Shown here: positions 1-64,000 of the stretch, in pieces | Position numbering within the stretch: position 1 is the first letter of the stretch | How the letters are laid out: each line of letters starts with the position of its first letter | Source of the DNA: a virus | Length of the DNA stretch: 64,000 bases | Direction: 5' to 3' (one strand) | Virus record (IMG/VR): IMGVR_UViG_3300037317_000025 | Coordinates: 11,347 to 75,346 of that record | The notes under the pieces: generated by a model | Database searches by the model: none | Told to the model about the DNA's origin: nothing | Seen by the model: only the letters and a program-made list of their open reading frames with translations | Program-made: the position numbers and the translations under genes

Positions 1-121
1 TCGGGTGCGTCTCGCGGAACACGAACCGTCCGTCCATAAGGCGCTGCGCGTGGAAGATAGCGCCGTGAAGATCGGGGAGCCACCGGCGGTCGTCAATCTG
101 GATTACTGCGTGTACGTGCAT
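1..121 (-). CDS. hypothetical early protein (5' part only, runs off window)
   Basis: ATG at 121 preceded by GAAAGGA SD and the same hairpin element seen before other early genes; frame open to the window edge. Confidence 0.5.
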   Translation of the reverse strand, partial: MHVHAVIQIDDRRWLPDLHGAIFHAQRLMDGRFVFRETHP

Positions 122-181
122 TGTCTCTGTCCTTTCGGTATCAGGGGCCGGGCGCGGTGCTCGGCCCCGCTTGTCGTTGTC

Positions 182-811
182 TCAGTCCTCATCCTTGAAC
201 AAGTCCGGGCGTTTCCGTGTGGCAAAACCAGGGAAAGCATTCTCGCGGGTAAGCTCTTCCTGGCGCGGTGGGAACAGTTCGTCCATTTCCGTCATTACCT
301 GCTCGCGGCTCTTGCGCGGCACTTCGACCACCCGGCCCTGCTGCTGCGCATAGGCAGCTTCCAGTTCCGCCAGTTTGCGCTGCTGATAGACAATCTTCTG
401 TTCAATCGCCGCCTTCTGTGCCTCATAGTCGCTGGCGGTCATCTGCGGCGCTTCGGGGGCGGCACTGGCGGGCTGCTCTCGCAGGGTCACACTCTTGCAG
501 GACAACGCCTGCTGTGCTTCGTACATCCGAACCACCAGGCGCTTCGCGGCTGCGTGGGCGCAGGGCTTGCCGTGGGCTGCCGCCTCGCACGAGCACTGGC
601 CGTTGACGGTGTAGCTACCCTTGCCGCTCTGCGAGGGGATGGTGGCCTCGCTGATGCTGCCGTCCGGCGCGAAGGCGACCTTCACACTGTCGATACCCTT
701 GAGGATGCCGAAGGCGCGGTCGAGGGCGCTGCGCCAGCGTGCGGGCATCTCGTTCTGTGCGGCCTGATTGTAGACTTCCGTGAGTTGCTTGAGGCTATAG
801 TCGAAGTACAT
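182..811 (-). CDS. SWIM zinc-finger domain protein
   Basis: YTVNGQCSCEAAAHGKPCAH = CxC-x8-CxH; SD GAAAGGA; downstream of consensus promoter. Confidence 0.7.
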   Translation of the reverse strand: MYFDYSLKQLTEVYNQAAQNEMPARWRSALDRAFGILKGIDSVKVAFAPDGSISEATIPSQSGKGSYTVNGQCSCEAAAHGKPCAHAAAKRLVVRMYEAQQALSCKSVTLREQPASAAPEAPQMTASDYEAQKAAIEQKIVYQQRKLAELEAAYAQQQGRVVEVPRKSREQVMTEMDELFPPRQEELTRENAFPGFATRKRPDLFKDED

Positions 812-851
812 CACGTTTTTCCTTTCTCTATCCGAATTCACTTATGTACTT

Positions 852-880
852 ATTATAGCACACTGACATTGCATTGTCAA
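852..880 (-). promoter_or_regulatory. early sigma70 promoter copy 1 (TTGACA-17-TATAAT, TGn extended -10)
   Basis: perfect consensus on the minus strand; one of six repeated copies. Confidence 0.9.
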
Positions 881-916
881 TAGGTTTATAAGGGAATCCG
901 GAGGGGATTTTTAGCC

Positions 917-1393
917 TTACCAGAGCGATGTTTGCACGGGCACTGTGCCGACAAGCTGACCAGCTCCGTGCTTGCTGCGAGTACACGTCGCATCCTCAAG
1001 CCAGCGCTGTGCTCGCAGGTTGCGCGCCCAGATGTTGACCAGTGTCAGGATGTCCCGCTGGGCGCGGGCGTTCCGGTGTGTGATCTCGCCGCGCTCGTTG
1101 ACCTTTGCACAGACCGTGTATGCGCCGACCGGGTGCTGCGTGCATTCAACGGGCGACCAGCCCTCGACCGTGGTGGTCGAGAAGACGATCTCAGGATCGT
1201 ACATCAGATCGCCATTTTGTACAAATGTGTGAGCCACCGCGACAATACCGGGTGCCAGCACTTCGATTCGGAGCCGCTGGAAGCCGTCCATATCAAACTG
1301 AAGATACGCGCCGGGGAGTGCCAGATCAACGCCTTCGCGCCGTGCCAACTGCTCAATTGCCTTCTTGAACGTCTTACTTGCTGCGATTGTCAT
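917..1393 (-). CDS. DUF6908-like phage/plasmid protein
   Basis: AHTFVQNGDLMYDPEIVF motif; SD GAAAGGA; C-terminal QTSLW. Confidence 0.65.
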   Translation of the reverse strand: MTIAASKTFKKAIEQLARREGVDLALPGAYLQFDMDGFQRLRIEVLAPGIVAVAHTFVQNGDLMYDPEIVFSTTTVEGWSPVECTQHPVGAYTVCAKVNERGEITHRNARAQRDILTLVNIWARNLRAQRWLEDATCTRSKHGAGQLVGTVPVQTSLW

Positions 1394-1440
1394 TGTGTTT
1401 CCTTTCGTTATCCGCCAATGGCTTCGTCTTATAGTATACA

Positions 1441-1572
1441 TGGTGGAGGCGGCGGGAGTCGAACCCGCGTCCCGAACGTTGGTGCCCTGGCGGGCTGGAG
1501 CGTTTCGCGGCTGGTTCTGTGCGCCTTCCCGCTACCGCGCTCCCCGTCGCCCGGTCGATACCGAGCGCCCCC
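1441..1572 (-). ncRNA. miniature tmRNA-like RNA (tRNA-like domain, 132 nt, no tag ORF)
   Basis: 5' GGGGGCG-CTC-GGTATCGAC and 3' GGAC-GCGGG-TTCGACT-CCCGC-CGCCTCC-ACCA; 7-bp acceptor stem with G3.U wobble, T-arm, encoded CCA, helix 2 CGGGCG/CGTTCG. Confidence 0.85.
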
Positions 1573-1589
1573 TTACGGCATGCGACGCA

Positions 1590-1802
1590 TCACCGCACTT
1601 TCTCAAAGAGCGCCACACACTCCAGTGGCGTCCATTCCGGCACACCGAAGAAGTACCAGCCGCCTCCTGCCAACGGGCGCATCTTGTCCACTTTCGCCCA
1701 GGTGCGGGTATCGCGGGGCATTGTCGTAACCTCCACAATCTTGACGTGTACCATGTCCGTCGCCCGCTCCATCGTGCCATCCGGGGTAATCTGCTCTGCC
1801 AT
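1590..1802 (-). CDS. hypothetical early protein
   Basis: ATG with SD GAAAGGA directly downstream of promoter copy 2. Confidence 0.6.
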   Translation of the reverse strand: MAEQITPDGTMERATDMVHVKIVEVTTMPRDTRTWAKVDKMRPLAGGGWYFFGVPEWTPLECVALFEKVR

Positions 1803-1843
1803 ATCGGTATGTCCTTTCTGTATCATCAATTCCTTATACACTT

Positions 1844-1872
1844 ATTCTAGCACACTGGTAACACGGTGTCAA
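1844..1872 (-). promoter_or_regulatory. early promoter copy 2 (TTGACA-17-TAGAAT)
   Basis: consensus spacing, conserved flanks. Confidence 0.85.
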
Positions 1873-1964
1873 TAAGTATACAAAGGAATTTTGAGGCAAT
1901 TTTGTCGATACCGATGGACTATTCCGGGCGGTCGTTCGCTGCTGTGACCACCCGGAAACGCTGG

Positions 1965-2273
1965 CTACTGAGAAATAATAAACCAGTCCCGTGGGGCCAC
2001 AACGCCAATATCCAGAACCTTCACCACCAGGCCGGTCGTGTCGCGTGTGTTTACATACCGATGATAATCACTGTTGACCGCAAGGCCGATCATCCCTGGT
2101 TGTTCCGTTCCCCAGGCCCAGAACGGACTCCGGCTCTTGTCGTGCCAGACCTGCCAGCCAGGTACGTGGTCAAAAGCGGCGGCCATAATCTCCCGGATAT
2201 ACACCGGTGCTTGCTCGGTCACACCAGTAACATAGCCTATCGGGGTCGTTATGCGCGGGCTTACCTGTTCCAT
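1965..2273 (-). CDS. hypothetical early protein
   Basis: ORF with SD AGAAAGGAA after a GC hairpin. Confidence 0.6.
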   Translation of the reverse strand: MEQVSPRITTPIGYVTGVTEQAPVYIREIMAAAFDHVPGWQVWHDKSRSPFWAWGTEQPGMIGLAVNSDYHRYVNTRDTTGLVVKVLDIGVVAPRDWFIISQ

Positions 2274-2334
2274 ATCGGTAGTTCCTTTCTGTCATCTGGG
2301 GCCGGATACCACACCCGGCCCCGCTTGCTTATCC

Positions 2335-2646
2335 CTAGCCGATCATCCCTGTTACGTAGTCCAGTGCCGCCTGTGCTGTGTCGAAAGCACCCGCGTGTGT
2401 GTCGCGGTGTTCGGGCGGGTCGTAGTAGCTCAGGCTGCCGATGAGCTGCCAGTGGGTGACGTGCCAGTCGCCGTCCTCCACCAATTCGTAGTAGTCCCGG
2501 CCTGCACCGCGCTCATAGATGACCAGCACATCGCCGTCAACCTCGCAATCCAGACCCATCTCACCAGCGGCAGCACGGGCGGTTTCCACCGGGTCGGTAT
2601 CGCCCTCTTCGGGTGTATCCAATATAACCTGTGTGCGCGTTTCCAT
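2335..2646 (-). CDS. hypothetical acidic early protein
   Basis: ORF with SD GAAAGGA downstream of promoter copy 3. Confidence 0.65.
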   Translation of the reverse strand: METRTQVILDTPEEGDTDPVETARAAAGEMGLDCEVDGDVLVIYERGAGRDYYELVEDGDWHVTHWQLIGSLSYYDPPEHRDTHAGAFDTAQAALDYVTGMIG

Positions 2647-2689
2647 TGCCTCGTGTTTCCTTTCGGTATCACTAATTTCTTATGTTCTT

Positions 2690-2718
2690 ATTCTAGCACA
2701 CTGGTATGGTAATGTCAA
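2690..2718 (-). promoter_or_regulatory. early promoter copy 3 (TTGACA-17-TAGAAT)
   Basis: consensus spacing; about 60 bp identical to copy 5. Confidence 0.85.
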
Positions 2719-2809
2719 TAGGTTTGTGAAGGAATTTTGAGGCAATTTTGTGGCATATCAAAGCCCCTGGCCGGGTACCAGGGGCGCGGACGGGCGGGCG
2801 GTTGCACCA

Positions 2810-3562
2810 CTATATCCATTCGTAGCGCGAGTCGAAGTAGGCGACCGTTTGCCCGGTCGTGCTCGCGTCCGCGTGAATCCAGTAGAACTTATCACCCTTA
2901 AAGCTCATCTCGGCAAGAGCGACCCATTCGTCCAGGTCGCGCCCGCTCAGGCGATCTTGATCCAGATAGGCACGAACAAAGCTCTCCAGTGAATCGGCCT
3001 CGACCCGGCATGCCCAGAGCCACGCCCGCCCGTGTTCGTCCCGTTCCAGGCAGCGATACGGAACGGCGGGTTCCACATATACATACGCGACGACGTGCTC
3101 ATCATTGTGCAGGCTGTAGCCAGCGCAGGTGTCCAACAGCACGGCGGTCGTGTCGCTGGCAAACAACCGCAGGATGCCGTTCATCTCTTGCTGGCTGGCA
3201 ACGGCGAACGATGCGGGGTCGTGGTGATACGCCGCCGCACCCTTGTCGCGCAGCCAGGTAAACCGCCGATAGGTAGCGACATCTACTCGCGTGTACCCAG
3301 GGCGCGGGCCTGTTGCCAGCGCCGTGTGACCGCTCATGTAGTTTATCAGGTGCCAGGTTTTATGGTCGTACATGCTTATTGTCGGCGCATCCGGCTCCGG
3401 GTCACTAAACATATCCACCGTGGGCGCGTCCGGCTTCGGATTGACTTCGGGCATGAACGGGCTGTCGCTGCCCGTTGCGGGCGTGCCACTGAACAGGGGC
3501 AGGTCGTCCGTGCCGAACATAGTTCCGGCTGCCAGGGCTTGCTTTTGCTTCTTGCGTGTCAT
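2810..3562 (-). CDS. hypothetical early protein
   Basis: 250-aa ORF with SD and hairpin element. Confidence 0.65.
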   Translation of the reverse strand: MTRKKQKQALAAGTMFGTDDLPLFSGTPATGSDSPFMPEVNPKPDAPTVDMFSDPEPDAPTISMYDHKTWHLINYMSGHTALATGPRPGYTRVDVATYRRFTWLRDKGAAAYHHDPASFAVASQQEMNGILRLFASDTTAVLLDTCAGYSLHNDEHVVAYVYVEPAVPYRCLERDEHGRAWLWACRVEADSLESFVRAYLDQDRLSGRDLDEWVALAEMSFKGDKFYWIHADASTTGQTVAYFDSRYEWI

Positions 3563-3621
3563 CTCTCGTGGTTCCTTTCTGGTATCCGAGGGCGGGCGCG
3601 GTGCCCGCCTCGCTTGTCGCT
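3563..3621 (-). repeat. intergenic hairpin-SD element (near-identical copy at 4035-4094; related copies at 128-178 and 2282-2327)
   Basis: CGACAAGCG-AGGCGGGCACCGCGCCCGCCCTCG-GATACC-AGAAAGGAA-N-ATG on the minus strand. Confidence 0.85.
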
Positions 3622-3626
3622 GCCGA

Positions 3627-4034
3627 TTATTCCAACCCTACCCGCTCGCCGCCGATCTCGCTATCATAAACCTCCCAGCGACAGCCCTGGTTGAATGCCG
3701 AAACCAGTTCGTCATAGTAGGCCGGGTCTTCCTGGTAATAACTCACCTGCGGGCACGCCACCAGCGCCGGGTTATCGCGGTCAATCCAGCCCGTGCTATC
3801 GCGCACCACGGTGATCGCTGCGCCACCGTGCCGATAGATAGCGCGATGAAAAGCAGATGGCGGTTCGACCCAGGTGAAAGGTGCCACCTGTACCTTGCGC
3901 GGCTTGCCAGCGCTGTGGCGGGTGCGCTTCGTTGACCCCTTGACCGTTCGCTCGCTGCTGGGCAGGAATTGCCCGCCGTCGTAGTGCTCTCCGTTCTTGC
4001 CTGTGGTGCCGCCCCTGGGTGCTCGTGTAGTCAT
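3627..4034 (-). CDS. hypothetical phage protein
   Basis: N-terminal RAPRGGTTGKNGEHYDGGQFLP, a motif I recall from phage early proteins; SD present. Confidence 0.65.
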   Translation of the reverse strand: MTTRAPRGGTTGKNGEHYDGGQFLPSSERTVKGSTKRTRHSAGKPRKVQVAPFTWVEPPSAFHRAIYRHGGAAITVVRDSTGWIDRDNPALVACPQVSYYQEDPAYYDELVSAFNQGCRWEVYDSEIGGERVGLE

Positions 4035-4101
4035 CTCTCGTGTTTCCTTTCTGGTATCCGAGGGCGGGCGCGGTGCCCGCCCTCGCTTGTCGCTACTTAC
4101 A

Positions 4102-4284
4102 CTACCGACCGAGCAATCGGGCGTACTTCTCTGTGGCGGCCTGCATAATAGCAGATATCAGAGCTTTCCTGTCCTGGTTCGTGTCGATACCATACACTGC
4201 GGCGCGCTGGCGAAGCTCCTCATCAGACAATTCCTTCAATCCGAACGTTTCCTGGTGGTGAGCAATCTGAATAGCTTCAAACAT
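4102..4284 (-). CDS. small hypothetical protein
   Basis: SD GAAAGGA downstream of promoter copy 4. Confidence 0.55.
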   Translation of the reverse strand: MFEAIQIAHHQETFGLKELSDEELRQRAAVYGIDTNQDRKALISAIMQAATEKYARLLGR

Positions 4285-4325
4285 TGTCGTGTGTCCTTTC
4301 TGTATCATCAATTCCTTATGTATCT

Positions 4326-4354
4326 ATTATAGCACACTGACATTATAATGTCAA
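4326..4354 (-). promoter_or_regulatory. early promoter copy 4 (TTGACA-17-TATAAT) containing the perfect palindrome TGACATTATAATGTCA
   Basis: consensus; palindrome at 4338-4353. Confidence 0.9.
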
Positions 4355-4404
4355 TAGGTATACCAGGGAATTTTGAGGCAATTTTGCCGACGCAACGCGC
4401 TATT

Positions 4405-4863
4405 TTAGAACAGCGATAATTGTTCTACCACGGGCGCGGGCGCGGCGCTGGTACCTTTCGGGGCACTGCCAGGGTACAGGTGCTCGACCGTTGCGCCCAG
4501 CGCGTCTGCCAGGTCGTGCGCGGCAGTCGTGCGGTGGCAGGTGTGGTGATCACGGCAGCCGCACAGCAGCACCACGGGGCGCTCGGCGAGGATGGGAGCC
4601 AGCGCCGCAACGCCTGCCTGGGCATTGACCAGCTTGATCGGCCCGCCGTTCTTGTAGTTCTCGTTGCCGAGCGCCTTCAGGTGCCGGTAGCTGCCAGCGC
4701 CGACCAGCTTTGCCAGGTTGCCGCCCGCCCATTGCGGCTGGCGCGAGCGGGGACTGAAGCGCACGTCTACCAGTATTGCGCCGAGGGCGTGGATCGTGTC
4801 GCGGAGTTGCTCTGGTTTCCAACCGCTATAGCCAATGGTGTAAATCGTGTGTGTCGTGTGCAT
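4405..4863 (-). CDS. DUF488 family protein
   Basis: IYTIGYSG, LVDVRFSPRSR, LLCGCRDHHTCHR motifs; C-terminal QLSLF. Confidence 0.8.
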   Translation of the reverse strand: MHTTHTIYTIGYSGWKPEQLRDTIHALGAILVDVRFSPRSRQPQWAGGNLAKLVGAGSYRHLKALGNENYKNGGPIKLVNAQAGVAALAPILAERPVVLLCGCRDHHTCHRTTAAHDLADALGATVEHLYPGSAPKGTSAAPAPVVEQLSLF

Positions 4864-4919
4864 TGTCGCTATCCTTTCCTGTGGGCGACCCAGACCAGCC
4901 AGGTCGCCCGGTTCGTTGC

Positions 4920-5138
4920 TTAGTGGTAACACTTACCGTATCGTTTACTATGACCCGCCTGCGAGGCCGTGACGTGCGCTTGCTGGCAATTCGGGCAGAC
5001 AACCAGATGGGTGCGGGGCGCGGGGCGGGCGGCTTCGCGCTGGCGGTCGATCTCAATCTGTGCGAACATCGGAAGGTCAAGCAGGTTGTGCCCACCGCCG
5101 TCTACCTTCACGCCTGCCCGCTCAAACATATCATTCAT
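4920..5138 (-). CDS. small hypothetical protein (CxxC)
   Basis: SD GAAGGGA downstream of promoter copy 5. Confidence 0.5.
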   Translation of the reverse strand: MNDMFERAGVKVDGGGHNLLDLPMFAQIEIDRQREAARPAPRTHLVVCPNCQQAHVTASQAGHSKRYGKCYH

Positions 5139-5177
5139 CGTTCTGTCCCTTCCGTATCACTAATTTCTTATGTTCTT

Positions 5178-5206
5178 ATTCTAGCACACTGGTATGGTAA
5201 TGTCAA
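5178..5206 (-). promoter_or_regulatory. early promoter copy 5 (TTGACA-17-TAGAAT)
   Basis: consensus spacing. Confidence 0.85.
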
Positions 5207-5256
5207 TAGGTTTATAAGGGAATTTTGCAAGGAATTTGCCGCCACAAAAGGCAATT

Positions 5257-5290
5257 CGCGCCCCTGGTGTCAGGTTGCACCAGGGGCGCG
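5257..5290 (-). terminator. 13-bp GC hairpin after parB-like gene
   Basis: CGCGCCCCTGGTG / CACCAGGGGCGCG directly after the stop codon. Confidence 0.6.
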
Positions 5291-5295
5291 GGCGG

Positions 5296-6159
5296 CTACA
5301 TCGCTGCGTAATTCGCCTTGACCAGTTCGTCTAGTAAGGTGCTGACTGCGAGTGCCTCATCGCCAAGACCAGCGTCCTCTAACTGCTGCATATAGGCCAG
5401 CAATACCTTTGCAGTGCCGCCCTGCTTCACTTCCATGCTGGGCATTTTGCCGTTGCGGCGCAACCCGGTTGCGCGCTGCGTGCGCTTGCCCTTGCTCTCC
5501 AGTTCCGCCACTTTCTCGCGGCTATAGGCTTCCAGGTCAAACATTGCGGGCTGATCCTGGATAGCCTGCAATTCGCCGACCATCGCCCGAAACTTGCGCA
5601 GCGGCGGCATTCCGGCGGTATCGTTCAAAATCTTCACCGCCTGAGTCTGATAGTATTCCGACAGCCCGGTCATTGCTTCCGCGTGGCCGATAGGCAGCGC
5701 GCCGCTCGTAACCATCTTGCGCACGTCGTCAACCAGCGCCAGCAGGCCGACACGCTTCTGGACATACTCTTTACTCTTGCCCGTCGCTTCTGCAATCTCT
5801 GCCGCGCTCATGCCGAAGCGCTCAATACGCTCCTGGTACGCTGCCGCCTCTGCCATCGGGTCAAGGTCAACCCGGTTCACGTTCTCAACCAGCATAATGG
5901 TGCTGGCCGCTTTGTCGTCCAGTTCCCGCACGATGGCCGGTATCTCTGTCCATCCGAGCACGTCCCGGCAGGCGCGGGTGCGGCGTTCGCCAGCGACAAT
6001 CTCCAGACGACCGTCGGGCAGCGGACGGTACGTGGGCGGCTGTGCAAGGCCGTCGCGCTGAATGCTTGCGGCTAGTTCCTCAAGTTCCTGCTGATCGAAT
6101 GCCCGACGGTCGTTGTTGCCTGCGATGACCTGTGAGAGTTTGACGTTCGTGATTTCCAT
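5296..6159 (-). CDS. ParB/RepB/Spo0J family protein
   Basis: ELAASIQRDGLAQP, IVAGERRTRA, LVENVNRVDL followed by an HTH. Confidence 0.9.
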   Translation of the reverse strand: MEITNVKLSQVIAGNNDRRAFDQQELEELAASIQRDGLAQPPTYRPLPDGRLEIVAGERRTRACRDVLGWTEIPAIVRELDDKAASTIMLVENVNRVDLDPMAEAAAYQERIERFGMSAAEIAEATGKSKEYVQKRVGLLALVDDVRKMVTSGALPIGHAEAMTGLSEYYQTQAVKILNDTAGMPPLRKFRAMVGELQAIQDQPAMFDLEAYSREKVAELESKGKRTQRATGLRRNGKMPSMEVKQGGTAKVLLAYMQQLEDAGLGDEALAVSTLLDELVKANYAAM

Positions 6160-6200
6160 ACCAGTGTTTCCTTTCTGTAATCCTTTATCCTTATGTACTT

Positions 6201-6229
6201 ATTATAGCACACTGGTATGGTGATGTCAA
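6201..6229 (-). promoter_or_regulatory. early promoter copy 6 (TTGACA-17-TATAAT)
   Basis: perfect consensus. Confidence 0.9.
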
Positions 6230-6279
6230 TAGGTTTTGAGGGCAATTTGAGGCGATTTTGCCGATTGTGCCGCGCTATC

Positions 6280-7059
6280 TCAGGTGTCGCTCGTATGTTC
6301 TTTACCCGAATCGGCGCAATCGTTCAGGTACGCCAGCGCCAGCCGTGCCATCTGCGCAACAGCGGTGGCCGGGGCGACAATCTCGCAATCCTTACGCACC
6401 CGCGCCAGGGCTTCCCGGAACAGGTCAAAATCTTGCCGATGCGCGACATACACGGTGTCTGCCTCTGCGTCGGGCAATGCCGCCAGCGCGTCGTCAACGG
6501 TCTGGGCTTGTGTTTCCAGGAACACGAACAGCAGCGCCCGTGTCTGGAATTCGACATCGGGCGGCTTCACGCTGACAGGCTTGAGCTTCTGGTCAAGTTC
6601 GCGGGGATCAATGAACGACTCGAAGCGTGCCGAGATGTCGTCAATCTCTTGCCAGATGCGCTTGACCAGTGCCGGGTCGCTCTGGCCGACAATGCTGTTA
6701 TGTGCCAGTTGCTTGGACTTTACCCGCGCTCGTGGCAGGCCGTGATAACAGAGACACAGGATCGCCTGCATACCCGCAGCGCGAGCGGCGCGGACGCGGT
6801 GGTGGCCGCTGATGATCTCGTAGCGCTCATCGTTCCCCCGCGCAACCAGTGGTACGCTCTCTGGCGCGCCCGCCTCTTTGATGTTGTCTGCCAACTGGTC
6901 AAACATCTTTTGCGGCATGCTTTGCGCGTTCACGTCCTGCTCGCGCAGCAGGTCGAGCGACACCCAGGCCAGCGACAGGCTCTCCGGCAGGATGTCCCGA
7001 CTGATCGCCGCCAGTCGCTCGTTTATGCCCTGGTCTGCGGTGCCCATTTCTTGAGCCAT
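6280..7059 (-). CDS. ParB-like N-terminal domain protein
   Basis: NAQSM...LADNIKEAG, YEIISGHHRVRAA, QLAHNSIVG. Confidence 0.8.
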   Translation of the reverse strand: MAQEMGTADQGINERLAAISRDILPESLSLAWVSLDLLREQDVNAQSMPQKMFDQLADNIKEAGAPESVPLVARGNDERYEIISGHHRVRAARAAGMQAILCLCYHGLPRARVKSKQLAHNSIVGQSDPALVKRIWQEIDDISARFESFIDPRELDQKLKPVSVKPPDVEFQTRALLFVFLETQAQTVDDALAALPDAEADTVYVAHRQDFDLFREALARVRKDCEIVAPATAVAQMARLALAYLNDCADSGKEHTSDT

Positions 7060-8450
7060 ATGCCGATTGTCTCCTCTCGTGTACGGGCGACAATTGCCGC
7101 GCTATACGATAACTTGTAGCCACCTGTCTTCTGCGGTTCACGTCGGTCTAGCTTCAGAATGCCGCGTGCGGTCTTGTTCTCCGGGTGCTCAGTGAGCATC
7201 GTGGTTTGCACGTTTTCGGGCGCACCGCAGGCGACATACCACTGCTCATGGCCGAATGCATCCTGCCAGAACCAGGCCGATACCACCGATAGCAGGGTCA
7301 ACTTGTGCAGGCGGGCATAGGCTGGGTGCGGCACGCTGAAGGCAAAGGTCATATTCGCAGCATCCTTGTTGGCATGCTGGTGTGTTCCGCCGCCAGTTAT
7401 CAAAGTTTTCAGATGGGTGCCGACAATCGCCAGCAGCGCGCCGTCCAGGAACAGCCCGACATAGCGCTCGGTGCCGCTACTGTCGATTTTGTGAATGAAC
7501 AGATCGCGGTAATAGTCGCCGGTTTCCTTCTTGATCTGCTGCGCAACCAGCAGGCTGTCCGGCTGCACGGTGCCGTCAAACAGCGGGTACACGCCTTTCC
7601 CGGACACCATCCGGGCGCGGTTAATCGTGGCGGGCAACGGGGCGCGATTGGCGATAATCCAGTTGACCGCAGCCCGACGCAGGCTGCCGGGGCGATCTGC
7701 GAACACAGCCCGCCACGGGTCGCCCCAGAGCGGCGTGGGGTCTTCGCCGGGGGTGGCATAGTACATCAGCGTGTGCGCGGGGCTCCTGCCGAGCAGTTCC
7801 ATCAGGCGTTCGTAGTCCGACTCGTCAAACTGCGCCGCGTCCGGTTCGTCCCAGGTGAATATCTGGTCAATGCCTTTGAACATGCGCTGATAACCCTTGC
7901 TGTAGCGCGGCGGGTTTGCCAGGATCAGCGTGTCCGGATCGTGGCGGTGGGTTTCGAGGGTGTCCCACATATCGCGGGGGTGGTAGGTAAGACCGCCGAG
8001 GGTCTGGGCAACCGCCTGCACGCGCTCGTGCAGTTGGTTCAGATAGCGATCGGCGTTGCAGAGCAGTTCGGTGCGATGATCGGCTTTGTGCTGCTTGTCG
8101 CCGTCGTACTGACACACGCGGATCGCATACAACACGGCAACCGCTTTGCGCATGGGGGTGTCAAGCCAGGCCGCGACCGCGTGGCCGATGTCGCCCGCGT
8201 GCTCGGTCAGGGCAAGCCGCCAGTCGGTGCCCTGGATCGCGTTGCCGAGGGCAGTGCTGTAGATTGAGATGTCGCCGCAGACAATGGCCGAGGGCGGGAT
8301 GCCCGCCTGCACGGCAACGTGTGCCAGGGAAAAGCTGCCCGTGCAAGGGATGACCACCAGGCGCGGCGCGGTGGCCTGGATAACGTCTGCGGTGTAGGCG
8401 CGAGTCGGGCCGCGTGGGATGCCTTTGAATAAAATATCGGGTGCCGCCAT
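7023..8450 (-). CDS. putative adenine methyltransferase-like protein with GNAT-like C-terminal domain (DNA modification/antirestriction)
   Basis: IPCTGSF (motif I-like), GDISIYS, ILANPPRY (motif IV-like); C-terminal YARLHKL...TTM...RGILKL; coupled to the ParB-like gene. Confidence 0.55.
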   Translation of the reverse strand: MAAPDILFKGIPRGPTRAYTADVIQATAPRLVVIPCTGSFSLAHVAVQAGIPPSAIVCGDISIYSTALGNAIQGTDWRLALTEHAGDIGHAVAAWLDTPMRKAVAVLYAIRVCQYDGDKQHKADHRTELLCNADRYLNQLHERVQAVAQTLGGLTYHPRDMWDTLETHRHDPDTLILANPPRYSKGYQRMFKGIDQIFTWDEPDAAQFDESDYERLMELLGRSPAHTLMYYATPGEDPTPLWGDPWRAVFADRPGSLRRAAVNWIIANRAPLPATINRARMVSGKGVYPLFDGTVQPDSLLVAQQIKKETGDYYRDLFIHKIDSSGTERYVGLFLDGALLAIVGTHLKTLITGGGTHQHANKDAANMTFAFSVPHPAYARLHKLTLLSVVSAWFWQDAFGHEQWYVACGAPENVQTTMLTEHPENKTARGILKLDRREPQKTGGYKLSYSAAIVARTREETIGIWLKKWAPQTRA

Positions 8451-8495
8451 AAGGTTGTGTGGACCAGCCCGCCGGAGTTGCACCGGCTCTCTCAA

Positions 8496-9152
8496 CTAGC
8501 GTTGAGCGTCCTCCTCTAGACCAGGGCTGGATAGTGTGTCCTCGTCCTCGCTCAAGATTGGCGCAATCGCTTGCGCGTAGTCGAACGGCCTGATTTCTAG
8601 CGGTTGCCCGCCGGGGCCGCTGATCTCGTTTCGACTCGGCGCGTCCAGACCCAGCAACCGGGCGCGGCGCTCCATTGCCTTGATTGCCAGTTCCAGGTAG
8701 CGCACGTCGCCGTGCCCCCCGTGGGCAGTCTGCCGCATACGCTGCACGGCCATCTCGCCCGTGTCGCCGTCGCCTGTCAGGATGCGCTCGTAGTCGGTGC
8801 GCCCGTCCTTGCTCGCCTCCCATGCTCGCCACGCTTCGCCCGCCATCTGTTCAAGCTCCAGTAGTGTTGCGTCGTGCAGTTCGCCAATCGCCTCCTCGCG
8901 CTGCTTGCGCCACTCTTTCTTGAGTTCTGTCCAGTAATAATGGACAAGGTTGCGATTGATCGGCTCATCGTCGGGGGTGAGGATGTTGTCCCTGAGGAAT
9001 GCGTCCGTGAGCTGCGAGGCGATCTCTTCCTCGGTGTAGCGTTGCGCTTTGTAGCGCGCAACATCGCGGCGCAAACGTTCGCGCAGCGCTTTTGGAAATC
9101 GGGCTGCGAATTTTGGCACTCTGCCGGACATGTGAGCTTTCTTGCGTTCCAT
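8496..9152 (-). CDS. terminase small subunit-like protein
   Basis: N-terminal HTH, AWRAWEASK, MERRARLLGLDAP and EISGPGGQPL motifs typical of TerS. Confidence 0.65.
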   Translation of the reverse strand: MERKKAHMSGRVPKFAARFPKALRERLRRDVARYKAQRYTEEEIASQLTDAFLRDNILTPDDEPINRNLVHYYWTELKKEWRKQREEAIGELHDATLLELEQMAGEAWRAWEASKDGRTDYERILTGDGDTGEMAVQRMRQTAHGGHGDVRYLELAIKAMERRARLLGLDAPSRNEISGPGGQPLEIRPFDYAQAIAPILSEDEDTLSSPGLEEDAQR

Positions 9153-9245
9153 CGCTGCGATTACGCCAATATCTACGGGTATTATAGCATAATGAAAAAA
9201 AAGACTGCCCGAAAGCAGCCATTTGTCCTCAACTCAACTCACCTT

Positions 9246-9779
9246 ACCGCGCATTGACCATTGCAACGCCAGTGCAGCCCAGGACATCGGCGCTCATCAT
9301 CCTCTTGCACCCTGCTCAACCGCGCGTTGACCATTGCAACTTAGTCCTGGCGGCGGGTGGTACAGTTGTACCATTGCCCTTGCACCCTGCTCAACCGCGC
9401 ATTGACCATTGCAACGTCGGGCTGTGACCTCATAGCGTTGCGTGTACTTGTTCTTGCACCCTGCTCAACCGCGCATTGACCATTGCAACAACAATGAAGG
9501 CGCTGCTGCAGGAGCACGACGAGCTTGCACCCTGCTCAACCGCGCATTGACCGTTGCAACGTGATGAGTTCCAGTCCTGGCTGATCCTCATTATACTTGC
9601 ACCCTGCTCAACCGCGCATTGACCATTGCAACTGCTGCTGCTGATATACACAGGCTTGCCCAGGAAGCTCTTGCACCCTACTCAACCGCGTGTTGACCAT
9701 TGCAACATATGTTTGACGATTGCAACGATGCTCACAACTCTCCTTGCACCCTGCTCAACCGCGCATTGACCATTGCAAC
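9246..9779. CRISPR. CRISPR array: 7 full 37-bp repeats, one 5'-truncated repeat, 7 spacers (34-38 nt)
   Basis: repeat CTTGCACCCTGCTCAACCGCGCATTGACCATTGCAAC at 9304, 9379, 9453, 9524, 9596, 9670, 9743; last 22 nt only at 9246-9267; unique spacers of 36, 38, 37, 34, 35, 37, 36 nt. Confidence 0.97.
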
Positions 9780-11245
9780 TCGTCAAACATATGTAGTTGA
9801 TACAGAGTCGAGTGTTCAGATGTGTTCTGCACATCAGTCGGGGATGGCACCCCGCGCTCACTCGTTGAGGCGTGCGCCTCTTCGCAGTTCACAGGCGTAC
9901 TAGCAGACCGTTCCGCCTCCCTGCGCACGTCACTTGGGGCATTGCCCCGCGCAACCTGCCCGTTGCACACGGGTGTCTCTGGATAGTGTTTCGCGTTCGC
10001 TCGGTTGCCAATATTCCGAGCGGCGTTGATGTCTCTATCGTGTTCAGTTCCGCACTCACCGCACTTCCAGGCGCGGGTGCGAAGCTCAATCTTGCGCGGC
10101 GATTTCACCCCGCAGGCGCTACAGGCTTGCGTGGTGTTGGCTGCGTCCACTTCGTAGTATGCGCGACCTGCCGCTTCGGCCTTCTCTTTGATCTTCTGGC
10201 GCAACTTGCCAGGGGCGGCGCTTTGCATCGACTTGTTGAGCGAGCGCTTCAGCTTGCGCCCCCGGTGCTTGTAGCGCTTGCCATTCTTGCGCTTGGCTTT
10301 GGTCATGTGCGCAAAGTTGATGTCCTCGACGCCAATGGTGTCAGCCGTGTCCACAATGCGCTTTGCAATGTAGTGCTGCTGGTGATCGCGCTTGCGCGTG
10401 GTCTTCTGATGGAGCTTTGCAATACGCGCCCGCCGCCGCTTCGTGCGGTTGCTGTTCGGATCGGCCTTCTTGCCCGCGCCCCTGGTTTTGCGCTTCGGTG
10501 CGACCAGGCGCTCCAGGACACGCTTGCGTTTCTCTAGCTTACGGATGCTATCATCCTGGCTATAGGTGCGCCCATCCGACAGCGCGGCGACATCCTGCGT
10601 GTCGCCACGGTGCTTGCAGTTCAGGTCAACGCCTACCGTCTTGCCTGTCTCTGGCAACGGTTCCGGCTCTGGCACCTCGCAGCTAAACGAGATATACCAG
10701 TCGTTTTTCACGCGAGTGATATGCACCTGCTTGATAACCGCGTCGTCTGGTATGGCACGGTGCATGCGCACGCGCAAGTGTCCAAGTTTGCCCGCGCCCG
10801 CCAGTTGCCAGTAGGCATAGCGGCGGCTCTCTCCGACAATTCGCGTCCCTCGCTCGGAGCCGCGAAACGCCAGACCCAAATCAGCAGGCCGCTCCGCCCA
10901 GCGCGGATTGCCTGCCGGAAACCGCTTCGCCTTGATGTTGCGAAACATATTTTTATAGGCAGTATCAACGCGCCCACTGATGCCAAAGTTGCCGCCCATC
11001 GTGTCAGCAGGCACATCGCGCCAGTGGACTATGGTTGCCCGCATGCGCGTGATGAACTTCCCCTGCGTGCCAGATGTGACCGTCGGCACATACCGCGCCT
11101 GCTGTTGCTTCAGCCGGTACGCATCGCGACGCTGCTGGATAAGCACGCGCTGCACTTCCCAACACGCCTGCTGCCACGCCTCAAGCGTGCGCTGCTGGTC
11201 TGCGTTCGGATAGAGCCGGTATTTGTATGAGCGTGCTATAGTCAT
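9755..11245 (-). CDS. TnpB/Cas12f-like RNA-guided RuvC nuclease (496 aa), CRISPR-associated
   Basis: N-terminal SYKYRLYPN; RuvC-I GVDLN, RuvC-II IGVEDI, zinc finger CSAC...CGEC, RuvC-III HDRDINAARNI; stop codon inside the last repeat. Confidence 0.92.
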   Translation of the reverse strand: MTIARSYKYRLYPNADQQRTLEAWQQACWEVQRVLIQQRRDAYRLKQQQARYVPTVTSGTQGKFITRMRATIVHWRDVPADTMGGNFGISGRVDTAYKNMFRNIKAKRFPAGNPRWAERPADLGLAFRGSERGTRIVGESRRYAYWQLAGAGKLGHLRVRMHRAIPDDAVIKQVHITRVKNDWYISFSCEVPEPEPLPETGKTVGVDLNCKHRGDTQDVAALSDGRTYSQDDSIRKLEKRKRVLERLVAPKRKTRGAGKKADPNSNRTKRRRARIAKLHQKTTRKRDHQQHYIAKRIVDTADTIGVEDINFAHMTKAKRKNGKRYKHRGRKLKRSLNKSMQSAAPGKLRQKIKEKAEAAGRAYYEVDAANTTQACSACGVKSPRKIELRTRAWKCGECGTEHDRDINAARNIGNRANAKHYPETPVCNGQVARGNAPSDVRREAERSASTPVNCEEAHASTSERGVPSPTDVQNTSEHSTLYQLHMFDELQWSMRG

Positions 11246-11251
11246 ATAATG

Positions 11252-11290
11252 ATTATAGCACATTGCACACATAGTTGCAAGTGCTATAAT
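11252..11290. promoter_or_regulatory. overlapping divergent promoters forming an inverted repeat (effector leftward, HTH-terL rightward)
   Basis: ATTATAGCAC...GTGCTATAAT; minus strand TTGCAA-17-TATAAT, plus strand TTGCAC-16-TATAAT, both with TGn. Confidence 0.8.
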
Positions 11291-11326
11291 AGGGATAGCA
11301 CAAACAAGATACAAGGTGAGGTTGAC

Positions 11327-11554
11327 ATGGTAAGATGGGCACTCAAGGAGATCGCAGAGCCGGAGCGCTGGTCGGCGCGGCGGTTGGCAAAAGAGTCGGG
11401 GTTGTCGTATAGTGCAGTGTATTACATCTGGGCGAATAAAACGCGCCGGGTGGATTTCGATACGCTTGAGAAGCTCTGCCGAATACTCAAGGTCGGGCCG
11501 GGTGATTTGATTGTCTGCGACGAACCACAAAACACCACAACTCCGCATCCCTAG
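11327..11554 (+). CDS. XRE/Cro-C1-type HTH transcriptional regulator
   Basis: SARRLAKESGLSYSAVYYIWANKTRRVDFDTLEKLCRILKVGPGDL; SD GGTGAGG. Confidence 0.85.
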   Translation: MVRWALKEIAEPERWSARRLAKESGLSYSAVYYIWANKTRRVDFDTLEKLCRILKVGPGDLIVCDEPQNTTTPHP

Positions 11555-12767
11555 ACTGCGCCCGGATCAATCGGCCATCGCCCGCCACCCGGCGAAGCGA
11601 CAAATCGTGGCGATGGGGCGGCGCTGGGGCAAGACCGTGCTGGGCGGGGCGCTGGCGCTGGCGTGCGCGGCGAACGGCGCAAAGGTTGCATGGGTTGCGC
11701 CGACCTACAAGAACAGCAGGCCGTTGTGGCGATATTGCGAACAATCAGTCGCCCACCTGAAACGCACACCCTATGTCGAGGTCAACAAGTCCGAGCGAAC
11801 CGTCACCTTCCCGCAGACCAATGGCAGCATCGCTATCTACAGTGCAGACAATGCCGATTCGGCTCGCGGCGAGTCGTTCGATCTGGTCGTCATCGACGAA
11901 GCCAGCAGGATTAGCGAGGATGCCTACCAGGCCGTCTTTGAGCCAACCGTGGCCGACCGCGACGGGATAATCCTGCTCATCAGCACACCGCTTGGCCGCA
12001 ATTATTTTTGGAAACTCTGGCAACAAGGCCAACTCGCGGAGAACCACCACCGTATCAAATCCTGGCAGGCTCCGAGCAACGCTAACCCGATGCCAGGTAT
12101 TCAGCGGGCATTCCATCTGGCGAAGGAACACACGCCGGAACGCACGTTCTTGCAGGAATGGATGGCGCAATTTCTGGACGAGGCCGGGGTGTTTCGCTTT
12201 GTCTACGACCGCGCCATCGCCGCGCCGCTTGCCCAGGGCGAGGAGGGGCGCACGTATGTCTACGGCTGCGACTGGGCGGGCAACAGCGGACAGGGCGACT
12301 TCACCGCCTTTGCCGTGATGGACGCGGAACGCAAGACACTGGTGCATCTCGACAGGTTCCACGGCACGAGCTACGAACAGCAGATGAACCGCCTGCTGGG
12401 GCTGGCGCAGCGCTTCCCGCCGACGGCGATTGTGGCCGAGGTGAACTCGATGGGCGGGCCGGTGTTCGAGCAACTGGTCAACGCAGAACTGCCGATGGTG
12501 CCGTGGGTCGCCAGCAACGCCACCAAGAAGGTCGGTGTTGAGGCGCTGCAACTGGCACTGGAGCAGGGCACGATCACGCTGCTGAATGAGCCGACGCTTG
12601 TCCACGAGATGACCGCGTATGAAGCCAGCAGCACGGCGAGCGGACTGGTGCGCTATTCTGCGCCGGAGGGCGATCACGATGACTGCGTGATGGCGGTGAT
12701 GATGGCGTGGCTGGGCTGCCTGAACAGTGGGCCGATGCTGCTGAGTGAGGGCGCGGGGCGGTATTAG
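11511..12767 (+). CDS. terL: terminase large subunit
   Basis: Walker A GRRWGKT, Walker B VVIDEA, ISTP, nuclease YGCDWA...GDFTA and HDDCVMA. Confidence 0.93.
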   Translation: MSATNHKTPQLRIPRLRPDQSAIARHPAKRQIVAMGRRWGKTVLGGALALACAANGAKVAWVAPTYKNSRPLWRYCEQSVAHLKRTPYVEVNKSERTVTFPQTNGSIAIYSADNADSARGESFDLVVIDEASRISEDAYQAVFEPTVADRDGIILLISTPLGRNYFWKLWQQGQLAENHHRIKSWQAPSNANPMPGIQRAFHLAKEHTPERTFLQEWMAQFLDEAGVFRFVYDRAIAAPLAQGEEGRTYVYGCDWAGNSGQGDFTAFAVMDAERKTLVHLDRFHGTSYEQQMNRLLGLAQRFPPTAIVAEVNSMGGPVFEQLVNAELPMVPWVASNATKKVGVEALQLALEQGTITLLNEPTLVHEMTAYEASSTASGLVRYSAPEGDHDDCVMAVMMAWLGCLNSGPMLLSEGAGRY

Positions 12768-12860
12768 ATAGCTATAATTCGGAGTTATGGCTACCTATCC
12801 GTGGGCAGCATAAAGCCCCGGCACGAAGCCGGGGCCGTCCAGCCAGCGAGAGGCGCAGCG

Positions 12861-13175
12861 CTACAACACCTCCACCGCCTGCATCAACTCGCTGCGTATG
12901 CGCTCCTTCTGGAGCACCAGCGCGGCGACGATCAGCACGCAATCTGGAATTGGCTCGCCGTCGCTTTCCAGCAAGATCGGCTCATCACTGCCAGCCAGAA
13001 ACGGCATGCCATCCGAGTGAGACAGCAGCAGCGCGGAGGCGGGCACGCGGGCCGTCCACGGATTGTGCGGAATGCTATGGGCAACGCGCCATGTCAGGTG
13101 GATGGTGCCGCAATAGTCGCCGTCGCAGTGGATGTCTACGTTGTACAGCCCGGCGCGGGCGTGGTAGCTGTGCAT
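12861..13175 (-). CDS. hypothetical protein
   Basis: ATG with SD GGAGG immediately after the endolysin stop. Confidence 0.55.
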   Translation of the reverse strand: MHSYHARAGLYNVDIHCDGDYCGTIHLTWRVAHSIPHNPWTARVPASALLLSHSDGMPFLAGSDEPILLESDGEPIPDCVLIVAALVLQKERIRSELMQAVEVL

Positions 13176-13176
13176 A

Positions 13177-14082
13177 TCAGTCCCTCCCCGCCAAACTCTC
13201 ATGGACAAACCCCCACTGGTCGCGCTCGCCGCCAAGCCAGAGCCAGCGCCCCCTGCCGCCGGTGGCATCGGCAACCACGCCGCGCACCTGGAATGCCTCT
13301 CCCGGCTCCAGCCACCAGCGATGGATGCTATTCGGGTCGTCGCCCAGGTGGGCAGCAAAGGCCGACTGCGTGGTCGGCCCCGTGCGGATGACCGCCTTGT
13401 CCCACGGGAACGGCCCATTGCCGATATGGTCGATCACGCGGTAGGACTTCGTGCAATCCGGCTCCGGCGTGGTGCCTGCGAAGTGCCGCTGCCAATAGTC
13501 GCGGAAGATCGGCACGAAATACTCCGGCGTAATTTGTCGCCCTGGACACGTCTTTTCGTTCGTGTAGTCCCGGTGCATCGAGATACCACCACCCCACTTC
13601 GTGTACTCAAGCTCAAACGTGCCGAGGCGCTGCTTCAGCACACACACGGCGTGCGCCACGTTGCGGGCCACCGCGTCCGGCCAGGGCACCTTGTCGTAAT
13701 AGCCGATGACCTCAATGCCGATGGAATAACCCCACTTGCCACCCTGCTGATAACTGTTGCCGTGCCCTGCGTGGATGCCCTCGTAATACATCGGGGTCAT
13801 CACCCAGATGTAGGTTTCGTCGATGAACAGGTGCGGGCCGCGATCCCAATGGAGATGGTCGCGGTAGTAGCACATAATCCCATCGAGTCGGTCTTTGCGC
13901 TGCTCATAGGTGCCCTGCCAGTCGTTCAACGGGTTGCGGTCGATGGGCGCGTCGGCGGTGTCGGGCACCGCCGTGTGGTGCAAGACAACGAAATCAGGCG
14001 GCACCGGGCCGAAGTCGTAGTCGGTCACGTAATCGGCAAAGGCGCTGGACAGAAAGCCAGTGCCTTCGTACAAGAAAGGCAT
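13177..14082 (-). CDS. endolysin, N-acetylmuramoyl-L-alanine amidase (Amidase_2/PGRP-like)
   Basis: VVLHHTAVP, GPHLFID, SIGIEVIG, HRDY...KTCPG zinc-binding motifs. Confidence 0.88.
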   Translation of the reverse strand: MPFLYEGTGFLSSAFADYVTDYDFGPVPPDFVVLHHTAVPDTADAPIDRNPLNDWQGTYEQRKDRLDGIMCYYRDHLHWDRGPHLFIDETYIWVMTPMYYEGIHAGHGNSYQQGGKWGYSIGIEVIGYYDKVPWPDAVARNVAHAVCVLKQRLGTFELEYTKWGGGISMHRDYTNEKTCPGRQITPEYFVPIFRDYWQRHFAGTTPEPDCTKSYRVIDHIGNGPFPWDKAVIRTGPTTQSAFAAHLGDDPNSIHRWWLEPGEAFQVRGVVADATGGRGRWLWLGGERDQWGFVHESLAGRD

Positions 14083-14279
14083 TAGCGCACTCCATTTCTC
14101 GGATCAACAAAGGCTGTCGTGTGGTCTTGCTCTTCAGTACGCTCCACTTGCTCGTCGGTGAGCTTGCGCAACATAACCGTCAACGTCTCACGCACAGCAG
14201 ACACATTGCCTGCATCAAGCTCGCGGATACTACTGAGGACCAGACCGCGAAACTCCTGAATATCATTCGTTGTCAACAT
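14082..14279 (-). CDS. small hypothetical protein
   Basis: coupled ORF between the membrane protein and the endolysin. Confidence 0.45.
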   Translation of the reverse strand: MLTTNDIQEFRGLVLSSIRELDAGNVSAVRETLTVMLRKLTDEQVERTEEQDHTTAFVDPRNGVR

Positions 14280-14856
14280 TAGCACCCCCATCTCCAGGCA
14301 TACCGCCCGTATCCCACCAGTGGTCAACGTCACGTGCTGAAATACCACGATAGCGCGCCAGTTGTTCTTGCGCTTCGGCAAGGTCGCGCTCCAGCGTGGC
14401 ACGGTCGGTTGTGCGCTTCGGATCACGGCCCATCGCGTAGGCCAGCAACTCCGAGCCGATCTGCTCCTGCCGTTCGCGGATGCGAGCAAGCTCTTGCTCG
14501 ATGCGCTGGATGCCGCCATGCATCTCGGCGCGTAATGTCATATGGAAACCTTGCAATGTCGCGTCCCGGTGCGACATTTCTTCCAGATATTCCATCACTT
14601 TGCTCACGGTAGCCGATACCGACTGCACCGCGCCGCTCACCTGCTGCATCGCCAGCGAACTCTCGTGCAACGCGGCGACGACCTGATCGTCGTGCTGGCG
14701 CTCGTATTCTGCCTTTTTGCTGCGTTGCTCTTGTCGATACTCTCTAGTATCCTCCTGTTGCTTTCGCCACCAATCCCAGAACTTTGTCGCCAGGAAGGTG
14801 CCGAGCGCCAACAGGATATACCAGACGGCATCAGGCAAACTTGCCGGTGTGTCCAC
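14263..14856 (-). CDS. membrane protein, putative holin-like
   Basis: single N-terminal TM (AVWYILLALGTFLA) then coiled coil, upstream of the endolysin; TGnTATACT promoter at about 14908-14916. Confidence 0.45.
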   Translation of the reverse strand: MDTPASLPDAVWYILLALGTFLATKFWDWWRKQQEDTREYRQEQRSKKAEYERQHDDQVVAALHESSLAMQQVSGAVQSVSATVSKVMEYLEEMSHRDATLQGFHMTLRAEMHGGIQRIEQELARIRERQEQIGSELLAYAMGRDPKRTTDRATLERDLAEAQEQLARYRGISARDVDHWWDTGGMPGDGGANVDNE

Positions 14857-15047
14857 TTCGTATCCGTTCTCAACATGCGCAAACCGCTTCGGGTTGCGCC
14901 TGCTAAAAGTATAGCACGAACCACCAACGATTACCTGACGCCGTGTGCGCCATTTTAAGCCGCCTGTTTCTACCAACCCGATACATACCGCTACTCACAC
15001 CCCTATCGCCGCGCATTTGCCCGCACACGTGTCTTTTCGCGGATGAT

Positions 15048-15656
15048 CTACTCATCTGCGAACACCGCTTCGGGCGCAGGCGGGCGTGCCGAGCGAGCAT
15101 TTTCCATCGGCAGCGGCGGTGTCTTGCGGTCGATCTCGCGCAGCAGGTCGCGCCAATCAACGTAGATGCTGGTCGCGCCGTGCTCCGGGTGCGTGGCCTG
15201 CCAGGTCATCCCCTGGGCTGTAAGTGTCCACTGGAGGTCGGCAAGCGCACGGGCGAGCTTGTCGCGCTTTCGTTCTCGGCGGAGATGCGCGGCCAGCACC
15301 GCACTCACCTCACGATTCTCGCGGGCCTCGTCGCTATCGGGGTGAAAGAACTCCGTCAGCCAGACATGCACGCGGTCCGGGGCGGTGTGTTTTGCGGCCA
15401 GCCGTCGTGCCGCGCGCTCGACCTCGGCGCGGCGCTCGCCGGTCAGGATACGTGCCTTGTCGAGCAACTTGTCAATCTGCTGCTTCAGTGCATCGTCGCG
15501 GCGGTCTTTACTGCGCTGAGCCAGGGCGATAAAGTCCTGCTGGCTGGCGGCCTCCAGGTCGGCGGCTTCCGGTCGGCTGCCTACTTCGCGCTCCTGCCGC
15601 CACAGTTCGTGCAGGCGGGCGGTGTATCTTGGTCGCCAGTCGTTATGGGTGGTCAT
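15048..15656 (-). CDS. hypothetical protein
   Basis: ORF overlapping the MTase stop (ATGA coupling). Confidence 0.6.
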   Translation of the reverse strand: MTTHNDWRPRYTARLHELWRQEREVGSRPEAADLEAASQQDFIALAQRSKDRRDDALKQQIDKLLDKARILTGERRAEVERAARRLAAKHTAPDRVHVWLTEFFHPDSDEARENREVSAVLAAHLRRERKRDKLARALADLQWTLTAQGMTWQATHPEHGATSIYVDWRDLLREIDRKTPPLPMENARSARPPAPEAVFADE

Positions 15657-16966
15657 GCGATCTCCATTTCTCGCTGTATCACTGCGGTTCGCTCCTGCTG
15701 CAAGTGTTCGTAATCGCCCAACTCGATGCCGATGCTATCACGGCCCAGGCGCTCGGCCACGCGCAAGGTTGTGCCACTTCCGGCGAATGGGTCGAGCACC
15801 ACACTGCGACCCGCGCCCTCGTTCTCGCAGCGGCAGGTGGGCTGCCAGCCGGTTGTCTGCTTGCCGCCGAACAGGAACTCGCGGTAGTAGCCACCGAGCA
15901 CCTGCTTCGCCTCGACAGCAAGGGCGATCATCTCCTCCGCGTTCGCCCCACTGCCGGTCATCGTCTCGATAGCTTTCCCTGCGTCTGCCAGCCCGACCGC
16001 CCGAATAGCCTGCAAGTGGGCATCGGTCAACCCCCGCTCCTGCCAAAGCGCCTGCGCTCGTCGAGCCTGCGGGCGTTCCAGGTTCAGTGTCGCATCTCCC
16101 ATCACCCGCTTCCACGGTGCGCCGCAGTGCTCGCACGCCTGCGGGCTGCTCCCAGCCAGGATGCACCGGCGCGGCAGTTCCTCCGGGAACACGGCGAAGT
16201 GAGCGCCGGAGTAGGGCCGGGTCGGAATACGCCACACATCGCGGGCGTTGCGGGTGGGCTGTGGCTCCCACGGCTCATCGTTGCCTCGCCCGCCAGCGAC
16301 CAGGCGTGCAGGACGCTTGAACCCGTTGCCGCTGCCGTGGTCGCTCACCGATGGCTCTGCAATCGCCTGCTGGTCGTAGTAATAGCGCTGCTGCTTCGCC
16401 AGTAAGAAGATGTGCTCGTGCGATACCGTCAGCCGATCCTGCACACTGGCGGGCATCGGGTTGGGCTTGTGCCAGATGACATCGTTGCGCAAATACCAGC
16501 CATCCGCTTGCAGGGCCAGGGCCACGCGGGAGGGAATGAGCAGCAGTTGTTTGCGTTCGGACCCTGATTTGCCCTTGCCTGGTGTGTCAGCACTGATATG
16601 TTGCCATTTCGTCTGTGGTGCTGGCGTTATGTTTCCTCGTGCCCCGCCATAGCTATCCCCCAGGTTCAACCACACCGTCCCGTCGTCGCGCAACAGGACG
16701 CGCACCAGGCGGAACACATGCACCAGATGGGCAACGTAGGCGAGCGGGTCGCTTTCGTCGCCCAGGCAGCACACCATCGCCGGGATAACCACCGGCGGCA
16801 GCCCTGGCATCGGTGTGTATTCAATCTCCGGCCACGCGGTTGCGGTTACGCCCTGGTATGCACGAAGGCCGAAGTAGGGCGGCGAGGTGACGCAGCACTG
16901 CACGCTGCGCGGTGGCAGGGTTGGCAACAGGGCGGTGCAATCGCCGTGATGGGTCGTGATGGTCAT
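15653..16966 (-). CDS. DNA methyltransferase (N4-C/N6-A, beta class)
   Basis: VTSPPYF, WHKPNPMP, AHFAVFPEEL, VLDPFAGSGTT. Confidence 0.92.
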   Translation of the reverse strand: MTITTHHGDCTALLPTLPPRSVQCCVTSPPYFGLRAYQGVTATAWPEIEYTPMPGLPPVVIPAMVCCLGDESDPLAYVAHLVHVFRLVRVLLRDDGTVWLNLGDSYGGARGNITPAPQTKWQHISADTPGKGKSGSERKQLLLIPSRVALALQADGWYLRNDVIWHKPNPMPASVQDRLTVSHEHIFLLAKQQRYYYDQQAIAEPSVSDHGSGNGFKRPARLVAGGRGNDEPWEPQPTRNARDVWRIPTRPYSGAHFAVFPEELPRRCILAGSSPQACEHCGAPWKRVMGDATLNLERPQARRAQALWQERGLTDAHLQAIRAVGLADAGKAIETMTGSGANAEEMIALAVEAKQVLGGYYREFLFGGKQTTGWQPTCRCENEGAGRSVVLDPFAGSGTTLRVAERLGRDSIGIELGDYEHLQQERTAVIQREMEIA

Positions 16967-18324
16967 CAGTATCCCTCCGCAGCACTATACTTTGCCAGGT
17001 TCTCGAACCGGGTGCTCTCCTTGCGGAACCGCAGCAAACACTGCCCGGTTGGGCCGTTGCGGTTCTTGGCGACGATCACGCGGGCAATGCCTTGCTCTTC
17101 GGTCTGCGGGTCGTAGAGTTCGTCGCGGTAGACGAACAGCACAATGTTGGCATCCTGCTCAAGACTTCCCGAATCTCGAAGATCGGCAAGCTGCGGCACC
17201 TTGCTCACGCGCTTCTCGACTTCGCGGTTCAACTGGCTCAGGCACAACACCGGGACGCCCAACGCACCCGCCAGGATTTTCAAATTGCGGCTGATCTTGC
17301 CGATCTCTGCCGCAAGCGTGCCCGTCATCGCATCCTGCACCATCAGGCCGATGTAGTCCACGACAATCAGGTCAAGCGGGCGCTGCGCGTACAGGCGCTT
17401 GCACTTCGTTCGCAGTTCGCTGATGCTGATTGCGCCGGTGTCCTCAATCGCTATTGGCATATCTCGCAGGCGGGCCAGCGTCTCAATCGCCGTGCCGTCA
17501 TGCGCCTTGACCAGATTGCCGACGGCGCTGGTATCAACCTGCAATTCCATCGCCATGAGCCTGACCAGTACCTCGTCGCGGGTCATTTCCAGGGTGACCA
17601 TGCCGACGGTTTGTCCTGCTTTTGCCGCGTTCAAGGCGATGCCCTGGGCCAGTGCCGACTTACCGTGCCCTGGCCTGCCTGCCAGCAGCACCAGGTTACC
17701 AGGACGCATGCCACCGTCCAGAAGTTTGTCCAGGTCGTAGAACCCGGTCGGCACGAAGCGGTCTGGTTCGTCGCTGGTGAGCTGGTCGTAGTAGTCCTCG
17801 ACGACTTTCGGCATCAGCACAAAGTCCTGACCCACCTGCCGCTGCGTGACCTCGAACAGCAGGTGCTCGGCTTTCTCGCTGATGTCCTCGAACGCCTCCC
17901 GCTCGTTGTAGCCCAGCGCCGAGATGCGCCCACCGACCTCGACCATTCGGCGCAACAGGTGCGCCTTCTCGACCGTGCGGGCGTAGTATTCGACATGCAC
18001 CGCAGCTGGTACGTCGGCGATCAGTTCAGAGAGAAACAGGATGCCCCCGACCAGCTCCAGCCGTTCGCGTTCGCGCAACTTGCTGGCGACGGTGCTCAAG
18101 TCGGGCGGCGTGTTGTTCTCATAGCAGGCGAACACGGCTTCGTAGACCCAGGCGTGCTTCTCCAGGTAGAACATGTCTGCGGTGAGCCAGGGCGCAATCA
18201 CGATAATAGCATCACGCTCCAACAGCAGCGAGCCAAGCACGGCGCGCTCGGCGGGAATGTCGGCGGGCAACTGGCGCTCGGTAGGGTCATGCCGGTAGCC
18301 GTTGGTGTAGTCGGTGGTGGTCAT
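16966..18324 (-). CDS. dnaB: replicative DNA helicase
   Basis: AERAVLGSLL, AGRPGHGKS, IVVDYIGL, SQLNREVE, DLRDSGSLEQDA, KNRNGPTG. Confidence 0.96.
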   Translation of the reverse strand: MTTTDYTNGYRHDPTERQLPADIPAERAVLGSLLLERDAIIVIAPWLTADMFYLEKHAWVYEAVFACYENNTPPDLSTVASKLRERERLELVGGILFLSELIADVPAAVHVEYYARTVEKAHLLRRMVEVGGRISALGYNEREAFEDISEKAEHLLFEVTQRQVGQDFVLMPKVVEDYYDQLTSDEPDRFVPTGFYDLDKLLDGGMRPGNLVLLAGRPGHGKSALAQGIALNAAKAGQTVGMVTLEMTRDEVLVRLMAMELQVDTSAVGNLVKAHDGTAIETLARLRDMPIAIEDTGAISISELRTKCKRLYAQRPLDLIVVDYIGLMVQDAMTGTLAAEIGKISRNLKILAGALGVPVLCLSQLNREVEKRVSKVPQLADLRDSGSLEQDANIVLFVYRDELYDPQTEEQGIARVIVAKNRNGPTGQCLLRFRKESTRFENLAKYSAAEGY

Positions 18325-19130
18325 CGCTTACCTCGCTTTCGGCGGCAGTCACCTGCCACCAGCAGCACCTCGCCGTCGTCACCGATGGCCTTGCCGCGAA
18401 TACGGCTGGCAAGTCGTGGCTGATCCAGGTCGTCAAGCCGCATGTTGCTGGTGAAGAACGTCGCCCGGTTGTGCAGGTAGCGCTGGTTCACGATGCGGAA
18501 CAGCGTTTCCTCTGACCAGTCGGTCAGCATCTCTGTGCCGACATCATCCAACACCAGGAAGTCAGCGCCCTTGAGCGCGTTCAGGCGTTGCTCGGATGAG
18601 CCATCCTTGAAGCCGGTGCGAATAAACGCCAGCAGTTCCGGCAGCGAGGCGTAGCTAACCGTCCACTCCTGGTACGCAAGGGCGTTCGCTACGGCTGCGG
18701 CCAGGTGAGATTTACCCGACCCATACGGGCCTGCCAGATAACACCAATCGCCGGGTTGCTGCACATACTCACTCAGCAGGTGGTGAACATGTCGCAGAGC
18801 GGCGCGTTGCTGTTCCGGTGTGAACTGGCCGTCGTCCCATTCCACATTGCCCGACAACGAGCGCTCCGTGTCGAAGTTCTCCAGGGTGCAACTTGCGAGC
18901 GCCCCGGCTTCCTCGCGGAAGTGGTCGAGCAACTGCGCTGTACGCTTGCGGCGTTGTTCATTGCGCCTGCACTCGCATGGCATGCTGACATCGTTGCGCA
19001 CAAGCCAGCCAGCACCACCACACACATCGCAGGCAGGCTGCTCAGACCTGAAGGTAGGATGGATAACTCTTGGACTCGTCGCCTTCTTCGACGGCTGCGT
19101 CCGGGTGTCGTGATCGGTTTCTGCGGCCAT
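18321..19130 (-). CDS. DnaC/IstB-like ATPase (helicase loader)
   Basis: CxxC..CxC, GPYGSGKSHL, LVLDDVG, FTSN. Confidence 0.88.
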   Translation of the reverse strand: MAAETDHDTRTQPSKKATSPRVIHPTFRSEQPACDVCGGAGWLVRNDVSMPCECRRNEQRRKRTAQLLDHFREEAGALASCTLENFDTERSLSGNVEWDDGQFTPEQQRAALRHVHHLLSEYVQQPGDWCYLAGPYGSGKSHLAAAVANALAYQEWTVSYASLPELLAFIRTGFKDGSSEQRLNALKGADFLVLDDVGTEMLTDWSEETLFRIVNQRYLHNRATFFTSNMRLDDLDQPRLASRIRGKAIGDDGEVLLVAGDCRRKRGKR

Positions 19131-20079
19131 TGCGTGGCTCCTTTCGTGATGACTTCGTGTTGCTCTTCGGCTTCGGCGGTTCCAACTTCTCTGGCTGACG
19201 GTAACAATCCAGCATCCATTCCACGTTCGTCGGGTTCCTGCCCTGGGTCATGTAGCGCTGAAGCGTTGACCGCCAACGGTGCAGGTTCTCTTCGGTATCA
19301 CCGATGGCAACGACAATCGCCTGCCGTTGCACCTGGTTCGGTGAGCGTCCAGTTATCTCCCTGCACGCCCGCACCGCCGGGTGCGCGGACGAGCGCGGGT
19401 GCCCTGGCTGTGCATTGTGATTTTTGTCACGAGCGGCGGCGGGCATAGATTCTTTTTCGTCCGCCTCGCCTGATAGGGTTGGTGTGAGCGGTTCGGTCTG
19501 CGGTTGTGATTCCGGGGCAGGCAGTGTGTCGGGTTGTGGGTCGTCAGCAACAAACGTCGGTGGTGTGTCCGGCGCGGCGGGCGCGCAAGCGTCCCTCTCC
19601 GTAGGAGAGTCATGGTAGTCTCTGTGTAATCTCTGTTCTTCTATGATCTGCTCATTTTGCCCAGATCGTGATCTGCTCATTTTGCCCAGATCGATCTGCT
19701 CATTTTGCCCAGATCGTGATCTGCTCATTTTGCCCAGATCGGCTATGATGCGGTTTAATGCCTCATAATCAATGCTGTACCACTTGGTATGTTTCCAGTT
19801 CGATGCCTCTGGCTTGCAGGTTCGGACAACGCCAGATACCTCCAGTGACTTGATGATTCGTCGCAGGGTGCTTTCATCCCAAAAGTCGAATTGCTTGTGC
19901 CATTCGGCATACGTGTTGTACACCCAGGCATTACCCTGGTCGTCAATGTGTTTGCTGGTCTTCAGCCAGTAATGCAATTGTTGCAAGAACATTGCTGGCC
20001 TATCACCAATAGCCCTGGCAAGGGTTGGTAAAACCAGCAATGGTGACTCATCAATAAGCCCAGTAGATAAGCGGGTCAC
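19042..20079 (-). CDS. phage replication initiator protein
   Basis: FLQQLHYWL...WVYNTYAEW...TKWYSIDY wHTH motif; internal iterons; upstream of loader and helicase. Confidence 0.82.
   Translation of the reverse strand: MTRLSTGLIDESPLLVLPTLARAIGDRPAMFLQQLHYWLKTSKHIDDQGNAWVYNTYAEWHKQFDFWDESTLRRIIKSLEVSGVVRTCKPEASNWKHTKWYSIDYEALNRIIADLGKMSRSRSGQNEQIDLGKMSRSRSGQNEQIIEEQRLHRDYHDSPTERDACAPAAPDTPPTFVADDPQPDTLPAPESQPQTEPLTPTLSGEADEKESMPAAARDKNHNAQPGHPRSSAHPAVRACREITGRSPNQVQRQAIVVAIGDTEENLHRWRSTLQRYMTQGRNPTNVEWMLDCYRQPEKLEPPKPKSNTKSSRKEPRNGRRNRSRHPDAAVEEGDESKSYPSYLQV
19645..19740. repeat. replication-origin iterons, 4 x 23 bp
   Basis: GATCTGCTCATTTTGCCCAGATC exact at 19645, 19670, 19693 and 19718, inside the initiator gene. 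Confidence 0.9.
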
Positions 20080-20091
20080 GGCTGCACCTCC

Positions 20092-20472
20092 TCACTCAAC
20101 ATCTCGATACTCCTCTAATTCTTGCCGGAGATCATCCGGCAACTGATACATATCACTCAACCACACCTCATTGGCAACGCGATACACCAGCGACCGCAGG
20201 CGTGCGTTCTCCTGCCACACGTCCGGGCCGTCGTCCGTCGTGCGCGGGCCAGTGCCGATGTGGTCATCCAACGCCTGCCGCAGCGCGCCCATCGCGTGCG
20301 GTACGTCGCCCTGAATATCGACAGCGCAGCGATAGCGATCCGCCGCGTGTACCACCGCCTGCATTGCCCGCACCTCGTAGATGAGTGTTAGCAGCATCGC
20401 CGCCGTCTCGCGGTTGAGCAGGGCGTTCGCTCGCCGCTCGTAGCCGTTGAGTTGTGTGTTGGGGATTGGCAT
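20092..20472 (-). CDS. hypothetical protein
   Basis: ORF with SD GGAGG. Confidence 0.6.
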   Translation of the reverse strand: MPIPNTQLNGYERRANALLNRETAAMLLTLIYEVRAMQAVVHAADRYRCAVDIQGDVPHAMGALRQALDDHIGTGPRTTDDGPDVWQENARLRSLVYRVANEVWLSDMYQLPDDLRQELEEYRDVE

Positions 20473-20493
20473 TATGCACCCTCCAAAAATACC

Positions 20494-20526
20494 CAGGTAC
20501 GTGTAACTCCCAATTACACGTACCTG
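20494..20526. terminator. perfect 13-bp intergenic hairpin (terminator or processing site)
   Basis: CAGGTACGTGTAA / TTACACGTACCTG. Confidence 0.55.
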
Positions 20527-20535
20527 TCTTTATGA

Positions 20536-21543
20536 CTAAAACGGCGGGTTCAGGTCGTCGCCGTCCGCGCCCACCGCCACCGGCTCGTTCCTGGCCTGCT
20601 TGCGCTCGCGGATTTTCTGGAAGTCCACGCCCTGCCCGCCAACCATCTCGCGCAGCTTCTCGGTGGGCACGTTGTCGAATGCATCGCGCTTCACCCGCTT
20701 GCGCTCGCAGAGCACGGTGATCAAGTCCTCGCGCTCATGATCCATCTCTGGCGGTTCCATCGGCGCGTCATCATCCTCTTCCGGCCCGTCGTAGCTGGCC
20801 CCGTCCAGTATCTCGCCTGTGTCCTCGTCCACCACGGGCTGCGCGGCGTGGGCGGCATTGCTGCGCTGGCGCTCGGTGAATACCCACCGCGTTGCCTGGC
20901 CGGGTTGCAGGCGGACGTTGAGGATGCCCTTCTCTGCCTTGCGCTTCTTGCCCTGGTTGTCGGTGGTTGTCACTTCTTCCAGGGTGCGATACAACTCAAG
21001 CGGCATATAGCTCAGGTCGCTGCGCACCAGATACAGGGCGTTCAACTGCTCGTCGAGCCGCAGCGCGTCGTACAGGCTGGTGCTATGCACGACCACCAGT
21101 CCGAACACTTCCAGGTCGGTCACGAACACGCCCAGGCGAGTGGTGTTCTTACACTGGCACCCACCGTTACCGCCCCTGTCACACGGTTTCGGTTCATAGC
21201 TGTAGGCGGGTGGGGCGCTCTTCTCGATCAGGTGCTTGACTTGCTGCTCGCCGTCGCACCGGCGCAACAGTAACCCGCCCTGTGCAGTCGAGCGCCATTC
21301 CTCCAGATAGGGGTCGAAGTTCTGCCGCACCTCCGGGTAGGGCAGCGACACGCGAATGTAGTTTGGCTTGTCGCCGTAGAGTTCGTAGAACCGCTCAACC
21401 AGCGCGGGATCGTCGCTGTCGAAGCGGAAGTGGTCATCCAGGTCTTTGCCGAACTTGCCGTTCAGTTTCTCGCTGCCCTTGCGCAGATGCCCGATAGTCG
21501 GGATGCGCACGCGGTTGCGGTCGGTAATTCCTTTAATCGGCAT
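20536..21543 (-). CDS. Gp3-like / recombination directionality factor-like protein
   Basis: MPIKGITDR...IGHLRKG, RCDGE, C...CQCK..TRL, HSTS motifs; acidic C-terminal tail. Confidence 0.6.
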   Translation of the reverse strand: MPIKGITDRNRVRIPTIGHLRKGSEKLNGKFGKDLDDHFRFDSDDPALVERFYELYGDKPNYIRVSLPYPEVRQNFDPYLEEWRSTAQGGLLLRRCDGEQQVKHLIEKSAPPAYSYEPKPCDRGGNGGCQCKNTTRLGVFVTDLEVFGLVVVHSTSLYDALRLDEQLNALYLVRSDLSYMPLELYRTLEEVTTTDNQGKKRKAEKGILNVRLQPGQATRWVFTERQRSNAAHAAQPVVDEDTGEILDGASYDGPEEDDDAPMEPPEMDHEREDLITVLCERKRVKRDAFDNVPTEKLREMVGGQGVDFQKIRERKQARNEPVAVGADGDDLNPPF

Positions 21544-21639
21544 ATCATTCCTCTTTCGTGGTATACTGGCTGTAGTCGTCAGCCAGCCAGATAGTCATCG
21601 GTCGCCCTGCCTCGCCTCGCGCAGCAGGGCGCTTTTTCT

Positions 21640-22026
21640 TTAGTCCTGCTTCATTAGCCGAATACTCACGCTCGGCTCGCCTTCGCTCCTGAACTCTTTC
21701 AGCGCGTCCAGGTCGTGCGCCTTGAACCACCGTTCCAATCCGTTCGTGTCCCAGGATGTGCGCGGCTTGCTCCAGACCGCGTGCCAGCGCTCGCCCTTCA
21801 CGCTCTCGCCCAGCGCCGCCACCGCCTGCTTCACGCGGGCCTCGGCGGTCTTGAGCGTCTCCTGGATTTCTTCCATATCTTCCAGGTGTTGCGCTTCTAA
21901 TACTGCCAGTCGCGTGCGCTGCTCTGGCGTGAGGATCGCATCGCGGGCCGTCTGGTAATCCGCCTCCGCCAGTTCAGCGCGGAAGCGGATGTCCTCGTAG
22001 TGCCGCATCAGTTCTTGGATGTTCAC
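21640..22026 (-). CDS. hypothetical phage protein (coiled coil)
   Basis: GTG start coupled to the upstream gene; RTSWD...GEPSVSIR. Confidence 0.6.
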   Translation of the reverse strand: MNIQELMRHYEDIRFRAELAEADYQTARDAILTPEQRTRLAVLEAQHLEDMEEIQETLKTAEARVKQAVAALGESVKGERWHAVWSKPRTSWDTNGLERWFKAHDLDALKEFRSEGEPSVSIRLMKQD

Positions 22027-22220
22027 GCCGTCACCACCCCTCTCTGCGCGTCCCACTGAGCCGCGAACGCTTGCAGGTTCTCATACTCGTTGATCGCCCG
22101 CTGTATCGCCTGACTCGCGGGTACACCGTTGTTGTGCATCTCGGCAGCCAGGGCCAGCACTTCCTTCTCGCGCTCGGACAGCCCGGCGTAACCGAGCGAT
22201 TGGTCGTTGTAGTATCCCAT
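22023..22220 (-). CDS. small hypothetical protein
   Basis: coupled ORF with SD GGAGG. Confidence 0.55.
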   Translation of the reverse strand: MGYYNDQSLGYAGLSEREKEVLALAAEMHNNGVPASQAIQRAINEYENLQAFAAQWDAQRGVVTA

Positions 22221-22639
22221 TACGCCAGTACCTCCATAGCCTCAATCGGCTCATACAGTCGCGCCTGCTCCAGCGCAATCTCGTCAACAACCGTCCGCAG
22301 CGTCGCCGCGCCGTCCCACCACGAGCGGGCCACGCCGACCGGCATACCGTCGTGCCACATCAGCCATTCCTGGCCGTCGCGGGTGATCGCTGTGCCTTCC
22401 GGCAGCGTGGCGCTCATCAACTGGCCGTAGACCTGGCCGATGTGGGTAAGGGTGGTGTAGATATGGCGTTCGCGCAACGCCCACAGGTGGTTGTGGGCGG
22501 TCTGGATCAGCGCGTCGTCATCCAGCGCGGCGAGCAACTGGCCGAGGGTGCCGTTGCGGTATGCGGTCTTGATCTCGGTGTACGCCAGGGGCTTCGTGCT
22601 GCCCTCGGTGTACAAATGCGGTAAAATAGTAGTGGTCAT
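22220..22639 (-). CDS. hypothetical protein, first gene of the leftward replication operon
   Basis: SD GGAGG; downstream of consensus promoter. Confidence 0.65.
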   Translation of the reverse strand: MTTTILPHLYTEGSTKPLAYTEIKTAYRNGTLGQLLAALDDDALIQTAHNHLWALRERHIYTTLTHIGQVYGQLMSATLPEGTAITRDGQEWLMWHDGMPVGVARSWWDGAATLRTVVDEIALEQARLYEPIEAMEVLA

Positions 22640-22718
22640 CAGTTACCTCCGATAACTGTTGGCTAATGCCCGTGGGTGCTGATGACACCTGCGGGCTTTG
22701 GTTTGTTCAGATAGATGC

Positions 22719-22795
22719 ATTATAGCATGGCGGTTGCTTGTTGTCAAGTATAGGTTTACAGAGGTATTGACACGCTGTCGAATTGAATGTATACT
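22719..22795. promoter_or_regulatory. back-to-back promoters: leftward TTGACA-17-TATAAT (22719-22747), rightward TTGACA-17-TATACT (22767-22795)
   Basis: consensus hexamers with 17-bp spacing at the strand switch. Confidence 0.88.
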
Positions 22796-22834
22796 AGGAT
22801 AAAGGGCAGGGTAATATCTGGAAGGAATAAACAA

Positions 22835-23071
22835 ATGAAACCATTTGTCAATAAGATACGACAGGCGCGATTGAATCATCAGGCTCGCCTGGGACGCATA
22901 GTCACCATTACAGAAGTTGCTCAGGATATTGGTGTCAGTCGGCAGGCGTTGGCTCAATTCGAGAATGGTCGCACGACTCCATCGCTGGACACAGCGTTCA
23001 AGTTGTGCGACTACTATGGTATCCCATTGAGCGAACTGATTGAATACGAACCCGAACCCGTAGCCGCCTAG
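22835..23071 (+). CDS. XRE family HTH regulator
   Basis: ITEVAQDIGVSRQALAQFENGRTTPSLDTAFKLCDYY. Confidence 0.9.
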   Translation: MKPFVNKIRQARLNHQARLGRIVTITEVAQDIGVSRQALAQFENGRTTPSLDTAFKLCDYYGIPLSELIEYEPEPVAA

Positions 23072-23247
23072 CTTTTTTCGATCCATACTCTTGCCCTGTC
23101 TCACTGCGCCCGGATAGACACGAATATCTTGGCATTATACCACCTGAAACCCGCCAGGTTCTACGCGCCAGATAGCAGGCCATGGGCGTTGTATGCCTTC
23201 TGCAAGGCGTAGAACCTGGCGGAAAATTGATAGAAAGGCGAATATAC

Positions 23248-23661
23248 ATGCAGACAACCGATGAACTGATGGCCGACGCGCTGGCTCAGTTGCAAGAGCA
23301 CACCGGCACGCTCACGCAGGCCCAGGCAGCGCTTGAGCGGCGGGTGGCTGGACACGAGCGGCGGCTGGCGGCGCTGGAGCAGGTGCTCGCCTCGCTGCGG
23401 GCGCGGGTGGCCGAACTGGAATCGCGGACGGGCTGGATCGCCTGCACTGAACGGATGCCGCCTGCGGGCGAGCGGGTGCTGGTGTGGGACTGGGTGGCGC
23501 GGGATGCGTGGCTGGGTTGGGTCGCTGATGGTGGCTGGTTGGTGATAGGGGATAGCGACGACGGACGGCCTATGGACGGCGATTCGTTTGTGTCGCACTG
23601 GATGCCGCTGCCGGGGGAGCCGCAAGCAGGAGTCGAGGATGCAGCGAACACTGCGCAGTAA
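23248..23661 (+). CDS. DUF551 domain protein
   Basis: WIACTERMP...VLVW...VSHWMPLP. Confidence 0.75.
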   Translation: MQTTDELMADALAQLQEHTGTLTQAQAALERRVAGHERRLAALEQVLASLRARVAELESRTGWIACTERMPPAGERVLVWDWVARDAWLGWVADGGWLVIGDSDDGRPMDGDSFVSHWMPLPGEPQAGVEDAANTAQ

Positions 23662-25786
23662 GCGATTGCGGGCGGTGCTCTGGTATGCCGCCGATGGGAA
23701 ATGCCAGGTATGCGGGTGTGACCTGGGTGATGATTGGCACGCGGATCATATCGTGCCGTGGTCGGTATCAAAACGAACGAATGTCCACGAGATGCAGGCG
23801 CTCTGCCGCTCGTGCAATTTGAAGAAGGGAAAAAACATGCAATGTTCAATGGTTGACGTGATTGACTTGTCGGAGGCAAGGCCGGGGCAGCGAGAGGCGT
23901 TTAGCGTGTTGTGCGAGCGTGTGCGGCAGGGCGAAGCAACTACTGCTATTGTGTTGCCCACTCGATATGGTAAAAGTGATGTGATGCGCCTCGCGTCAAT
24001 CCAGTTGCTATCAGAGGGAATCATCAGTAAGGCATTCATCCTCTCGCCACAAGAGACATTGCGCAAACAGGTAGTGACCAGGAGAAAGATCGATGAAATG
24101 AATCGCCGCTATAAAGTGATGTTCAAGCCGGGAATGCGAACACTCGCAACCTGGCCTGGCGACAAAAGCCTCCACAGGAAAATAACCCCCAATGATGAAT
24201 CTATTGTCTCGACCACTATTCAACTTATGAATTCCTGGAGAGATGCGCAGCAGGGTATTGTTGACTACTTTGAGAGCCTGAAGAATAGAACGGGCAAGAA
24301 TGCACTGGTGTGCATTGATGAGGCACACACCGTATCGTCTGGCAATGAATGGGGCAAGACAATCGCAGTCATCAAGGATTATGTGCATGTCGCCCTCTTT
24401 ACGGCCACCCCTGTGCGTGAAACGGGTACACTCTATGGGTTTCGCTACGAGACCGCCAAAGAAGAGGAGATTACTCAGTGTGTAACCCGCCCCGGAAAAA
24501 CAGAAGACACTGTTATCGTTGACCTGTATTCTGGCACCCGATCAGAAATACGCCTCATTCCAGACCACGAAACCACGTTCGCTGATGCATGGGCGGAAAC
24601 CCCTTCCCCGCTTTGCGAGGTGTCGAGATTGCCAGTAGATGTAGACATGGAAAAGATAGAGGCTGCTAATGTGGAATCTGGAGTTAAGTTGTCTGAGCTT
24701 TCAGAGACAGAAGCACGCCGAGTCTTGCGAGTGACTAGCCGTGACACGATGGTTATTCACGAGGTGTGCCGCCAGATGATCGCCGCATTGCAATTGTTCC
24801 GTCAGCGTGATGAGCGGTGTGCGGCCATGGTCTTTTGTGGGAACGACACAGGGGACGACGATAGCCAGACAAATGAGCACGCAAAGCGTATCCAGAAGGT
24901 TATCGCTGCAATGGATTCGTCATTGAACGTCTTGATTGCAACCTCGAAATCCGGCAGCGATAACCTGGATGATTTTGCGAACGAAGAAAAGAATAAGGGC
25001 GATGTGATTATCGTCAAGCAGATGGGTGGTGCTGGCCTTGATGTGGGTCGCGTGAAGGTTGTTGCCGACCTGTCTTCTGTTCGTACCTATGGCGCATGTA
25101 TCCAGCGATGGCTACGGGGAGCAACTATCTTTTCTCCTATCCGGCATATGGTACTGGTCACACTTGATGACATCCTCTCTCGCGCCAATTTTGAAAAGGT
25201 CGTTGGTGATGTAGGAGGGCAAACGGTTACGAGTTTGCAGGAGCTTTTGAGCAGCTATGAGAAGGAGCGGGTAGGGAGCGAGAAACCCACCTATGTGCCG
25301 ATAAGTGCCAGGCATAGCGACTTTGAGGACAATGCACGAAATCAGACCGAAGCAAGCCGGCTGGATTCTGTGCAAGCGTTGTGTAAGGTGTTCGCTCCGC
25401 ACGAGACGCGCTCTTATAGTCAGATTTCAAACCTGATGGATAGTCTTGGCATGCAGATCGTGGTCAAGGAGCCGCTCGCCGGTGCTCATCAGAATACCGA
25501 TGAGACGGTGCGGCAATACCAGGAGAGTATCATCAATATTCTCGATGGGATTAAACCGAGCTTGCAACGCGAGGTCATCACGAATCCCCACAAGTTCCCA
25601 GATGTTGATGCTGGTACAGTGACTAGCCGCCTCTATGTTTATGTGTTCAGGATGGCAGGCATTACCGGCAAGGCATCGGTGCGCAAGGTTGAGAATATTG
25701 AAGACTTGCGCCGCCTGAAGCGGGCCGCGTTGATGGTGGAGCAAGATCATCGCAAGGGAGAGGTGACAGCATGCACGGTTTTGTAG
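23639..25786 (+). CDS. HNH endonuclease fused to SF2 helicase (ResIII/DEAD-like)
   Basis: CQVC...ADHIVPW...QALCRSCNLKKG; RPGQRE, PTRYGKS, IDEAH, FTATP. Confidence 0.8.
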   Translation: MQRTLRSKRLRAVLWYAADGKCQVCGCDLGDDWHADHIVPWSVSKRTNVHEMQALCRSCNLKKGKNMQCSMVDVIDLSEARPGQREAFSVLCERVRQGEATTAIVLPTRYGKSDVMRLASIQLLSEGIISKAFILSPQETLRKQVVTRRKIDEMNRRYKVMFKPGMRTLATWPGDKSLHRKITPNDESIVSTTIQLMNSWRDAQQGIVDYFESLKNRTGKNALVCIDEAHTVSSGNEWGKTIAVIKDYVHVALFTATPVRETGTLYGFRYETAKEEEITQCVTRPGKTEDTVIVDLYSGTRSEIRLIPDHETTFADAWAETPSPLCEVSRLPVDVDMEKIEAANVESGVKLSELSETEARRVLRVTSRDTMVIHEVCRQMIAALQLFRQRDERCAAMVFCGNDTGDDDSQTNEHAKRIQKVIAAMDSSLNVLIATSKSGSDNLDDFANEEKNKGDVIIVKQMGGAGLDVGRVKVVADLSSVRTYGACIQRWLRGATIFSPIRHMVLVTLDDILSRANFEKVVGDVGGQTVTSLQELLSSYEKERVGSEKPTYVPISARHSDFEDNARNQTEASRLDSVQALCKVFAPHETRSYSQISNLMDSLGMQIVVKEPLAGAHQNTDETVRQYQESIINILDGIKPSLQREVITNPHKFPDVDAGTVTSRLYVYVFRMAGITGKASVRKVENIEDLRRLKRAALMVEQDHRKGEVTACTVL

Positions 25787-26442
25787 CAACACCTGATGCC
25801 GCTGAGCAGGAGCGTCGCCAGTCGCTTTATGGGCACCTGGAGCACAAAGAGGTTGGTAGTCCTGAGTGGTGCTGGCAGATGCTTGAAAAACTCAAGAACC
25901 TGTGGAACCGAAAATCACGCTCTGCCGAAGAGCTTCAGCGCACGATGGATGAATTGTTTCCTAGCAAGCCCTGGTTGGTTATCCCGAGTCAGGAACCGTA
26001 TGGCACATCAGAGGCGATGCTAAAGGCGAATGGGATCGACCCGGATGAGTTTATCGAGCGGGTGCAGACCATCAGGGAGCGAGTGCAGCAAGCGGAGACG
26101 GGCGACAGCTTGCCTAGTGGCGGTGACTATACGAGCGAGGAGGGAAAGCAGAGAGCATTGGGTAATTTACCCAATGCTCAAACAACAAGAGCAGAACGCA
26201 ATGGTATAAGCCGTAAAACCCAACAGAAACTCGACCGCCTCGCCCGTGATCACCCCGACCTGCACGAGCAAGTGCAAGAGGGCGAATTGTCGGTCAACCG
26301 CGCCGCTATTTTGGCAGGGTTTACACAACCCACCATGACCGTCCCGAAAGAGGACATCCCCGCCCTGGCGCGGGCGCTGCGCAACCGGCTCACTGATGAC
26401 CAGATAGTTGAACTGATTGACCATCTCAAAGGTGCCGCATGA
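25771..26442 (+). CDS. hypothetical DNA-binding protein
   Basis: HTH-like RAERNGISRKTQQK...GELSVNRAAILAG. Confidence 0.55.
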   Translation: MHGFVATPDAAEQERRQSLYGHLEHKEVGSPEWCWQMLEKLKNLWNRKSRSAEELQRTMDELFPSKPWLVIPSQEPYGTSEAMLKANGIDPDEFIERVQTIRERVQQAETGDSLPSGGDYTSEEGKQRALGNLPNAQTTRAERNGISRKTQQKLDRLARDHPDLHEQVQEGELSVNRAAILAGFTQPTMTVPKEDIPALARALRNRLTDDQIVELIDHLKGAA

Positions 26443-26741
26443 CCCACCCTATCACCTACACAAAGCCCGCCACCTACGCGGGCATCATATGGCGCGAGGC
26501 GATCATGCTGCTGCCGAATACTGATGGCTACCTGTGCCCACGGCTGCACCTGCGCCAATCGCGCAAAGGCAGCGCAACCTGGGATATTGTCGAGTATTGG
26601 ATTGATAGCAAGGGACGCAGCCATTACGACACGCTGGCGAGCAACCTGCCGCTGCGTGAGGCAAAGAGCGAAGCCGCCCGCCTGTTGCGCAGCGCTGAAC
26701 TGGACAACGACGGTCGTGTTGTGGAATGGAGAGAGGTATGA
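26439..26741 (+). CDS. hypothetical protein
   Basis: ATGA-coupled ORF. Confidence 0.55.
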   Translation: MTHPITYTKPATYAGIIWREAIMLLPNTDGYLCPRLHLRQSRKGSATWDIVEYWIDSKGRSHYDTLASNLPLREAKSEAARLLRSAELDNDGRVVEWREV

Positions 26742-27007
26742 CCATTGCAGACCTCGCCGCCCATGCTCGCCACAAGGCGGCAACCGTGGGTTTTACACAC
26801 CTGGATCGTGCCGATGCCGACCACTCGTTGGACTATGCCTGGGAGGTGTTGCGCGAAGAAGGGTATCGCGTGCGTCCCGTCTGGTACGGTGTACCAGACA
26901 CCGAGCAAGACTGGTTCGTTGCCGCGCCCGATGGCACGGTTGTCACCCTGAGCGGCGAAGAACTGATTCACTTTGCCGATGCTATACCAGAGAAGGATAT
27001 ACCATGA
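26738..27007 (+). CDS. hypothetical protein
   Basis: ATGA-coupled ORF with SD GAGG. Confidence 0.55.
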   Translation: MTIADLAAHARHKAATVGFTHLDRADADHSLDYAWEVLREEGYRVRPVWYGVPDTEQDWFVAAPDGTVVTLSGEELIHFADAIPEKDIP

Positions 27008-27549
27008 CCCACCAGCTCACCTACCTACCCAGCGCCCAGCAGCGCCAGGTACTCACCAGCCAGGGCAGCGCCGAATGGTACACGCCCGCGTGGTGCATTG
27101 CCCTGGTGCGGCAGGTGCTTGGCGAGATCGACCTTGACCCCGCCAGCAGCGAGCAGGCCAACGCCACCGTGCAGGCGCAGCGCTACTACACCGCAGCCGA
27201 CAACGGCTTGCTCAAGCCCTGGCACGGGCGCGTGTTCCTGAACCCGCCCTACAACGGCAGCGCCGCGCAGTGGTCGCGGCGGTTGGCAGCCGAATACGAA
27301 CGCGGCACGGTGCAGGCAGCGATCCTGCTCGTGTTCGCCAAGCTGGGCTACCAGTGGTTCACCGACCTGTTTGATCGCTACCCGACCTGCCTGGTGCGCG
27401 AGCGCATCTCGTTCGTGAGCGCCGACCGAACTGACACCAGTCAGGCGAAGCACGCATCCGCCTTTGTGTATTTCGGCCCGGACAGCGAACGGTTCCGCGC
27501 CGTGTTCGCAGGCGTTGGCAGAGTTATAGAGCCGGAGGATACACCGTGA
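27004..27549 (+). CDS. phage DNA N6-adenine methyltransferase
   Basis: EWYTP, IDLDPAS, VFLNPPY. Confidence 0.85.
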   Translation: MTHQLTYLPSAQQRQVLTSQGSAEWYTPAWCIALVRQVLGEIDLDPASSEQANATVQAQRYYTAADNGLLKPWHGRVFLNPPYNGSAAQWSRRLAAEYERGTVQAAILLVFAKLGYQWFTDLFDRYPTCLVRERISFVSADRTDTSQAKHASAFVYFGPDSERFRAVFAGVGRVIEPEDTP

Positions 27550-28598
27550 AACCATACCACACTGATAATCACGTCACGCTCTACCACGGCGACGCGCTTG
27601 ACGTGTTGCGCACGTTGCCCGATGAGAGTGTGCATGCGGTGGTGACCGACCCGCCGTACTACAAAGTCAAAGAAGATGACTGGGATAGGCAGTGGACAAA
27701 GCGTGCGCATTATCTGGACTGGTTGCGCACAATTGTTGCAGAGTGGCAGCGGGTGTTGGTGCCAAATGGTTGCGTGTACTGTTTTGCGTCGCCGGATATG
27801 TCCACACACGTTGAGTTGCTAATTGCTGAGTATTTTGCCGTACTAAACAACATCAGATGGTACAAGCGCGATGGGTGGCACCAGAAAGCGCAAACCGATG
27901 CACTGCGGTCGTACCTGTCGCCCTGGGAGGCGTGCATTTTTGCTGAGCAGTACGGGAGTGATGGTATAGCACTCGGAGAAAGTCAGTATGCAAGCAAGTG
28001 CGATGCGTTGCGCGGGTTTGTGTTTGAGCCGTTGCGCGAATACCTGTCTGGTGAATTCAAGAAAATGGGGTGGCGCGGCGACGATTTGAATCGTATATGT
28101 GGTACTGCTTCGATGGCAGCACGCCACTATATAGCGCGTTCACAATGGTGTCTACCAACAAAAGAGCATTACAACTCGTTACAACGGGCAGCAAACGGGC
28201 AAGCACTCCGCTGCGAGTATGAAGCACTCCGCTGCGAGTATGAAGACCTCCGCTGCGAGTATGAAGACCTCCGCCGCGAGTATGAAGACCTCCGCCGCCC
28301 GTTTCAAGCGATGGCTCGCCACCGTGAGGACATGTGGCATTATCGCACAGTTGTACCGTATCCAGGCAAGCACCCGGCACAAAAACCGCTTGCAATGATG
28401 ATGGATATTATCGAGACAAGCACGCGAGTCGATGCGGTTATCCTGGATTGTTTTGCAGGCTCCGGCACAACCCTGGTTGCCGCTCGTGACCTGGGGCGGC
28501 GGGCTATCGGCATTGAGATGGACGCGGGGTACTGCGAGACGATTGTGGGCAGGCTCGCACAACAAGCACTGCCGCTGTTCGGAGAGGAGGAGGCGTGA
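27546..28598 (+). CDS. DNA methyltransferase (beta class)
   Basis: VVTDPPYYKVK, KHPAQKP, ILDCFAGSGTT. Confidence 0.92.
   Translation: MKPYHTDNHVTLYHGDALDVLRTLPDESVHAVVTDPPYYKVKEDDWDRQWTKRAHYLDWLRTIVAEWQRVLVPNGCVYCFASPDMSTHVELLIAEYFAVLNNIRWYKRDGWHQKAQTDALRSYLSPWEACIFAEQYGSDGIALGESQYASKCDALRGFVFEPLREYLSGEFKKMGWRGDDLNRICGTASMAARHYIARSQWCLPTKEHYNSLQRAANGQALRCEYEALRCEYEDLRCEYEDLRREYEDLRRPFQAMARHREDMWHYRTVVPYPGKHPAQKPLAMMMDIIETSTRVDAVILDCFAGSGTTLVAARDLGRRAIGIEMDAGYCETIVGRLAQQALPLFGEEEA
28201..28298 (+). repeat. 21-bp tandem repeat (about 4.5 copies) encoding LRCEYE(A/D) heptads
   Basis: unit CTCCGCTGCGAGTATGAAG(CA/AC). Confidence 0.9.
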
Positions 28599-28744
28599 TG
28601 CTGGTATTGTCGCTCTTTCCTGGCATCGGTTTGCTGGACATGGCCTTTGAAGCGCACGGCTTTTGTGTCGTGCGCGGCCCGGACAGCGAACGATTCCGCA
28701 CCGTGTTCGCAAGTGTTGGCAGAGTTATAGAGCCGGAGGATTGA
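28598..28744 (+). pseudogene. chimeric remnant: C5-cytosine MTase N-terminus fused to the duplicated 3' end of the N6-MTase gene
   Basis: MLVLSLFPGIGLLDMAFE (C5 MTase motif I), then 28675-28741 matches 27474-27540 at 63/67 nt. Confidence 0.8.
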
Positions 28745-28747
28745 ACG

Positions 28748-29536
28748 ATGCCAACGCCATTCACGCCGGAAGAGGATGCCCACCTGATTGCTACCTACAG
28801 CACACACACGGCCAGGGAGCAGGCCGCCCACCTGGAACGCAACTACGAGAGCGTTGTGCAGCGCCGCGCTCGCCTGGTGGCAGCAGGCAGGATCGACCCG
28901 CGCACCCGTGCGTATATGCCGCGATGGACAGCGCAGGACGACCAGGAGGTAATCGACATGGTTGAAACGGGCAAGCACCCGCGTGAGGTTGCCCGCAAAC
29001 TTGGACGCACGGAGACAGCCGTCAAAATCCGCGCCAAGCGGCACCTTGGTGGGATGACCTGGCTCAAAAACGCCTGGTATGCACCGATGTCGGCGCGGGA
29101 CGTGGCGCGGGTGTTCGGGTTGTCATGCAGCAAGCGTGTTGTCATCTGGGTTGAGCGCGACTGGCTCAAGGCGCGAAAACAGGGACGCAAACAGGCGGGC
29201 ACCTGGCGCGTCTCGCAGGATGCTATTCTGGACTTCCTGGCGTGTCGGGAGGGCTGGATGTCCTGGGAGCCAGAGCACATCACCGACCCCGACATCCGGG
29301 CCGAGGCGCTGCGCCTGCGTGCCGAAGCGGACGGCCACTGGGTGCGACTGACACAATGGGCATGCCGGCGCGGGTATGCCAAAAGCACACCAGATAACTG
29401 GATAGAGAAGGGCTTGCTATCGGGTATCAAGTGGGGCGTCTGGTATGTCTGGAGCGCCGACCTGGAAGCGTTCGTGCCGCCGGGTGAATTGCCGTATCAG
29501 CACCGCAACGCGCAACGACAAAAGGAGGCCGCGTGA
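28748..29536 (+). CDS. multi-HTH (Myb/SANT-like) DNA-binding protein
   Basis: FTPEEDAHL, WTAQDDQEV...VARKLGRT, ARDVARVFG repeats. Confidence 0.6.
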   Translation: MPTPFTPEEDAHLIATYSTHTAREQAAHLERNYESVVQRRARLVAAGRIDPRTRAYMPRWTAQDDQEVIDMVETGKHPREVARKLGRTETAVKIRAKRHLGGMTWLKNAWYAPMSARDVARVFGLSCSKRVVIWVERDWLKARKQGRKQAGTWRVSQDAILDFLACREGWMSWEPEHITDPDIRAEALRLRAEADGHWVRLTQWACRRGYAKSTPDNWIEKGLLSGIKWGVWYVWSADLEAFVPPGELPYQHRNAQRQKEAA

Positions 29537-30112
29537 AACCCAAACGCAACCACACGGGCACGCCACACAAGAGCAGCCTGATTGACCGCTGTCAGACCCC
29601 GGCGTATGCGCTCGACCCCCCTGCTGCCCTATCTGCCACCGCCAGACGAGCAGACGGTCATCTGGGAGCCAGCCGCAGGCGAGGCGTACCTGGCCGGGGC
29701 GCTCTATGACCACGGTTACGCGGTGGCACAGTCGGATGTGTTGACCGGGCAGAACTTCTTCCGCTACGAACCGTCGGTAGACTGGACGGTGCTCGTCACC
29801 AATCCGCCCTATAGTATCAAATATGACTGGCTAGCACGCTGCTACGCGCTCGGCAAGCCCTTCGCTCTGCTGATGCCCGTCGAGATGATCGCCGCCAGCA
29901 CCGCGCAACGCCTGTTCAAACAGCACGGCATTGAGATACTGATGCCCGACAAGCGCATCAACTTCAAAATGCCGAACGCGGGCTGGAGCGGCAAGGGTGC
30001 GCAGTTCCCGACCTGTTGGTACACGTTCGGTCTGGGCATCGGCGCACCGCTCGCGTTTGTGACCCTGCATCGCCGCGCCGAGGGACAAACCACCATGTTC
30101 GACGCGGCCTGA
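29533..30112 (+). pseudogene. small adenine MTase-like gene frameshifted at a C6 run (29616-29621)
   Basis: SD AAGGAGG and GTG at 29533 give DRCQTPAYALDP; the +1 frame continues LLPYL...IWEPAAG...VTNPPYS. Confidence 0.7.
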
Positions 30113-30341
30113 TTGAAACTTTCGCGCCCCAAAGTTACATTTGCCCACCAGGATTGAAAGGAGCGTTACATTCCACCCTGTTCGACGCGGCGTAACTTTT
30201 ACGCAATCTTTACCAACGACACACGCACGTATATTCGTGCATCCATACACCTCCATGCTATAATAACCGAATACCTGAAACCCTTATCAACAATCGAAGG
30301 AGCCTCGACTATGCCCGATGTTTACGATCCAACGAACGATC

Positions 30342-31064
30342 CTATTCTTCAGGATATTCGTCGTCTGGAAGTTGCTTTTCATACTGCCGCGCAATCGTTA
30401 ATAGCACGCCGCGTATTGCAGGCAGCGCATCGTCAGGAACTTGCAGCAGCGATTGCAGCACCGGACGGAACTCCTCATGCTGGAGCATCCACGCCGCGTG
30501 CTCACTCGTCCTTTCTGTATCCACTGGCGCGCCCGCCAGAGCGAGCAATCCGGGAAAATCCGTCTTCATGCCACGACTGAGCTTCCAGAGCTGACTGGCA
30601 GACGGTATCTTGCCCGCCAGGATACCGTGTATATCATACACGTCCAACCCGGATGCAGCGGCGACCTGCTCCGCTGTCCACGATGCCTGCTGCATCCGTT
30701 TCTGGAGCCAGGTTGTCAGCGTATCGCTGTCCGTCGGCAGCGTCGGATTCTCGTCCTCTAAAATATCCCGCTCTTCGTCCAGGTATAACCGGGCAAAGTG
30801 CTCCAGGTCGCCGCCCAGCACCCGCATGAGCTTGTAGGCGTGGCTCAGGTAAATCTCACTGAACTGCCTGCCCTCGCCCGCAGGCACGCCCTCCCAGGTT
30901 TGCAGCGTGCGCTCAGACACGCCGCACGCCTTCGCCACCTGCTTCTGTGTCATCCCGGTTCGCCCGCGCAAACTCTTGAGATACGCCGCAATGCGCGGGT
31001 TGTAGTCGAGCGGTTGTCGCCCGCCGGTATGCGGTTTCTTGCTTTCTCCATTACCATCTGTCAT
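30342..31064 (-). CDS. CI-like repressor with two XRE HTH domains
   Basis: GMTQKQVAKACGVSERTLQTWE and WTAEQVAAASGLD..IHGILAG..PS; divergent from a small HTH gene. Confidence 0.78.
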   Translation of the reverse strand: MTDGNGESKKPHTGGRQPLDYNPRIAAYLKSLRGRTGMTQKQVAKACGVSERTLQTWEGVPAGEGRQFSEIYLSHAYKLMRVLGGDLEHFARLYLDEERDILEDENPTLPTDSDTLTTWLQKRMQQASWTAEQVAAASGLDVYDIHGILAGKIPSASQLWKLSRGMKTDFPGLLALAGAPVDTERTSEHAAWMLQHEEFRPVLQSLLQVPDDALPAIRGVLLTIARQYEKQLPDDEYPEE

Positions 31065-31094
31065 CTGGTTTTGCTCTCCTTAACTCTTTCCCTC

Positions 31095-31152
31095 TTGACA
31101 CAATCTATATGGCGGGTATAATAACCATATGCGCACAATCCTGCGCATATGG
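31095..31152 (+). promoter_or_regulatory. promoter TTGACA-16-TATAAT followed by operator palindrome CCATATGCGCA-N6-TGCGCATATGG
   Basis: hexamers at 31095 and 31117; 11-bp arms spanning 31125-31152. Confidence 0.8.
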
Positions 31153-31159
31153 AGGTTTT

Positions 31160-31393
31160 ATGGAATGGACACATCTTCGCCAGACTTTGACACATCTGGC
31201 ACCGAATGACCGCCAGCGTGCCGCGTTCCTCGGTGGCGTTGGCTTCCGCACAGTGCAACACTGGCGGCGTGGGCAGCGCATTCCAAAGCTGCTACAGCTT
31301 GCGTCCCGTCACCCCGCGCTGGCCCGTGCCATCTGCGCTGATCTTTTGTATGCGCACGATCCTGCGCATAGTATACCACCATCCGAGGAGTGA
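31160..31393 (+). CDS. Cro-like small HTH protein
   Basis: QRAAFLGGVGFRTVQHWRRGQRIP; SD GGAGG. Confidence 0.65.
   Translation: MEWTHLRQTLTHLAPNDRQRAAFLGGVGFRTVQHWRRGQRIPKLLQLASRHPALARAICADLLYAHDPAHSIPPSEE
31349..31370. promoter_or_regulatory. second operator copy TATGCGCA-N6-TGCGCATA
   Basis: near-identical to 31128-31149. Confidence 0.75.
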
Positions 31394-31396
31394 ACG

Positions 31397-31606
31397 ATGC
31401 ACTATAGCACAAAAAATACCTGGGAGCGCCATGGGCAATTCGCCTATTGCGCAACCTTCCACCGTGGCACCACGCTGGTGTTGAATCTGAATACCGGACG
31501 GGCGGGCATCTGGTATGAAGATCGGTTGATCGGGGAAGCACGAACACTGCACGAAGCCCGCGTGATTGTTGATCGCTACCTTGCGTTCATCCCCTGCGAG
31601 ACGTAA
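31397..31606 (+). CDS. hypothetical protein
   Basis: SD GAGGAG. Confidence 0.5.
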   Translation: MHYSTKNTWERHGQFAYCATFHRGTTLVLNLNTGRAGIWYEDRLIGEARTLHEARVIVDRYLAFIPCET

Positions 31607-31663
31607 TGGTTTGCGTATCACCTGTATACTACCGCAAGTCGGAAAGGATACCAACGAATACCA

Positions 31664-31978
31664 ATGGATACCATTTTGCCGTACCTATCGACCGTGCTCA
31701 CCTGCACGTTGTATAGCCTGTTCCTGGCCGGGATCAAGCGGACACGATGGAACTACGAACCGGACTTCACCTGGCTCACCGTGGTGGGTGGAAACGCCAT
31801 CCTGGGCTTCCATCTCTGGTGGTTACTCGGATGGGACGTGTTTGTGGTGGTGCTCCTGGTGAACATTGCAGGCGGGTTGCCAGTCATTAGCTGGCAATTG
31901 GTAGAGTTGATCCAGCGTTTGCACCAGCTACGACAACACAAGGAGGGGATCAATGCCAAGGTTGAGGCGCGGCGGTAG
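31664..31978 (+). CDS. small membrane protein
   Basis: hydrophobic segments; SD GAAAGGA. Confidence 0.6.
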   Translation: MDTILPYLSTVLTCTLYSLFLAGIKRTRWNYEPDFTWLTVVGGNAILGFHLWWLLGWDVFVVVLLVNIAGGLPVISWQLVELIQRLHQLRQHKEGINAKVEARR

Positions 31979-32306
31979 AGACTACATTACCCAGACCCAG
32001 GACGATCTACGACTGCTCTCGGCGTTCGTCTCGGCACTCAAGTCGTACTTGCCGCAAGCGCGTAGCGCCATCGCGCTGAACCCGAAGCTGGCCGCGCAGA
32101 TACTTGAACAAATCCAGCAGCAGACGGACGAAGAAGAGGCGACGGTTGAGCGCCTGATCGGACGCCTGGGTGATCTGGAAACGATGCTGCAACGGGCTGA
32201 CGCGGCAAACGAGACAGAGCAACGCCTGGAGCGATTGGAGCAACGAGTAGACGCACTGGAGCAGCCTGCTGTAGTGCCGATAAGGGGGAAGGTAGATAAT
32301 GGATGA
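31953..32306 (+). CDS. coiled-coil hypothetical protein
   Basis: SD AGGAGG. Confidence 0.55.
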   Translation: MPRLRRGGRDYITQTQDDLRLLSAFVSALKSYLPQARSAIALNPKLAAQILEQIQQQTDEEEATVERLIGRLGDLETMLQRADAANETEQRLERLEQRVDALEQPAVVPIRGKVDNG

Positions 32307-32505
32307 CGAACGTATGACCATGAAATATGTCAACGCCATTGGCGTCATCGGACAGGTTTTTAGTTTGCACGAGGCGCGGCAAATCCAGAACTTGCCCTCA
32401 GATGACCTGTACGCGCAACTGGAGCAACGCGGTTGGTACTGGAACGGACAGACCTGGGCGCTGGTGACACAGGCGCGGGTTGTTGGCGAGGAGGTAGAGG
32501 CGTGA
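32299..32505 (+). CDS. hypothetical protein
   Basis: coupled ORF. Confidence 0.5.
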   Translation: MDDERMTMKYVNAIGVIGQVFSLHEARQIQNLPSDDLYAQLEQRGWYWNGQTWALVTQARVVGEEVEA

Positions 32506-33263
32506 CCACCATCACTTTCGACATTGAAACGCTGAAGTTTTTCAACGACACCGCCATCAAACGGATGCCGCGTGAAGCGCAGTTCATGGCACTGGAGTTC
32601 GGTTGCGCCGTCGCCTTCATCGACGACGAGCGCCGAGACTACGAAGGGCAGATGGGCGCGATTGATCTGTGGAACGATCTCATGCAGGCCGATACCATTG
32701 TCACCTTCAACGGCCTGTCGTTCGACCTGCCACTCGTGGCCTTCGAGTATGCCCGCGCCACGGGCGGCTACCCTGGCTGGCCGCCCGCTACGCAGATCGA
32801 CCTGCTGGACATTCCGAAGCAGGCCACCGGGCGCTGGTACAAGCTCGAAGAACTGGCCCAGGCGAACCTGGGTCGCGGCAAGACGGCGGACGGGTTCAAA
32901 GCCGCTGAATGGCTGCGCTCTGGCGATCCAGTGCAGATGCGCCAGGCGCTCGACTACTGCGCCGAGGACGTGCGGTTGACCGCCGCCCTGTGGAGGCTCT
33001 GCCTGGACGAACTGCTGATACTGCCACCGCAGCCTGCGAAAAAGAAGTACGACGGCTACTTGCTCGCCATCGACCCGCACGACGGCCAATGGACACAACT
33101 GCACCCGCAGTGGACACGAGCAGGCGCGCAGTGGGTGTTGATACACTCGGATCGGCGGACAATGAGCGGTGTGGGTGAACCACCGAAGGCGGCGTATGAT
33201 GATTGGATTGTGTGTCGCATTGCCGATAATGGCACCTGGACACGCGACTACGGAGAGGACTAA
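32502..33263 (+). CDS. RNase H-like DEDD 3'-5' exonuclease
   Basis: TFDIET, VTFNGLSFDLP, IDLL, YCAEDV. Confidence 0.82.
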   Translation: MTTITFDIETLKFFNDTAIKRMPREAQFMALEFGCAVAFIDDERRDYEGQMGAIDLWNDLMQADTIVTFNGLSFDLPLVAFEYARATGGYPGWPPATQIDLLDIPKQATGRWYKLEELAQANLGRGKTADGFKAAEWLRSGDPVQMRQALDYCAEDVRLTAALWRLCLDELLILPPQPAKKKYDGYLLAIDPHDGQWTQLHPQWTRAGAQWVLIHSDRRTMSGVGEPPKAAYDDWIVCRIADNGTWTRDYGED

Positions 33264-33476
33264 ATGACACACTCGTTCACCCACGGCGACCGCGTGCGGC
33301 TCATCGCAGACACACCCTACAGTGGGCACTGGGCAACCGTTGAGGATATAGCGGTCGCAAACGGCACCCGTCGCTACTATGTGCGGTTTGATGCGCCGCA
33401 CCTGAACGGCGATCCCGTGGAGGGCGTATGGGCGGACGAGTACCAACTGGAAAGGCTGACGGATGGAGCACGTTAA
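33264..33476 (+). CDS. small SH3/KOW-like protein
   Basis: FTHGDRVRL...YYVRFD. Confidence 0.5.
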   Translation: MTHSFTHGDRVRLIADTPYSGHWATVEDIAVANGTRRYYVRFDAPHLNGDPVEGVWADEYQLERLTDGAR

Positions 33477-33825
33477 AACATCAATCACCCTCACCCTGAG
33501 CGGTGAGGAAACGGACGCATTGGCTCGCGCCATGCAGTTATTTGGCAGCGAACTGCCGATCAAGCAGGCGCAGATACGTATTGACGCCGAAACCGAAGAA
33601 GAAGCCGACTGGCTACACGAGCGCCTGGACACCATCATCGGCACCTGCGACGACTCCATTGATGTGACGGCGACGGTTAAGCAAACACTGAAGCGGGACC
33701 GCATGACCGAAGTCGAATCGAAGCCCACGCCGATGGACACGCTCTGGCGCGACGACGACAGTGAGCACGCCGAACCGCGCATTACGCGGATGGTACCGAA
33801 CGAACGCGCACAGGAGGCGGGTTGA
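33463..33825 (+). CDS. hypothetical protein
   Basis: coupled ORF. Confidence 0.5.
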
Positions 33826-34679
33826 TGTCGGACTATGCAGGACAGGTGCTCGTGGACGCCGACGGGCTTGACGACTACCTGTGCGCTATCGGTCAGGTGT
33901 CGCTGCTCACTGCCGATCAGGAGATCGCCCTGGCGCAATGCATCGAGCAGGGCGACCAGGACGCCCGTGATCATCTGGCAAACGCGAACCTGCGCCTGGT
34001 CGTGAGTGTTGCCAAACGGTACATCAGAACCGCCAACAAGTTGACCCTGGGCGATCTGATCCAGGAAGGAAACATCGGTCTGTTGCGGGCCGTGGACAAG
34101 TTCGACTGGCGCAAGGGAAACCGCTTCTCAACCTACGCAACCTGGTGGATCAGGCAGGCGATCACCCGCGCCATAGCAGACCACAACACAACGATCCGTA
34201 TACCTGTTCATATGCGCGAGCAAATCATAAAAATAAAAAAGGACTACTCGAATGAACTTGACTCGCCGGAGAAGATCGCCGCTGTCGCGGGTTGTGATTT
34301 GCCACGGGCACAGCGTATATCTGATGCGCTGCACATTCAACCGTATTCGCTGGATATGGCGGCATACGATGACAGCAAGAAAAGTCCTTCCATTGGCGAC
34401 CTGATTGCAGACACGTCTAACATCGAAGAGCACGTTGAACGCAACCTGGTATGCGAGCGAATACAACATGCCCTGGATGCCCTGCGCCGATACACACATG
34501 ATGGCAAACGCAAGGCGCGCATTCTGGAGTTGCGCTTCGGATTGGATACCGGGCAGCAACAGACACTCGAACAGGTCGGGCGCGTGTTCGGTATTACCCG
34601 CGAACGCGCCCGCCAATTGGAAAGGGCGGCGCTGTCTGAAGTGAAGGAACTTTTGCCTGATTTAGAAGGAGTGTTTTGA
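33822..34679 (+). CDS. sigma70-family RNA polymerase sigma factor (RpoD/RpoS-like, lacking region 1.1)
   Basis: [65 protein letters not shown]. Confidence 0.93.
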
Positions 34680-34827
34680 TGGTTTCTATAGGGCACATGT
34701 CTATCGTCCCCAACCCTGGCACCGAAGCCGATCTGTTGCCAGAAACACAACTGGTGTTCCTCCTGGCGTTGGGCAAATACTTATTCGGGCCGTTTGAACC
34801 AACCGACAATCGAGAGGACACGGAACC

Positions 34828-35325
34828 ATGCGAATCCTTGGCATTGACCCAGGCAACCCGACAGGCGTCGTAATCCTGGATACGGAGCAGCAGAAGGTGG
34901 TGTATCACGAGACGTTTAGCGGGCGCACCACCACAGCGTTGCTTACGATTGCCCAACAACTCGAAACGGTATTCCGTAACCTGACCTATGATGTAGTGGC
35001 CGTCGAGAAGCCGCACGGCACCTACCACAACGCCTTGCGCTCGCTCAGTGAATATGTCGGCGTGTGCCGCTATCTGGCGCACACCTACGGCAACAAGCCG
35101 CTTTATAAGGTGTCGCCCGCCGAGGGTAGGCAAACACTCACGGGTAAAGGTAATGCCACAGCAGATGAGATGATCGACCATGCTCACTGGCGCTATGGGG
35201 CGGTTGTCGATGAACACGTCGCCCACGCGATTGGCTATGCCTTATGCGCCGAGTCGATGCTGTTGGAAGATATTCGCAAACAGCAGGCAAAGGCGAACAA
35301 GCGCAGAAAGAAGGTGTCCGCGTGA
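34828..35325 (+). CDS. ruvC: Holliday junction resolvase, RuvC-like
   Basis: MRILGIDPG, VAVEKP, TGKGNAT, AHAIG. Confidence 0.82.
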   Translation: MRILGIDPGNPTGVVILDTEQQKVVYHETFSGRTTTALLTIAQQLETVFRNLTYDVVAVEKPHGTYHNALRSLSEYVGVCRYLAHTYGNKPLYKVSPAEGRQTLTGKGNATADEMIDHAHWRYGAVVDEHVAHAIGYALCAESMLLEDIRKQQAKANKRRKKVSA

Positions 35326-35399
35326 CCTGCCCTGATTGTTACTGGTCTGCCTATTGTCGCCAGTTCGACCGATGTCATACTACAGGAGAACCGATACCC

Positions 35400-36056
35400 A
35401 TGACCATAGACGACCTGCTCACCCGTGTGCGCACGGGAACCAGCACGGAGAACGATGCCCTGATGCTGCAATCGCTGCTGGCGCGTCCTGGATGCATCCT
35501 GTCCGCCGGGGAGATCGCCGACCTCTGCATGAGTGGCACGCCGATGATCGACCCCTACGTGTCCACGAAGGAGAGCCGCCTGAACGGTCGGCGGGTGCCC
35601 TCGTTCGGGCAGGACGAAGTGGGTTGCTCGATCCGTCCTGCCGACGAATGGCAGGTGTGTCAGCCGAACCTGGGACAGTTCACCATCGACGTATGCGAGG
35701 ATGGAGCCAGCAAGGTACTGGTGCCGCACACCGGCCCATACGTTGACATTCCACCCAACTCGTTCGTGCTGGCGCGCAGCATCGAACGCTTCATCATGCC
35801 GCCGGATGTGATTGCGCTGTCCGTTGGCAAGTCCACCTATCTGCGCGTCGGCATCGATGCCCGCATATCGCCACTGGAGCCGGGTTGGGAAGGGCATCTT
35901 ACGTTCGAGATCGCCAACCTAACCCCGTACCCCAGTAGGGTGTATGCAGGCGCGGGTATCACCCAACTTCTTTTCTTGCGCCTGGCGCGGGACGCCCGTC
36001 CGTATGTCGGACGCTACCAGGTTCAGCCCGCCGAGATTATACAGGCGAAGGTATAA
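35400..36056 (+). CDS. dcd: dCTP deaminase
   Basis: IPPNSFVLARSIE, VGKSTYLRVG, PLEPGWEGHLTFEI, GITQLLF. Confidence 0.9.
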   Translation: MTIDDLLTRVRTGTSTENDALMLQSLLARPGCILSAGEIADLCMSGTPMIDPYVSTKESRLNGRRVPSFGQDEVGCSIRPADEWQVCQPNLGQFTIDVCEDGASKVLVPHTGPYVDIPPNSFVLARSIERFIMPPDVIALSVGKSTYLRVGIDARISPLEPGWEGHLTFEIANLTPYPSRVYAGAGITQLLFLRLARDARPYVGRYQVQPAEIIQAKV

Positions 36057-36065
36057 GGAGCCGCC

Positions 36066-36278
36066 GTGTCTCACCTTGTTACCAGCAACGAATCACAGGC
36101 GATCAACGAAATCATCACCGTGTTAGCCGAAGCGCTCATTGCGCGCCGTGAACAGCGCAACCGCACGGCGACCTTGCTGGCCGAACTCGCCAGTCAACAG
36201 GACGCGACGGGGTGGCACGCCTGCCGTTCTGGATTGCGCGACGAGATCAGAGAATTACTAGAGGAGGTTATATCATGA
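36066..36278 (+). CDS. hypothetical protein
   Basis: SD AAGGAG. Confidence 0.5.
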   Translation: MSHLVTSNESQAINEIITVLAEALIARREQRNRTATLLAELASQQDATGWHACRSGLRDEIRELLEEVIS

Positions 36279-37288
36279 GTAGTTTGCAGGTTTCTGTTGC
36301 CCTGATAGACCAGGTATTACCACACCCGAACGCGGACAGGCTGGAGATTGCCCATGTCCTGGGCTGGCAGTGTGTGGTGCCAAAGGGCAAACACAAGGAA
36401 GGCGAGAAAGTCGTCTACTTCCCGCCTGACACCGTGCTACCGGAAGACGTATCGGACAGGTTCGGTGTGACGAAGTATCTGAGCAAGGGGCGCATCCGCT
36501 GCGCGAAACTCCGGGGCGAACCATCCTTCGGCCTGGTCGTTGAGCCTGATGCTGATTGGCAGGTGGGCGCGAACGTAGCAGACGCCTATGGTGCTACGAA
36601 GTACGAGCCGCCCGTCCAGGTCACTGCCGGGGATGCGGCTCCCGATCACCCTCTCTTTGTGAGGTACACCGACATTGAGAACATGCGCAACTTTCCCGAC
36701 ATACTCGTTCCTGGTGAGCCCGTGGTCGTAACCGAGAAGATTCACGGCACGCAATGCCGGGTCGGGATGATCGAGGGTGTAAAAATGGCAGGCAGCAAGG
36801 GACTGCGCCGGAAAGAGCCAGAGAGTTACGTCAGCAGCACCTACTGGTATCCCTGGACGCTGTCAGGGGTGCAAGGGATGTTGGCATGGTTGAACAGCCA
36901 GCATCGGCAGGTCATCCTGTTTGGGGAGGTGTTTGGCAAGAAGATGCAGAGCCTCGCCTACGGGCAGCAGGGGCTTGCGTTCCGTGCCTTCGATCTGCTG
37001 GCCAATGGGCAGTACATGGACTATCTGGACTTTCGCACGCTCTGCGAGGAGTATGGGGTGCCAATGGTGCCGGTGTTACACGAAGGCAGTTTCTCGCTCC
37101 AGTCTGTTCGCCACGCCAGTGGCGGCAAGACGACGCTGATGGACGATAACGCACATATCCGTGAGGGCGTGGTGGTGAAGCCATTCAAAGAGCGCACCCA
37201 CCCCGCTATCGGGCGCGTTATTTTGAAATATGTGAGCGACGAGTACCTGTTTGGTGCTGTTGCCGATGATGAGGTAAATGAACTATGA
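36275..37288 (+). CDS. ATP-dependent RNA ligase (DRB0094-like family)
   Basis: HPNADRLE OB-like N-terminus, TEKIHGT (motif I), FGEVFG, FDL, EGVVVK, LKYVS. Confidence 0.88.
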   Translation: MSSLQVSVALIDQVLPHPNADRLEIAHVLGWQCVVPKGKHKEGEKVVYFPPDTVLPEDVSDRFGVTKYLSKGRIRCAKLRGEPSFGLVVEPDADWQVGANVADAYGATKYEPPVQVTAGDAAPDHPLFVRYTDIENMRNFPDILVPGEPVVVTEKIHGTQCRVGMIEGVKMAGSKGLRRKEPESYVSSTYWYPWTLSGVQGMLAWLNSQHRQVILFGEVFGKKMQSLAYGQQGLAFRAFDLLANGQYMDYLDFRTLCEEYGVPMVPVLHEGSFSLQSVRHASGGKTTLMDDNAHIREGVVVKPFKERTHPAIGRVILKYVSDEYLFGAVADDEVNEL

Positions 37289-38406
37289 AACTCTCAGCCC
37301 TACAAGAAAACCTGAAGCACGCCCTGGCTACGGTGTCGCACGCCGTTGCCAGTAAAAGCCCGCTACCCGTCCTGTCAAACGTGCTGCTCCAGGCAGACGA
37401 GCACGGCCTGCACGTCGCTGCTACCGACCTGGAAATCGGCATGCGCCGCACCGTCCCGGCACAGGTTGAAGTCCACGGTAGCACCACCCTGCCCGCAAAA
37501 CTATCCTCCGACGTGATCAATGGCCTGCCCAACGACAAGGTAACGCTCACCCTGGACACGGATACACAGACAGTCAAAGTGGAATGCGCCCGCTCAACCA
37601 GCAATATTCACGGGATTGCCGCTGAGGACTACCCGAAGCTGCCAGAAATGGCAAACCAGCAGGGCAGCGTCACCTTGCCCGCGCCAACCCTGAAGCGAGC
37701 GATTGAGCAGGTGGCGTTTGCCGCAGCGAAGGACGAATCGCGCCCGGTGCTGGCTGGTGTGCTGGTGCGACTGAATGGCGACTGCATGACCCTGGCTGCC
37801 GCTGACGGGTTCCGGTTGGCGGTTAAGAAGATTGTCCTGCCCGAAGTGGTTACGGATGATCAGGTTGAGGTCATCATTCCCGCTCGCGCCCTGGACAACC
37901 TGGCACGGGTGCTGGGTGACGGCGACGTGACGCTCACCTGGAACGCCTTCACCCTACAGGCCACAACCGACGCAGCCGTGCTCTACAGCCGCCTGATCGA
38001 CGGCAAATTCCCCGACTTCGAGCGTATCATCCCGCAGCAGCACACGACCCGCAGCGTGCTCGACGTGAAGGCGTTCCAACGAGCGCTGAAGCTGGCAACC
38101 CTGTTCGCCAGCGCCAGCCAGAATATTGTCAAGATCACGGTTGAACCCGGCAGTGACGAACCGGGTAAGCTGGTGCTTTCAGCGAACGCCGCCGAGGTGG
38201 GCGACAACGCCGGTGAAGTTGAGGCGATGGTCGAAGGCGACGGCGGGCAGATCGCGGTCAACTGCAAGTTCCTGGCCGACGCGCTGGCGGCGATGGGCAC
38301 CGCGCAGGTGACGTTTGAACAACAGACCGCGCAGAACCCCGGCGTGCTTAAGCCGGTGGGCGAGGATGATTATGTGCATGTCGTTATGCCGATGACGATT
38401 CGGTAG
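37285..38406 (+). CDS. dnaN: DNA polymerase III beta sliding clamp
   Basis: LPVLSNVLL, ATDLEIG, RPVLAGV, AADGFRL, SRLIDGKFPDFERIIP, VVMPM. Confidence 0.96.
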   Translation: MKLSALQENLKHALATVSHAVASKSPLPVLSNVLLQADEHGLHVAATDLEIGMRRTVPAQVEVHGSTTLPAKLSSDVINGLPNDKVTLTLDTDTQTVKVECARSTSNIHGIAAEDYPKLPEMANQQGSVTLPAPTLKRAIEQVAFAAAKDESRPVLAGVLVRLNGDCMTLAAADGFRLAVKKIVLPEVVTDDQVEVIIPARALDNLARVLGDGDVTLTWNAFTLQATTDAAVLYSRLIDGKFPDFERIIPQQHTTRSVLDVKAFQRALKLATLFASASQNIVKITVEPGSDEPGKLVLSANAAEVGDNAGEVEAMVEGDGGQIAVNCKFLADALAAMGTAQVTFEQQTAQNPGVLKPVGEDDYVHVVMPMTIR

Positions 38407-38430
38407 CGACGGCACGTAAGGTAACACAAA

Positions 38431-38465
38431 GCCCCTGGTGCGATGCCCGGGGTTTTACTTTTTTT
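38431..38465 (+). terminator. intrinsic terminator after dnaN
   Basis: GCCCCTGG...CCCGGGGT hairpin followed by a T-run. Confidence 0.7.
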
Positions 38466-38518
38466 GCCCTACTAAACTGCCGCTCCTGCGCCGCTTTAAA
38501 GAAATTGTCCTGCGTTCA

Positions 38519-38548
38519 CTTGACAACCTCTTGACAAAACCGTATGAT
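38519..38548 (+). promoter_or_regulatory. par operon promoter TTGACA-17-TATGAT with an 11-bp-spaced direct repeat CTTGACAA
   Basis: hexamers at 38520 and 38543; repeat copies at 38519 and 38530. Confidence 0.7.
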
Positions 38549-38582
38549 ACGAACAGCGTTCTATCAATAAAGGGGAGGGTTT

Positions 38583-39557
38583 ATGTTGGTACACGGCTTG
38601 AATGTCGGCCACGGATTTACCAAGTACGTGATATTGAACAAAGACGGGAGCGAGCACTGTTCGCTGGTGTTCCCATCGGCAATTGCCCACGCTGCGCCAG
38701 AACTGGCGGGCGCGATTGACAACGCGACGGTTACGGAACACGACGGGCAACAGTTCTGGACAGGTGAAGATGTGGAGATCGGATCGCCATTGACCGACCT
38801 GTCTGTCGGGCGACTCGAAGATGGCCGCTTTATCCCCGTGCTGGTACGCAGTGCATTGCAACGTGCCAGCCTGAACGGTGCTGGTCCAGGCGTGTGCGTG
38901 ACCGGGTTACCTGCGAACCAGGCCGAGGATATGGGCAAAGCCCAGGCGCTCGGTGCCCGCTTGCGCGAAGGCTCGGACAAGTTCACAGAGATTCGGGTGA
39001 TCGCAGAGCCGCTCGGCTTGCTCTATTCCGCCCTACTCAACAGCACGGGGGCGGTCGTTGGCGATGAGGCGCTGGCGTCCGGGCGCGTGGGCGTCGTGGA
39101 TATGGGGCATCTCACAATAGACGTGAGTGAGGTGCTGTGCAGGCGTCCGGTGAGTGGGTCACTGGACACCTGGGACATCGGCACAAGCAATCCACTAAGC
39201 GCATTGCGAAGCCTCCTCAGCAACTTCTCGCAGCGCAACCTGACGCTGCACGAAGCCGATCAAGCCATCCGCGAGAAAGCACTGAGGATACGTGGGCAAC
39301 GGGTGACGTTGCCGGACGGATGGGACACGCCCCTATTGCGGCACGGCGAAACGGTGGCCGCCCGCCTGACCGAACGTTGGAGAAATGGCGCTCACCTGGA
39401 CATTATTTTGATCGGCGGTGGCGGGGCGGAATTACCGCAACTAACCGACGCAATCCAGCGCAAGTTTCCGCACGCTACCGTGGTCGCAGAGCCGCAAATG
39501 GCCGTTGCACGTGGCTATGCGTATCTGGCGCAGCGCATAGCAAAGGCGGGCAAATGA
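38583..39557 (+). CDS. ParM/StbA actin-like partition ATPase
   Basis: GLNVGHGFTK, VTGLP, VIAEP, VVDMGHLTID, IGGGGA, PQMAVARG. Confidence 0.85.
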   Translation: MLVHGLNVGHGFTKYVILNKDGSEHCSLVFPSAIAHAAPELAGAIDNATVTEHDGQQFWTGEDVEIGSPLTDLSVGRLEDGRFIPVLVRSALQRASLNGAGPGVCVTGLPANQAEDMGKAQALGARLREGSDKFTEIRVIAEPLGLLYSALLNSTGAVVGDEALASGRVGVVDMGHLTIDVSEVLCRRPVSGSLDTWDIGTSNPLSALRSLLSNFSQRNLTLHEADQAIREKALRIRGQRVTLPDGWDTPLLRHGETVAARLTERWRNGAHLDIILIGGGGAELPQLTDAIQRKFPHATVVAEPQMAVARGYAYLAQRIAKAGK

Positions 39558-39859
39558 CAAAGGGGACGGTCTATGTGCGCATGACCGAGGCAATGCGTGC
39601 TGACCTGGAAAAGCACGGGCAATTGTCGGACGTGGTGCGCGGGGTGTTGCTGCTGGGCCTGCGCCAGATAGGTGAGGACATCTCGCCGCATCAGGGCGAT
39701 CTGTACAACTCGCTCGCAGACTCCACGCTTTCCGACGCATTGCGCCGGGAACTGACAACCCTGGCACAAACACCGCAACCGCAACCGCAGCAGGCACCGC
39801 CGCCCGCGCCCGCGAGCGACGACGGTGACGATTTTTGGGACGTAGGAATTAGCGTATAA
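39554..39859 (+). CDS. putative ParR-like ribbon-helix-helix adaptor
   Basis: TVYVRMTEAMRADLEK..QLSDVVRGVL; small gene coupled to parM; disordered acidic tail. Confidence 0.55.
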   Translation: MTKGTVYVRMTEAMRADLEKHGQLSDVVRGVLLLGLRQIGEDISPHQGDLYNSLADSTLSDALRRELTTLAQTPQPQPQQAPPPAPASDDGDDFWDVGISV

Positions 39860-39971
39860 TGGGCAGCGAATAATCAGGGCAACCCCTGGTGTGGTCGGAC
39901 ACACCAGGCGCGAGGAACACCACAGGACTGTTCCCGGTTGCCCAGCACACAGCATACCACAGGAGGCAATC

Positions 39972-40586
39972 ATGAAGCATACACAGGCGCAGGAACGCGC
40001 CATCTACTTCTTTCGCGCTCTGGCCGAGCGCACGGGCGCGAACTGGACGGACGCAAACAGCCAGGACGTAGCCGACTGGATCACGATTATGGAACGCGAG
40101 ATCGCCAGCAAGGTGGCACGTTCCATCGCACATAGTTTAACGCAGTCGCTCACCAATTTGTCACACGGCGGCGGCGATCTCCCTACGTTTAGCGACGCCG
40201 CACGACAGCAACCGGCGCAGAGTGACACACTTGACGAACTGCGTTCGATGCTGTTAGAACGCGACGGAACGCCTGCTGAGCCGGAACCTGAACCGCCTGC
40301 ACAGCCTGCTGCTGTCACACAGCCGTTGCCCGTCCAACAGCAGACGCAGCGCTGGGACGTGCGCAGCACGAACGACATGCATCGCCTGGTGCAAGAAGTA
40401 ACAGAAGCCCGTCGCGCCCTGCGCGAATATCGGGAAGGTGAACAACCGAACCCGAATGTCGAGCGCGGCCTGACTCGACTGGTAGAAGTTGCCGAGCGGG
40501 AACTGCACGACTACCAGCAGGCACGCGAAGCCCTGCTCGGTAGCACCTACGCCACGAACTATGCACAGGAGGCGCAACGTGGATGA
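39972..40586 (+). CDS. hypothetical protein
   Basis: SD AGGAGG. Confidence 0.6.
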   Translation: MKHTQAQERAIYFFRALAERTGANWTDANSQDVADWITIMEREIASKVARSIAHSLTQSLTNLSHGGGDLPTFSDAARQQPAQSDTLDELRSMLLERDGTPAEPEPEPPAQPAAVTQPLPVQQQTQRWDVRSTNDMHRLVQEVTEARRALREYREGEQPNPNVERGLTRLVEVAERELHDYQQAREALLGSTYATNYAQEAQRG

Positions 40587-41757
40587 TTACCGCTACTATG
40601 AGCTTGCAGAGCGCTATCGGCTCTATGTGGCCTCGCGTCGCATGCTGACGGTACGCGACCTGCTGATCTTGTTTGTGTTGCTGTTCCTATTGTTGCAACA
40701 CGGGAACAGTTTCCTGGCAAGTGTTCGCCCTGTGTTCGTTGGCATCCCCGCGCTGAATACGGCAAATCTGGCCGGGTTGTTCGCTGTTCCTGGGGGCGGT
40801 GTTCAGCGCGATATAACAGTCAAAGTAGACGGCGAGCCAGTCGGAACAGGAACACCGCCAACCGCAGGCGACTACACCCTCAAGGCTGCGCCCAGCCTCA
40901 CGCCGGAGCAGATCGACACCATCCTGGCCGACGCAGGCTCGCCTGCCGAGGGCACCGGGCGCATCTGGCACGAGGAAGGAGTGAAGCGCGGCATTGACCC
41001 GGCGTTCGCCATCGCGTTCTTTATCCACGAGAGCAGCGCCGCCACGAACCCCGCTTGGGCCGGATGGAAGCCCGACGGCACCCACACGCATAATGTGGGC
41101 AATATCATCTGCGCGGGCTATCCAACCTGTTACGGACGTTTCCGTGATTATCCCTCGTGGCAGGCAGGTATTGCCGACTGGTATCGCCTGATTGATGACG
41201 AATATATTCAGGAGCGCGGCACCACCACCGTGGCGGAGATTATCCCGGTCTATGCACCTGCCTTCGAGAACGACGTTGATCTGTATGTCAAAACGGTTGA
41301 ACGACTGGTCGATGGGTGGCGCGGTGGTGGTGAGCGACCTACTGGTTCGCCGCTCGGCGTTGCGCCTGTCGTGCTCACACAGGGCTACGCCGTGGGCACC
41401 CACGCGCCCGCTGCGACGTGGGGCGCAATTGACCTGGCCGTCGCGGGCGGGCCGGGTGCCACGCACGGGCAACCGATCTATGCGACCCACGCCGGAACCG
41501 TCACTATCACGCCCGATTCCTGGCCGGGTGGCAATCATGTCTGGGTGATGGGTGAAACCTACAGGACAGGCTACGCACACCTGGCGAGCTTTGTGGTGCA
41601 GGATGGGCAGGCGGTGCAGGCAGGCGCACAGATCGGCACCGTCGGCAGCACCGGCAAATCAAGCGGCCCGCACCTGGATTATCAAGTCTGGCAACGGCAG
41701 GGCGGGCAGTGGGTGAATGTCAACCCGTTGGATTATGGCGCACTGGAGGTAAGATGA
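40579..41757 (+). CDS. membrane-anchored peptidoglycan hydrolase (lysozyme/glucosaminidase-like plus M23 peptidase)
   Basis: N-terminal TM; GIDPAFAIAFFIHES...HNVGNI; H...AIDLA, YAHL, GSTGKSSGPHLDY. Confidence 0.85.
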   Translation: MDDYRYYELAERYRLYVASRRMLTVRDLLILFVLLFLLLQHGNSFLASVRPVFVGIPALNTANLAGLFAVPGGGVQRDITVKVDGEPVGTGTPPTAGDYTLKAAPSLTPEQIDTILADAGSPAEGTGRIWHEEGVKRGIDPAFAIAFFIHESSAATNPAWAGWKPDGTHTHNVGNIICAGYPTCYGRFRDYPSWQAGIADWYRLIDDEYIQERGTTTVAEIIPVYAPAFENDVDLYVKTVERLVDGWRGGGERPTGSPLGVAPVVLTQGYAVGTHAPAATWGAIDLAVAGGPGATHGQPIYATHAGTVTITPDSWPGGNHVWVMGETYRTGYAHLASFVVQDGQAVQAGAQIGTVGSTGKSSGPHLDYQVWQRQGGQWVNVNPLDYGALEVR

Positions 41758-42554
41758 TGCAGGATTTTGAACTGGCCCGTGCCGAACAGCAGCAGTCGCG
41801 ACACTACGCCCTGTTCGCGGGTACATTGGCACTGTCACTGGTGGGCTTGATCGCAATGGCGATGTCGGCCCTGCACTGGTGGCGGGTGCAATCGCACCTG
41901 ACCAGCGACCCCATGATGGCAGCAACCTTCACAGCGATTATGGTGATTGCGCCGCCAGTGCTCACCGCGTTTGTCATCCCCTGGTCACCCGGCGGGATGC
42001 TACTCCAGAAGATCAACGCGCAGACCTGGGGCTTCTGGGTCATTGTGGCCTGCGCCGTGTTCCTGGTGCTCTATTCGTATGATACCCAGGTGCGCTGGTG
42101 GTCGGCACAACCCACTGTAGCCGAGGCAGGGGTCGCATGGCAGCAGGCACTTGTGGGGGTGGTTGGCTATATTATTATCCCCGCGCTGCTCTGGACACCC
42201 GTCACCTCTGGAGAACTGGTAGAACGCATTCAGCAAGATCGCCTGGTGCGCAACCTCAAGCTGCAACTGAACGGCGAGGAAGCCATCCTGCGGGCGCGGC
42301 TCTTGCAAATCCAGCAGTACACACTTCACCAGGGAGCGCAGATGTTGGCCGAACAGCAGCCTGACGTGCGGGTGGTGCTCAACGAACTGGTGTCGGGAAT
42401 TGACGCGAATATGGCGGAGCTTGGCGGGAGTGTGCATCGCATGAGCGGCGTGATGCTGCCGTACAAGAATATTGGCGACAATGACAGCACCCGCGCTTAT
42501 CTGGACTATGTGGCCGAGGCGCTGGCGGGTCGGCGGAATCTTCTTGACCAATAG
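41754..42554 (+). CDS. multi-pass membrane protein with coiled-coil tail
   Basis: four hydrophobic segments. Confidence 0.7.
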   Translation: MMQDFELARAEQQQSRHYALFAGTLALSLVGLIAMAMSALHWWRVQSHLTSDPMMAATFTAIMVIAPPVLTAFVIPWSPGGMLLQKINAQTWGFWVIVACAVFLVLYSYDTQVRWWSAQPTVAEAGVAWQQALVGVVGYIIIPALLWTPVTSGELVERIQQDRLVRNLKLQLNGEEAILRARLLQIQQYTLHQGAQMLAEQQPDVRVVLNELVSGIDANMAELGGSVHRMSGVMLPYKNIGDNDSTRAYLDYVAEALAGRRNLLDQ

Positions 42555-42584
42555 TGGTATAATCACGAGAAACGAGGTGAATAG

Positions 42585-43055
42585 ATGACGGTTCGTTTTG
42601 CAAGCAGTGTACCAATTGATCGGCGGCGACTGGACACATTTCGGAAGCCGTTCCGTATCCTGTTCGGGGCCGTATTCCTGGGCTATACTGGCTATGCAGT
42701 GGCTTTATGGGTCCACGAGTTCACCGCGCCTGTGGTTGGTCCCGCAGTCGTGTTCTCGATACCGATAACCTACATGCTCGGTTTTTTGGCGGCACTGTTG
42801 ATTATGGTGGCGGAATGGTATCTTGCCGAGTCGCGCTGGTACTGGTACGCCATCCCGTTTATCCCCGATGTCTGGTTCACCTACGATCTCACCGAGTCGT
42901 GGGTACGACTGTTTGTCGATGTTCACATGGCGGGGGAACCAGTGGGGATAATACAGGGCGTGACAGTCGGGGTTTCGCTGCTCATTGCTGTTGTGTCGGC
43001 ACGATTTGGAGAGATTTTATTATTCGGAAAACGCAGGAAGGATGGGCATCCATGA
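42585..43055 (+). CDS. multi-pass membrane protein
   Basis: several hydrophobic segments. Confidence 0.7.
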   Translation: MTVRFASSVPIDRRRLDTFRKPFRILFGAVFLGYTGYAVALWVHEFTAPVVGPAVVFSIPITYMLGFLAALLIMVAEWYLAESRWYWYAIPFIPDVWFTYDLTESWVRLFVDVHMAGEPVGIIQGVTVGVSLLIAVVSARFGEILLFGKRRKDGHP

Positions 43056-44188
43056 CAGACCTTGAGGCATTCATCGGGGTAACGCTTTCGATCCTGGGGT
43101 TCCTGGCCCTGATCGTGGGGTATGGTCGCTTGCTTGACTGGTGGAATATCCGACGCGGCATCGATCCCATAACCGGCGAACCCTTGCACGTACAAACACC
43201 GCCGAAGGATGTCTCGCCATCTGCTCCTGCCTCCACTCCTGTTCGTGTAACTTCGCCCACACCCACCGCGCCACCCATTGAACACATCACACCACTTGCC
43301 ATTGCCCGCAGTGACAACATCCTGATTGTCGGCGGCAAGGGCAGTGGTAAGACCACGCTCCTGCACGCGCTGTTGGCGTTGCGCGCAGGCGATCATCTGG
43401 TATTCGACCCGCACAACTACCCCGGCAAATGGCAGCATCAGGTGGTCGGTGGTGGCGGTGAGTATGAGGAGATACGCCAGTATCTTGATGAAGCGTCCCG
43501 CGAACTCAAACGCCGCCAGCAGCAACTTAACGAGGGGATAGTGACCGAAGGGCAATTCCCGCACCTGACGCTGGTGGCCGACGAATGGCGGGCGATTGTC
43601 CAGGAGCTTGACGGAGCCGGGAAAGAGATCGCCCGGTTGCTGACGCAGGGGCGCAAATTCGGTATCGCGTTCCTCGCGGTGTCACACAACGACACCGTGG
43701 CCTCGCTGGGGGTGGCGGGCGATAAAGAAGCGACGATGGCCTCGTTCGACTGGATCATCTACACGGGGGCGTTCGCGGCAAAACGGTGGCAACAGCGCGG
43801 GATTGACACGCCGAGCTTTACCACACCAACGGGCACCACCTCGCCGCTCTGGGTCGTGGCCCACAACACCGGCTCTGCGACTGACCACCTGCTCGATATG
43901 CGCAACCTGGACAAGTCACAACACAACGCACAGCCTCAGCAACAGGCCATTCTCCTGCCGTCGGTTGCCCTGGAATATACCGCACCTCCGCAGCCTGGCG
44001 CGCCAATCTGGACAGAGCACCACATCAAAGTAGCGCAATGGCTCGCGCAGGAGCCAGAGATCAGCAACCGTGAGATCGCCCGCCGCCTCTGGAATAGCAA
44101 AAGCGGTGGTGGTAACCTGGCAATGCAGGCGGGCGAGATTCGCCGCCAGGTCGAGGCGGCGATAACCGAACCGATCAGCCAGCCCTGA
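43052..44188 (+). CDS. membrane-anchored FtsK/HerA/VirD4-like ATPase with C-terminal HTH
   Basis: N-terminal TM, Walker A GGKGSGKTT, Walker B LVADEW, QGRKFGI, ISNREIARRL. Confidence 0.75.
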   Translation: MTDLEAFIGVTLSILGFLALIVGYGRLLDWWNIRRGIDPITGEPLHVQTPPKDVSPSAPASTPVRVTSPTPTAPPIEHITPLAIARSDNILIVGGKGSGKTTLLHALLALRAGDHLVFDPHNYPGKWQHQVVGGGGEYEEIRQYLDEASRELKRRQQQLNEGIVTEGQFPHLTLVADEWRAIVQELDGAGKEIARLLTQGRKFGIAFLAVSHNDTVASLGVAGDKEATMASFDWIIYTGAFAAKRWQQRGIDTPSFTTPTGTTSPLWVVAHNTGSATDHLLDMRNLDKSQHNAQPQQQAILLPSVALEYTAPPQPGAPIWTEHHIKVAQWLAQEPEISNREIARRLWNSKSGGGNLAMQAGEIRRQVEAAITEPISQP

Positions 44189-44192
44189 CCGC

Positions 44193-47100
44193 CTATGCCT
44201 CCGTAATCCAGGCCGTGTTTAGCTCGCCATTGGTCCCGGTGGACACATTCAGGCTCTTCTCCCAGGTCACACCATTGTCGCGTGAGTAATAGACGAAGCC
44301 AATACGTTGACCAAAATCACTGCCATCGGCTTCGCAAAGCACGGCCAGAAGGTCGTATGACCATTGCCGATCATGAGTGACAGTGAATGAGGTGATAGCG
44401 AAGTCAGTAATAGGTTTGCCCTCTGGTAGTGGCTCAGTAGGCGATTGTGCATGCAGGTTAAAGATCAACTCCGGCGTGCCCGCGCCATACTGATTGCACT
44501 GATAAACTTTGTTATCACGGCAGAGGTAGACTCGGTTGCTCTCGGCGCAGCCTGGTTGCGCCCAGACGACATCACTATAACTCGTGAACGATAAAGTATT
44601 CACGCTACCATCACTGTCAATGCGCACCCATTCGCCGTTCGGTCTTTCGTAGCTCGTACCATCACCCCTCTGCGCCAGCCAGCGCCAATCTGATGTATGA
44701 AACATCGACATAGGAACCACCGCGCTAGACGGACTCAGTGCGCCCTCGTTTATAACCCCGTTCTCAACCGTGGAATAACTGGGGGCACCGTCTGAACCCG
44801 CATCTCGGACAATAAAACGCCCGATATTGTTTACCGTCGTGCTGTGATGCTCCTGATGTTCGATAAAACCGTGCCGCAATCGTTGGATTGTGCCTAACGC
44901 CAGATTTGTACCGTGCTCGATACCTATCTGGTTATCAGGGTTGTCGTTATATGAACTGATGACATACTGACGTGTAGTGCCATGTTTTGTACTATGACCC
45001 AACCCTGGGTTGATCCCATTTAACGGCTGCAAGGTCGCGCCGGTCTGCGTCGTTAAAACTGGTTCAGACATGTCGATAGCATACAGCACACGATTGACGA
45101 CCCATGTGCCCCATTCGCTCGTCACATAGAAACTGTCTTCGCCGCCGTCGCTATGAGTGATGTATTGCCATGCATTGTTTTCGCTCACAAAAAGCCCGGT
45201 CTGTAGCGCTACATTCGTTGCAGTCATGAATACTCTGACAGGAGGCGCAGGCGGCATGGCAACCCATAATGCGCCGTAGCCAATTTGATAACTTTTTATT
45301 GTATCAATCTGATACATGTCACTGAGTGTCAGGAGCTTTGAGGTTAGTTCGCCAGCGATATAGATAACATCCGGCAAAAGCCCATCGCGCACCAGTCCGA
45401 ACAAGCTGTTAAGTAGAGGCACGTTCAATTCGGATGCGGTAAAGATGTTGGACGCGTCGCCTGTCAGTACAAACAAGCGTTCTGGGGCACGCCTCTCCGC
45501 AACGACAAAACCAGGCGTGGTCAGCAGGGGGGTGATCTCCCCCAGTCCCGTAGGCGGCGATGCGACACCTGACCAGTCGGTTGACGCTGCTTCACTGTCA
45601 TCGAAACGCGCAATATCGGCAGGAGGCAATTCGCTCGTGCCCAAAAACGTCGTCAGGTGCAGACCAAAGCCGCTGGCTAATACCCGTGCACGTACGTCAG
45701 GAGGGGCGGCAACGGTGCACGCTTGTTCCCAGGTTTGTCCTCTCGAATAGCTGTGCAGCACCCCGCCAGACGTGGCAACGCGCACATACGACGGGTTGTT
45801 GTAGCCTGTTTCAACACCCATTCCATAATTGCCGCTGCCAAGATCAATCGTCTTCCAGGTTACGCCACCATCGGTGCTATGGTAAGCCCAGATACTCCCA
45901 TCGGTTACCCATATATCCTCTGGCACCCCTTCAGTCACCCAGATGACTGACCTGTCGGGAGGCACGGCGGGCAGCGTTCCAACGTATACCGGGTCGGCGT
46001 CGTAGTCCTCCCAACGAAAGACCTTGCCATCACTCCAGAATGAAAGCAATGGCCCCGTATTGTTGTAGGCTGGAACTGCAATACACCTCTCCCCGGCTCG
46101 TGTGAAGCTCTTCCATCCACTCTGATCGACCAGAATGCGCCAGCCGTTTGACCAACACGCCGTAGACAGCACCCGCGTCCACACCTGCACGTCCGGCGCG
46201 TCGGTGGCCCTGGTGAGTGTGTCGGTGTGGGGCGGTGCGGTGTCGTCTGTCACGGTCAGGGTGATCTCTACGCCTTCCAGGGTATCCAGGACAATGGTCG
46301 TCTGGGCTGCCTGTACCACCGTGTTCAACGGCGTCGCTCCGCTCACTGACCACGCATAGCTCACAAGTTCCCCATCCGGGTCGTAACTGCTGCTGGCATC
46401 GACATATACATCGTAGATGGTCTGCGGTTGGCCGGAGATAAGCACTCGCTCTGCGACAATCAGCATAGCAAAATCGCAGATGGGTGCAAGAGTATCGAGG
46501 TAGCCGGTGATCTTGCTATCACCTATCGCGCATGTCAGGGTGCTGCGCACGCCGTCGGTGCGCACGGCGGTAATCATCGCAGGCTCGGACGCCAGCCCCA
46601 ACTTGCCGACCGTCAATGCCGCCGCCAGACCGGGCAACCAGCCCATATCGGCGGGCACCTCTACCTCAACGGTGACTTCCTCGCGGCACGCTTGCTCACC
46701 GTACCACTGCGCCATCGCGTCCACCTGGGCCTGTGTCTGCCAGTATTCGCACGACTCGGAGTCATTGATACCGACCTCGATATCCGGCGCAACCCAGGTG
46801 CTCTCCACCGCCACGCCATTCTCAACCTCGCCGCCGGTGCAGGTGAAGCGCTTGACAATGCGCTCGCGTCCCGTTGCGACATAATCGGCCTTGTTCCAGC
46901 GATAGGCGTTGCTCGCCGTGTTGCTGATCGCAATACTCGGACTGGCGGGAGGGATGGTACTGAAGCGCTCAATCTTGACCTGTCCACTGGCGGGCAGGCA
47001 CCAGCCGACCGCGCCTACCATCGTAAGCAATGCCCGGTAGATGCTCGTCAGGCTCTCGTCTGCGGTATGGCAAATCGGCTCGATGGTGCCCACGTTGAAC

Positions 47101-47546
47101 ACCGTGCCAGGGTCGTAGATGCTGGCGATCTCAGTATCGGCAATGCCTGCCCGGTTAAGCACCTGTCGGATCGCCGTCGGCCAGGGCGTGTTGTCAAACA
47201 GTAACCCTTCAGCGCTGCCGCACTCCTCGCCCTCTGCCTGGTCGATGCGTGAGAGAATATCATACGCCTGCACCGTGCGATCAACGGGCGGCACGCCATA
47301 GTTGCGCTGCCCGACAATGCCCTGGTAGAACACGCCGCGCTTGCCGTTGACTTTATACTCAACGGTGATCGGCATGCCCGCCACGTCCTGCGGCAACAGG
47401 TCACGGATGGGCGCGTCGCAGGTGCTCCGGGTGCCGTCAATTGCCACACTGCGGGCGGGTAATTCGGACAACGGGTAGCGTTGTCCGTTGACCATAGCAA
47501 ACAGTTCTTTGTAGTGCCGATAGCGAACCGTCGGATCAATCTGCAT
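44193..47546 (-). CDS. large tail tip / host-recognition protein (hub-like N-terminus, PKD domain, BNR/beta-propeller repeats)
   Basis: downstream of the TMP; DASSSYDPDG...YAW...ITLTVTD PKD motif; STDGGVTW and SRDNGVTW BNR motifs. Confidence 0.75.
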   Translation of the reverse strand: MQIDPTVRYRHYKELFAMVNGQRYPLSELPARSVAIDGTRSTCDAPIRDLLPQDVAGMPITVEYKVNGKRGVFYQGIVGQRNYGVPPVDRTVQAYDILSRIDQAEGEECGSAEGLLFDNTPWPTAIRQVLNRAGIADTEIASIYDPGTVFNVGTIEPICHTADESLTSIYRALLTMVGAVGWCLPASGQVKIERFSTIPPASPSIAISNTASNAYRWNKADYVATGRERIVKRFTCTGGEVENGVAVESTWVAPDIEVGINDSESCEYWQTQAQVDAMAQWYGEQACREEVTVEVEVPADMGWLPGLAAALTVGKLGLASEPAMITAVRTDGVRSTLTCAIGDSKITGYLDTLAPICDFAMLIVAERVLISGQPQTIYDVYVDASSSYDPDGELVSYAWSVSGATPLNTVVQAAQTTIVLDTLEGVEITLTVTDDTAPPHTDTLTRATDAPDVQVWTRVLSTACWSNGWRILVDQSGWKSFTRAGERCIAVPAYNNTGPLLSFWSDGKVFRWEDYDADPVYVGTLPAVPPDRSVIWVTEGVPEDIWVTDGSIWAYHSTDGGVTWKTIDLGSGNYGMGVETGYNNPSYVRVATSGGVLHSYSRGQTWEQACTVAAPPDVRARVLASGFGLHLTTFLGTSELPPADIARFDDSEAASTDWSGVASPPTGLGEITPLLTTPGFVVAERRAPERLFVLTGDASNIFTASELNVPLLNSLFGLVRDGLLPDVIYIAGELTSKLLTLSDMYQIDTIKSYQIGYGALWVAMPPAPPVRVFMTATNVALQTGLFVSENNAWQYITHSDGGEDSFYVTSEWGTWVVNRVLYAIDMSEPVLTTQTGATLQPLNGINPGLGHSTKHGTTRQYVISSYNDNPDNQIGIEHGTNLALGTIQRLRHGFIEHQEHHSTTVNNIGRFIVRDAGSDGAPSYSTVENGVINEGALSPSSAVVPMSMFHTSDWRWLAQRGDGTSYERPNGEWVRIDSDGSVNTLSFTSYSDVVWAQPGCAESNRVYLCRDNKVYQCNQYGAGTPELIFNLHAQSPTEPLPEGKPITDFAITSFTVTHDRQWSYDLLAVLCEADGSDFGQRIGFVYYSRDNGVTWEKSLNVSTGTNGELNTAWITEA

Positions 47547-47548
47547 GG

Positions 47549-47905
47549 TTACACCTTCAGAAATTCAGCCTGCACGGTATGCGTGCCGTCCATATACGCC
47601 CCGGCCTTACCCTTGAATACCATCGACCACGACCCAGAGAGGTAGTTGTCTGTGGTATTGCCAAACGTCTGCGGCGTGCCGCGCTTGCTCACCAGTGCGC
47701 CGAAGTCGGAAGCGTTCTGCGTGATGACCTCGCAGGCGAACGAGACGGGCGTGGTGCCGTGATAATGGCGTGTGACCTCGTTGCTCTCCGGGTGGTACTG
47801 ATCGTCGAACTGATCCTCGCCCACTGGCACGAAGTCCAATCCATTGTCCTCGCGGCGCAACAGGCATTCCACGCCGCCGAATGTCAGAAAGCCTGGTGCG
47901 GGCAT
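47549..47905 (-). CDS. minor tail protein (distal tail-like)
   Basis: position between TMP and tail tip; beta-rich. Confidence 0.5.
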   Translation of the reverse strand: MPAPGFLTFGGVECLLRREDNGLDFVPVGEDQFDDQYHPESNEVTRHYHGTTPVSFACEVITQNASDFGALVSKRGTPQTFGNTTDNYLSGSWSMVFKGKAGAYMDGTHTVQAEFLKV

Positions 47906-47916
47906 GATGGTTCCTC

Positions 47917-48675
47917 CTACCAGTTCGTTTCAACGAAGTCTACAGCGCCAATGCGCAACACGGCGCTACTGTCAACACTTGCGCGATGCATCGCCATTCG
48001 TAACGTTGGAGTCGTGATAGTATGGATGGCTTCAGCCATGAAAATCTCGGAACCGCTATAGTGGCTTTTGTCGTAACTTGCCATAACATGGGCGTGAGAC
48101 ATGGCACTCCCTGTCTTGCGCGCTGCCACGCGCAACCAGAGCGGCATCTGTAGCGGCACTGACAGATAGAACGGTTCGCCGTACACGAGTGAGCCGCCAA
48201 TGGTTGCCCCGCCCAACAGATACCACTGATCCAAACGGCTATCGAACTGCAACCGCGCCTGAATTTCATTCGCGCCCGACGCCATAGCGAACGTGTAGGC
48301 CACATCAACCGTATGCCGATCTCGCCACCAGAGCGGCCCGAACTGCCAGGTGAGACGGTAGCCGTCGGTAATGTCCGAGAAGTCAACATCAGTTGTGCGG
48401 GTGTATTCCCAGGACAGATCGGCATTCGAGCCGATATTCCAGGCTCCTGCCGACACATTCACATCATCACTGGCACTTGCGTCAGACCAATCGGACGGGT
48501 GTCCTGCTTCTATGCCCTCGCTGTCATAAGCACTGCCGTGATCGCTCACCTGATAGCGCGTGCGGTCATAGAGCCGCTGGTTCGTGCGGCGCTGCGTGGC
48601 CCCGCGCCGTTTGATGCGCCATTCCATCGACTCGTTCAATTCGTCTATGAGCGGAAAAAACGGGTTGCGTGTCAC
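47917..48675 (-). CDS. minor tail protein
   Basis: coupled to the TMP stop. Confidence 0.5.
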   Translation of the reverse strand: MTRNPFFPLIDELNESMEWRIKRRGATQRRTNQRLYDRTRYQVSDHGSAYDSEGIEAGHPSDWSDASASDDVNVSAGAWNIGSNADLSWEYTRTTDVDFSDITDGYRLTWQFGPLWWRDRHTVDVAYTFAMASGANEIQARLQFDSRLDQWYLLGGATIGGSLVYGEPFYLSVPLQMPLWLRVAARKTGSAMSHAHVMASYDKSHYSGSEIFMAEAIHTITTPTLRMAMHRASVDSSAVLRIGAVDFVETNW

Positions 48676-51600
48676 AACTGCGTCCTCCTTGTGGCTCGAA
48701 CTTCATCAATCCAACTGCCGACCTGCTCCTGCACCACACGCGGGATGGTTGCCAGCAGGCGTTGTTCGCGCTCTGGTGTGTCCACCACCGGGTTGTGAAT
48801 GTTGACCTGGATGGTCACGCCTTCGCCACGCACGGGCGCGGCCTGCTGCGGGATCGGGGCGCGTTCCTGAGCGGGCGCGTAGACCTGCACCGGCGGCGCG
48901 CTCACGCCCACATGTACCTCTGGCACCAGCACGCCGGGGGCGCTGCGCTGGGCTTCCAGACTGCGTAGCATATTGTTCGGTATCACCACACCGGGGCGGG
49001 TGAACATCACCAGTTCTTGCCCGTATTCGCCCACGCGCAACAGGTCGTAAGCCCCGAACGACCCACCTTGCGCGTAGGGGATCGGGTCTTGCCCCGGCCC
49101 GGTTGGTCGCGGGGTACGCTCGCCCCATTGGTCTGGCGTCGCTTCAGTCAGCCACTTCAACGCCTGTTGTGCGCGCATCGAGATTTCCGCCAGTCGTGCG
49201 ACATACTGCTCATAACTCAACAGCCCTGCATCGAAATCGGCACGCACCTGGTCGATCTGGCGTTGTGCGTCCGCATCCAGGCTTGCAGCCTGTCGCGCAT
49301 CGTTCGCCAGTTCCGTGGCGATATACGCCTTTTGCGCCTCATCCATATCGGCATAGTGGTCATTCAATGCGCCCATCTGATCGGCGTAGCGTTGGCTGGC
49401 GGCTGTCATCGCCTCTTCGTGCCGAGTCTGCGCCGCCTCAAGGTCGGCCTGGTGTTGCTCGTCGGCTGCCGTCACTTGCTGGGTGTACCACTCGTTCTGG
49501 AGCGCGGTGATGGTCTCGTAATAGGTGCGATAGCTCGCCGTGCGCTTCTGGTTGGCATCCTGGTCAATTGCCACCAGTTTGTCGGTGTGCTGTTGTTCTT
49601 CTTCCTGGATACTGGCGTTGCGCTCATCGACAATTGCCAGCACCTTGTCGCTCTCGACCGGCCCCGACACGCTCAGGCCAAGCTCTGCCGTAACCTCACC
49701 GGGCACCGCCTGCAACGCGGCGATGTACTGCTCTTCGGTCAGGCGACCCTGCACACGAGCTTCCGCCAGGTCGCGGGTGCGGGCTTCGGTCATCTCCTGT
49801 TGTGCCAGGGTGAGCCGCACGGCCTCCTGTCGCGCCTGACTGAACCCGGCAATCACGGCGCTGGTGTTTTGTCCGCCGGACGCGGCCCACTGGTCAAGCC
49901 CCTGAATCGCGTCGGCAAACATCAGGTCGGAGATACTGGCTTGCACACCGAACGCCTGCCGAATACCGGCGGTCATCTGATTCAGTGCCTCGCCGGAAAT
50001 GCCGTTCATCAGCGCCAGAGCTGTTGCGCGGTCTACCAGCATGCGCCCCAGGTGCGCCGACTGTTCGCGCTCCTGTTCGACATACGCCTGTGCCTGCTGC
50101 GCTTCCTGCTCAACCAGCGCCTTCTGTTCTTCATCGACATAGCACGCCCACGCGCCCTGCGCCTGAATGGTGCGGCGTTTCTCGTTGAACTCTTCCAGGC
50201 GATCCCGACTGCCGCCCAGGAAGTCCACGTCGGCTGATACACTCTCTGCAAACGCGCTACGACTCGCGTCGGCGGCTTCATCGGCGGCGCTGCGCAGCGA
50301 GGACAAATACTTCTCATCTATCGCAATCAGCGCATCGGTGTGCCGCTCGCGTTCGTCTGCGATGGCCGACAGGCGATCCTGCTCAATCTTCAGCAGGTCG
50401 TCGTCAAGCGTCTGCCGCTCATCCCGCAGCTTCTCAGAGAGTTGTTCGTCAATCTCCGCCAGCTTGTCCGCGTGGGCCTGGTTCGCCTCGGTGATCGCCA
50501 CCTGGTATTCCGCGTCGGCTTCCTGGCGGGCGCGTCCGAAGTCAATCGCATTGGACAGCGCGTCCTCGCGGAAGGCTTGCTCCTGCTCGGCTCGGCGCTC
50601 GGCTTCAAGTGCGGCCTGACGGTCGGCCTCGGCTTTGGCGAGCGCGGCGGCTTCGGACGCCTGTGATGCTGTTGCTTCGTTCAGGATGCCCTGTGCTAGA
50701 TTCTCTACCTCGCCGAGACGAATGCGGGCGTTTTCGGTGGCAATACGTTGCGCTTCTGCCTGACTCTGGTGGATACCGTGGGCACGAGAAGCCTGGTCAA
50801 GATCGGCGCGGGTTGCTGATTCGGTGCTGGCTTGCAGCTGCTCCAGTTGTTCGATCTCGCCGCGCATTCGCTCCTGGACTTCTGGCGAGGCGTTTGCGTA
50901 GGCTTGTTGTGCCCGTGCCGCCACATCCCAGGCATCAGAATTGCTCACCAGCCTACCCGCGAAATCGTCCAGGGTTCGTTGATGTTCCTGGTATTTGTAG
51001 ATCGTTGCCCCGACCGCAGCCGCAGAAACCGCTAATGCGCCATAGGTTGCAAGTAGTGCCTGATTTGCAGCTACCCAGGCATAGGTTGCGGCTACCCCGC
51101 CGCGAATGGCGTGTGTTGTCGCAATAACTCCTTCAGCAACCGCAAGGCCGATAGTACCATAACTGGCTGCGCGATAGGCAGTCCAGGCAACAGCAGCGCC
51201 GCCGAGTGCAGGCACCAACCCCTCACTGATAATAGTGGCTGTTGTCTCGGCTGTACTACCAACCGTTACCAGGACACTCGCTGTGGTTTCGCCCCATTCC
51301 TGAATACCTGCTTTCACCTCGGCAGTTTGCAGGGCGTCTACCATCTCTTGCAGTTTGACCTGTCCTGCCTCGATTGTTGGGCCGAAGAAATCCGCCAGGG
51401 AGTAGCTTGATAGCTCGCTCATACTGGAGAGCAGGCCACTAATCGTGCCACCCATCGACGCAGCAGCGCCGCCGAAGTCGCGCTCAAATCCCTCGACGAT
51501 TGCCGGGATAACATCCTCGGCCAGCAAGCGCCCCTCGTTCTGCATCTGCACAATTTCAGACGTGGAGACGTTCAGGGCTTCCGCCAGGTAGCGACGCACC

Positions 51601-52133
51601 GGCACGCCCCACTCGGACAACTGGCGCATCTCCTCGCCCGTGGCGCGTCCGACTGCCTTGATTTGACCGAGCGGCGTGATAATATTCTCCAACACATGAC
51701 TGGGCCTGCCTGCGGCTGCCAGGTAGTCCAGCGTGGCTGCGGTGAGGCGTTGTGTACTGATAACGCCTGCCTGCTGTGCGACGGCCACGCTCGTGGTCTG
51801 GGTGGACAAAAAGCCGTATGCCTGAGCGAGCGATACGGCGTTCGTGATGTCCTGTGATTCATAGGGGGACTGGATGGCAAGGCGCTTTGTCCAGTCGTAG
51901 AGGTGTTGGGCGTAAACCGTGGCCTCGTCGGTGGCGGCAGCAAGGTCACGGTATTGCCCCGTCGCCACCATCTCAGAGCCAACCAGTGACCGCAGGCTCA
52001 ACTGCGAGAGTTCCGCCTGCGCCGCCGTGTCTACGGCAGTCTGGAAGGCATTGGTTACTGATTCAAGTCCAGTGGTGACGACCTCGACACCACTAATACC
52101 AAGAGCGACATCTAATGCTGCTGCGTTTATCAT
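48672..52133 (-). CDS. tape measure protein
   Basis: 1153 aa, Ala-rich helical; LGQIKAVGRATGEEMRQL tape-measure motif; C-terminal YAQGG...VGEYGQEL. Confidence 0.9.
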   Translation of the reverse strand: MINAAALDVALGISGVEVVTTGLESVTNAFQTAVDTAAQAELSQLSLRSLVGSEMVATGQYRDLAAATDEATVYAQHLYDWTKRLAIQSPYESQDITNAVSLAQAYGFLSTQTTSVAVAQQAGVISTQRLTAATLDYLAAAGRPSHVLENIITPLGQIKAVGRATGEEMRQLSEWGVPVRRYLAEALNVSTSEIVQMQNEGRLLAEDVIPAIVEGFERDFGGAAASMGGTISGLLSSMSELSSYSLADFFGPTIEAGQVKLQEMVDALQTAEVKAGIQEWGETTASVLVTVGSTAETTATIISEGLVPALGGAAVAWTAYRAASYGTIGLAVAEGVIATTHAIRGGVAATYAWVAANQALLATYGALAVSAAAVGATIYKYQEHQRTLDDFAGRLVSNSDAWDVAARAQQAYANASPEVQERMRGEIEQLEQLQASTESATRADLDQASRAHGIHQSQAEAQRIATENARIRLGEVENLAQGILNEATASQASEAAALAKAEADRQAALEAERRAEQEQAFREDALSNAIDFGRARQEADAEYQVAITEANQAHADKLAEIDEQLSEKLRDERQTLDDDLLKIEQDRLSAIADERERHTDALIAIDEKYLSSLRSAADEAADASRSAFAESVSADVDFLGGSRDRLEEFNEKRRTIQAQGAWACYVDEEQKALVEQEAQQAQAYVEQEREQSAHLGRMLVDRATALALMNGISGEALNQMTAGIRQAFGVQASISDLMFADAIQGLDQWAASGGQNTSAVIAGFSQARQEAVRLTLAQQEMTEARTRDLAEARVQGRLTEEQYIAALQAVPGEVTAELGLSVSGPVESDKVLAIVDERNASIQEEEQQHTDKLVAIDQDANQKRTASYRTYYETITALQNEWYTQQVTAADEQHQADLEAAQTRHEEAMTAASQRYADQMGALNDHYADMDEAQKAYIATELANDARQAASLDADAQRQIDQVRADFDAGLLSYEQYVARLAEISMRAQQALKWLTEATPDQWGERTPRPTGPGQDPIPYAQGGSFGAYDLLRVGEYGQELVMFTRPGVVIPNNMLRSLEAQRSAPGVLVPEVHVGVSAPPVQVYAPAQERAPIPQQAAPVRGEGVTIQVNIHNPVVDTPEREQRLLATIPRVVQEQVGSWIDEVRATRRTQL

Positions 52134-52178
52134 CCGTGCCCCACTATGCTACAATACACCGCAGAAGGAGGTGTTACT

Positions 52179-52532
52179 GTGAATCCACTGCTTATTACTG
52201 TCATCTTGCTCACTGGTGTCATCATCGTGCTTGCCGTGCGTGCCACAATGCGCTCGCAGACCCCGGCGGCAAAAGAGTCAACTGTCTGGCATCAACGCCT
52301 GGTGCATCGCTTCGCCATTTTCGGACTTCTGATTATTGGCACCGGGTTTGCTATCCCGATTCTGTCAATGCCCTGGACAACCATAGCGGCCCTGGGGACG
52401 TGGCTCGGTTTCAGTGTGGCTACCGTACCAGGAGAAGTAACCTGGCCTCGTACCATCAGCTATACCCTGCAACTGATTGTCACTGCTGCACTGATGTTTG
52501 CTGCAATTATCTGGCTTAACGCCTCAGTGTGA
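52179..52532 (+). CDS. opposite-strand membrane protein (moron-like)
   Basis: own TGnTACAAT promoter and SD AAGGAGG; 3-4 TM segments. Confidence 0.65.
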   Translation: MNPLLITVILLTGVIIVLAVRATMRSQTPAAKESTVWHQRLVHRFAIFGLLIIGTGFAIPILSMPWTTIAALGTWLGFSVATVPGEVTWPRTISYTLQLIVTAALMFAAIIWLNASV

Positions 52533-53110
52533 CCTGACCTCCGGCTTATTCGCCAGCGCCCAGAGCTTCGCTCGTCCGCGCTGTATCCAGATCGGCCCGT
52601 CCTTGCGCGTCATATCCAGCAACCCGGCGATGTCGGTTTGATAGACGTGGCGCGCAATGGCGATCATCTCGTCCGTGTCCTTGTCCCAGTCGGGTTGCTC
52701 GCCCAGGTCGCGGTCTGCCAGGAACAGCGCCAGCCGCTCTAGCCCGTCCGCAATTTTGGGTTCGCGTGCCTCTCAATCGCGTCCATCATCTCGTGCATCA
52801 CGCCGATCCACTTGCCAGGGTGGCGTTCGGCTGTCTCGGTAAATGAGAGCGGCGTGCCCTGCTCGTCGGCAAACACTCGATTGGCGCACACCCGATCCAG
52901 CCACTCAAACACGTATTCCACGCGCTCGCGCTGCTTGCCCTCGTCGTCCAGCACCGGGTTGCCCTCGGTGTCCACCAACGGATGCCGCGCTCCAGGCGCA
53001 TAGACCTCGTGTAGTTTGTACGCCAGCGTTTCGTCAATCGTGCCGTTCTGGTAGGCCCGCTTGAACCGCATGTCCTGAATAATCCCGTCGCCGTTTGCTG
53101 AGATTGGCAT
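52524..53110 (-). CDS. tail assembly chaperone (52739-53110) and its -1 frameshift extension to 52524
   Basis: slippery C CCA AAA at 52754-52760 just before the stop; -1 frame open (IADGLERLALFL...EVRSH*); between major tail and TMP genes. Confidence 0.82.
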
Positions 53111-53223
53111 TGATAGTTCCTCCTGCTATCCGATACGAGCCTCCTGCTGCAAGCGCGGGGCAGGCGGCGGAGGTGAACCGCTTTGCCGGGTGCGACCCTG
53201 GCCCCGCGCTGAAACCGTCCGAA

Positions 53224-54345
53224 CTAGGCCAGCAGTGCGGTCTGCTGATTGGTCAACACGACCTCGCAGATGCCAGGGTTTGCCCCGGCGTCGAACACGG
53301 GATCATGTGCGAATACAAAACTAAACTCGGCGGCTTCCAGTTTGGTTTCCGGGCCGACCTCGCTAATGCCCGATACGAAGAAGCACGAGTCGATGGTGAG
53401 ACGGTATGGAATGTCAGGGGTGCCCGTTTCGATAACCGGGCCGGTTGCCTCGATACGCACCCACACGCGACTCGGATCGCCCACGGCGGAGTTGTTCCGC
53501 AAGTGCTGCACCAGTGCCATGACGACCGGATCGGCCTCGGCCTTGATCATGCAGTCGGCCTCCAGTCCCTCAACGGCGTAGTTGGTGCCGTCGCAACGCA
53601 CCGGGTCCCACAGTTCCGAGCGCCCCTTGACCGACCACTTACCGCGCTTCACCATCCGCAGAGCGTTGGCGGGTGAAGCGGCCTGAGTAACCAGATCGGC
53701 GCGACTGGTGCGACTCATGTAGACACAGATCGAGCCAGGTTCGACGGTGATCTGGTTATCGGTAATAGTTGGCAGCCCGGAATCGAACGTGATTGCAGGG
53801 GTCAGGTTATCGGCGGTGCTGCGCAGGCGATTCCCCAGGGCATTCGCGTTGATCGTGATGCTGTCCTGGGTAAACTCAAGGGTGAAGTCCTGAAGTGATA
53901 CACCGCTCGTCTCATATGCCATTCCATCATCACCACGCTGAATGGTGAAGGTTCGGCGGGTGTCCTTCTCTTCGGGTTTGATAAAGAATGTCCAGTCACG
54001 CGCTGCGCCCGTGCCGGGGTTGGTCGCTGCCAGGTCAACACCAGTATTGGTGCCGTCGTCACCCACGAGTACGCCTGCCAGCAGCAGGCCGAGCTCACCA
54101 TAGGTCGGTGTTGCACCGTCCTTCGTCTGGAACTTGCCGGTGCTCTTGTCTTTGGTGAGCGTCTGGGTGCGAGCCGCCTTCGATCCGCTCTTGTTCTGAC
54201 GGGTCTCCCAATCGCCAGCCGGGATATATTCCATTGACGAAAGCAGGATATTGTTTACTGGTGTGACCGCCGTGCCGGGATCGGTCAATTCCTCTAGTTG
54301 AATCTGCGTGCGCTGAATATCGCTGACGCGATCTCCTGGTGCCAT
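53224..54345 (-). CDS. major tail (tube) protein
   Basis: position upstream of the chaperone; RTQIQLE..PGTAV, TFTIQRGD motifs. Confidence 0.7.
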   Translation of the reverse strand: MAPGDRVSDIQRTQIQLEELTDPGTAVTPVNNILLSSMEYIPAGDWETRQNKSGSKAARTQTLTKDKSTGKFQTKDGATPTYGELGLLLAGVLVGDDGTNTGVDLAATNPGTGAARDWTFFIKPEEKDTRRTFTIQRGDDGMAYETSGVSLQDFTLEFTQDSITINANALGNRLRSTADNLTPAITFDSGLPTITDNQITVEPGSICVYMSRTSRADLVTQAASPANALRMVKRGKWSVKGRSELWDPVRCDGTNYAVEGLEADCMIKAEADPVVMALVQHLRNNSAVGDPSRVWVRIEATGPVIETGTPDIPYRLTIDSCFFVSGISEVGPETKLEAAEFSFVFAHDPVFDAGANPGICEVVLTNQQTALLA

Positions 54346-54362
54346 CGTAAAATCTCCTCTCT

Positions 54363-55163
54363 CTAGGATCGTTGAACGATAATCTCAAAGATGCCGCCAG
54401 CGCGAAACAGTTGCTCGCCGGTCGGCGCGGTGTCGCTCATCGCAATTTGCGTGAGCCGCTTGCATGAGCGGATAAGTCCGCCAGGGTTCGAAGGGTTTGG
54501 AATAACGACGTTGGAAACGCCGTGGAAAAGTTCGTCGATGCGCTCGCCGCCGTAGCGCGTGCGCTGGTCGTAGTCGTTCGCCTGGGCGACCACCTCGATG
54601 TTCACCAGGCAGCGTGCGCCCGCCCGGATATTGCCGACGAAGTGGATGTCCGCGTCCGTGTTGCGCCCCCAGAGGACTGACAGGGCAGGCGGCGGGGACG
54701 GCAGTGATTCCGTCCAGTATTGGATACCGGGGATCGATGCCAATCCCGATGTGTCGCCGCGTAGCACGCTCTCAACCCAGTCGAGCGCCATTTGCATCTC
54801 GTGGCCGAGGGCGGTGATGTCGAGATAACTGAGCGTGTAGGTGCCGCCAGTGCCGCCCACACGAAGTTCCTGTACGGCGTTGTTTGTCGCATCACCTGGC
54901 GTGAGTACGTTGACCTGCAAGGTGGCCCCGAACCCGGTAAGCGAACTCACACCTACCAGTGGCGGCAAATAGGTATTTCCCAGAGCACCCACGAACACGA
55001 CATTATAGATACGCTCTACCCCGGCGGTGCCTGCGGGTGTGACCGATACATTCCCTGTGAGCGGTGCCTGAGCTTCAAGTGCTGCCTGAATACTACCCGT
55101 GCCTGTTGCTGGTGCGTTAAAGGCAATATCTGCCGTTGTCGCCGTACTAATACTTGTTGGCAC
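54363..55163 (-). CDS. tail completion/terminator-like protein with N-terminal extra domain
   Basis: synteny; RIDELFHG...FRAGGIFEI C-terminus. Confidence 0.5.
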   Translation of the reverse strand: MPTSISTATTADIAFNAPATGTGSIQAALEAQAPLTGNVSVTPAGTAGVERIYNVVFVGALGNTYLPPLVGVSSLTGFGATLQVNVLTPGDATNNAVQELRVGGTGGTYTLSYLDITALGHEMQMALDWVESVLRGDTSGLASIPGIQYWTESLPSPPPALSVLWGRNTDADIHFVGNIRAGARCLVNIEVVAQANDYDQRTRYGGERIDELFHGVSNVVIPNPSNPGGLIRSCKRLTQIAMSDTAPTGEQLFRAGGIFEIIVQRS

Positions 55164-55449
55164 GCAGCGCCTCCTTCAGATAATGCCAGGTGAAGCCCGT
55201 TGCAACCCTGAGCCGATGCGCCGCAGGCGCGCGCCCGCGTCCGATGCGATAATGTCGCCACCAGATGCGCGGCACCAGCAGCAGGCACACCCATGGTGTC
55301 CGTCGCCGCAGGCCGCGCCACGCCACGCTGCGGGCACGGTCAATCACCAGGAACGGGATACCGTACCAGGCAATGCGAACCGACATCTGGAGATGATCGC
55401 CATTGCGTCGCTCATGTGCAACCTTCAGATACCACGGTAGTCGTGCCAT
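55147..55449 (-). CDS. hypothetical basic protein
   Basis: coupled ORF with SD GGAGG. Confidence 0.45.
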   Translation of the reverse strand: MARLPWYLKVAHERRNGDHLQMSVRIAWYGIPFLVIDRARSVAWRGLRRRTPWVCLLLVPRIWWRHYRIGRGRAPAAHRLRVATGFTWHYLKEALRANKY

Positions 55450-55994
55450 CAGCGTGCTGCCTCCTCCAGTGCGCGGTTGACCATATCCACATCCACCAGC
55501 GACTCGGCATCGACGTGGATCGCCGCGTCGTAAAACCAGGGATGCTTGCCGATGATCGGGTGCGCGCCACCAACCTCCTGCAATTGCCCGATCTGCGACG
55601 CGCAGCCCACGGCAGCCGACCCAGGCGGCGGCGCGGGGATTTCGGGCACAGGTTCGGCAAGTTGCGCCCAGCGCTGCGGGCTTAACTCCTGCCACTCATC
55701 GGGGACAATCGCCGCCCACTGCTGCGGGGCAATATCCTGCCACGAACGGGGTGCCAGGGATGCGAACGTCTCCAGTGTCAGGCGCTTGCTCTCGCGGGCC
55801 GCCTCGGCGTACCCGCTCTCGTCCGGCGTGCGCACGTACACGCCCGCTTCCACCGCGTCGTGAAACGGCGTGTCGGCCACGTTGCCCTGCATCACGCCCG
55901 CCAGTCGCCGCGCCCCCTCGTTGGCGAGCGGTTGCTGCACGCGGCGCAAAGCGTTAGCGATAGCAGGCAGATGGTTGTGGCTGCGAACGGCCAT
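55449..55994 (-). CDS. putative neck / HK97 gp10-like protein
   Basis: synteny; NHLPAIANAL, LQEVG...HPWFYDA. Confidence 0.45.
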   Translation of the reverse strand: MAVRSHNHLPAIANALRRVQQPLANEGARRLAGVMQGNVADTPFHDAVEAGVYVRTPDESGYAEAARESKRLTLETFASLAPRSWQDIAPQQWAAIVPDEWQELSPQRWAQLAEPVPEIPAPPPGSAAVGCASQIGQLQEVGGAHPIIGKHPWFYDAAIHVDAESLVDVDMVNRALEEAAR

Positions 55995-55995
55995 C

Positions 55996-56247
55996 CTACT
56001 TACTCCGTGGTACAAACGTGTCCAGGTTCAGAACGTGTTCTCTGCGCCAGCGCCAGTATTGCTTCGCCAGTTCGCCCGTGATCGTCTCGACCTGCGGGTC
56101 GGTGCTGGTGTTGTTGGCGTAGACGAACATGGCCGACGTGGGCAGGTTGTCTGCCGGGTCAATCGGCCCAGGCAGGACGCGCCGGACGTGCGCCAGATTG
56201 ATGTCGCCCTGGTCGCCCAGGGCGATGATGCCGGTTGCTGCTGCCAT
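55996..56247 (-). CDS. hypothetical protein
   Basis: SD AGGAG. Confidence 0.55.
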   Translation of the reverse strand: MAAATGIIALGDQGDINLAHVRRVLPGPIDPADNLPTSAMFVYANNTSTDPQVETITGELAKQYWRWRREHVLNLDTFVPRSK

Positions 56248-56264
56248 TGGTTACTCCTAGTGGT

Positions 56265-56543
56265 CTATCCTAGTCTGTTCACAAGCTGCAGCAGGTTCGT
56301 GCTGGCGATGTCCGTCACCGCACCAGCCACCAGGTTGTATACGGTCTGCCCGGTGCCCGCCGGGAGTTTGTAGTGCGTCTCGATGGCGGTGTAGTCGGAA
56401 CCATCGATCATTTTATCCATCTGTGCCTTGATGGTAGGTAGTCGCTCCTGTGCCGTCTCTACCGTGTTCACGATGTTCAAAAGCTCAGAGGCTTTCTGGC
56501 CTCCGGTTGCGGTCGTGTCGATTTTGATGTATTCAACTGCCAT
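56265..56543 (-). CDS. hypothetical virion-associated protein
   Basis: SD AGGAG. Confidence 0.6.
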   Translation of the reverse strand: MAVEYIKIDTTATGGQKASELLNIVNTVETAQERLPTIKAQMDKMIDGSDYTAIETHYKLPAGTGQTVYNLVAGAVTDIASTNLLQLVNRLG

Positions 56544-56556
56544 TGTTCATGCTCCT

Positions 56557-57273
56557 TTAGAACGGGTATGTTAATCCACTACCTGAATTATATAATTGTG
56601 TTCTCTCCGATGATGTTAGAACACGCTGCCATATACCCACCTCGTCTATACGTCCGCTATAGTACGCTGCACTCCAATAGCGACCAAACTCTAGCGGATT
56701 AGTGGTAGTAGCGTGTGTTACCGCTGGTCCGGTATTTGTGAGTAGCGTACCGCTTTCCGACTGAACCCATAGGTTTGTAGTTCCGTTGTAATAGGCTACA
56801 ACAAACCACCATTCAGTTGTGTTAATGCCAGTAACTTCAGCAAAATCAGAAGCACTGTTGACAAAAAAGTCAATAGTATTAGTGTTAAGCCGGATTAGAT
56901 ACTCAATCTGCGGTGACGCACCACCTTTGAATAGTAGTCCCTGTGCTGTAGGTGATAGCGTGTTGGGTTTTACCCAAAAGGCGAGCGTGAATGCACTAGA
57001 AGATTGTAGACCTGGTGTACTCGCTACACTCAAATATTCACTGTTCGCAGCAACAAAGCTCGCTGCATTGCCCAGTTTGCCCGTAGCACTCCCCACCGTG
57101 TTATTGTCGGTCAGGTTGTTTGACCCTGCACTGTCTATGCGGGTGCCGCTGGTTTCGTCCAGTTTCCAGTAAGCAGCGAGATCGTTGAGTAGGGGCGAGG
57201 CCGCGCCACCCACTGGCCCGCGCACGAACTCCAGGCCGTGTCCAACACCAATACCAAACGATGTTAGAGGCAT
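56557..57273 (-). CDS. head fibre with LamG/concanavalin A-like domain
   Basis: N-terminal FGIGVGHGL anchor; AYWKLDE, FTLAFWVK, GRIDEVGIWQRVLT. Confidence 0.75.
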   Translation of the reverse strand: MPLTSFGIGVGHGLEFVRGPVGGAASPLLNDLAAYWKLDETSGTRIDSAGSNNLTDNNTVGSATGKLGNAASFVAANSEYLSVASTPGLQSSSAFTLAFWVKPNTLSPTAQGLLFKGGASPQIEYLIRLNTNTIDFFVNSASDFAEVTGINTTEWWFVVAYYNGTTNLWVQSESGTLLTNTGPAVTHATTTNPLEFGRYWSAAYYSGRIDEVGIWQRVLTSSERTQLYNSGSGLTYPF

Positions 57274-57283
57274 CCCAACCTCC

Positions 57284-57571
57284 TCACCAGATCGCTACAA
57301 TATCGGTGGCGGTCGTGTTCGTTCCGTCTACCCGCTCCACGCGGATCGGCAGGATGGTGCCCGCAGGCACGGCCTTGAACACCACATCCGTGCCCGTGCC
57401 CATCATCGTCACCGCCACATCGCCCGCGCCGCCGATGTACAACCCACGGCAGTACTTCGCGCCGGTGTCGTTCGTGTCGTGCGCCGTGACCGCTACCGCG
57501 TTCTCAGCGGGCGCGGTGAGCGAGATGGGACTGTATGACCGATACGGGTCTTGTGTCAAATCTGTTGGCAT
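57284..57571 (-). CDS. head spike base protein (RcGTA Rcc01079-like)
   Basis: PAENAVAVT..D...RGLYIGGAGDVAV...VPAGTILPIRVERV..TNTTATDIVA. Confidence 0.8.
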   Translation of the reverse strand: MPTDLTQDPYRSYSPISLTAPAENAVAVTAHDTNDTGAKYCRGLYIGGAGDVAVTMMGTGTDVVFKAVPAGTILPIRVERVDGTNTTATDIVAIW

Positions 57572-57603
57572 TATTCAACCTCCATAACAAGAGACACCCG
57601 GGG

Positions 57604-58005
57604 CTATGCCCAGGTGCCTACGGTGTTCAGAACCAACCATCCGTCAGTCCCGTCGCCCATCACGGTCACGTTGTCGCCTACCGCGTCCGATGCGGCGCTG
57701 TTCACCAGGTCTTCGTCGTCGGCCTTGCTGCCGGAGATGAATTTGTCCGCCGCCTGCGGGCTGATCGAGCACCCGGTCGAGCCGCCCAGGGTTTTGACAT
57801 AAAAGGTGAAGACCAACCCGGCTTCGGTGGCGGGCAACGTGGCGACCACATCCGCCGCGTCGATGATGAACGTCTTGCCACTATCCTCGCGGGTGACGGT
57901 GAAGTTTGCGTCTTTTGTCTCGATGTTCGGGTAGGAGATGGCACCACCGATGACGGTGTGTGCCCCTCCCTGTTCGATGTGATTGAGCGCGTTATAGGTG
58001 CTCAT
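57604..58005 (-). CDS. putative capsid decoration protein
   Basis: downstream of the MCP; DSGKTF...TLPATEAGLVFTF. Confidence 0.55.
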   Translation of the reverse strand: MSTYNALNHIEQGGAHTVIGGAISYPNIETKDANFTVTREDSGKTFIIDAADVVATLPATEAGLVFTFYVKTLGGSTGCSISPQAADKFISGSKADDEDLVNSAASDAVGDNVTVMGDGTDGWLVLNTVGTWA

Positions 58006-58017
58006 TGGTCAACTCCT

Positions 58018-58482
58018 TTACGTGCTCAAGCTGTCATCTTTCGGCTCGTTCACCACCGCCAGTGCCAGGTGTGCGTCGGTGCTCGCATACTCGGACGGCG
58101 TGGTGCCAGCGCGATACAATTCCGCGACAATCTCGCCAAACGCGCTGTTCTGGGTGGCACGCTGGATAATCACGCGCACATAGCGATCAGGCGGGTGCAG
58201 GATGTCCATCTCGACAACACTGTTGTCGTCATCGTCCGCAATAGACAGACTGGCGTCGTCGATGTCGTAGGCGTTGGTGGTGAAGTCGTCGCTCGCCGCC
58301 TGCCCGATCATTGTGGTCACGGCGTTCTCTACAATCGCGCCCGTGCAGGTGATGAACCGCACGCCGTCCCACCCACCGTCCTGGCCCATGTCCACCGCAT
58401 CGCTGGTGATGGTACTGGTGCCTGCGGCGGTCGCCGCGCTCACGCGGATCAGCTTCGTTTTCTCAGAAATCATTCCTGCCAT
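58018..58482 (-). CDS. putative capsid-associated protein
   Basis: immediately downstream of the MCP, beta-rich. Confidence 0.5.
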   Translation of the reverse strand: MAGMISEKTKLIRVSAATAAGTSTITSDAVDMGQDGGWDGVRFITCTGAIVENAVTTMIGQAASDDFTTNAYDIDDASLSIADDDDNSVVEMDILHPPDRYVRVIIQRATQNSAFGEIVAELYRAGTTPSEYASTDAHLALAVVNEPKDDSLST

Positions 58483-58493
58483 TGTCGTGCTCC

Positions 58494-60596
58494 TTATTGC
58501 ATTTCCAGGTACTTAATCGCCTCGCTCAGCACAACCCGGCTATCGAAACGCTTGTACCAGCGGAAGCCAACCTCATACGTCTCGGCGTACAGTTCATCGA
58601 GGCGCTTCATGTCCATCTGGCCGAAGTCGGCAATCCAGAAGTAGGACAGGTCGCCAAACGCAATCACCTTCGCGTCGGCGGCAATCTCGGCCATCGTGTT
58701 CAGCGTCACCACCGGGCGACCCATCAAGCTGGGCGGCGAACCCTCGCGGGCGTCGGCCCACAGGTAGCGGCCCGTGCCGTCCTTCAGGGTGCGCACATAC
58801 TCGGCGGTACTGTCGTTCATCAGCCAGGTGGCGTTCGGGCGGTACAGGTAGTTCAGCGAGTAGTAGAGATCGATAAGCTCGTCATATTCAATGTCGGCGG
58901 TGGCCGCAGCCTTCACGCCGCGTTCGCCGCCTGCGATCAACCCCTGCGGCTCACTGTTGCCCGTGCCGGTGGCGAAGTAGGCATTTTCTGCGCTGGCATA
59001 GGCGCGCACGACATCAGGCTGAATGACACTGGTGAGCACCGGGAAGCGCGAGTCGGCCAGCACCTCTTCGCTCGCTTTGGTGAGCTTGGTGAACTTATAG
59101 GGGTGGAACGTGTGGTTCTTCATCGTGGCGTTGCTCTCCGAGACGGGCTTGCCTTCGCGGATGAGCGTGGCCGCCGGGCTGTCCACCTGCTGTGGAACCG
59201 AGAACGAGTCGGTGCCACTCACGGTCAGGACACGAGCGCCCGCCGTGCGCAGGATGGATGCATCGGTCATTGACCGTACAATCTCGTTTGAGAACTGCGC
59301 GGGCACCAGCGCGCCGCCTGCCGCTTCGGTGCTCTCCTGCAAGGCGCGGGTCGCCCGTCCGGAGCGAATATAGCTTTCAAATGCCCGCATATGATCGGGC
59401 TGCTGGTCGTTCGCAGTATCGCCGGGGATGACCCGCGCATCGCGCTGGATAGCTGGAGCACTGCGGAGTTGCTCAAGCTCCTGGCGCATATCGTTCATCT
59501 CGTCCCGGAATGGTTGCACCGCGTCGGTGATAATGCCGCGCAGGGCTTCCGGGTCGAACGCAGGCTGCACGGGTTGCGCGGGTTGCGCGGGTGCAGGCTG
59601 TGACTGTTGCGGCGCGGGCTGCTGGCTCGGAGCCGAGCGAGTCGGCGCGGGTGCTGGTTGCTGCTGCGACTGGGCGGGTTCTTCCTGCTGCTGTTCCGAC
59701 TGCTCGTTGGTGCCAGCCGGAGCCGACTGCGGTTCGTGCTGCTCTTCAGCAGATGCAGTCTGGTTGTGCTTCTTCGACATAGGGGTACTCTCCTCTCCTT
59801 CTGGCGCAACGTGCGCCGGGTCTACACTGCGAGCGGTGGCACGGGTGCCGAACCCGCCGGGGAACGGGGTCAACGACCCCTCAACAATTGGCCATTGCAG
59901 CACCTTGCCGTCGTCGGCAATGCGCACGACGTGCGGCGCGCTGGCGCTGCTCCAGGACAACTTGCCCTGCTGGACAAGCTCATAGATGGCACGCTCGTAG
60001 TCGTCGGCCATGTCCAGCACCGCTTCAACCCAGATGCCGACCTGCTCTTTGCTCGTGCGGAGCGGTTGCAGGCGGTGGTCGGCCAGTTCTTCTAAACCGG
60101 CGCGAAGCGGGATGCTGTGGTGAATAAAGAAGTCGGCCCCGTCGCCATTGCGCGGGCCGTAGTAGGTATCAGGCGTGAAATAAGTGCCGTACAGGTCGGG
60201 GTTCTCCGGGCCGTTGAACGCCACCAGATAGCCGCCGATCTTGCCGTCGCCTAATGCGCGGGCGTGGCCACCGGTGAAGCTGCGGCGCTGCCCGTCGCCG
60301 GGTGCCTGTGCCTCGACGGGCTGATACTCGCGCCGCACGCGCTGCCAGTCCGTGACGGGTGCCAGGGTTACGGTGTCGTCGTCGTTCACGGTGTAGCTGG
60401 CCTGCCAGAGCGAACGGCGCATCTCGTCCCGGATAATCACCATGCGCTCGTCGGGAAATACCTCAATCGGCCAGTAGGACTCGCCTGCACTCGTCACCTG
60501 ATCGAACAGGTGCGACTCCAGGTCAAGCAGGTTGATGGCGCGTTGTGCGGTGTCGTTTTGCGGTGGGACGCGACGGCCTTTTGTACGATGTGGCAT
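58494..60596 (-). CDS. fused prohead protease - scaffold-like linker - HK97-fold major capsid protein
   Basis: GYLVAF...DLYGTYF, WSSAS, WPIVEGSLTP protease motifs; Q/P-rich linker; AGGALVP, WLMN, LKDGTGRYLW, LMGRPVV, IAFGDL MCP motifs. Confidence 0.9.
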   Translation of the reverse strand: MPHRTKGRRVPPQNDTAQRAINLLDLESHLFDQVTSAGESYWPIEVFPDERMVIIRDEMRRSLWQASYTVNDDDTVTLAPVTDWQRVRREYQPVEAQAPGDGQRRSFTGGHARALGDGKIGGYLVAFNGPENPDLYGTYFTPDTYYGPRNGDGADFFIHHSIPLRAGLEELADHRLQPLRTSKEQVGIWVEAVLDMADDYERAIYELVQQGKLSWSSASAPHVVRIADDGKVLQWPIVEGSLTPFPGGFGTRATARSVDPAHVAPEGEESTPMSKKHNQTASAEEQHEPQSAPAGTNEQSEQQQEEPAQSQQQPAPAPTRSAPSQQPAPQQSQPAPAQPAQPVQPAFDPEALRGIITDAVQPFRDEMNDMRQELEQLRSAPAIQRDARVIPGDTANDQQPDHMRAFESYIRSGRATRALQESTEAAGGALVPAQFSNEIVRSMTDASILRTAGARVLTVSGTDSFSVPQQVDSPAATLIREGKPVSESNATMKNHTFHPYKFTKLTKASEEVLADSRFPVLTSVIQPDVVRAYASAENAYFATGTGNSEPQGLIAGGERGVKAAATADIEYDELIDLYYSLNYLYRPNATWLMNDSTAEYVRTLKDGTGRYLWADAREGSPPSLMGRPVVTLNTMAEIAADAKVIAFGDLSYFWIADFGQMDMKRLDELYAETYEVGFRWYKRFDSRVVLSEAIKYLEMQ

Positions 60597-60613
60597 TGCT
60601 GCCTCCAGACAAT

Positions 60614-60648
60614 AAAAAAAGGTGCCAAGCTCGAAAGCTCGACACCTT
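60614..60648 (-). terminator. intrinsic terminator immediately upstream of the protease/MCP gene
   Basis: minus strand AAGGTGTCGAGC-TTTCGA-GCTTGGCACCTT followed by a T-run. Confidence 0.65.
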
Positions 60649-60739
60649 GTAGGCAATCTCGAGTATTCAGTTGTGCCCGTCTCTCCGGGCTGTCCCACCA
60701 CTCAAACGGGTCAGGTGGCACCACTTACAATCAGGTTGT

Positions 60740-60788
60740 TGGTCGCGCCCACTGGATTTGCACCAGTGTTCTTGCCGCTTGCGGCGCG
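60740..60788 (-). ncRNA. tRNA-like minihelix (acceptor stem, T-arm and ACCA; no anticodon arm)
   Basis: CGCGCCG...ACTGG-TGCAAAT-CCAGT-GGGCGCG-ACCA. Confidence 0.45.
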
Positions 60789-60875
60789 GTGTCCGGGTTT
60801 AATAACAAGCCTCAACCCGGACAGGAGGCCAGGACAGATGACGGATACTGCAACCAAAGGAAGCATCGTACCTTG

Positions 60876-60904
60876 ATTATACACAACTTATCGCGCATCT
60901 GCAA
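60876..60904 (-). promoter_or_regulatory. promoter TTGCAG-17-TATAAT for the capsid operon leader
   Basis: hexamers at 60899-60904 and 60876-60881. Confidence 0.65.
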
Positions 60905-61205
60905 GTATAACCCGCCATTCGCTGCGCACATCATCAAGCAACGAACAATCGAACCGGGCAATCACGCGCTGCCCGTTGCGGCGTTTGCTGATGAGCAGGC
61001 AATCACTCGCCGGGTCGTACCAGATCGTCACGCCGGTCTGCTCGCACCGAATCGGTTGCGCGTTGGGCGGGAGGCTCTGGCACGGGTTCGTACTGGGTGC
61101 ATCCGTCGGATAACTCAATTCTTACTCCTGCTTTCGGGCTGTGCGGGTTGGCGCACAGATAATAGCCGCCATAGCGACACGCCCGCAGCTTGCGCCACTG
61201 GCATG

Positions 61206-62219
61206 TTACACACTGAGCCGGACTGTCCATTCCTGATACCTCGATACCTCGACCTTGCTGCCATAGGTTGCCGTGAACTGCACCAGATGATCACCTGCGT
61301 CGGTCAGGTCTGCGATGGCGTATGTCCACTCGAACGTGCCTGCTGCTGCGTCGGTCACGGTGAGCGTCCCGGCAATGGCGCGAGCGCTGCCCCAGCGGGG
61401 TCGGATCGTACCCGTGATGGTTGCACCGCTCAAGTCAAGCACCGTGCCATCGGCCTGTGTCCAGATGATTGACTGACTGGTGCCCGTCGCGCCCTGCACG
61501 GCATACGCCAGCCCGCCTGTCTCTGCGCCAGTGTAACTCGTGGGCGTGACCGGGACGTTAAAGATGTCCTTCTCGCTGCCAATCTCGCTGGCAGTGAGCG
61601 GCGCATCGTAGATTTTGACCTGACTGAGCCAGCCGATGAAGGTGTAGCTGGCACTCGGATCGTTGCCGATACTGGCCTTTACATACGGTGTTTCGTCCGT
61701 GCCGTTGGTAGACTGCGCCACCTGCACGCCGTCGATATAGAGCGTCGTGGGTGCGCCGTCCTGCCACGTCACGGCGTAGTGGTGCCAGTCCGCGTCAACC
61801 GATGTGCTCACGTTGGCATACACGCCGTTCGCTGCCGACTCAACGTAGCCCGCCGTACCCAGGCCAAAGTCCAGGTACGCCCCGACAAAGGCCGAGGCCG
61901 TCTCGATAAACGCCAGCATGCCCGCGCCGTTGGCGGAGGTCTGATCGGTGCCCCAACTGGCCCCGCTCGGCAGTTTAGCCCAGAGCATCAGCGTGCCCTG
62001 GCTGCCCACATGACTGGCGACAACATCAATATCCACCAGCGCCCCGGCAGATAGCTGGATCGCCTGCACACCAGGATCACTCACCCCTAGCGGGCCGGTT
62101 TCGCCATACGAGATGCTGCCAGTTCCCGGCGTGTAGGTGCCGTCGTAGCCGTTACCGGAGCTATCGACCGCCGGGTCGCCGCTCGCGTCGCTCAGTTTGT
62201 ACCAGGCGAGTTGGGTCAT
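61206..62219 (-). CDS. virion protein with LamG-like domain and BppU-like C-terminus
   Basis: WHHYAVTW..TLYIDG, LSQVKIYDAPLT; LDLSGATI...DAAAGTFEW. Confidence 0.7.
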   Translation of the reverse strand: MTQLAWYKLSDASGDPAVDSSGNGYDGTYTPGTGSISYGETGPLGVSDPGVQAIQLSAGALVDIDVVASHVGSQGTLMLWAKLPSGASWGTDQTSANGAGMLAFIETASAFVGAYLDFGLGTAGYVESAANGVYANVSTSVDADWHHYAVTWQDGAPTTLYIDGVQVAQSTNGTDETPYVKASIGNDPSASYTFIGWLSQVKIYDAPLTASEIGSEKDIFNVPVTPTSYTGAETGGLAYAVQGATGTSQSIIWTQADGTVLDLSGATITGTIRPRWGSARAIAGTLTVTDAAAGTFEWTYAIADLTDAGDHLVQFTATYGSKVEVSRYQEWTVRLSV

Positions 62220-62611
62220 TCTGGAATGCACTCCCATTTATACACGACAATGGTTTTTATGACGATCCCGTTTTCTTCGACCGGGTGCGCCGTATTCGGG
62301 TTGTCGTCTGTGGGTTTCAGCAGCCCCTCTGCGACAAGCCTATCGTAGTGTTGCGGGCTTATTGTTTCGCGGGTGATTCGCGGCGGTTCCCAGGTACCCA
62401 TCTCATCGATCTGCCCTGTGAAGGGACAACGCAACAAACCAGTTCGTGATCGCTCAAGATCAGCCAGGATTTGAGCAACCAGTGGCTCCACGGCAAACGG
62501 TGTCTGTCTTACTTCACCCTGCATTGATTTGATGAACAGGTTGTCCGCACCGTACAACTTCCGCTCCTCGTGCTTCAGTCGCTCTTGTATCTGCCTCCAC
62601 CAGTTCGACAT
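62216..62611 (-). CDS. hypothetical protein
   Basis: coupled ORF. Confidence 0.5.
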   Translation of the reverse strand: MSNWWRQIQERLKHEERKLYGADNLFIKSMQGEVRQTPFAVEPLVAQILADLERSRTGLLRCPFTGQIDEMGTWEPPRITRETISPQHYDRLVAEGLLKPTDDNPNTAHPVEENGIVIKTIVVYKWECIPE

Positions 62612-62973
62612 TAAAACACCTCCGTCGCTTCAAGCTGGATAACCACCTGCTGCGTGTCGCCCGATGCGACCCGCGTGATAGTTTCCAGTGTCTTGCCGTC
62701 GCTGTCCCGCACGAACCGCGCCGCCGTGCTGGGCATCGTGCAATCGCCGGGAACCGTCACCGTCCAGTCCTGCACCGCGGTTTTTGATATGTTGCCCGCA
62801 CCGTCGCTGGTCACGGTGGTGCGAGCAGGCAAGGCGGTGAACCGACACGGCACGTCCGTGACGAACGTCAGCCAGGTGCCTGGTGAGCTTTCGTACTGAA
62901 CCGTGCAGGTGTCTACCATCTCGCGCTTGCGGACGGTGATCTGACGGTTCATTTGTGTGGTCGAGAGGGGCAT
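62611..62973 (-). CDS. putative head closure / head-tail joining protein
   Basis: MVDTCTV...VPCRF motif, beta-rich, 120 aa. Confidence 0.55.
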   Translation of the reverse strand: MPLSTTQMNRQITVRKREMVDTCTVQYESSPGTWLTFVTDVPCRFTALPARTTVTSDGAGNISKTAVQDWTVTVPGDCTMPSTAARFVRDSDGKTLETITRVASGDTQQVVIQLEATEVF

Positions 62974-62977
62974 TGTG

Positions 62978-63439
62978 TTACCATCCAAACTCGTCTATCG
63001 TGTTTGCCAGGATGCGCACCAGATCGTCACTCAGGCCCCATCGTTCCCGGTTCAGTTCCAGGCTGCGCCGAATATCGCCCGTGGCGTGCCGTTCGCCTGC
63101 TGCCTTCCAGTCCACCAGCATCTCCAGCATATCAAACAGCGACATGCCGCGTATGCCGTCCGGGTAGTACTCCGGGTGGTGGCTGTTGTGCTCATAGTGG
63201 TGCTGTAGTGCCGTTCGCCTCATCTCAGCCAGGACGCGCTTGTAGTCCTCGCTACCATACTCAGTATCGCGCAGCAATGGCGTGAAGCGGTCAAACATCG
63301 ACTTCTCTGGCTCAATCAGCTTGGTGCTGTCGTGATCGGCAGAGCGGGCGTGCAGGTTCAGTATCGCCTCGCCAAGCAACTCCTGCACGCGCCGAATGTG
63401 CGCCAGGGTGTCGGGTATGCTGTCGTAGGGTGCGGTCAT
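62978..63439 (-). CDS. DUF5662 family (HD-like) protein
   Basis: TLAHIRRVQ, HDSTKL, HHYEHNSHHPEYY, MLEMLVDWKAA. Confidence 0.78.
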   Translation of the reverse strand: MTAPYDSIPDTLAHIRRVQELLGEAILNLHARSADHDSTKLIEPEKSMFDRFTPLLRDTEYGSEDYKRVLAEMRRTALQHHYEHNSHHPEYYPDGIRGMSLFDMLEMLVDWKAAGERHATGDIRRSLELNRERWGLSDDLVRILANTIDEFGW

Positions 63440-63633
63440 CCCTCGCCTTCCTCTTCGGGTTCCACGTTGATCTCTTGTTCGATCTGCTCACGCCATCGGG
63501 AAAGCTGGCCGATCAACTTGTATACCGCTCGCTTGTCGATAATCGTGTCATCAGGTGTTATATCCTCTAGCACGCTCGCCGTTGCCCTGATAACACCCAG
63601 GTTCTTGACCAGGATATATTCACGCTCTTTCAC
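63436..63633 (-). CDS. small hypothetical protein
   Basis: SD AGGAGG. Confidence 0.5.
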   Translation of the reverse strand: MKEREYILVKNLGVIRATASVLEDITPDDTIIDKRAVYKLIGQLSRWREQIEQEINVEPEEEGEG

Positions 63634-63644
63634 GGTGTTACCTC

Positions 63645-64000
63645 CTACACCACCAGACTAATCTCGCCCGCCAGTCTCATGCGTTGGCGTTCGATGTTCT
63701 TGTAGCGGTCTGTCAAACTGGTGTTGCCGCCTTCGGTGGAAAAGTTCACGTCGTCCACCGCGCCCGCCAGGATGTAGTCGAAGCAGGCCACGGCAGCCCC
63801 CGGCACATCCACCCAGGTGCCAGTAATGTACACCCTGGTTTGCTCGTCGGCAAACGTCCACTTGCCGCGCTGTAAGTCCTGGGTCGCGGGAATGATCGCC
63901 GTGCCGTCGCTGTCCTCAAACGTCGGTGTGGTGTCGCTCAGGGTTGTCTCGTCTATCGTTGCCCTGCCGACCCAGGGGCGGGCGTTGGCAGTGAAGATGG
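63645..64000 (-). CDS. putative head-tail adaptor (3' part; start outside window)
   Basis: frame open to the window edge; GKWTF..VYITG..VDV..AA, NFSTEG..SL. Confidence 0.5.
   Translation of the reverse strand, partial: IFTANARPWVGRATIDETTLSDTTPTFEDSDGTAIIPATQDLQRGKWTFADEQTRVYITGTWVDVPGAAVACFDYILAGAVDDVNFSTEGGNTSLTDRYKNIERQRMRLAGEISLVV

Follow-up and report, generated by a model that had tools for sequence, protein, structure and literature searches.

The minus strand at positions 1441–1572 of the window, the 64 kb stretch analysed here out of a 75 kb IMG/VR virus record, is a predicted phage gene for a tagless tmRNA that consists of the tRNA-like domain (TLD) only. It is of the kind published for Mycobacterium phage DS6A, in the rarer long form. 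The record belongs to the linear class, is about 71% complete and derives from an uncultured tidal-flat phage. All of the tmRNA-specific elements of the TLD are retained in this mini-tmRNA: the G3.U acceptor, GG..UCGAC, helix 2a, GAC, the T arm and ACCA.

The original prediction placed both ends of a TLD 132 nt apart at this site, around an interior of roughly 69 nt, and gave no strand. The Rfam tmRNA model RF00023 matches 1441–1572 on the minus strand with 56.9 bits (E 1e-19), above the curated cut-off of 47, and the 5' and 3' halves pair at seven of seven positions. The alignment spans model positions 1–374, with 53 nt standing for 292 interior positions. Between the strands of helix 2a there are 69 nt, as predicted, compared with about 290 usually. 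The parts that had been named, a 7 bp acceptor stem with G3.U, a D-loop analogue, helix 2, GAC with the T arm and an encoded CCA, can all be read from the sequence. Positions in the RNA are numbered as p = 1573 − window coordinate.

1441–1572, minus strand: whole mini-tmRNA gene, 132 nt; matched by RF00023 and by the covariance model R1 built here (42.9 bits); contig homology breaks at both ends
1566–1572, minus strand: acceptor stem 5' strand GGGGGCG, RNA 1–7; 7/7 pairs with 1445–1451, including G3.U
1554–1565, minus strand: D-loop analogue CUCGGUAUCGAC, RNA 8–19; UCGAC as in the Rfam consensus GGaUUCGAC
1548–1554, minus strand: helix 2a 5' strand CCGGGCG, RNA 19–25; pairs with 1472–1478; helix 2 covaries
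1472–1478, minus strand: helix 2a 3' strand CGUUCGG, RNA 95–101; pairs with 1548–1554
1452–1471, minus strand: GAC linker and T arm GCGGG-UUCGACU-CCCGC, RNA 102–121; T arm 100% paired, GAC nearly invariant
1441–1451, minus strand: acceptor 3' strand CGCCUCC, discriminator A and encoded CCA, RNA 122–132; read from the sequence, single copy

A single stop triplet is present in the 132 nt in all frames, UAG at 1534–1532, and no frame from or after it closes on a stop within the RNA. The original description of one stop codon and no normal tag ORF is therefore accurate, and the G3.U pair, the tmRNA core and the absence of a tag frame support a tagless tmRNA-like RNA with alanine identity. A tmRNA search of the Infernal type had been proposed as a check and gives the RF00023 match. 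ARAGORN is silent, calling neither a tRNA nor a tmRNA over the window. It makes no call because the gene is without a tag frame, which the program needs, and its silence is uninformative for tagless forms.

A chance origin of the match is excluded. A control is provided by Tunturiibacter phage Tunturi_4, in which RF00023 matches 132 nt with 41 bits through a tmRNA T arm and an unrelated 5' side; this match was rejected as a mini-tmRNA, its 5' side falling within a protein gene. The T arm and the acceptor 3' strand alone earn about 41 bits, so that about 16 bits of the mini-tmRNA score come from the 5' half, which pairs 7/7 with the acceptor 3' strand and has a properly spaced UCGAC motif. The 26 nt T-arm/acceptor string is present in a single copy in the window and in none of 100 shuffles. 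The sole match of R1 in the window is 1441–1572, with an E-value of about 1e-8.

Two other identities were rejected. A tRNA-Ala is not called by ARAGORN, and the D arm is replaced by a tmRNA-type loop. A fragment of an ssrA attachment site is at odds with the presence of the 5' half, the lack of a tyrosine integrase in the record and the single-copy 3' end.

The gene lies between two protein-coding sequences read in the same direction.

1844–1872, minus strand: sigma-70-like promoter TTGACA-17-TAGAAT with TG (extended −10), 11/12 match, likely operon driver
1590–1802, minus strand: upstream 70 aa ORF; stop codon 17 nt ahead of RNA position 1; without a match in Pfam or PHROG
917–1393, minus strand: downstream 158 aa DUF6908 gene (PF21849, E 5e-18) with a GAAAGGA ribosome-binding site

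The ATG of the DUF6908 gene is 48 nt after the CCA of the mini-tmRNA, and the next sigma-70-like promoter is at 880–852. No terminator-like site was found between the promoters at 1872–1844 and 880–852, so excision of the RNA from a polycistronic transcript would be needed; the mini-tmRNA has no promoter of its own of consensus strength. It is solely from the sigma-70-like promoter cassettes that the region may be called early. Searches of the record, at about 71% completeness, found no SmpB gene, no second tmRNA and no tyrosine integrase. No tRNA was found by ARAGORN in the window, nor is there one within 2 kb of the mini-tmRNA, and none of the genes adjoining it resembles a release factor, Pth or another known partner.

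The interior of the long form

A nested three-way junction describes the 69 nt interior better than a pseudoknot does. Its parts are a helix (P_b), an (A/G)GUA/GAA internal loop, a hairpin (P_c) with a conserved 18 nt loop, and a small hairpin B.

1538–1543, minus strand: helix P_b 5' strand GGAGCG, RNA 30–35; pairs with 1497–1502
1533–1537, minus strand: internal loop 5' side CGGUA, RNA 36–40; the sole stop triplet UAG is at 1534–1532
1529–1532, minus strand: helix P_c 5' strand GCGG, RNA 41–44; pairs with 1507–1510 in the minimum free energy (MFE) fold and by a compensatory variant
1511–1528, minus strand: apical loop GAAGGCGCACAGAACCAG, RNA 45–62; GAAGGCGCACAG identical in L454 and L126
1507–1510, minus strand: helix P_c 3' strand CCGC, RNA 63–66; pairs with 1529–1532
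1503–1506, minus strand: internal loop 3' side GAAA, RNA 67–70; GAAA or GAA in L454, L126, L288, L335 and L451
1497–1502, minus strand: helix P_b 3' strand CGCUCC, RNA 71–76; pairs with 1538–1543
1484–1495, minus strand: hairpin B GCCC-GCCA-GGGC, RNA 78–89; from MFE folds

The original prediction had proposed an H-type pseudoknot in which GGAGCG/CGCUCC is combined with GCGGG/CCCGC. The first of these helices is P_b and is backed by covariation. The second does not hold, as GCGG pairs locally with CCGC and CCCGC lies in a hairpin of its own. The GCGGG/CCCGC helix would need a G43–C81 pair; no change of C81 is listed and the stretch forms its own hairpin, and the nested model is therefore preferred.

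The closest relatives of the window RNA are L454 (119 nt) and L126 (126 nt), with L066 more distant. A second subfamily, made up of L288 (from a Roseiflexaceae MAG), L335 and L451, has other sequences in the same layout, including the internal loop and the second hairpin. The position of P_b is occupied by unlike sequences in the relatives: CCGGG/CCCGG in L454, GGCUGG/CCAGCC in L126, AUAGGU/GCCUGU in L288 and AUAAGC/GCUUAU in L451. The inner stem likewise varies between members, from GCGG/CCGC in the window to GCGU/GCGC in L454 and ACG/CGU in L126. The loop GAAGGCGCACAG is common to the window, L454 and L126, and the apical-loop string GCGCACAG occurs in L066. Hairpin B has a counterpart in L288, L335, L451, L066 and L113 but none in L454 or L126. 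The (A/G)GUA facing GAA(A) recurs in L126, L288, L335 and L451. This AGUA/GAA internal loop resembles the sarcin-ricin/loop-E bulged-G consensus and may be a motif of that type, a likeness that serves as a lead. Among the matches listed in an AGUA..GAA motif scan of viral contigs, no new member passed the structural filter.

When the four closest relatives were aligned with MAFFT and folded with RNAalifold, the interior came out misaligned and the predicted structure was confined to the TLD and helix 2; single-sequence folds and inspection by eye were used for the interior instead. These folds found the nested layout separately for the window, L126 and L288. A loop–loop pairing of GGCG in the apical loop with CGCC in hairpin B is possible in the window and is unconserved in L126 and L454.

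Natural variants of the RNA bear on the same structure. Contigs from four tidal-flat metagenome runs were compared with the window over 1100–2000, and a variant of the mini-tmRNA with 13 differences was found in related contigs. These combine 1530 C>G with 1509 G>C, a compensatory change that turns G43–C64 of P_c into C43–G64. The same contigs have 1500 G>A, giving G33.U73 in P_b, and 1478 G>A, giving G25.U95 in helix 2a. Elsewhere among the contigs, 1536 C>T converts GGUA into AGUA. One compensatory pair and two G–C to G.U changes within helices indicate that the window mini-tmRNA is under structural constraint. Contigs sharing the RNA diverge from the window at 1440–1443 and 1572–1575, which are the predicted ends of the RNA.

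A family of TLD-only RNAs

Similar RNAs were sought in IMG/VR with a pattern in which GGGG..UCGAC is tied to GGUUCGANUCC..CUCCACCA at three spacings. This matched 86 stretches at a spacing of 34–64, 12 at 65–95 and 1 at 96–126. A filter was then applied that required 7/7 acceptor pairing and at least 5/6 pairing in helix 2. From the viral, metagenome and genome scans together, 85 distinct sequences remained after the filter, 56 of them 79–90 nt long and 29 of 103–140 nt. In the scan of genome contigs most of the 7/7 'acceptor' matches were false, being a Paenibacillus tRNA 3' end followed by a tRNA-Tyr, and few real mini-tmRNAs were left (L288, L306). A looser scan fixed only the 5' GGGG; U faces G3 in 10/10 of its full-acceptor matches. 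This is unbiased support, at the level of sequence, for an alanine identity.

Alignment A1 contains 53 short members, and UCGAC, the first two letters of GAC and the T-loop core do not vary among them. The covariance model R1 was built from A1, without the window or DS6A; its acceptor columns are shifted by one through MAFFT gap misplacement at the 5' end. At E ≤ 1e-7 it recovers 93 members, mostly in viral contigs and including both the window and DS6A. Most of the family is 79–90 nt long, and the long forms (103–140 nt) make up about a third. The class is widespread in viral contigs.

Covariation among phage homologues was another of the checks proposed originally. In the 93-member alignment 95% of cells are paired and the covariation is 0.676, against 0.137 when shuffled (0/500 reach 0.676) and 0.064–0.116 in slid-partner controls. 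Pairing of the acceptor and of helix 2 was a criterion of selection, and the percentage paired there is partly by construction; the unbiased measures in this alignment are the diversity of pairs and the T arm only. As many as six kinds of base pair occur at a single position of helix 2. In the T arm pairing is complete (100%), and four kinds of pair occur at the two outer positions, which the search pattern left free. These patterns argue that the mini-tmRNAs are a selected family rather than products of decay.

ORF clustering within 4 kb of the 93 members found no regular neighbour of known function, only synteny at the level of lineages. The best neighbour cluster (14 loci) has a weak GP88/DUF7227 match and the remaining clusters are without a Pfam family. 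A DUF488 gene is the sole neighbour gene common to the window and L126. A tRNA is present within 2 kb of 14/60 short members and 5/33 long members.

Two bacterial assemblies contain a full-length tmRNA (158 and 127 bits) alongside a mini-tmRNA of 132–134 nt. In the Roseiflexaceae MAG the acceptor stem and the start of helix 2a of the mini-tmRNA are identical to those of the cell's own tmRNA. This identity fits an accessory element tuned to the AlaRS and SmpB of the host, and the mini-tmRNA is probably accessory to the cellular tmRNA and not a replacement for it.

The closest published counterpart is the 'TLD only' tmRNA of Mycobacterium phage DS6A (Hudson, Lau & Williams 2014, PMC4131195; tmRNA database 2025, PMC11915505), and the literature search returned no phage RNA of this kind beyond it. 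R1 locates it at 28479–28560 of DS6A, between gp33 and gp34, as an 82 nt match of 58.6 bits with no GenBank feature; the window RNA scores 42.9 bits with the same model. Both are phage-encoded and unpermuted, with a complete TLD, G3.U, the UCGAC/GAC core, a T arm and no tag frame. They differ in that a short loop closes helix 2 in the 82 nt of DS6A, whereas the 132 nt of the window hold the 69 nt three-way junction, and of the two RNAs it is that of the window which has the covarying helix, the AGUA/GAA-type internal loop and the conserved 18 nt apical loop. The 3' end is ..CCACUA in DS6A and CCA in the window. The hosts and phage types of the two are unrelated.

Other tmRNAs are less alike. 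Canonical one-piece tmRNAs (RF00023, among them full-length phage tmRNAs such as those of Streptomyces and Bxz1-like mycobacteriophages) share the TLD and the start of helix 2 with the window, but are about 350 nt long with a resume codon, tag frame, stop and PK1–PK4, all of which the RNA of about 130 nt lacks. The CDS-less organellar tmRNAs of jakobid mitochondria and of Mallomonadaceae plastids, the latter about 65 bp (PMC11915505), have also kept the TLD without a tag frame; each is, however, the sole tmRNA with its own SmpB, whereas the window encodes an extra viral copy beside the host tmRNA. The two-piece phage tmRNAs (RF04321) are also phage-borne and have a near-identical T arm and acceptor 3' strand, but they are permuted and encode normal tags ending in AA, while the window RNA is in the standard order. 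RF04321 has no match in the window, either at the gathering threshold or at E ≤ 1. Comparison with GenBank phages by blastn matched only the common T arm and acceptor. The unannotated matches, in Xanthomonas phage Rb1, Bordetella phage PHB04, Alcaligenes phage QDWS595 and Tunturi_4, are permuted, tag-encoding tmRNAs and were set aside as another kind.

Possible functions of the mini-tmRNA

A G3.U70 pair in the acceptor helix is nearly sufficient for recognition by AlaRS, and SmpB binds the TLD at its elbow, around the D-loop analogue. On balance, and by analogy with DS6A, it is probable that the operon-embedded, TLD-only tmRNA titrates SmpB and damps trans-translation. Host RNA polymerase would make the mini-tmRNA early, within a polycistronic transcript, from which RNase P would cut the 5' end and the 3' end would be trimmed to the encoded CCA in the manner of a tRNA. 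The RNA might next acquire alanine from host AlaRS and enter complexes with the SmpB and EF-Tu of the host. It has no resume codon and no stop, and trans-translation therefore could not be completed. Competition with the host tmRNA for SmpB, and possibly for EF-Tu and stalled ribosomes, would lead to less ssrA tagging and rescue during infection.

The leading one of the three functions offered originally, an SmpB decoy that would block trans-translation, coincides with what the literature has suggested for the DS6A RNA. As cited in PMC4131195 and PMC11915505, Mao et al. (2009) observed that a DS6A-like TLD-only molecule strongly inhibited endogenous tmRNA in E. coli, whether chargeable or not, perhaps by titrating SmpB. 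The molecule in that experiment, as cited there, is different from the RNA of the window and shorter. Against a decoy, many phages carry full, tag-encoding tmRNAs instead (PMC9004378), and the extra domain conserved in the long forms is left unaccounted for if the RNA simply soaks up SmpB.

The full retention of the alanine identity set and of the encoded CCA points in another direction, as a pure SmpB sponge could do without them, the inhibitor in the cited accounts having worked chargeable or not. A productive, tag-free rescue is the strongest of the alternatives, though an unlikely one. An alanylated mini-tmRNA with SmpB would enter the stalled ribosome and take the nascent chain, which would be released by drop-off and Pth or by factors of the ArfA/ArfB type; ribosomes would be freed, and proteins from damaged phage messages would evade the degradation tag. 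The conserved extra domain of the long forms could recruit a factor for this. A phage with a permuted tmRNA beside an RF-1-domain (ArfB-like) gene indicates that phages invest in rescue. However, the RNA offers neither a stop nor a resume codon for normal termination, the A site would be empty again after transpeptidation, and no release-factor-like, Pth or known partner gene is conserved beside the 93 members. Tag-free rescue would explain the kept charging determinants and the extra domain better than a decoy does.

The layout of the long-form add-on is common to at least two otherwise unrelated subfamilies. It is doubtful, but conceivable, that the interior works as an added module to which a translation or release factor is recruited, for rescue that is tag-free or uses a micro-tag of 1 to 8 codons (hints of which are seen in L454, L288 and L335). 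The mini-tmRNA would then be a minimal, phage-made rescue RNA, neither a canonical tmRNA nor a passive SmpB sponge.

The gene lies inside an operon, 17 nt past one stop and 48 nt ahead of the following start, and lacks both a consensus promoter of its own and a terminator. This position would suit punctuation of the transcript, in which the fold is an RNase P or 3'-processing site between the 70 aa ORF and the DUF6908 gene and has no further role. Any tRNA-like hairpin would suffice for this, yet the tmRNA-specific UCGAC/GAC core and G3.U are conserved. The same RNA is also found with unrelated flanks, and in very different contexts in other phages. This makes a processing role improbable.

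RNAs resembling tRNA are known phage counter-measures to defences that cleave tRNA. Fragments of tmRNA and tRNA also bind RNase R in the AcrIIIA1 system (PMC11662646). The mini-tmRNA could in the same way be a decoy that absorbs defence activity, drawing off host nucleases or factors whose substrates are tRNA or tmRNA (anticodon nucleases, for example, or the recruitment of RNase R). It has, however, no anticodon loop, the usual target of such nucleases, and no linked defence or anti-defence gene of a known family, and none of the features observed is specific to this idea. The likelihood of such a role is judged to be very small.

A tmRNA with a micro-tag, on which translation resumes at the GCG after GUA (RNA 41–43), would belong to a lineage with tags of 1 to 8 codons. 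GUA-GCG is common to the window, L454, L288, L335 and L451. The next triplet is UGA in L454, while L288 has five codons followed by UAG and L335 eight codons followed by UGA. Alignments show a UAA or UAG a few nt ahead of the resume codon in canonical tmRNAs, and tags of two codons exist in bacteria (PMC11915505). Against this, the frame in the window reaches the 3' end without a stop, and L126 and L451 have no nearby in-frame stop. The GCG is itself part of the 5' strand of the covarying helix P_c, and in the L075 group the hairpins persist although an indel of 1 nt puts the would-be frame out of register. A short tag of this type is highly improbable for the window RNA.

The 3' end of ssrA is carried by phages that use this gene as their integration site (PMC9004378). 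A non-functional relic, be it an internal deletion of a full phage tmRNA that is now decaying or what remains of an ssrA integration site, is nevertheless hardly credible: both halves are present and perfectly paired, the record lacks a tyrosine integrase, the 3' end has no second copy, the short form recurs in related contigs with a compensatory change, and the family covaries.

Novelty and significance

The window RNA is less unusual than the original prediction had rated it. Both the idea and the interpretation favoured for it have been published before, with DS6A as the example of the kind, and the class is common in viral contigs. What is new is the long form with a predicted, covarying three-way junction in at least two subfamilies, together with the compensatory change, within a population, in the window RNA itself. 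At its present strength the finding is solid but incremental.

A TLD-only tmRNA is the simplest known viral means of touching bacterial ribosome rescue, and only one has been described in print. Such RNAs are missed by routine annotation, as is seen from the silence of ARAGORN and from the DS6A GenBank record, which has no feature at the site. If they do act as decoys, they would be naturally occurring, compact inhibitors of trans-translation, which is under study as a target for antibiotics, and would provide a handle on the role of trans-translation in phage infection. If instead the extra domain of the long forms recruits a factor, the mini-tmRNAs would represent a new route of ribosome rescue.

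Transcription and host counterpart of the window mini-tmRNA

Three near-consensus promoters with a TG (TTGACA-17-TATAAT or TAGAAT) are found on the minus strand of the window, all inside 2 kb, and delimit short operons within the small-gene array. Promoter-like sites numbered five, against 1.3 expected. A weak site (TCGACT-18-TATACT, 9/12) overlaps the T loop and CCA end of the mini-tmRNA, the tag-less gene made up of the tRNA-like domain (TLD) only, and could provide a separate transcript for the downstream DUF6908 gene.

852-880, minus strand, near-consensus promoter
1433-1462, minus strand, weak promoter-like site
1844-1872, minus strand, near-consensus promoter
2690-2718, minus strand, near-consensus promoter

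Over the T arm/acceptor of the mini-tmRNA (window 1441-1476), contig depth in the four tidal-flat metagenome runs rises approximately 20- to 50-fold. Bacterial tmRNA genes in these same metagenomes match this stretch near-exactly; the 3' end of the host tmRNA is therefore probably near-identical in sequence to that of the phage RNA.

Full-length and permuted tmRNAs, and a false match

Both a full-length tmRNA and a mini-tmRNA of 132-134 nt are present in one Roseiflexaceae MAG (L460, L462) and in a second bacterial assembly (L461, L463). The two RNAs of the Roseiflexaceae MAG do not differ in the acceptor stem or at the beginning of helix 2a. In these assemblies the mini-tmRNA presumably belongs to a mobile element such as a prophage.

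Permuted (two-piece) tmRNA genes are found in four GenBank phages, around locus positions 1440-1880, and are annotated in none of the four records. The tags that they encode are normal: ANDDNFRPALRLAA, ANDDYIRAAA, ANDNVYAAAA and a 33-aa tag with an AVAA end. The Tunturi_4 gene directly follows one annotated as an 'RF-1 domain peptide chain release factor' (ArfB-like), placing two ribosome-rescue tools side by side.

L001, Xanthomonas phage Rb1
L002, Bordetella phage PHB04
L003, Alcaligenes phage QDWS595
L004, Tunturiibacter phage Tunturi_4

Among the genome_contigs matches L214-L333, those from many Paenibacillus species were rejected as a conserved tRNA tandem. In it, a tRNA-Tyr comes after the 3' end of another tRNA (GGGGGUUCAAGUCCUCUCGAC) and its acceptor strand pairs to that end by chance, and the tandem therefore resembles a mini-tmRNA in simple pattern searches. 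This is a pitfall for regex-based screens.

Variation among mini-tmRNAs

The published 'TLD only' tmRNA of Mycobacterium phage DS6A lies between gp33 and gp34 (DNA pol III), with the integrase approximately 10 kb away. The GenBank record leaves this site unannotated, and the RNA ends in CCACUA, not CCA. DS6A also encodes an RtcB-like RNA ligase (gp76).

L456:28479-28560 (JN698994), DS6A 'TLD only' tmRNA

In three long-form relatives, a very short frame starts at the GCG 3' of the conserved GUA. These frames could be due to chance or be micro-tag remnants. No nearby stop was found in this frame in the window mini-tmRNA, L126 (a close relative) or L451 (second long-form subfamily).

L454:11319-11437, minus strand, GCG-UGA
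L288:6478-6611, minus strand, five codons to UAG
L335:2793-2925, minus strand, eight codons to UGA

The interiors of other long-form subfamilies, represented by four loci and their relatives, differ. One type has a small hairpin with the loop GUGGUA. Another has a UAGCAAUCA motif, then a covarying hairpin and a AAAAAGCCCACAG loop; the motif of this loop is reminiscent of PK1 of canonical tmRNAs, on its 3' side.

L343:1109-1248, long form
L359:4690-4825, long form
L075:11474-11613, long form
L367:495-622, long form

Given these differing interiors, the long forms seem to comprise several designs that are either independent or diverging fast.

Follow-up and report, generated by a model that had tools for sequence, protein, structure and literature searches.

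The 64,000-nt window analysed here (positions 11,347 to 75,346 of virus record IMGVR_UViG_3300037317_000025) contains a 2.3-kb accessory cassette comprising a TnpB-sized RuvC nuclease, a seven-spacer array and a Cro/C1-type HTH gene, which probably constitutes a phage-borne minimal type V-like CRISPR module. We read the nuclease system as a minimal type V system similar to TranC, V-U or Cas12r, to which it is likened by description. The new observation at this locus is that two of the seven spacers match rival versions of the nuclease gene from the same tidal-flat samples. Since both spacers with known matches correspond to relatives of the nuclease gene, the module is most likely used in conflict between rival mobile elements, each bearing a competing version of the cassette.

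The TnpB-family nuclease and its lineage

The nuclease gene (9755..11245, minus strand) is present in a single copy in the record and codes for a protein of 496 aa, P0001. The three acidic residues of the RuvC triad are located in the motifs GVDLN (residues 205-209), VEDI (306-309) and HDRD (402-405), and the CxxC pairs of a zinc finger are found at 375-378 and 395-398. Among 28 relatives D207, E307 and D405, as well as C375, C378, C395 and C398, are invariant or nearly so. Residues 7-415 match the guided_TnpB profile NF040570 with 205 bits against a cut-off of 100, which assigns the protein to the TnpB family, and the Pfam matches are PF07282 (76.6 bits), PF01385 (59 bits) and PF12323 (22.5 bits), representing OrfB_IS605 and Cas12f1-like_TNB. 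The scores obtained with the IS200_TnpB equivalog NF038281 (141.5 bits, cut-off 425), V_cas_c2c8 (112.8 bits, cut-off 350) and CRISPR_Cas12f2 (65.4 bits, cut-off 450) are below their thresholds, and none of the named Cas12 models attains its cut-off. PADLOC reports Cas12u2 (149 bits) and Cas12u4 (143.5 bits), the latter model having no curated cut-off.

The AF2 model of the nuclease (mean pLDDT 81.6) has a confident core, and its closest PDB fold is ISDra2 TnpB (8H1J, TMt 0.82), without added or expanded domains. LaTranC (9JFQ) is also a fold match (TMt 0.60), although ISDra2 TnpB is closer, and the match to Cas12n (PDB 9J09, E = 1.4e-25) is limited to residues 160-418. The coordinates, motifs, profile score and fold thus uphold the initial annotation, which had described a TnpB-like protein of 496 aa with a full RuvC triad and a zinc finger, ending inside the terminal repeat of an array. 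With an effector core of about 415 residues, the enzyme is relevant to the search for compact genome editors.

The lineage of this nuclease comprises about 30 proteins with 40-56% identity to it, followed by a gap and then by generic TnpB proteins at no more than 35%. The split between the lineage and generic TnpB received an SH-aLRT value of 99 in a quick tree built without reference Cas12f, Cas12n or TranC sequences. Nearly every member is known from a single contig. No member of the subfamily was detected with P0001 in 401 Chloroflexota genomes or with P0016 in 169 Chloroflexia genomes (3-9 candidates scored per genome), nor was one present among the matches listed in scans of genomes and metagenome contigs with generic TnpB patterns.

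Array, coding tail and boundaries of the cassette

The array (9231..9779, minus strand) consists of eight 37-nt repeats (GTTGCAATGGTCAATGCGCGGTTGAGCAGGGTGCAAG) and seven spacers, each unique and 34-38 nt long, so that the seven-spacer array with 37-bp repeats noted in the initial annotation is borne out. Repeats 1-4 are located at 9779-9743, 9706-9670, 9632-9596 and 9560-9524, and repeats 5-8 at 9489-9453, 9415-9379, 9340-9304 and 9267-9231, all on the minus strand. Four of the eight copies are identical and three carry 1-3 nt differences, while degeneration of the terminal copy is confined to its 3' 15 nt, the half that would be the handle for a following spacer. The TGA stop codon of the nuclease gene (9757-9755) lies within repeat 1. 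No further copy of the consensus repeat was found in the whole 75-kb record. Searched as exact patterns, the array repeat and spacers S2, S5 and S6 were unmatched in IMG/VR, and comparison of the array with cultured phages and plasmids gave matches at chance level only. The Rfam scan returned a single sub-threshold match, to mir-190, reflecting a hairpin formed by the leader and spacer 1.

Directly 3' of the last repeat is a putative intrinsic terminator with a 7-bp stem and eight T (9195..9220, minus strand). On the other side, a promoter-like site TTGCAA-17-TGnTATAAT (11252..11280, minus strand; 10 of 12 consensus matches plus the TG extension) ends 6 nt 5' of the nuclease ATG, in a leaderless-type arrangement. 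Both sites were recognised purely by consensus match, and together they flank the gene plus the array. The unit extends from about 9195, at the terminator, to 11554; its previously proposed start at 9246 falls within the degenerate terminal repeat. A single minus-strand transcript would begin at the promoter-like site (11280-11252), cover both ORF and array, and end at the terminator-like site (9220-9195); its cleavage could yield guides in which a spacer follows the 3' portion of a repeat. The guide-loaded nuclease would then cut matching DNA beside a PAM or TAM.

The coding tail of the nuclease (about aa 416-488, ending in QLHMFD; 9780..10000, minus strand) is predicted to be disordered, with pLDDT below 50 at residues 428-443 and 452-496 of the AF2 model. 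Being located beside repeat 1, it may provide an omega- or tracr-like scaffold. The RNA comprising the tail, repeat 1 and spacer 1 folds with z = -2.3. Complementarity between the tail and the repeat of this locus is weak, and the best anti-repeat duplexes in the window are not above those of shuffled sequence. The position of the array downstream of the nuclease supports the earlier proposal that it occupies the place where an omega-RNA guide would be.

Array birth de novo through duplication of an omega-RNA segment has been proposed (PMC10691335), and the repeats could be a non-working array in which the 3' end of the omega-RNA was duplicated in tandem and is now decaying or purely structural, the "spacers" being recombination debris. 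A repeat-like segment within the coding tail (9955-9939) and spacer 1, which copies nearby sibling sequence in inverted orientation, agree with such an origin. This explanation is nevertheless highly improbable, since seven 37-nt repeats are well kept and spacer length is regular, array variants in different sequencing runs differ by whole repeat-spacer units, one spacer derives from the gene body of a distant paralog, and the catalytic residues of the nuclease are intact.

Upstream of the nuclease, a divergent gene most likely spanning 11327..11554 (plus strand) codes for a Cro/C1-type HTH protein of 75 aa, counted from an ATG preceded by an RBS (PF13443, E = 1e-13), which confirms the HTH gene described earlier. 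The accessory cassette of about 2.3 kb (9190..11535) comprises the terminator, array, nuclease and HTH gene, its ends being defined by joints in related phages. These joints connect 9198 to 11535 in run X3 (side of 36 nt) and 9189 to 11534 in run X5 (side of 28 nt), with 14-22 other letters in between, and in the sequencing runs the flanks are 2-10 times deeper than the cassette. Related phages in public runs thus probably lack the array, nuclease and HTH gene as one block; the absence is probable rather than proven because the joint sides are short (28-36 nt) and show 88% likeness. The HTH gene is part of the nuclease-array cassette, since the segment that these relatives apparently lack includes it. 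No HMM match to Cas1, Cas2 or Y1 TnpA was obtained anywhere in the 75-kb phage record, as the initial annotation had indicated for tnpA, cas1 and cas2.

Recurrence of the gene-array junction and comparison with known systems

The initial annotation had proposed a search for homologs with adjacent arrays, and one such locus was found. The phage contig L090 encodes a 39%-identical homolog followed, after 16 nt, by a mini-array of 37-nt repeats whose sequence differs from the repeat of the array described here. It was the sole contig returned by a search of viral contigs with two alignments; a profile search of viral contigs with P0001 alone gave no match. Comparison of L090 with positions 1-22000 of the window revealed the nuclease gene as the only common gene, and this gene belongs to another clade in an unrelated phage background. 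The tail of the L090 ORF contains an anti-repeat (15/18) that pairs with L090 repeat 1 in the minimum-energy fold. A single RuvC effector adjoining an array, with the association kept in homologs, characterizes type V systems, and this arrangement is found at both loci for which DNA is available (n = 2). The link between gene and array looks functional because the junction recurs in L090, the promoter-like and terminator-like sites bracket the gene and array, and the cassette is apparently absent as a whole from relatives.

Virus-borne mini-arrays that depend on host Cas proteins are well established, and an ordinary or decaying IS605-type TnpB might simply lie beside a Cas-less phage mini-array; the array would then be read by a type I or III complex of the host, and TnpB would use its own omega-RNA only. 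The best scores of generic TnpB models, the TnpB fold, the absence of adaptation genes from the record according to the Cas1/Cas2 HMMs and the failure to find a strong anti-repeat in the window are in line with this arrangement. It is, however, quite unlikely in view of the recurrence of the junction in an unrelated phage, where the repeat is a different one and the tail of the ORF contains an anti-repeat that matches it. The same conclusion is favoured by the lack of a TnpA match in the record, the single copy of the gene, the stop codon within repeat 1, the failure of an exact-pattern search to find the repeat in IMG/VR and the apparent behaviour of the array, nuclease gene and HTH gene as one insertion/deletion block.

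The novelty implied by the initial annotation was overstated, since phage systems combining TnpB with an array and TnpB-to-Cas12 intermediates have already been described (TranC, CauTranC9, Cas12r, V-U*). TranC (Jin et al., Cell 2025, cited in PMC13565253) are intermediates between transposons and CRISPR systems, characterized by the ability to work with guide RNAs of both the omega and the CRISPR type; they share with this locus a TnpB-like nuclease, a short array directly 3' and the absence of other cas genes. CauTranC9 and TranC clades 3, 9, 11 and 20 have also been reported; like the nuclease studied here, CauTranC9 is TnpB-sized; it comes from a Caudoviricetes genome, and its repeats are 38-bp long (bioRxiv 10.64898/2026.03.27.714800). 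Relative to these descriptions of TranC, the stop codon inside repeat 1, the HTH gene travelling along and the two spacers matching nuclease-gene relatives are particular to this locus. The V-U* group comprises 40 branches (PMC10691335). The compact TnpB-sized lineage, with about 30 proteins and two unrelated phage backgrounds, joins these known transposon-to-CRISPR intermediates.

The Cas12r-CRISPR system of Thermus Lalka phages is similar in that its spacers are directed against other mobile elements and inter-element conflict was proposed (bioRxiv 10.64898/2026.04.20.719267). Compared by description, Cas12r is a tracrRNA-free protein of 564 aa with 29-bp degenerate repeats, thought to be thermophile-specific (bioRxiv 10.64898/2026.04.20.719267), whereas the present locus, found in metagenomes of tidal flats, combines a 496-aa nuclease with repeats of 37 nt. 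The TnpB proteins of Thermus phages in the phage collection are only 28% identical to the nuclease.

Cas12n (type V-N, formerly V-U4) and V-U2 (C2c8) likewise combine a compact effector with a downstream array and an unstructured C-terminal tail beside it, and in Cas12n the tail region is reported to contain the tracrRNA (bioRxiv 10.64898/2026.03.27.714800). The nuclease described here has no expanded REC/WED, scores higher with the generic TnpB model (205 bits) and is nearer to TnpB in its fold; the disordered tail known from Cas12n is present, whereas a significant anti-repeat occurs only in L090. The IS200/IS605 TnpB proteins (ISDra2; 8H1J, 8EXA) provide the best fold and a full-length HMM match, and their guide-bearing sequence also lies 3' of the ORF and overlaps its end. 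In contrast to them, this locus lacks TnpA, is present in a single copy, belongs to a lineage not found in the 570 Chloroflexota genomes searched, has a seven-spacer array in place of one flank-derived guide, and includes a promoter-like site, a terminator-like site and a regulator gene of its own.

Spacer matches and population data

Spacer 1 (9707..9742, minus strand), the leader-proximal one, matches in reverse complement the 3' coding tail found in sibling alleles. Translation of this reverse complement gives MFDDCNDAHNS, compared with MFDGCNDARNS in P0124, and the sibling alleles are near-identical. Runs X3 and X5 show opposite-strand joints (9706/9794) at S1, whereas run X2 contains a variant that lacks the S1 unit (joint 9705 to 9780). 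The origin of S1 could be a local duplication-inversion instead of spacer uptake.

Spacer 5 (9416..9452, minus strand) is identical to a run of 12 codons (NKYTQRYEVTAR) in P0015 and P0023, two nuclease genes of the sister clade, with 12/12 residues matched in blastx. Contigs from the tidal-flat runs X1, X2, X3 and X5 match the window at 9410-9452 alone and are unrelated to it in their flanks, which in all four runs translate to a P0015-like ORF. No PAM was derived, because the sequence 5' of the S5 protospacer varies among the variant contigs and that flanking the S1 match was not recovered. The remaining five of the seven spacers have no known match. The S1 and S5 matches suggest conflict between rival cassettes and, as their targets are nuclease-gene relatives in the same metagenomes, lend some support to the earlier proposal that the system is used against competitors.

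A more specific, and at present tentative, possibility is that the cassette acts as an RNA-guided allele-drive weapon. Its array would collect guides against rival versions of itself in sibling elements, the newest guide being gene-proximal despite a record without Cas1-Cas2, and the rival would be excluded or converted by recombination. If true, this would widen the homing logic of TnpB to a multi-guide CRISPR array.

TnpB is established as a homing nuclease (reviewed in PMC13565253), and the cassette might be mainly a selfish RNA-guided homing or allele-drive element that retains this ancestral role. It would cut rival alleles in co-infecting elements, and repair from the cutter's copy would spread the cassette, phage protection being of secondary importance. 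The matched spacers, both of which target relatives of the nuclease gene, are compatible with this scheme, as is the apparent presence or absence of the cassette, and its differing alleles, among related phages. Moreover, a stretch of about 90 nt in the N-terminal part of the coding region has 10-20 times greater depth in these runs, a loose end flanking this stretch translates to WCIKQRR of the P0012 type, and the upstream region is similar in P0012 and the window, so that the shared sequence could be a homology arm. A mainly homing function is nonetheless unlikely: the depth of the P0015-type target exceeds that of the phage flanks, indicating that most of its copies are elsewhere, none of the seven spacers matches the empty-site junction, five spacers lack a known match, and no gene conversion was observed.

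For conflict between rival mobile elements, the preferred role of the module, the population evidence is unusually direct, the two matched targets being rival nuclease genes. In the same metagenomes the cassette occurs together with variants of its array, the targets matched by the spacers and relatives that apparently lack the cassette, and the idea of a fight over the element's own locus is therefore testable there.

The nuclease gene, the adjoining array and the nuclease lineage

The IMG/VR record holding the window (75,346 bases, classed as linear, ~71% complete) contains single copies of a gene for the 496-aa nuclease P0001 (9755–11245, minus strand) and of a CRISPR array of eight 37-nt repeats (9779 down to 9231, minus strand). 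The repeats start 71–75 nt apart; four copies are identical, three carry 1–3 nt differences and the 3' 15 nt of the final copy are degenerate. The seven spacers (34–38 nt) are each unique. The last eight codons of the nuclease gene and its TGA stop are repeat 1 sequence, in agreement with the initial annotation, which placed the end of the reading frame inside a repeat of a seven-spacer array. Its description of a TnpB-like nuclease with RuvC acidic residues and a zinc finger was borne out by the motifs GVDLN (residues 205–209), VEDI (306–309) and HDRD (402–405) and two CxxC pairs, and the RuvC motif and CxxC residues are invariant or nearly invariant among 28 relatives. Likewise found were the divergent Cro/C1-type HTH gene upstream (PF13443, most likely 11327–11554) and the claimed lack of tnpA, cas1 and cas2, with no profile match for Cas1, Cas2 or Y1 TnpA in the whole record. 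The gene and array are bracketed by a promoter-like site ending 6 nt 5' of the nuclease ATG and by a terminator-like hairpin and T-run situated after the last repeat, which suggests that gene and array form one transcription unit.

P0001 matches the generic RNA-guided TnpB model NF040570 over the full core (205 bits, residues 7–415). It scores below the cut-offs of the IS200 equivalog and of two named type V models, C2c8 and Cas12f2, and the PADLOC models Cas12f, Cas12u2 and Cas12u4 give 140–160 bits, none specific. An AlphaFold2 model, obtained from an alignment of 28 sequences, is confident for residues 1–425 and disordered for 428–496. In structure the model is most similar to ISDra2 TnpB (8H1J, TMt 0.82), with lower values for AsCas12f (0.62) and LaTranC (0.60). 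The solved structures closest by sequence are a designed TnpB, Cas12n (9J09, residues 160–418 only) and ISDra2 TnpB. By these fold and sequence matches, P0001 is a TnpB-sized protein and lacks the accreted domains that established Cas12 subtypes typically have.

Two database searches recovered ~30 relatives at 40–56% identity, beyond which ordinary TnpBs reach at most 35%. A quick maximum-likelihood tree of 33 lineage members and the 15 nearest generic TnpBs splits the lineage from the generic proteins (SH-aLRT 99, branch length 1.06); it covers the TnpB part of the phylogeny proposed in the initial annotation. Within the lineage P0001 groups with P0002–P0004, and two further clades contain P0012/P0015/P0023 and the homolog from L090, an unrelated phage locus. 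Almost all members are found on one contig each, and none was detected in 401 sampled Chloroflexota or 169 Chloroflexia genomes, for which few candidates were scored per genome. The lineage is separate and rare, and it is not distributed as a multi-copy insertion sequence would be.

The last 30 residues of 13 of the 33 subfamily proteins, including P0009, P0012, P0013, P0015, P0017, P0018, P0022, P0023, P0123 and P0126, carry a beta-clamp-binding-like motif (QLSLF, QLSLDL, QLELFE, QMSFFD), mostly at the extreme C-terminus behind a disordered basic tail; the window counterpart is QLHMFD (9782–9799). A putative C-terminal motif of this kind was noted earlier in a cyanobacterial IS605 OrfB (PMC3971601). 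At 9818–9848 sibling alleles are distinguished by six changed bases in one block and by a +1/−1 indel pair whose members cancel out and keep the frame, which hints that the disordered tail is translated.

Gene–array linkage in a second phage and possible guide RNA forms

The association of gene and array was compared at the DNA level between the window and L090, an 83-kb IMG/VR contig. Homologs with adjacent arrays, a search for which had been proposed, are represented there: the L090 nuclease is 39% identical to P0001, and 37-nt repeats lie at 6568, 6644 and 6718, the first beginning 16 nt past its stop. When L090 was compared by tblastx with the first 22 kb of the window, the nuclease gene was all that they had in common, and the module is therefore present in two unrelated phage backgrounds. 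The repeats of both loci have the same length and the same ends (GTTGCRA...TGNAAG) and are otherwise different.

About 120 nt ahead of repeat 1, the L090 coding tail contains a 15/18 match to the reverse complement of the L090 repeat, with an estimated chance expectation of ~2 in 1000; in the minimum-energy fold (z = −3.1) this anti-repeat is base-paired to repeat 1. The same search in the window yielded only short complementary runs (GCACGCCTCAAC, CTGTATCAAC), no better than shuffled controls, and the window repeat can self-fold. The two modules may use different guide RNA forms. For the window, both a guide RNA scaffold derived from the coding tail and a crRNA that works without a tracr, as reported for Cas12r, are plausible.

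Side by side, in L090 (6447–6476 and 6568–6790) the repeat is unstructured and the ORF tail carries a clear anti-repeat, and the window has a self-folding repeat without a significant anti-repeat. Within 9699–9803, the 3' end of spacer 1 is matched in inverted-complement form by the last 13 nt before repeat 1 together with the adjoining 6 nt of that repeat; the predicted hairpin of ~21 bp could enclose repeat 1 and the stop codon in a precursor RNA, and appears in Rfam as a sub-threshold mir-190 match.

Spacer matches and variation in tidal-flat populations

Parts of the window were found in 16 public runs, each of which carries the label tidal flat metagenome (2020), and Logan contigs from four of these (X1, X2, X3 and X5) were aligned to 8900–11700 at 88% likeness. 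Joints 9198→11535 (X3) and 9189→11534 (X5), with 14–22 other letters between, were observed, and flank depth is 2–10 times that of the cassette. Related phages probably lack the array, nuclease and HTH gene as a single ~2.3 kb block, a reading based on aligned sides of 28–36 nt. At the X2 joint 9705→9780 exactly the repeat 1/spacer 1 unit is absent, and array content differs also at other joints and in a 1479-nt X3 contig; arrays therefore vary by whole units among samples.

All four runs contain contigs matching only 9410–9452 (spacer 5 plus 6 nt), with unrelated flanks of 51–255 nt on each side. In X2, X3 and X5 these flanks, joined to the matching 43 nt, translate to PSQEQYGLYPNKYTQRYEVTARRCTNEAWRAVPA, the P0015/P0023 sequence in the family alignment. 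The spacer 5 translation, NKYTQRYEVTAR, is identical to P0015 and P0023 at 12/12 positions and to P0012 and P0018 at 11/12. P0001 is unrelated in this segment, so spacer 5 does not target its own gene. On its 5' side the spacer 5 protospacer is preceded by ...GTATCCT in X2, X3 and X5 and by ...GCGCCCCG in X1, and these flanks yielded no PAM.

The reverse complement of gene-proximal spacer 1 translates to MFDDCNDAHNS. P0124, a 95%-identical fragment, reads ...LYQLHMFD and then GCNDARNSPAKSNKKRV..., its cluster mate P0384 reads MLDDCNDQRAIE, and opposite-strand joints in X3 and X5 present the same arrangement of spacer 1 and sibling tail in DNA. Spacer 1 therefore corresponds to the 3' coding tail that sibling alleles retain and that repeat 1 has replaced in the window allele. 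Read most simply, spacer 1 was taken from a sibling allele and inserted gene-proximally, X2 representing the state without it; possibly, X2 has instead lost the unit, or spacer 1 arose by local duplication-inversion. The remaining five spacers had no match in the record, the fetched loci, cultured phages or plasmids, and spacers 2 and 6, searched as exact patterns, are absent from IMG/VR.

In the four metagenomes, depth at 11147–11235 (N-terminal codons 4–33) is 10–20 times that of the rest of the nuclease gene, and loose ends there translate to P0012-type WCIKQRR. This suggests that family members share or recombine a 5' module. Over the first ~33 codons and the upstream promoter region (to ~11275), the window agrees with P0012.

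Relation to known systems, proposed role and neighbouring genes

Altae-Tran et al. listed TnpB derivatives associated with CRISPR in 40 V-U* branches; in most of these an array lies downstream and other cas genes are lacking, and one branch is linked to an HTH protein (PMC10691335). Intermediates of this kind are defined as TranC (Jin, 2025, as presented in PMC13565253). CauTranC9 (bioRxiv 10.64898/2026.03.27.714800) is, like the window nuclease, phage-borne and TnpB-sized, with 38-bp repeats versus 37 nt here, and Cas12r, from the Thermus Lalka phages, is a TnpB-plus-array system that works in experiments and is directed against other mobile elements (bioRxiv 10.64898/2026.04.20.719267). Phage TnpB-plus-array systems are therefore already known, and the window locus belongs among them by kind; its lineage may or may not coincide with a published V-U* or TranC clade. 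New here are the ORF end inside repeat 1, the presence/absence polymorphism of an HTH-bearing cassette and the spacers with matches in nuclease-gene relatives.

The locus is quite likely a phage-carried, TnpB-derived CRISPR module. With less confidence, its role could be in conflict between mobile elements carrying competing versions of the same cassette. Among near-identical siblings, the variable cassette would be the only target free of self-harm, a possible reason why such targets might dominate. In a bolder reading, a cut rival allele would become converted, as in TnpB homing; the shared N-terminal and upstream sequence would permit this. The P0015-type gene is covered more deeply than the phage flanks, and many target copies therefore sit elsewhere.

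Downstream of the cassette (7023–8495 and 6280–7059, minus strand), the gene for a phage DAM-like methylase with a fused GNAT-like domain (PF22555 + PF22559) adjoins an ORF that is ParB-like by eye. The large terminase ORF (11511–12767) probably starts at ~11613 rather than 11511; P0264, a database protein of 384 aa that is 99% identical to it, spans 92% of the listed ORF. The array-adjacent 218-aa protein (8496–9152) has no Pfam match; it and a 221-aa protein encoded downstream of the L090 module (L090 8538–9203) have the short motif GDxRFLxxxIxAxxRxAxLxGxD in common (E = 8e-6).

Follow-up and report, generated by a model that had tools for sequence, protein, structure and literature searches.

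A Spacer beside the Effector Gene of a Phage-Borne TnpB-Like CRISPR Locus Is Probably Directed against the Effector-Gene Tail of Sibling Phages

1. Organization of the Locus

The DNA studied is a 64-kb stretch, here called the window, of a 75,346-bp IMG/VR virus record. The locus is flanked by genes which, according to Pfam, encode the terminase large subunit and a phage DAM-like methylase/terminase-small-like protein. It comprises a single effector gene, P0005, which is followed without any gap by a repeat-spacer array (Table 1). The array (9779-9231) is composed of eight 37-nt repeats separated by seven unique spacers, each 34-38 nt long, and the stop codon of the effector gene (TGA, 9757-9755) is located inside repeat 1. 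A sigma-70-type promoter is found just upstream of the gene; the effector mRNA is probably leaderless. Genes for Cas1, Cas2, and Cas4 were not found in the virus record, which is 71% complete.

Table 1. Features of the effector gene and its array (window coordinates).
Feature	Coordinates	Strand	Remarks
Sigma-70-type promoter TTGCAA-17-TGnTATAAT	11252..11280	-	ends 6 nt upstream of the ATG
Effector gene P0005	9755..11245	-	496 aa, TnpB/Cas12f-like; ORF start 11245
Putative anti-repeat (tracr-like)	9773..9817	-	codons of STLYQLHMFD; final bases from the start of repeat 1
Inverted-repeat right arm	9780..9794	-	codons of (L)HMFD; part of the protospacer still common with sibling alleles
Repeat 1, consensus copy	9743..9779	-	first 22 nt are the last effector codons, ELQWSMRG, plus stop
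Spacer S1, gene-proximal, 36 nt	9707..9742	-	reverse complement reads HMFDDCNDAHNS; left arm of the inverted repeat at 9705-9719
Remainder of the array, repeats 2-8 and spacers 2-7	9231..9706	-	last repeat (9267-9231) degenerate in its 3' half
Intrinsic terminator	9195..9220	-	7-bp stem plus T8, directly downstream of the array

2. The Effector and Its Relatives

P0005 is a single effector with the TnpB/Cas12 architecture of RuvC plus zinc ribbon (TNB). In Pfam, it is matched by Cas12f1-like_TNB (76 bits), OrfB_IS605 (58 bits), and HTH_OrfB, and the NCBIfam model guided_TnpB scores 205 bits at a cut-off of 100. The nearest solved structures are those of ISDra2 TnpB and its relatives (PDB TnpB, E 1e-18). 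The NCBIfam cut-offs of the named subtypes are not reached, with 112.8 bits versus 350 for C2c8 and 65.4 bits versus 450 for Cas12f2; the cut-off of the IS200_TnpB equivalog is missed as well (141 bits versus 425). P0005 is a TnpB-family protein that reaches the cut-off of no named Cas12 model. An IS200/IS605 TnpB-omega RNA module was considered for the locus and rejected, because a repeat-spacer array and no IS end is located downstream of the gene.

Among viral contigs, close relatives are found in two only, namely L083, an 83-kb contig whose effector is 39% identical, and L241, a 32-kb contig and relative of the P0016 clade. A profile built from a 27-sequence alignment, which captures generic TnpB motifs, retrieved only distant TnpBs of at most 35% identity from metagenome and genome contigs, and the TnpBs found in GenBank phages are distant only, with at most 28% identity. 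When a complex of the phage's DnaN-like clamp (37285-38406) and effector residues 440-496 was predicted, a score of 0.03 was obtained, which speaks neither for nor against binding.

3. Orientation of the Array

Every indication of orientation puts the crRNA on the minus strand, so that the array is co-directional with the effector gene. On this strand, the terminator with its 7-bp stem and T8 is found immediately downstream of the array, the degenerate repeat copy occupies the end distal to the gene, and it is the gene-proximal end of the array that differs between samples. The gene-then-array layout is, in addition, shared by L083 and L241, both of which possess homologous, co-directional arrays with repeats of the GTTGC...[GT]GCAA/GAAAG style. 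From this orientation it follows that S1 (9742-9707) is the first spacer. The initial annotation had referred to it as the terminal spacer, which is correct insofar as S1 adjoins the gene; in the direction of transcription, however, it is the first, leader-proximal one.

4. A Putative Anti-Repeat at the 3' End of the Effector Gene

Nearly the entire length of the repeat is able to form a duplex with the last ~40 nt of the effector gene. The energy of this anti-repeat/repeat duplex is -27.1 kcal/mol, whereas shuffling of the repeat gives -18.0 +/- 3.3 (with 3 of 500 reaching as good a value), and for the sibling allele described below it is -34.3 compared with -21.6 +/- 3.3 (1 of 500 as good). 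In L083, a clear anti-repeat is present within the coding tail (-31.9 versus -20.7 +/- 2.5, 0 of 300), while that of L241 is found 55 nt upstream of the array. The anti-repeats of the window, L083, and L241 all end in ...GCAAC, opposite the GTTGC of the repeat. With RNAduplex, the whole 251-nt tail paired with the repeat no better than with shuffles, and GC-rich coding segments reach duplex energies as good as that of the anti-repeat proposed for the window. The assignment of this putative anti-repeat is drawn from its position, its likeness to L083 and L241, and the local duplex test.

5. The Inverted Repeat at the Gene-Array Junction

The initial annotation had described 9705-9719 and 9780-9794 as exact reverse complements of each other, and this is confirmed: the two arms of 15 nt are 100% complementary and 60 nt apart. 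Inspection of the sequence shows that the pairing continues across the palindrome TTGCAA and reaches 21 of 22 nt with one bulged base (C9779), as had also been stated. The arm at 9780-9794 does encode the (L)HMFD of the effector, and the repeat-like segment in S1, initially described as a 13/14 match, is recovered at 9713-9727 on the plus strand, where the sequence is 93% identical to the 3' end of the repeat. Perfect inverted repeats of at least 15 nt with a loop of at most 100 nt occur at two places in the window, that is, at this locus and at 23151/23208; by the same criterion, the mean over 50 shuffles was 0, and a chance origin was dismissed on account of this absence from the shuffles. 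Upon folding of both strands, which had been proposed as a check, the stem was part of the minimum-energy structure (z -2.8 and -2.1). In Rfam, only sub-threshold chance matches to mir-190 were obtained, which are due to the palindrome.

Four tidal-flat metagenome runs were compared with positions 9150-10400 of the window. Contigs of run X1, the probable source run, tile the locus without differences (records 7 and 8, covering 9604-9771 and 9751-10400), so that an assembly artefact could be discarded. A contig of run X2 joins 9705 to 9780, with S1 and repeat 1 absent, and a contig of run X3 has the same G-type junction as the window, followed by a different spacer after repeat 1. At the homologous loci of L083 and L241, the interval from the gene end to the first spacer contains no inverted repeat. 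Judged by these relatives and variants, the hairpin is not conserved, which makes a conserved structural or regulatory role unlikely.

6. Correspondence of S1 to the Effector Tail of Sibling Phages

The reverse complement of S1 can be read in the reading frame of the effector (Table 1). In an exhaustive protein search, P0128 was retrieved, a 176-aa JGI metagenome fragment that is 95% identical to effector residues 340-489. Its C-terminal end is HMFDGCNDARNSPAKSNKKRVA... (in full HMFDGCNDARNSPAKSNKKRVAKKSRTNQRL), and past the common ...YQLHMFD it continues with GCNDARNSPAKSNKKRVAKKSRTNQRL. The S1 peptide is identical to P0128 in 10 of 12 residues, and if any coding of the P0128 peptide is allowed, S1 needs to differ in only 2 of 36 nt. 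A second 95%-identical fragment, P0268, falls into the P0128 cluster; it ends in ...HMLDDCNDQRAIE.

At the nucleotide level, the sibling allele is represented by a 240-nt contig of run X6 (record 28), in which 9794..9902 adjoins the reverse complement of 9743..9706 with nothing in between. Over the S1 part there is a single mismatch in 38 nt, 14 nt can be assigned to either side of the joint, and the gene-end part has nine other letters and two gaps over the 109 nt compared. Past S1, the contig continues for 30 nt more, a stretch which reads PATLNTKRVA and by which the frame is extended to ...NSPATLNTKRVA. The tail reconstructed from run X6 matches that of P0128 in 17 of 22 residues. From this one low-depth contig (depth 2.9) and the two short JGI protein fragments, which form the basis of the sibling allele, the sequence of S1 is recognized as part of the 3' tail of the effector gene in sibling phages. 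The suggestion of the initial annotation that the spacer had been acquired from a rival phage, namely from its homologous effector gene, thus finds support in the P0128 fragment and the X6 contig. The spacer is thereby matched to a close relative from the same kind of habitat, record 28 of run X6 being from a tidal-flat metagenome. S1 looks repeat-like because its protospacer overlaps the putative anti-repeat, whose reverse complement resembles the 5' part of the repeat.

Tails of the form RNS...KKRV after a QLGLF-type motif are also present in P0006 and P0007 (~54% identical), so the intact effector tail is probably ancestral. For the other spacers, no meaningful match was obtained in the phage's own genome or in the 243 loci retrieved. 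The IMG/VR viral contigs contained no match for the exact repeat, for degenerate patterns of S1 and the tail, or for the core of spacer 9416-9452.

7. Self-Match, Seed, and Candidate PAM

In the carrier phage, the ORF reads ...TTTGACGA and then runs straight into repeat 1; the tail and anything between the tail and the array are absent. What is kept of the protospacer is its PAM-distal part of 13 nt, or of 20 nt if TTGCAA, which is common to the tail and the repeat start, is included. On the seed side, 4 of 16 bases match the carrier in an alignment with the bulge.

On the PAM side, as placed in type V systems, the target of S1 is flanked by CCG, and the abundant targets of spacer 9416-9452 are flanked by CCT or CCC. 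From these two independent protospacers, both found in metagenome contigs and too few to define a PAM, CCN would be a candidate C-rich PAM. As a separate observation, the opposite flank of the protospacers is likewise non-random, with a GT resembling the start of the repeat.

The orthologous locus of the carrier is altered in that the tail is absent, the ORF is fused to repeat 1, and no CCN is present, GCT being found at the position of the candidate PAM. Since type V effectors depend on seed and PAM, the carrier itself would be spared, while siblings with an intact tail would be targeted.

8. Junction Alleles and Order of Events

Fusion of the ORF to the repeat is seen in several alleles. P0268, the X2 joint (9705>9780), and record 29 of run X6 have the junction GACGA-TTGCAA, compared with which the junction of the window, GACGA-G-TTGCAA, is one base longer. 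Because the tail (GATTGCAACGAT) and the start of a variant repeat (TTGCAACGAT) have 10 nt in common, it is plausible that the ORF-repeat fusion has arisen by a microhomology deletion. Repeats 1 and 2 differ at three positions, and therefore S1 would not have been gained by a simple duplication of repeat 2.

Two orders of events would fit these alleles. Either the fusion occurred first and S1 was subsequently gained from a sibling, or S1 was derived from the tail that the phage itself once had, with the fusion coming second. The former order is favoured by the existence of fused alleles without S1 beside the gene, the latter by the position of the breakpoint inside the protospacer together with a target beside the array.

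9. Proposed Function of S1 and Alternative Explanations

According to the explanation preferred here, S1 would be an ordinary gene-proximal spacer of a phage-borne type V-like locus consisting of a TnpB-like effector and a co-directional array. Its protospacer would be the 3' tail of the effector gene of co-circulating sibling phages, in which the ORF past ...QLHMFD continues as [D/G]CNDA[H/R]NSPA...KRVA. This tail is absent from the carrier, in whose ORF the HMFD codons are followed at once by repeat 1. Devoid of seed and PAM, the DNA of the carrier would stay uncut, whereas siblings with the full tail would be cut, and we infer that the likely use of such a spacer would be the exclusion of sibling phages during co-infection. 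That S1 is directed at the sibling effector tail, with the carrier being without that tail, and that the inverted repeat is left over from it, is considered highly probable. As part of this explanation as a whole, the inverted repeat would, with the same good confidence, be a by-product, namely, a remnant of sequence shared with the sibling tail.

A considerably less likely course of events, though the strongest of the alternatives, would begin with the uptake of S1 from the phage's own ancestral tail. The ensuing autoimmunity would have selected for a fusion by which PAM and seed were removed, and the targeting of siblings would be a side effect. This agrees with the deletion breakpoint inside the protospacer, which leaves exactly the harmless PAM-distal part, and with the location of the protospacer right beside the array; the vicinity of an active array is reportedly a hotspot of spacer acquisition in E. 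coli. Virus-borne arrays are, moreover, described as preferring targets near the array, a preference that is unexplained (PMC6858448). The course is contradicted by the fused alleles which have no S1 by the gene (P0268, the X2 joint, X6 record 29, and the X3 contig), from which the fusion appears to be more widespread than S1 and, consequently, probably older. On the other hand, S1 could sit deeper in those fused arrays or could have been lost there.

Equally doubtful is a self-remodelling of the locus, in which a spacer against the anti-repeat tail, gained next to the array, would have made the intact allele lethal, and would have selected, or would now protect, the fusion of the ORF to repeat 1; the leftover stem could, in addition, modulate the availability of the tracr in the carrier phage. 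If true, alleles of one phage-borne CRISPR locus would exclude each other in a poison-antidote-like manner ("CRISPR against CRISPR").

It is quite improbable that the complementarity has been selected for itself. In that case, a 21-bp stem formed by the anti-repeat and S1 around repeat 1 would control processing or the availability of the tracr, or would act as a scaffold. The stem is present in the minimum-energy fold of both strands, and the 3' part of S1 forms 15+6 perfect pairs with the anti-repeat, as opposed to the interrupted duplex of the repeat, by which it could compete with tracr-repeat pairing. Yet an inverted repeat is lacking in L083 and L241, and of the variant arrays one is without S1 while a second begins with some other spacer; it is on this count of conservation that the stem or scaffold envisaged in the initial annotation fails. 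Furthermore, S1 matches the sibling allele over its full 36 nt, beyond the 20 that are paired, and a structural role would need no such match. If S1 is directed at the sibling tail, as preferred above, the leftover stem of S1 and anti-repeat may still have a side effect in the carrier phage, since the anti-repeat finds a better pairing partner in S1 than in a repeat.

The least probable is the partial self-guide that had also been put forward, with which the effector would bind its own gene end without cutting and thereby repress it, like the tracr-L or cr-like RNAs of other CRISPR types. In its favour, 13-20 nt are complementary to the end of the phage's own gene, some Cas12 enzymes bind without cleaving when the match is short, and the match would be on the seed side if the plus strand were the crRNA strand. 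The orientation evidence, however, all favours the minus strand, for which the matching part is distal to the PAM, 4 of 16 bases agree on the seed side, and GCT occupies the PAM position. A site so close to the 3' end of the gene is, moreover, the place where repression by a roadblock would be least useful, and the self-match is not conserved in the relatives.

10. Significance and Comparison with Known Systems

With S1 being directed at the sibling tail, an odd hairpin would become a readable record of a conflict between sibling phages, in which a spacer is raised against a part of the effector gene that the carrier itself has lost. For readings of the hairpin in terms of self-regulation or of a scaffold, the outcome is deflationary. 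The locus would represent a new example of the known inter-virus CRISPR conflict, with the twist that the tail of the sibling's effector gene is the target. It further documents an uncharacterised phage-borne TnpB-like family with co-directional arrays, a putative anti-repeat in the coding tail, an ORF end in the first repeat, and a candidate C-rich PAM, which may be of interest to those in search of compact nucleases.

The closest precedent for the conflict is found in the mini-CRISPR arrays of the Saccharolobus portogloboviruses SPV1 and SPV2, whose spacers match closely related viruses from the same population, with the targets being located near the array (Medvedeva et al. 2019, PMC6858448). 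In the carriers, the orthologous locus is mutated or deleted, by which self-targeting is prevented (PMC6858448). The locus described here is similar in that the array is virus-borne, a spacer matches a sibling, the target lies near the array, and the carrier's own locus is altered. In contrast to SPV1 and SPV2, which borrow the effector of the host and have one or two spacers, the phage possesses a TnpB-like type V nuclease of its own and seven spacers. The target would, in addition, be the effector gene of the sibling, more precisely its tail encoding the anti-repeat, and self-protection would be achieved by the fusion of the ORF to repeat 1.

Compact type V effectors encoded by phages include Cas12r of the Thermus Lalka phages (bioRxiv 10.64898/2026.04.20.719267), the Cas12p "hacker" (bioRxiv 10.1101/2025.01.20.633832), and Cas-lambda/Cas12n (PMC12141684). 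As with Cas12r, Cas12p, and Cas-lambda, a small TnpB-derived effector stands beside a short phage array without adaptation genes, and spacers are directed against competing mobile elements. All of these are members of protein families other than that of P0005, Cas12p matching at E 1e-10 only. Cas12r has 29-bp repeats and is tracrRNA-independent, whereas the locus of the window has 37-nt repeats of the GTTGCA...GTGCAAG type and a putative anti-repeat in the coding tail.

Among the TranC intermediates between TnpB and Cas12 (PDB 9jfo-9jfq), LaTranC matches P0005 weakly (E 1e-9). With Cas12f (V-F) and C2c8 (V-U2), P0005 has in common the size class, the layout of TNB/zinc ribbon plus RuvC, and a putatively tracr-dependent design; it differs from Cas12f2 and C2c8 in that its NCBIfam scores are far below the cut-offs of these families. 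The repeat of the window ends in ...TGCAA[G/C], as does that of Un1Cas12f1.

The best family match is to the TnpBs of IS200/IS605 elements (ISDra2, PDB 8bf8/8exa), with which the locus shares a putative guide-scaffold RNA that overlaps the 3' end of the ORF in the manner of an omega RNA. Unlike in TnpB-omega RNA systems, the guides would be derived from a repeat-spacer array and not from the flank of a transposon end. The features of this phage-borne family bear on the question of how TnpB/omega-RNA modules turned into CRISPR systems.

Predicted Promoter Elements and a Possible Shared 5′ Module

An extended -10 element, TGCTATAAT, is present in two copies around the locus (see the table below). 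The second of these lies in front of a 218-aa gene, which therefore possesses its own predicted promoter, placed after the terminator of the array. In the region of the 5′ end of the effector gene (11180-11290), the homologue P0016, encoded on a 16-kb JGI contig and 45% identical to the effector overall, has almost the same first 32 residues. Together, this resemblance and the identical upstream ORF reading MCAMCYN.YM suggest that the two share a promoter/N-terminal module and that phages have recombined with one another.

Predicted features around the locus and the phage clamp gene
Feature	Position	Strand	Remarks
TGCTATAAT, copy 1	11252-11274	minus	precedes effector gene
TGCTATAAT, copy 2	9181-9203	minus	precedes 218-aa gene (8496-9152) downstream of array
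DnaN-like sliding clamp, phage's own	37285-38406	plus	373 aa; PF00712, 86.5 bits

Protospacer Flanks

Contigs bearing the protospacer of spacer 9416-9452 are abundant in all four tidal-flat metagenome runs, with a summed depth of up to 330 (window 9410-9452). The flanks of these protospacers are non-random on both sides, with CCT or CCC on the PAM side and GT(T/G)G, similar to the repeat start GTTG, on the far side; GT is likewise found on the far side of the target of the gene-proximal spacer S1, the effector-gene tail of sibling phages. Neither Cas1 nor Cas2 was found in the phage record, and the non-random flanks could have a bearing on spacer capture in such a locus.

Effector Tails and the Putative Clamp-Binding Motif

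In the related viral-contig locus L083, the ...CGCAAC end of the tracr-like anti-repeat (L083:5445-5489) falls at the same place as the conserved "RNS" peptide of the homologue tails (A1); what appears as peptide conservation may in reality be RNA conservation. The homologue P0008/P0269, 52% identical to the effector, ends in ...PLQWE, and LQW is encoded by TTGCAATGG; judged from this protein ending, its ORF, too, may stop inside a first repeat. A single further perfect short-loop inverted repeat of 15-16 nt occurs in the 64-kb window, at 23151-23223.

The effector itself terminates in ...YQLHMFD (9776-9799, minus strand), and its homologues in QLSLFD, QLELFE, QMSFFD, QLGLF or QLSLDL (A1; L083:5519-5548). 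The position of this putative motif is kept in all junction alleles, as HMFD or, in P0268, HMLD, which may be the reason why the fusion breakpoint lies just past it. The QLHMFD-type ends of the effector and its homologues fit the bacterial beta-clamp-binding consensus QLSLF, and in cyanobacteria a putative motif has been described at the C-terminus of IS200/IS605 OrfB (PMC3971601).
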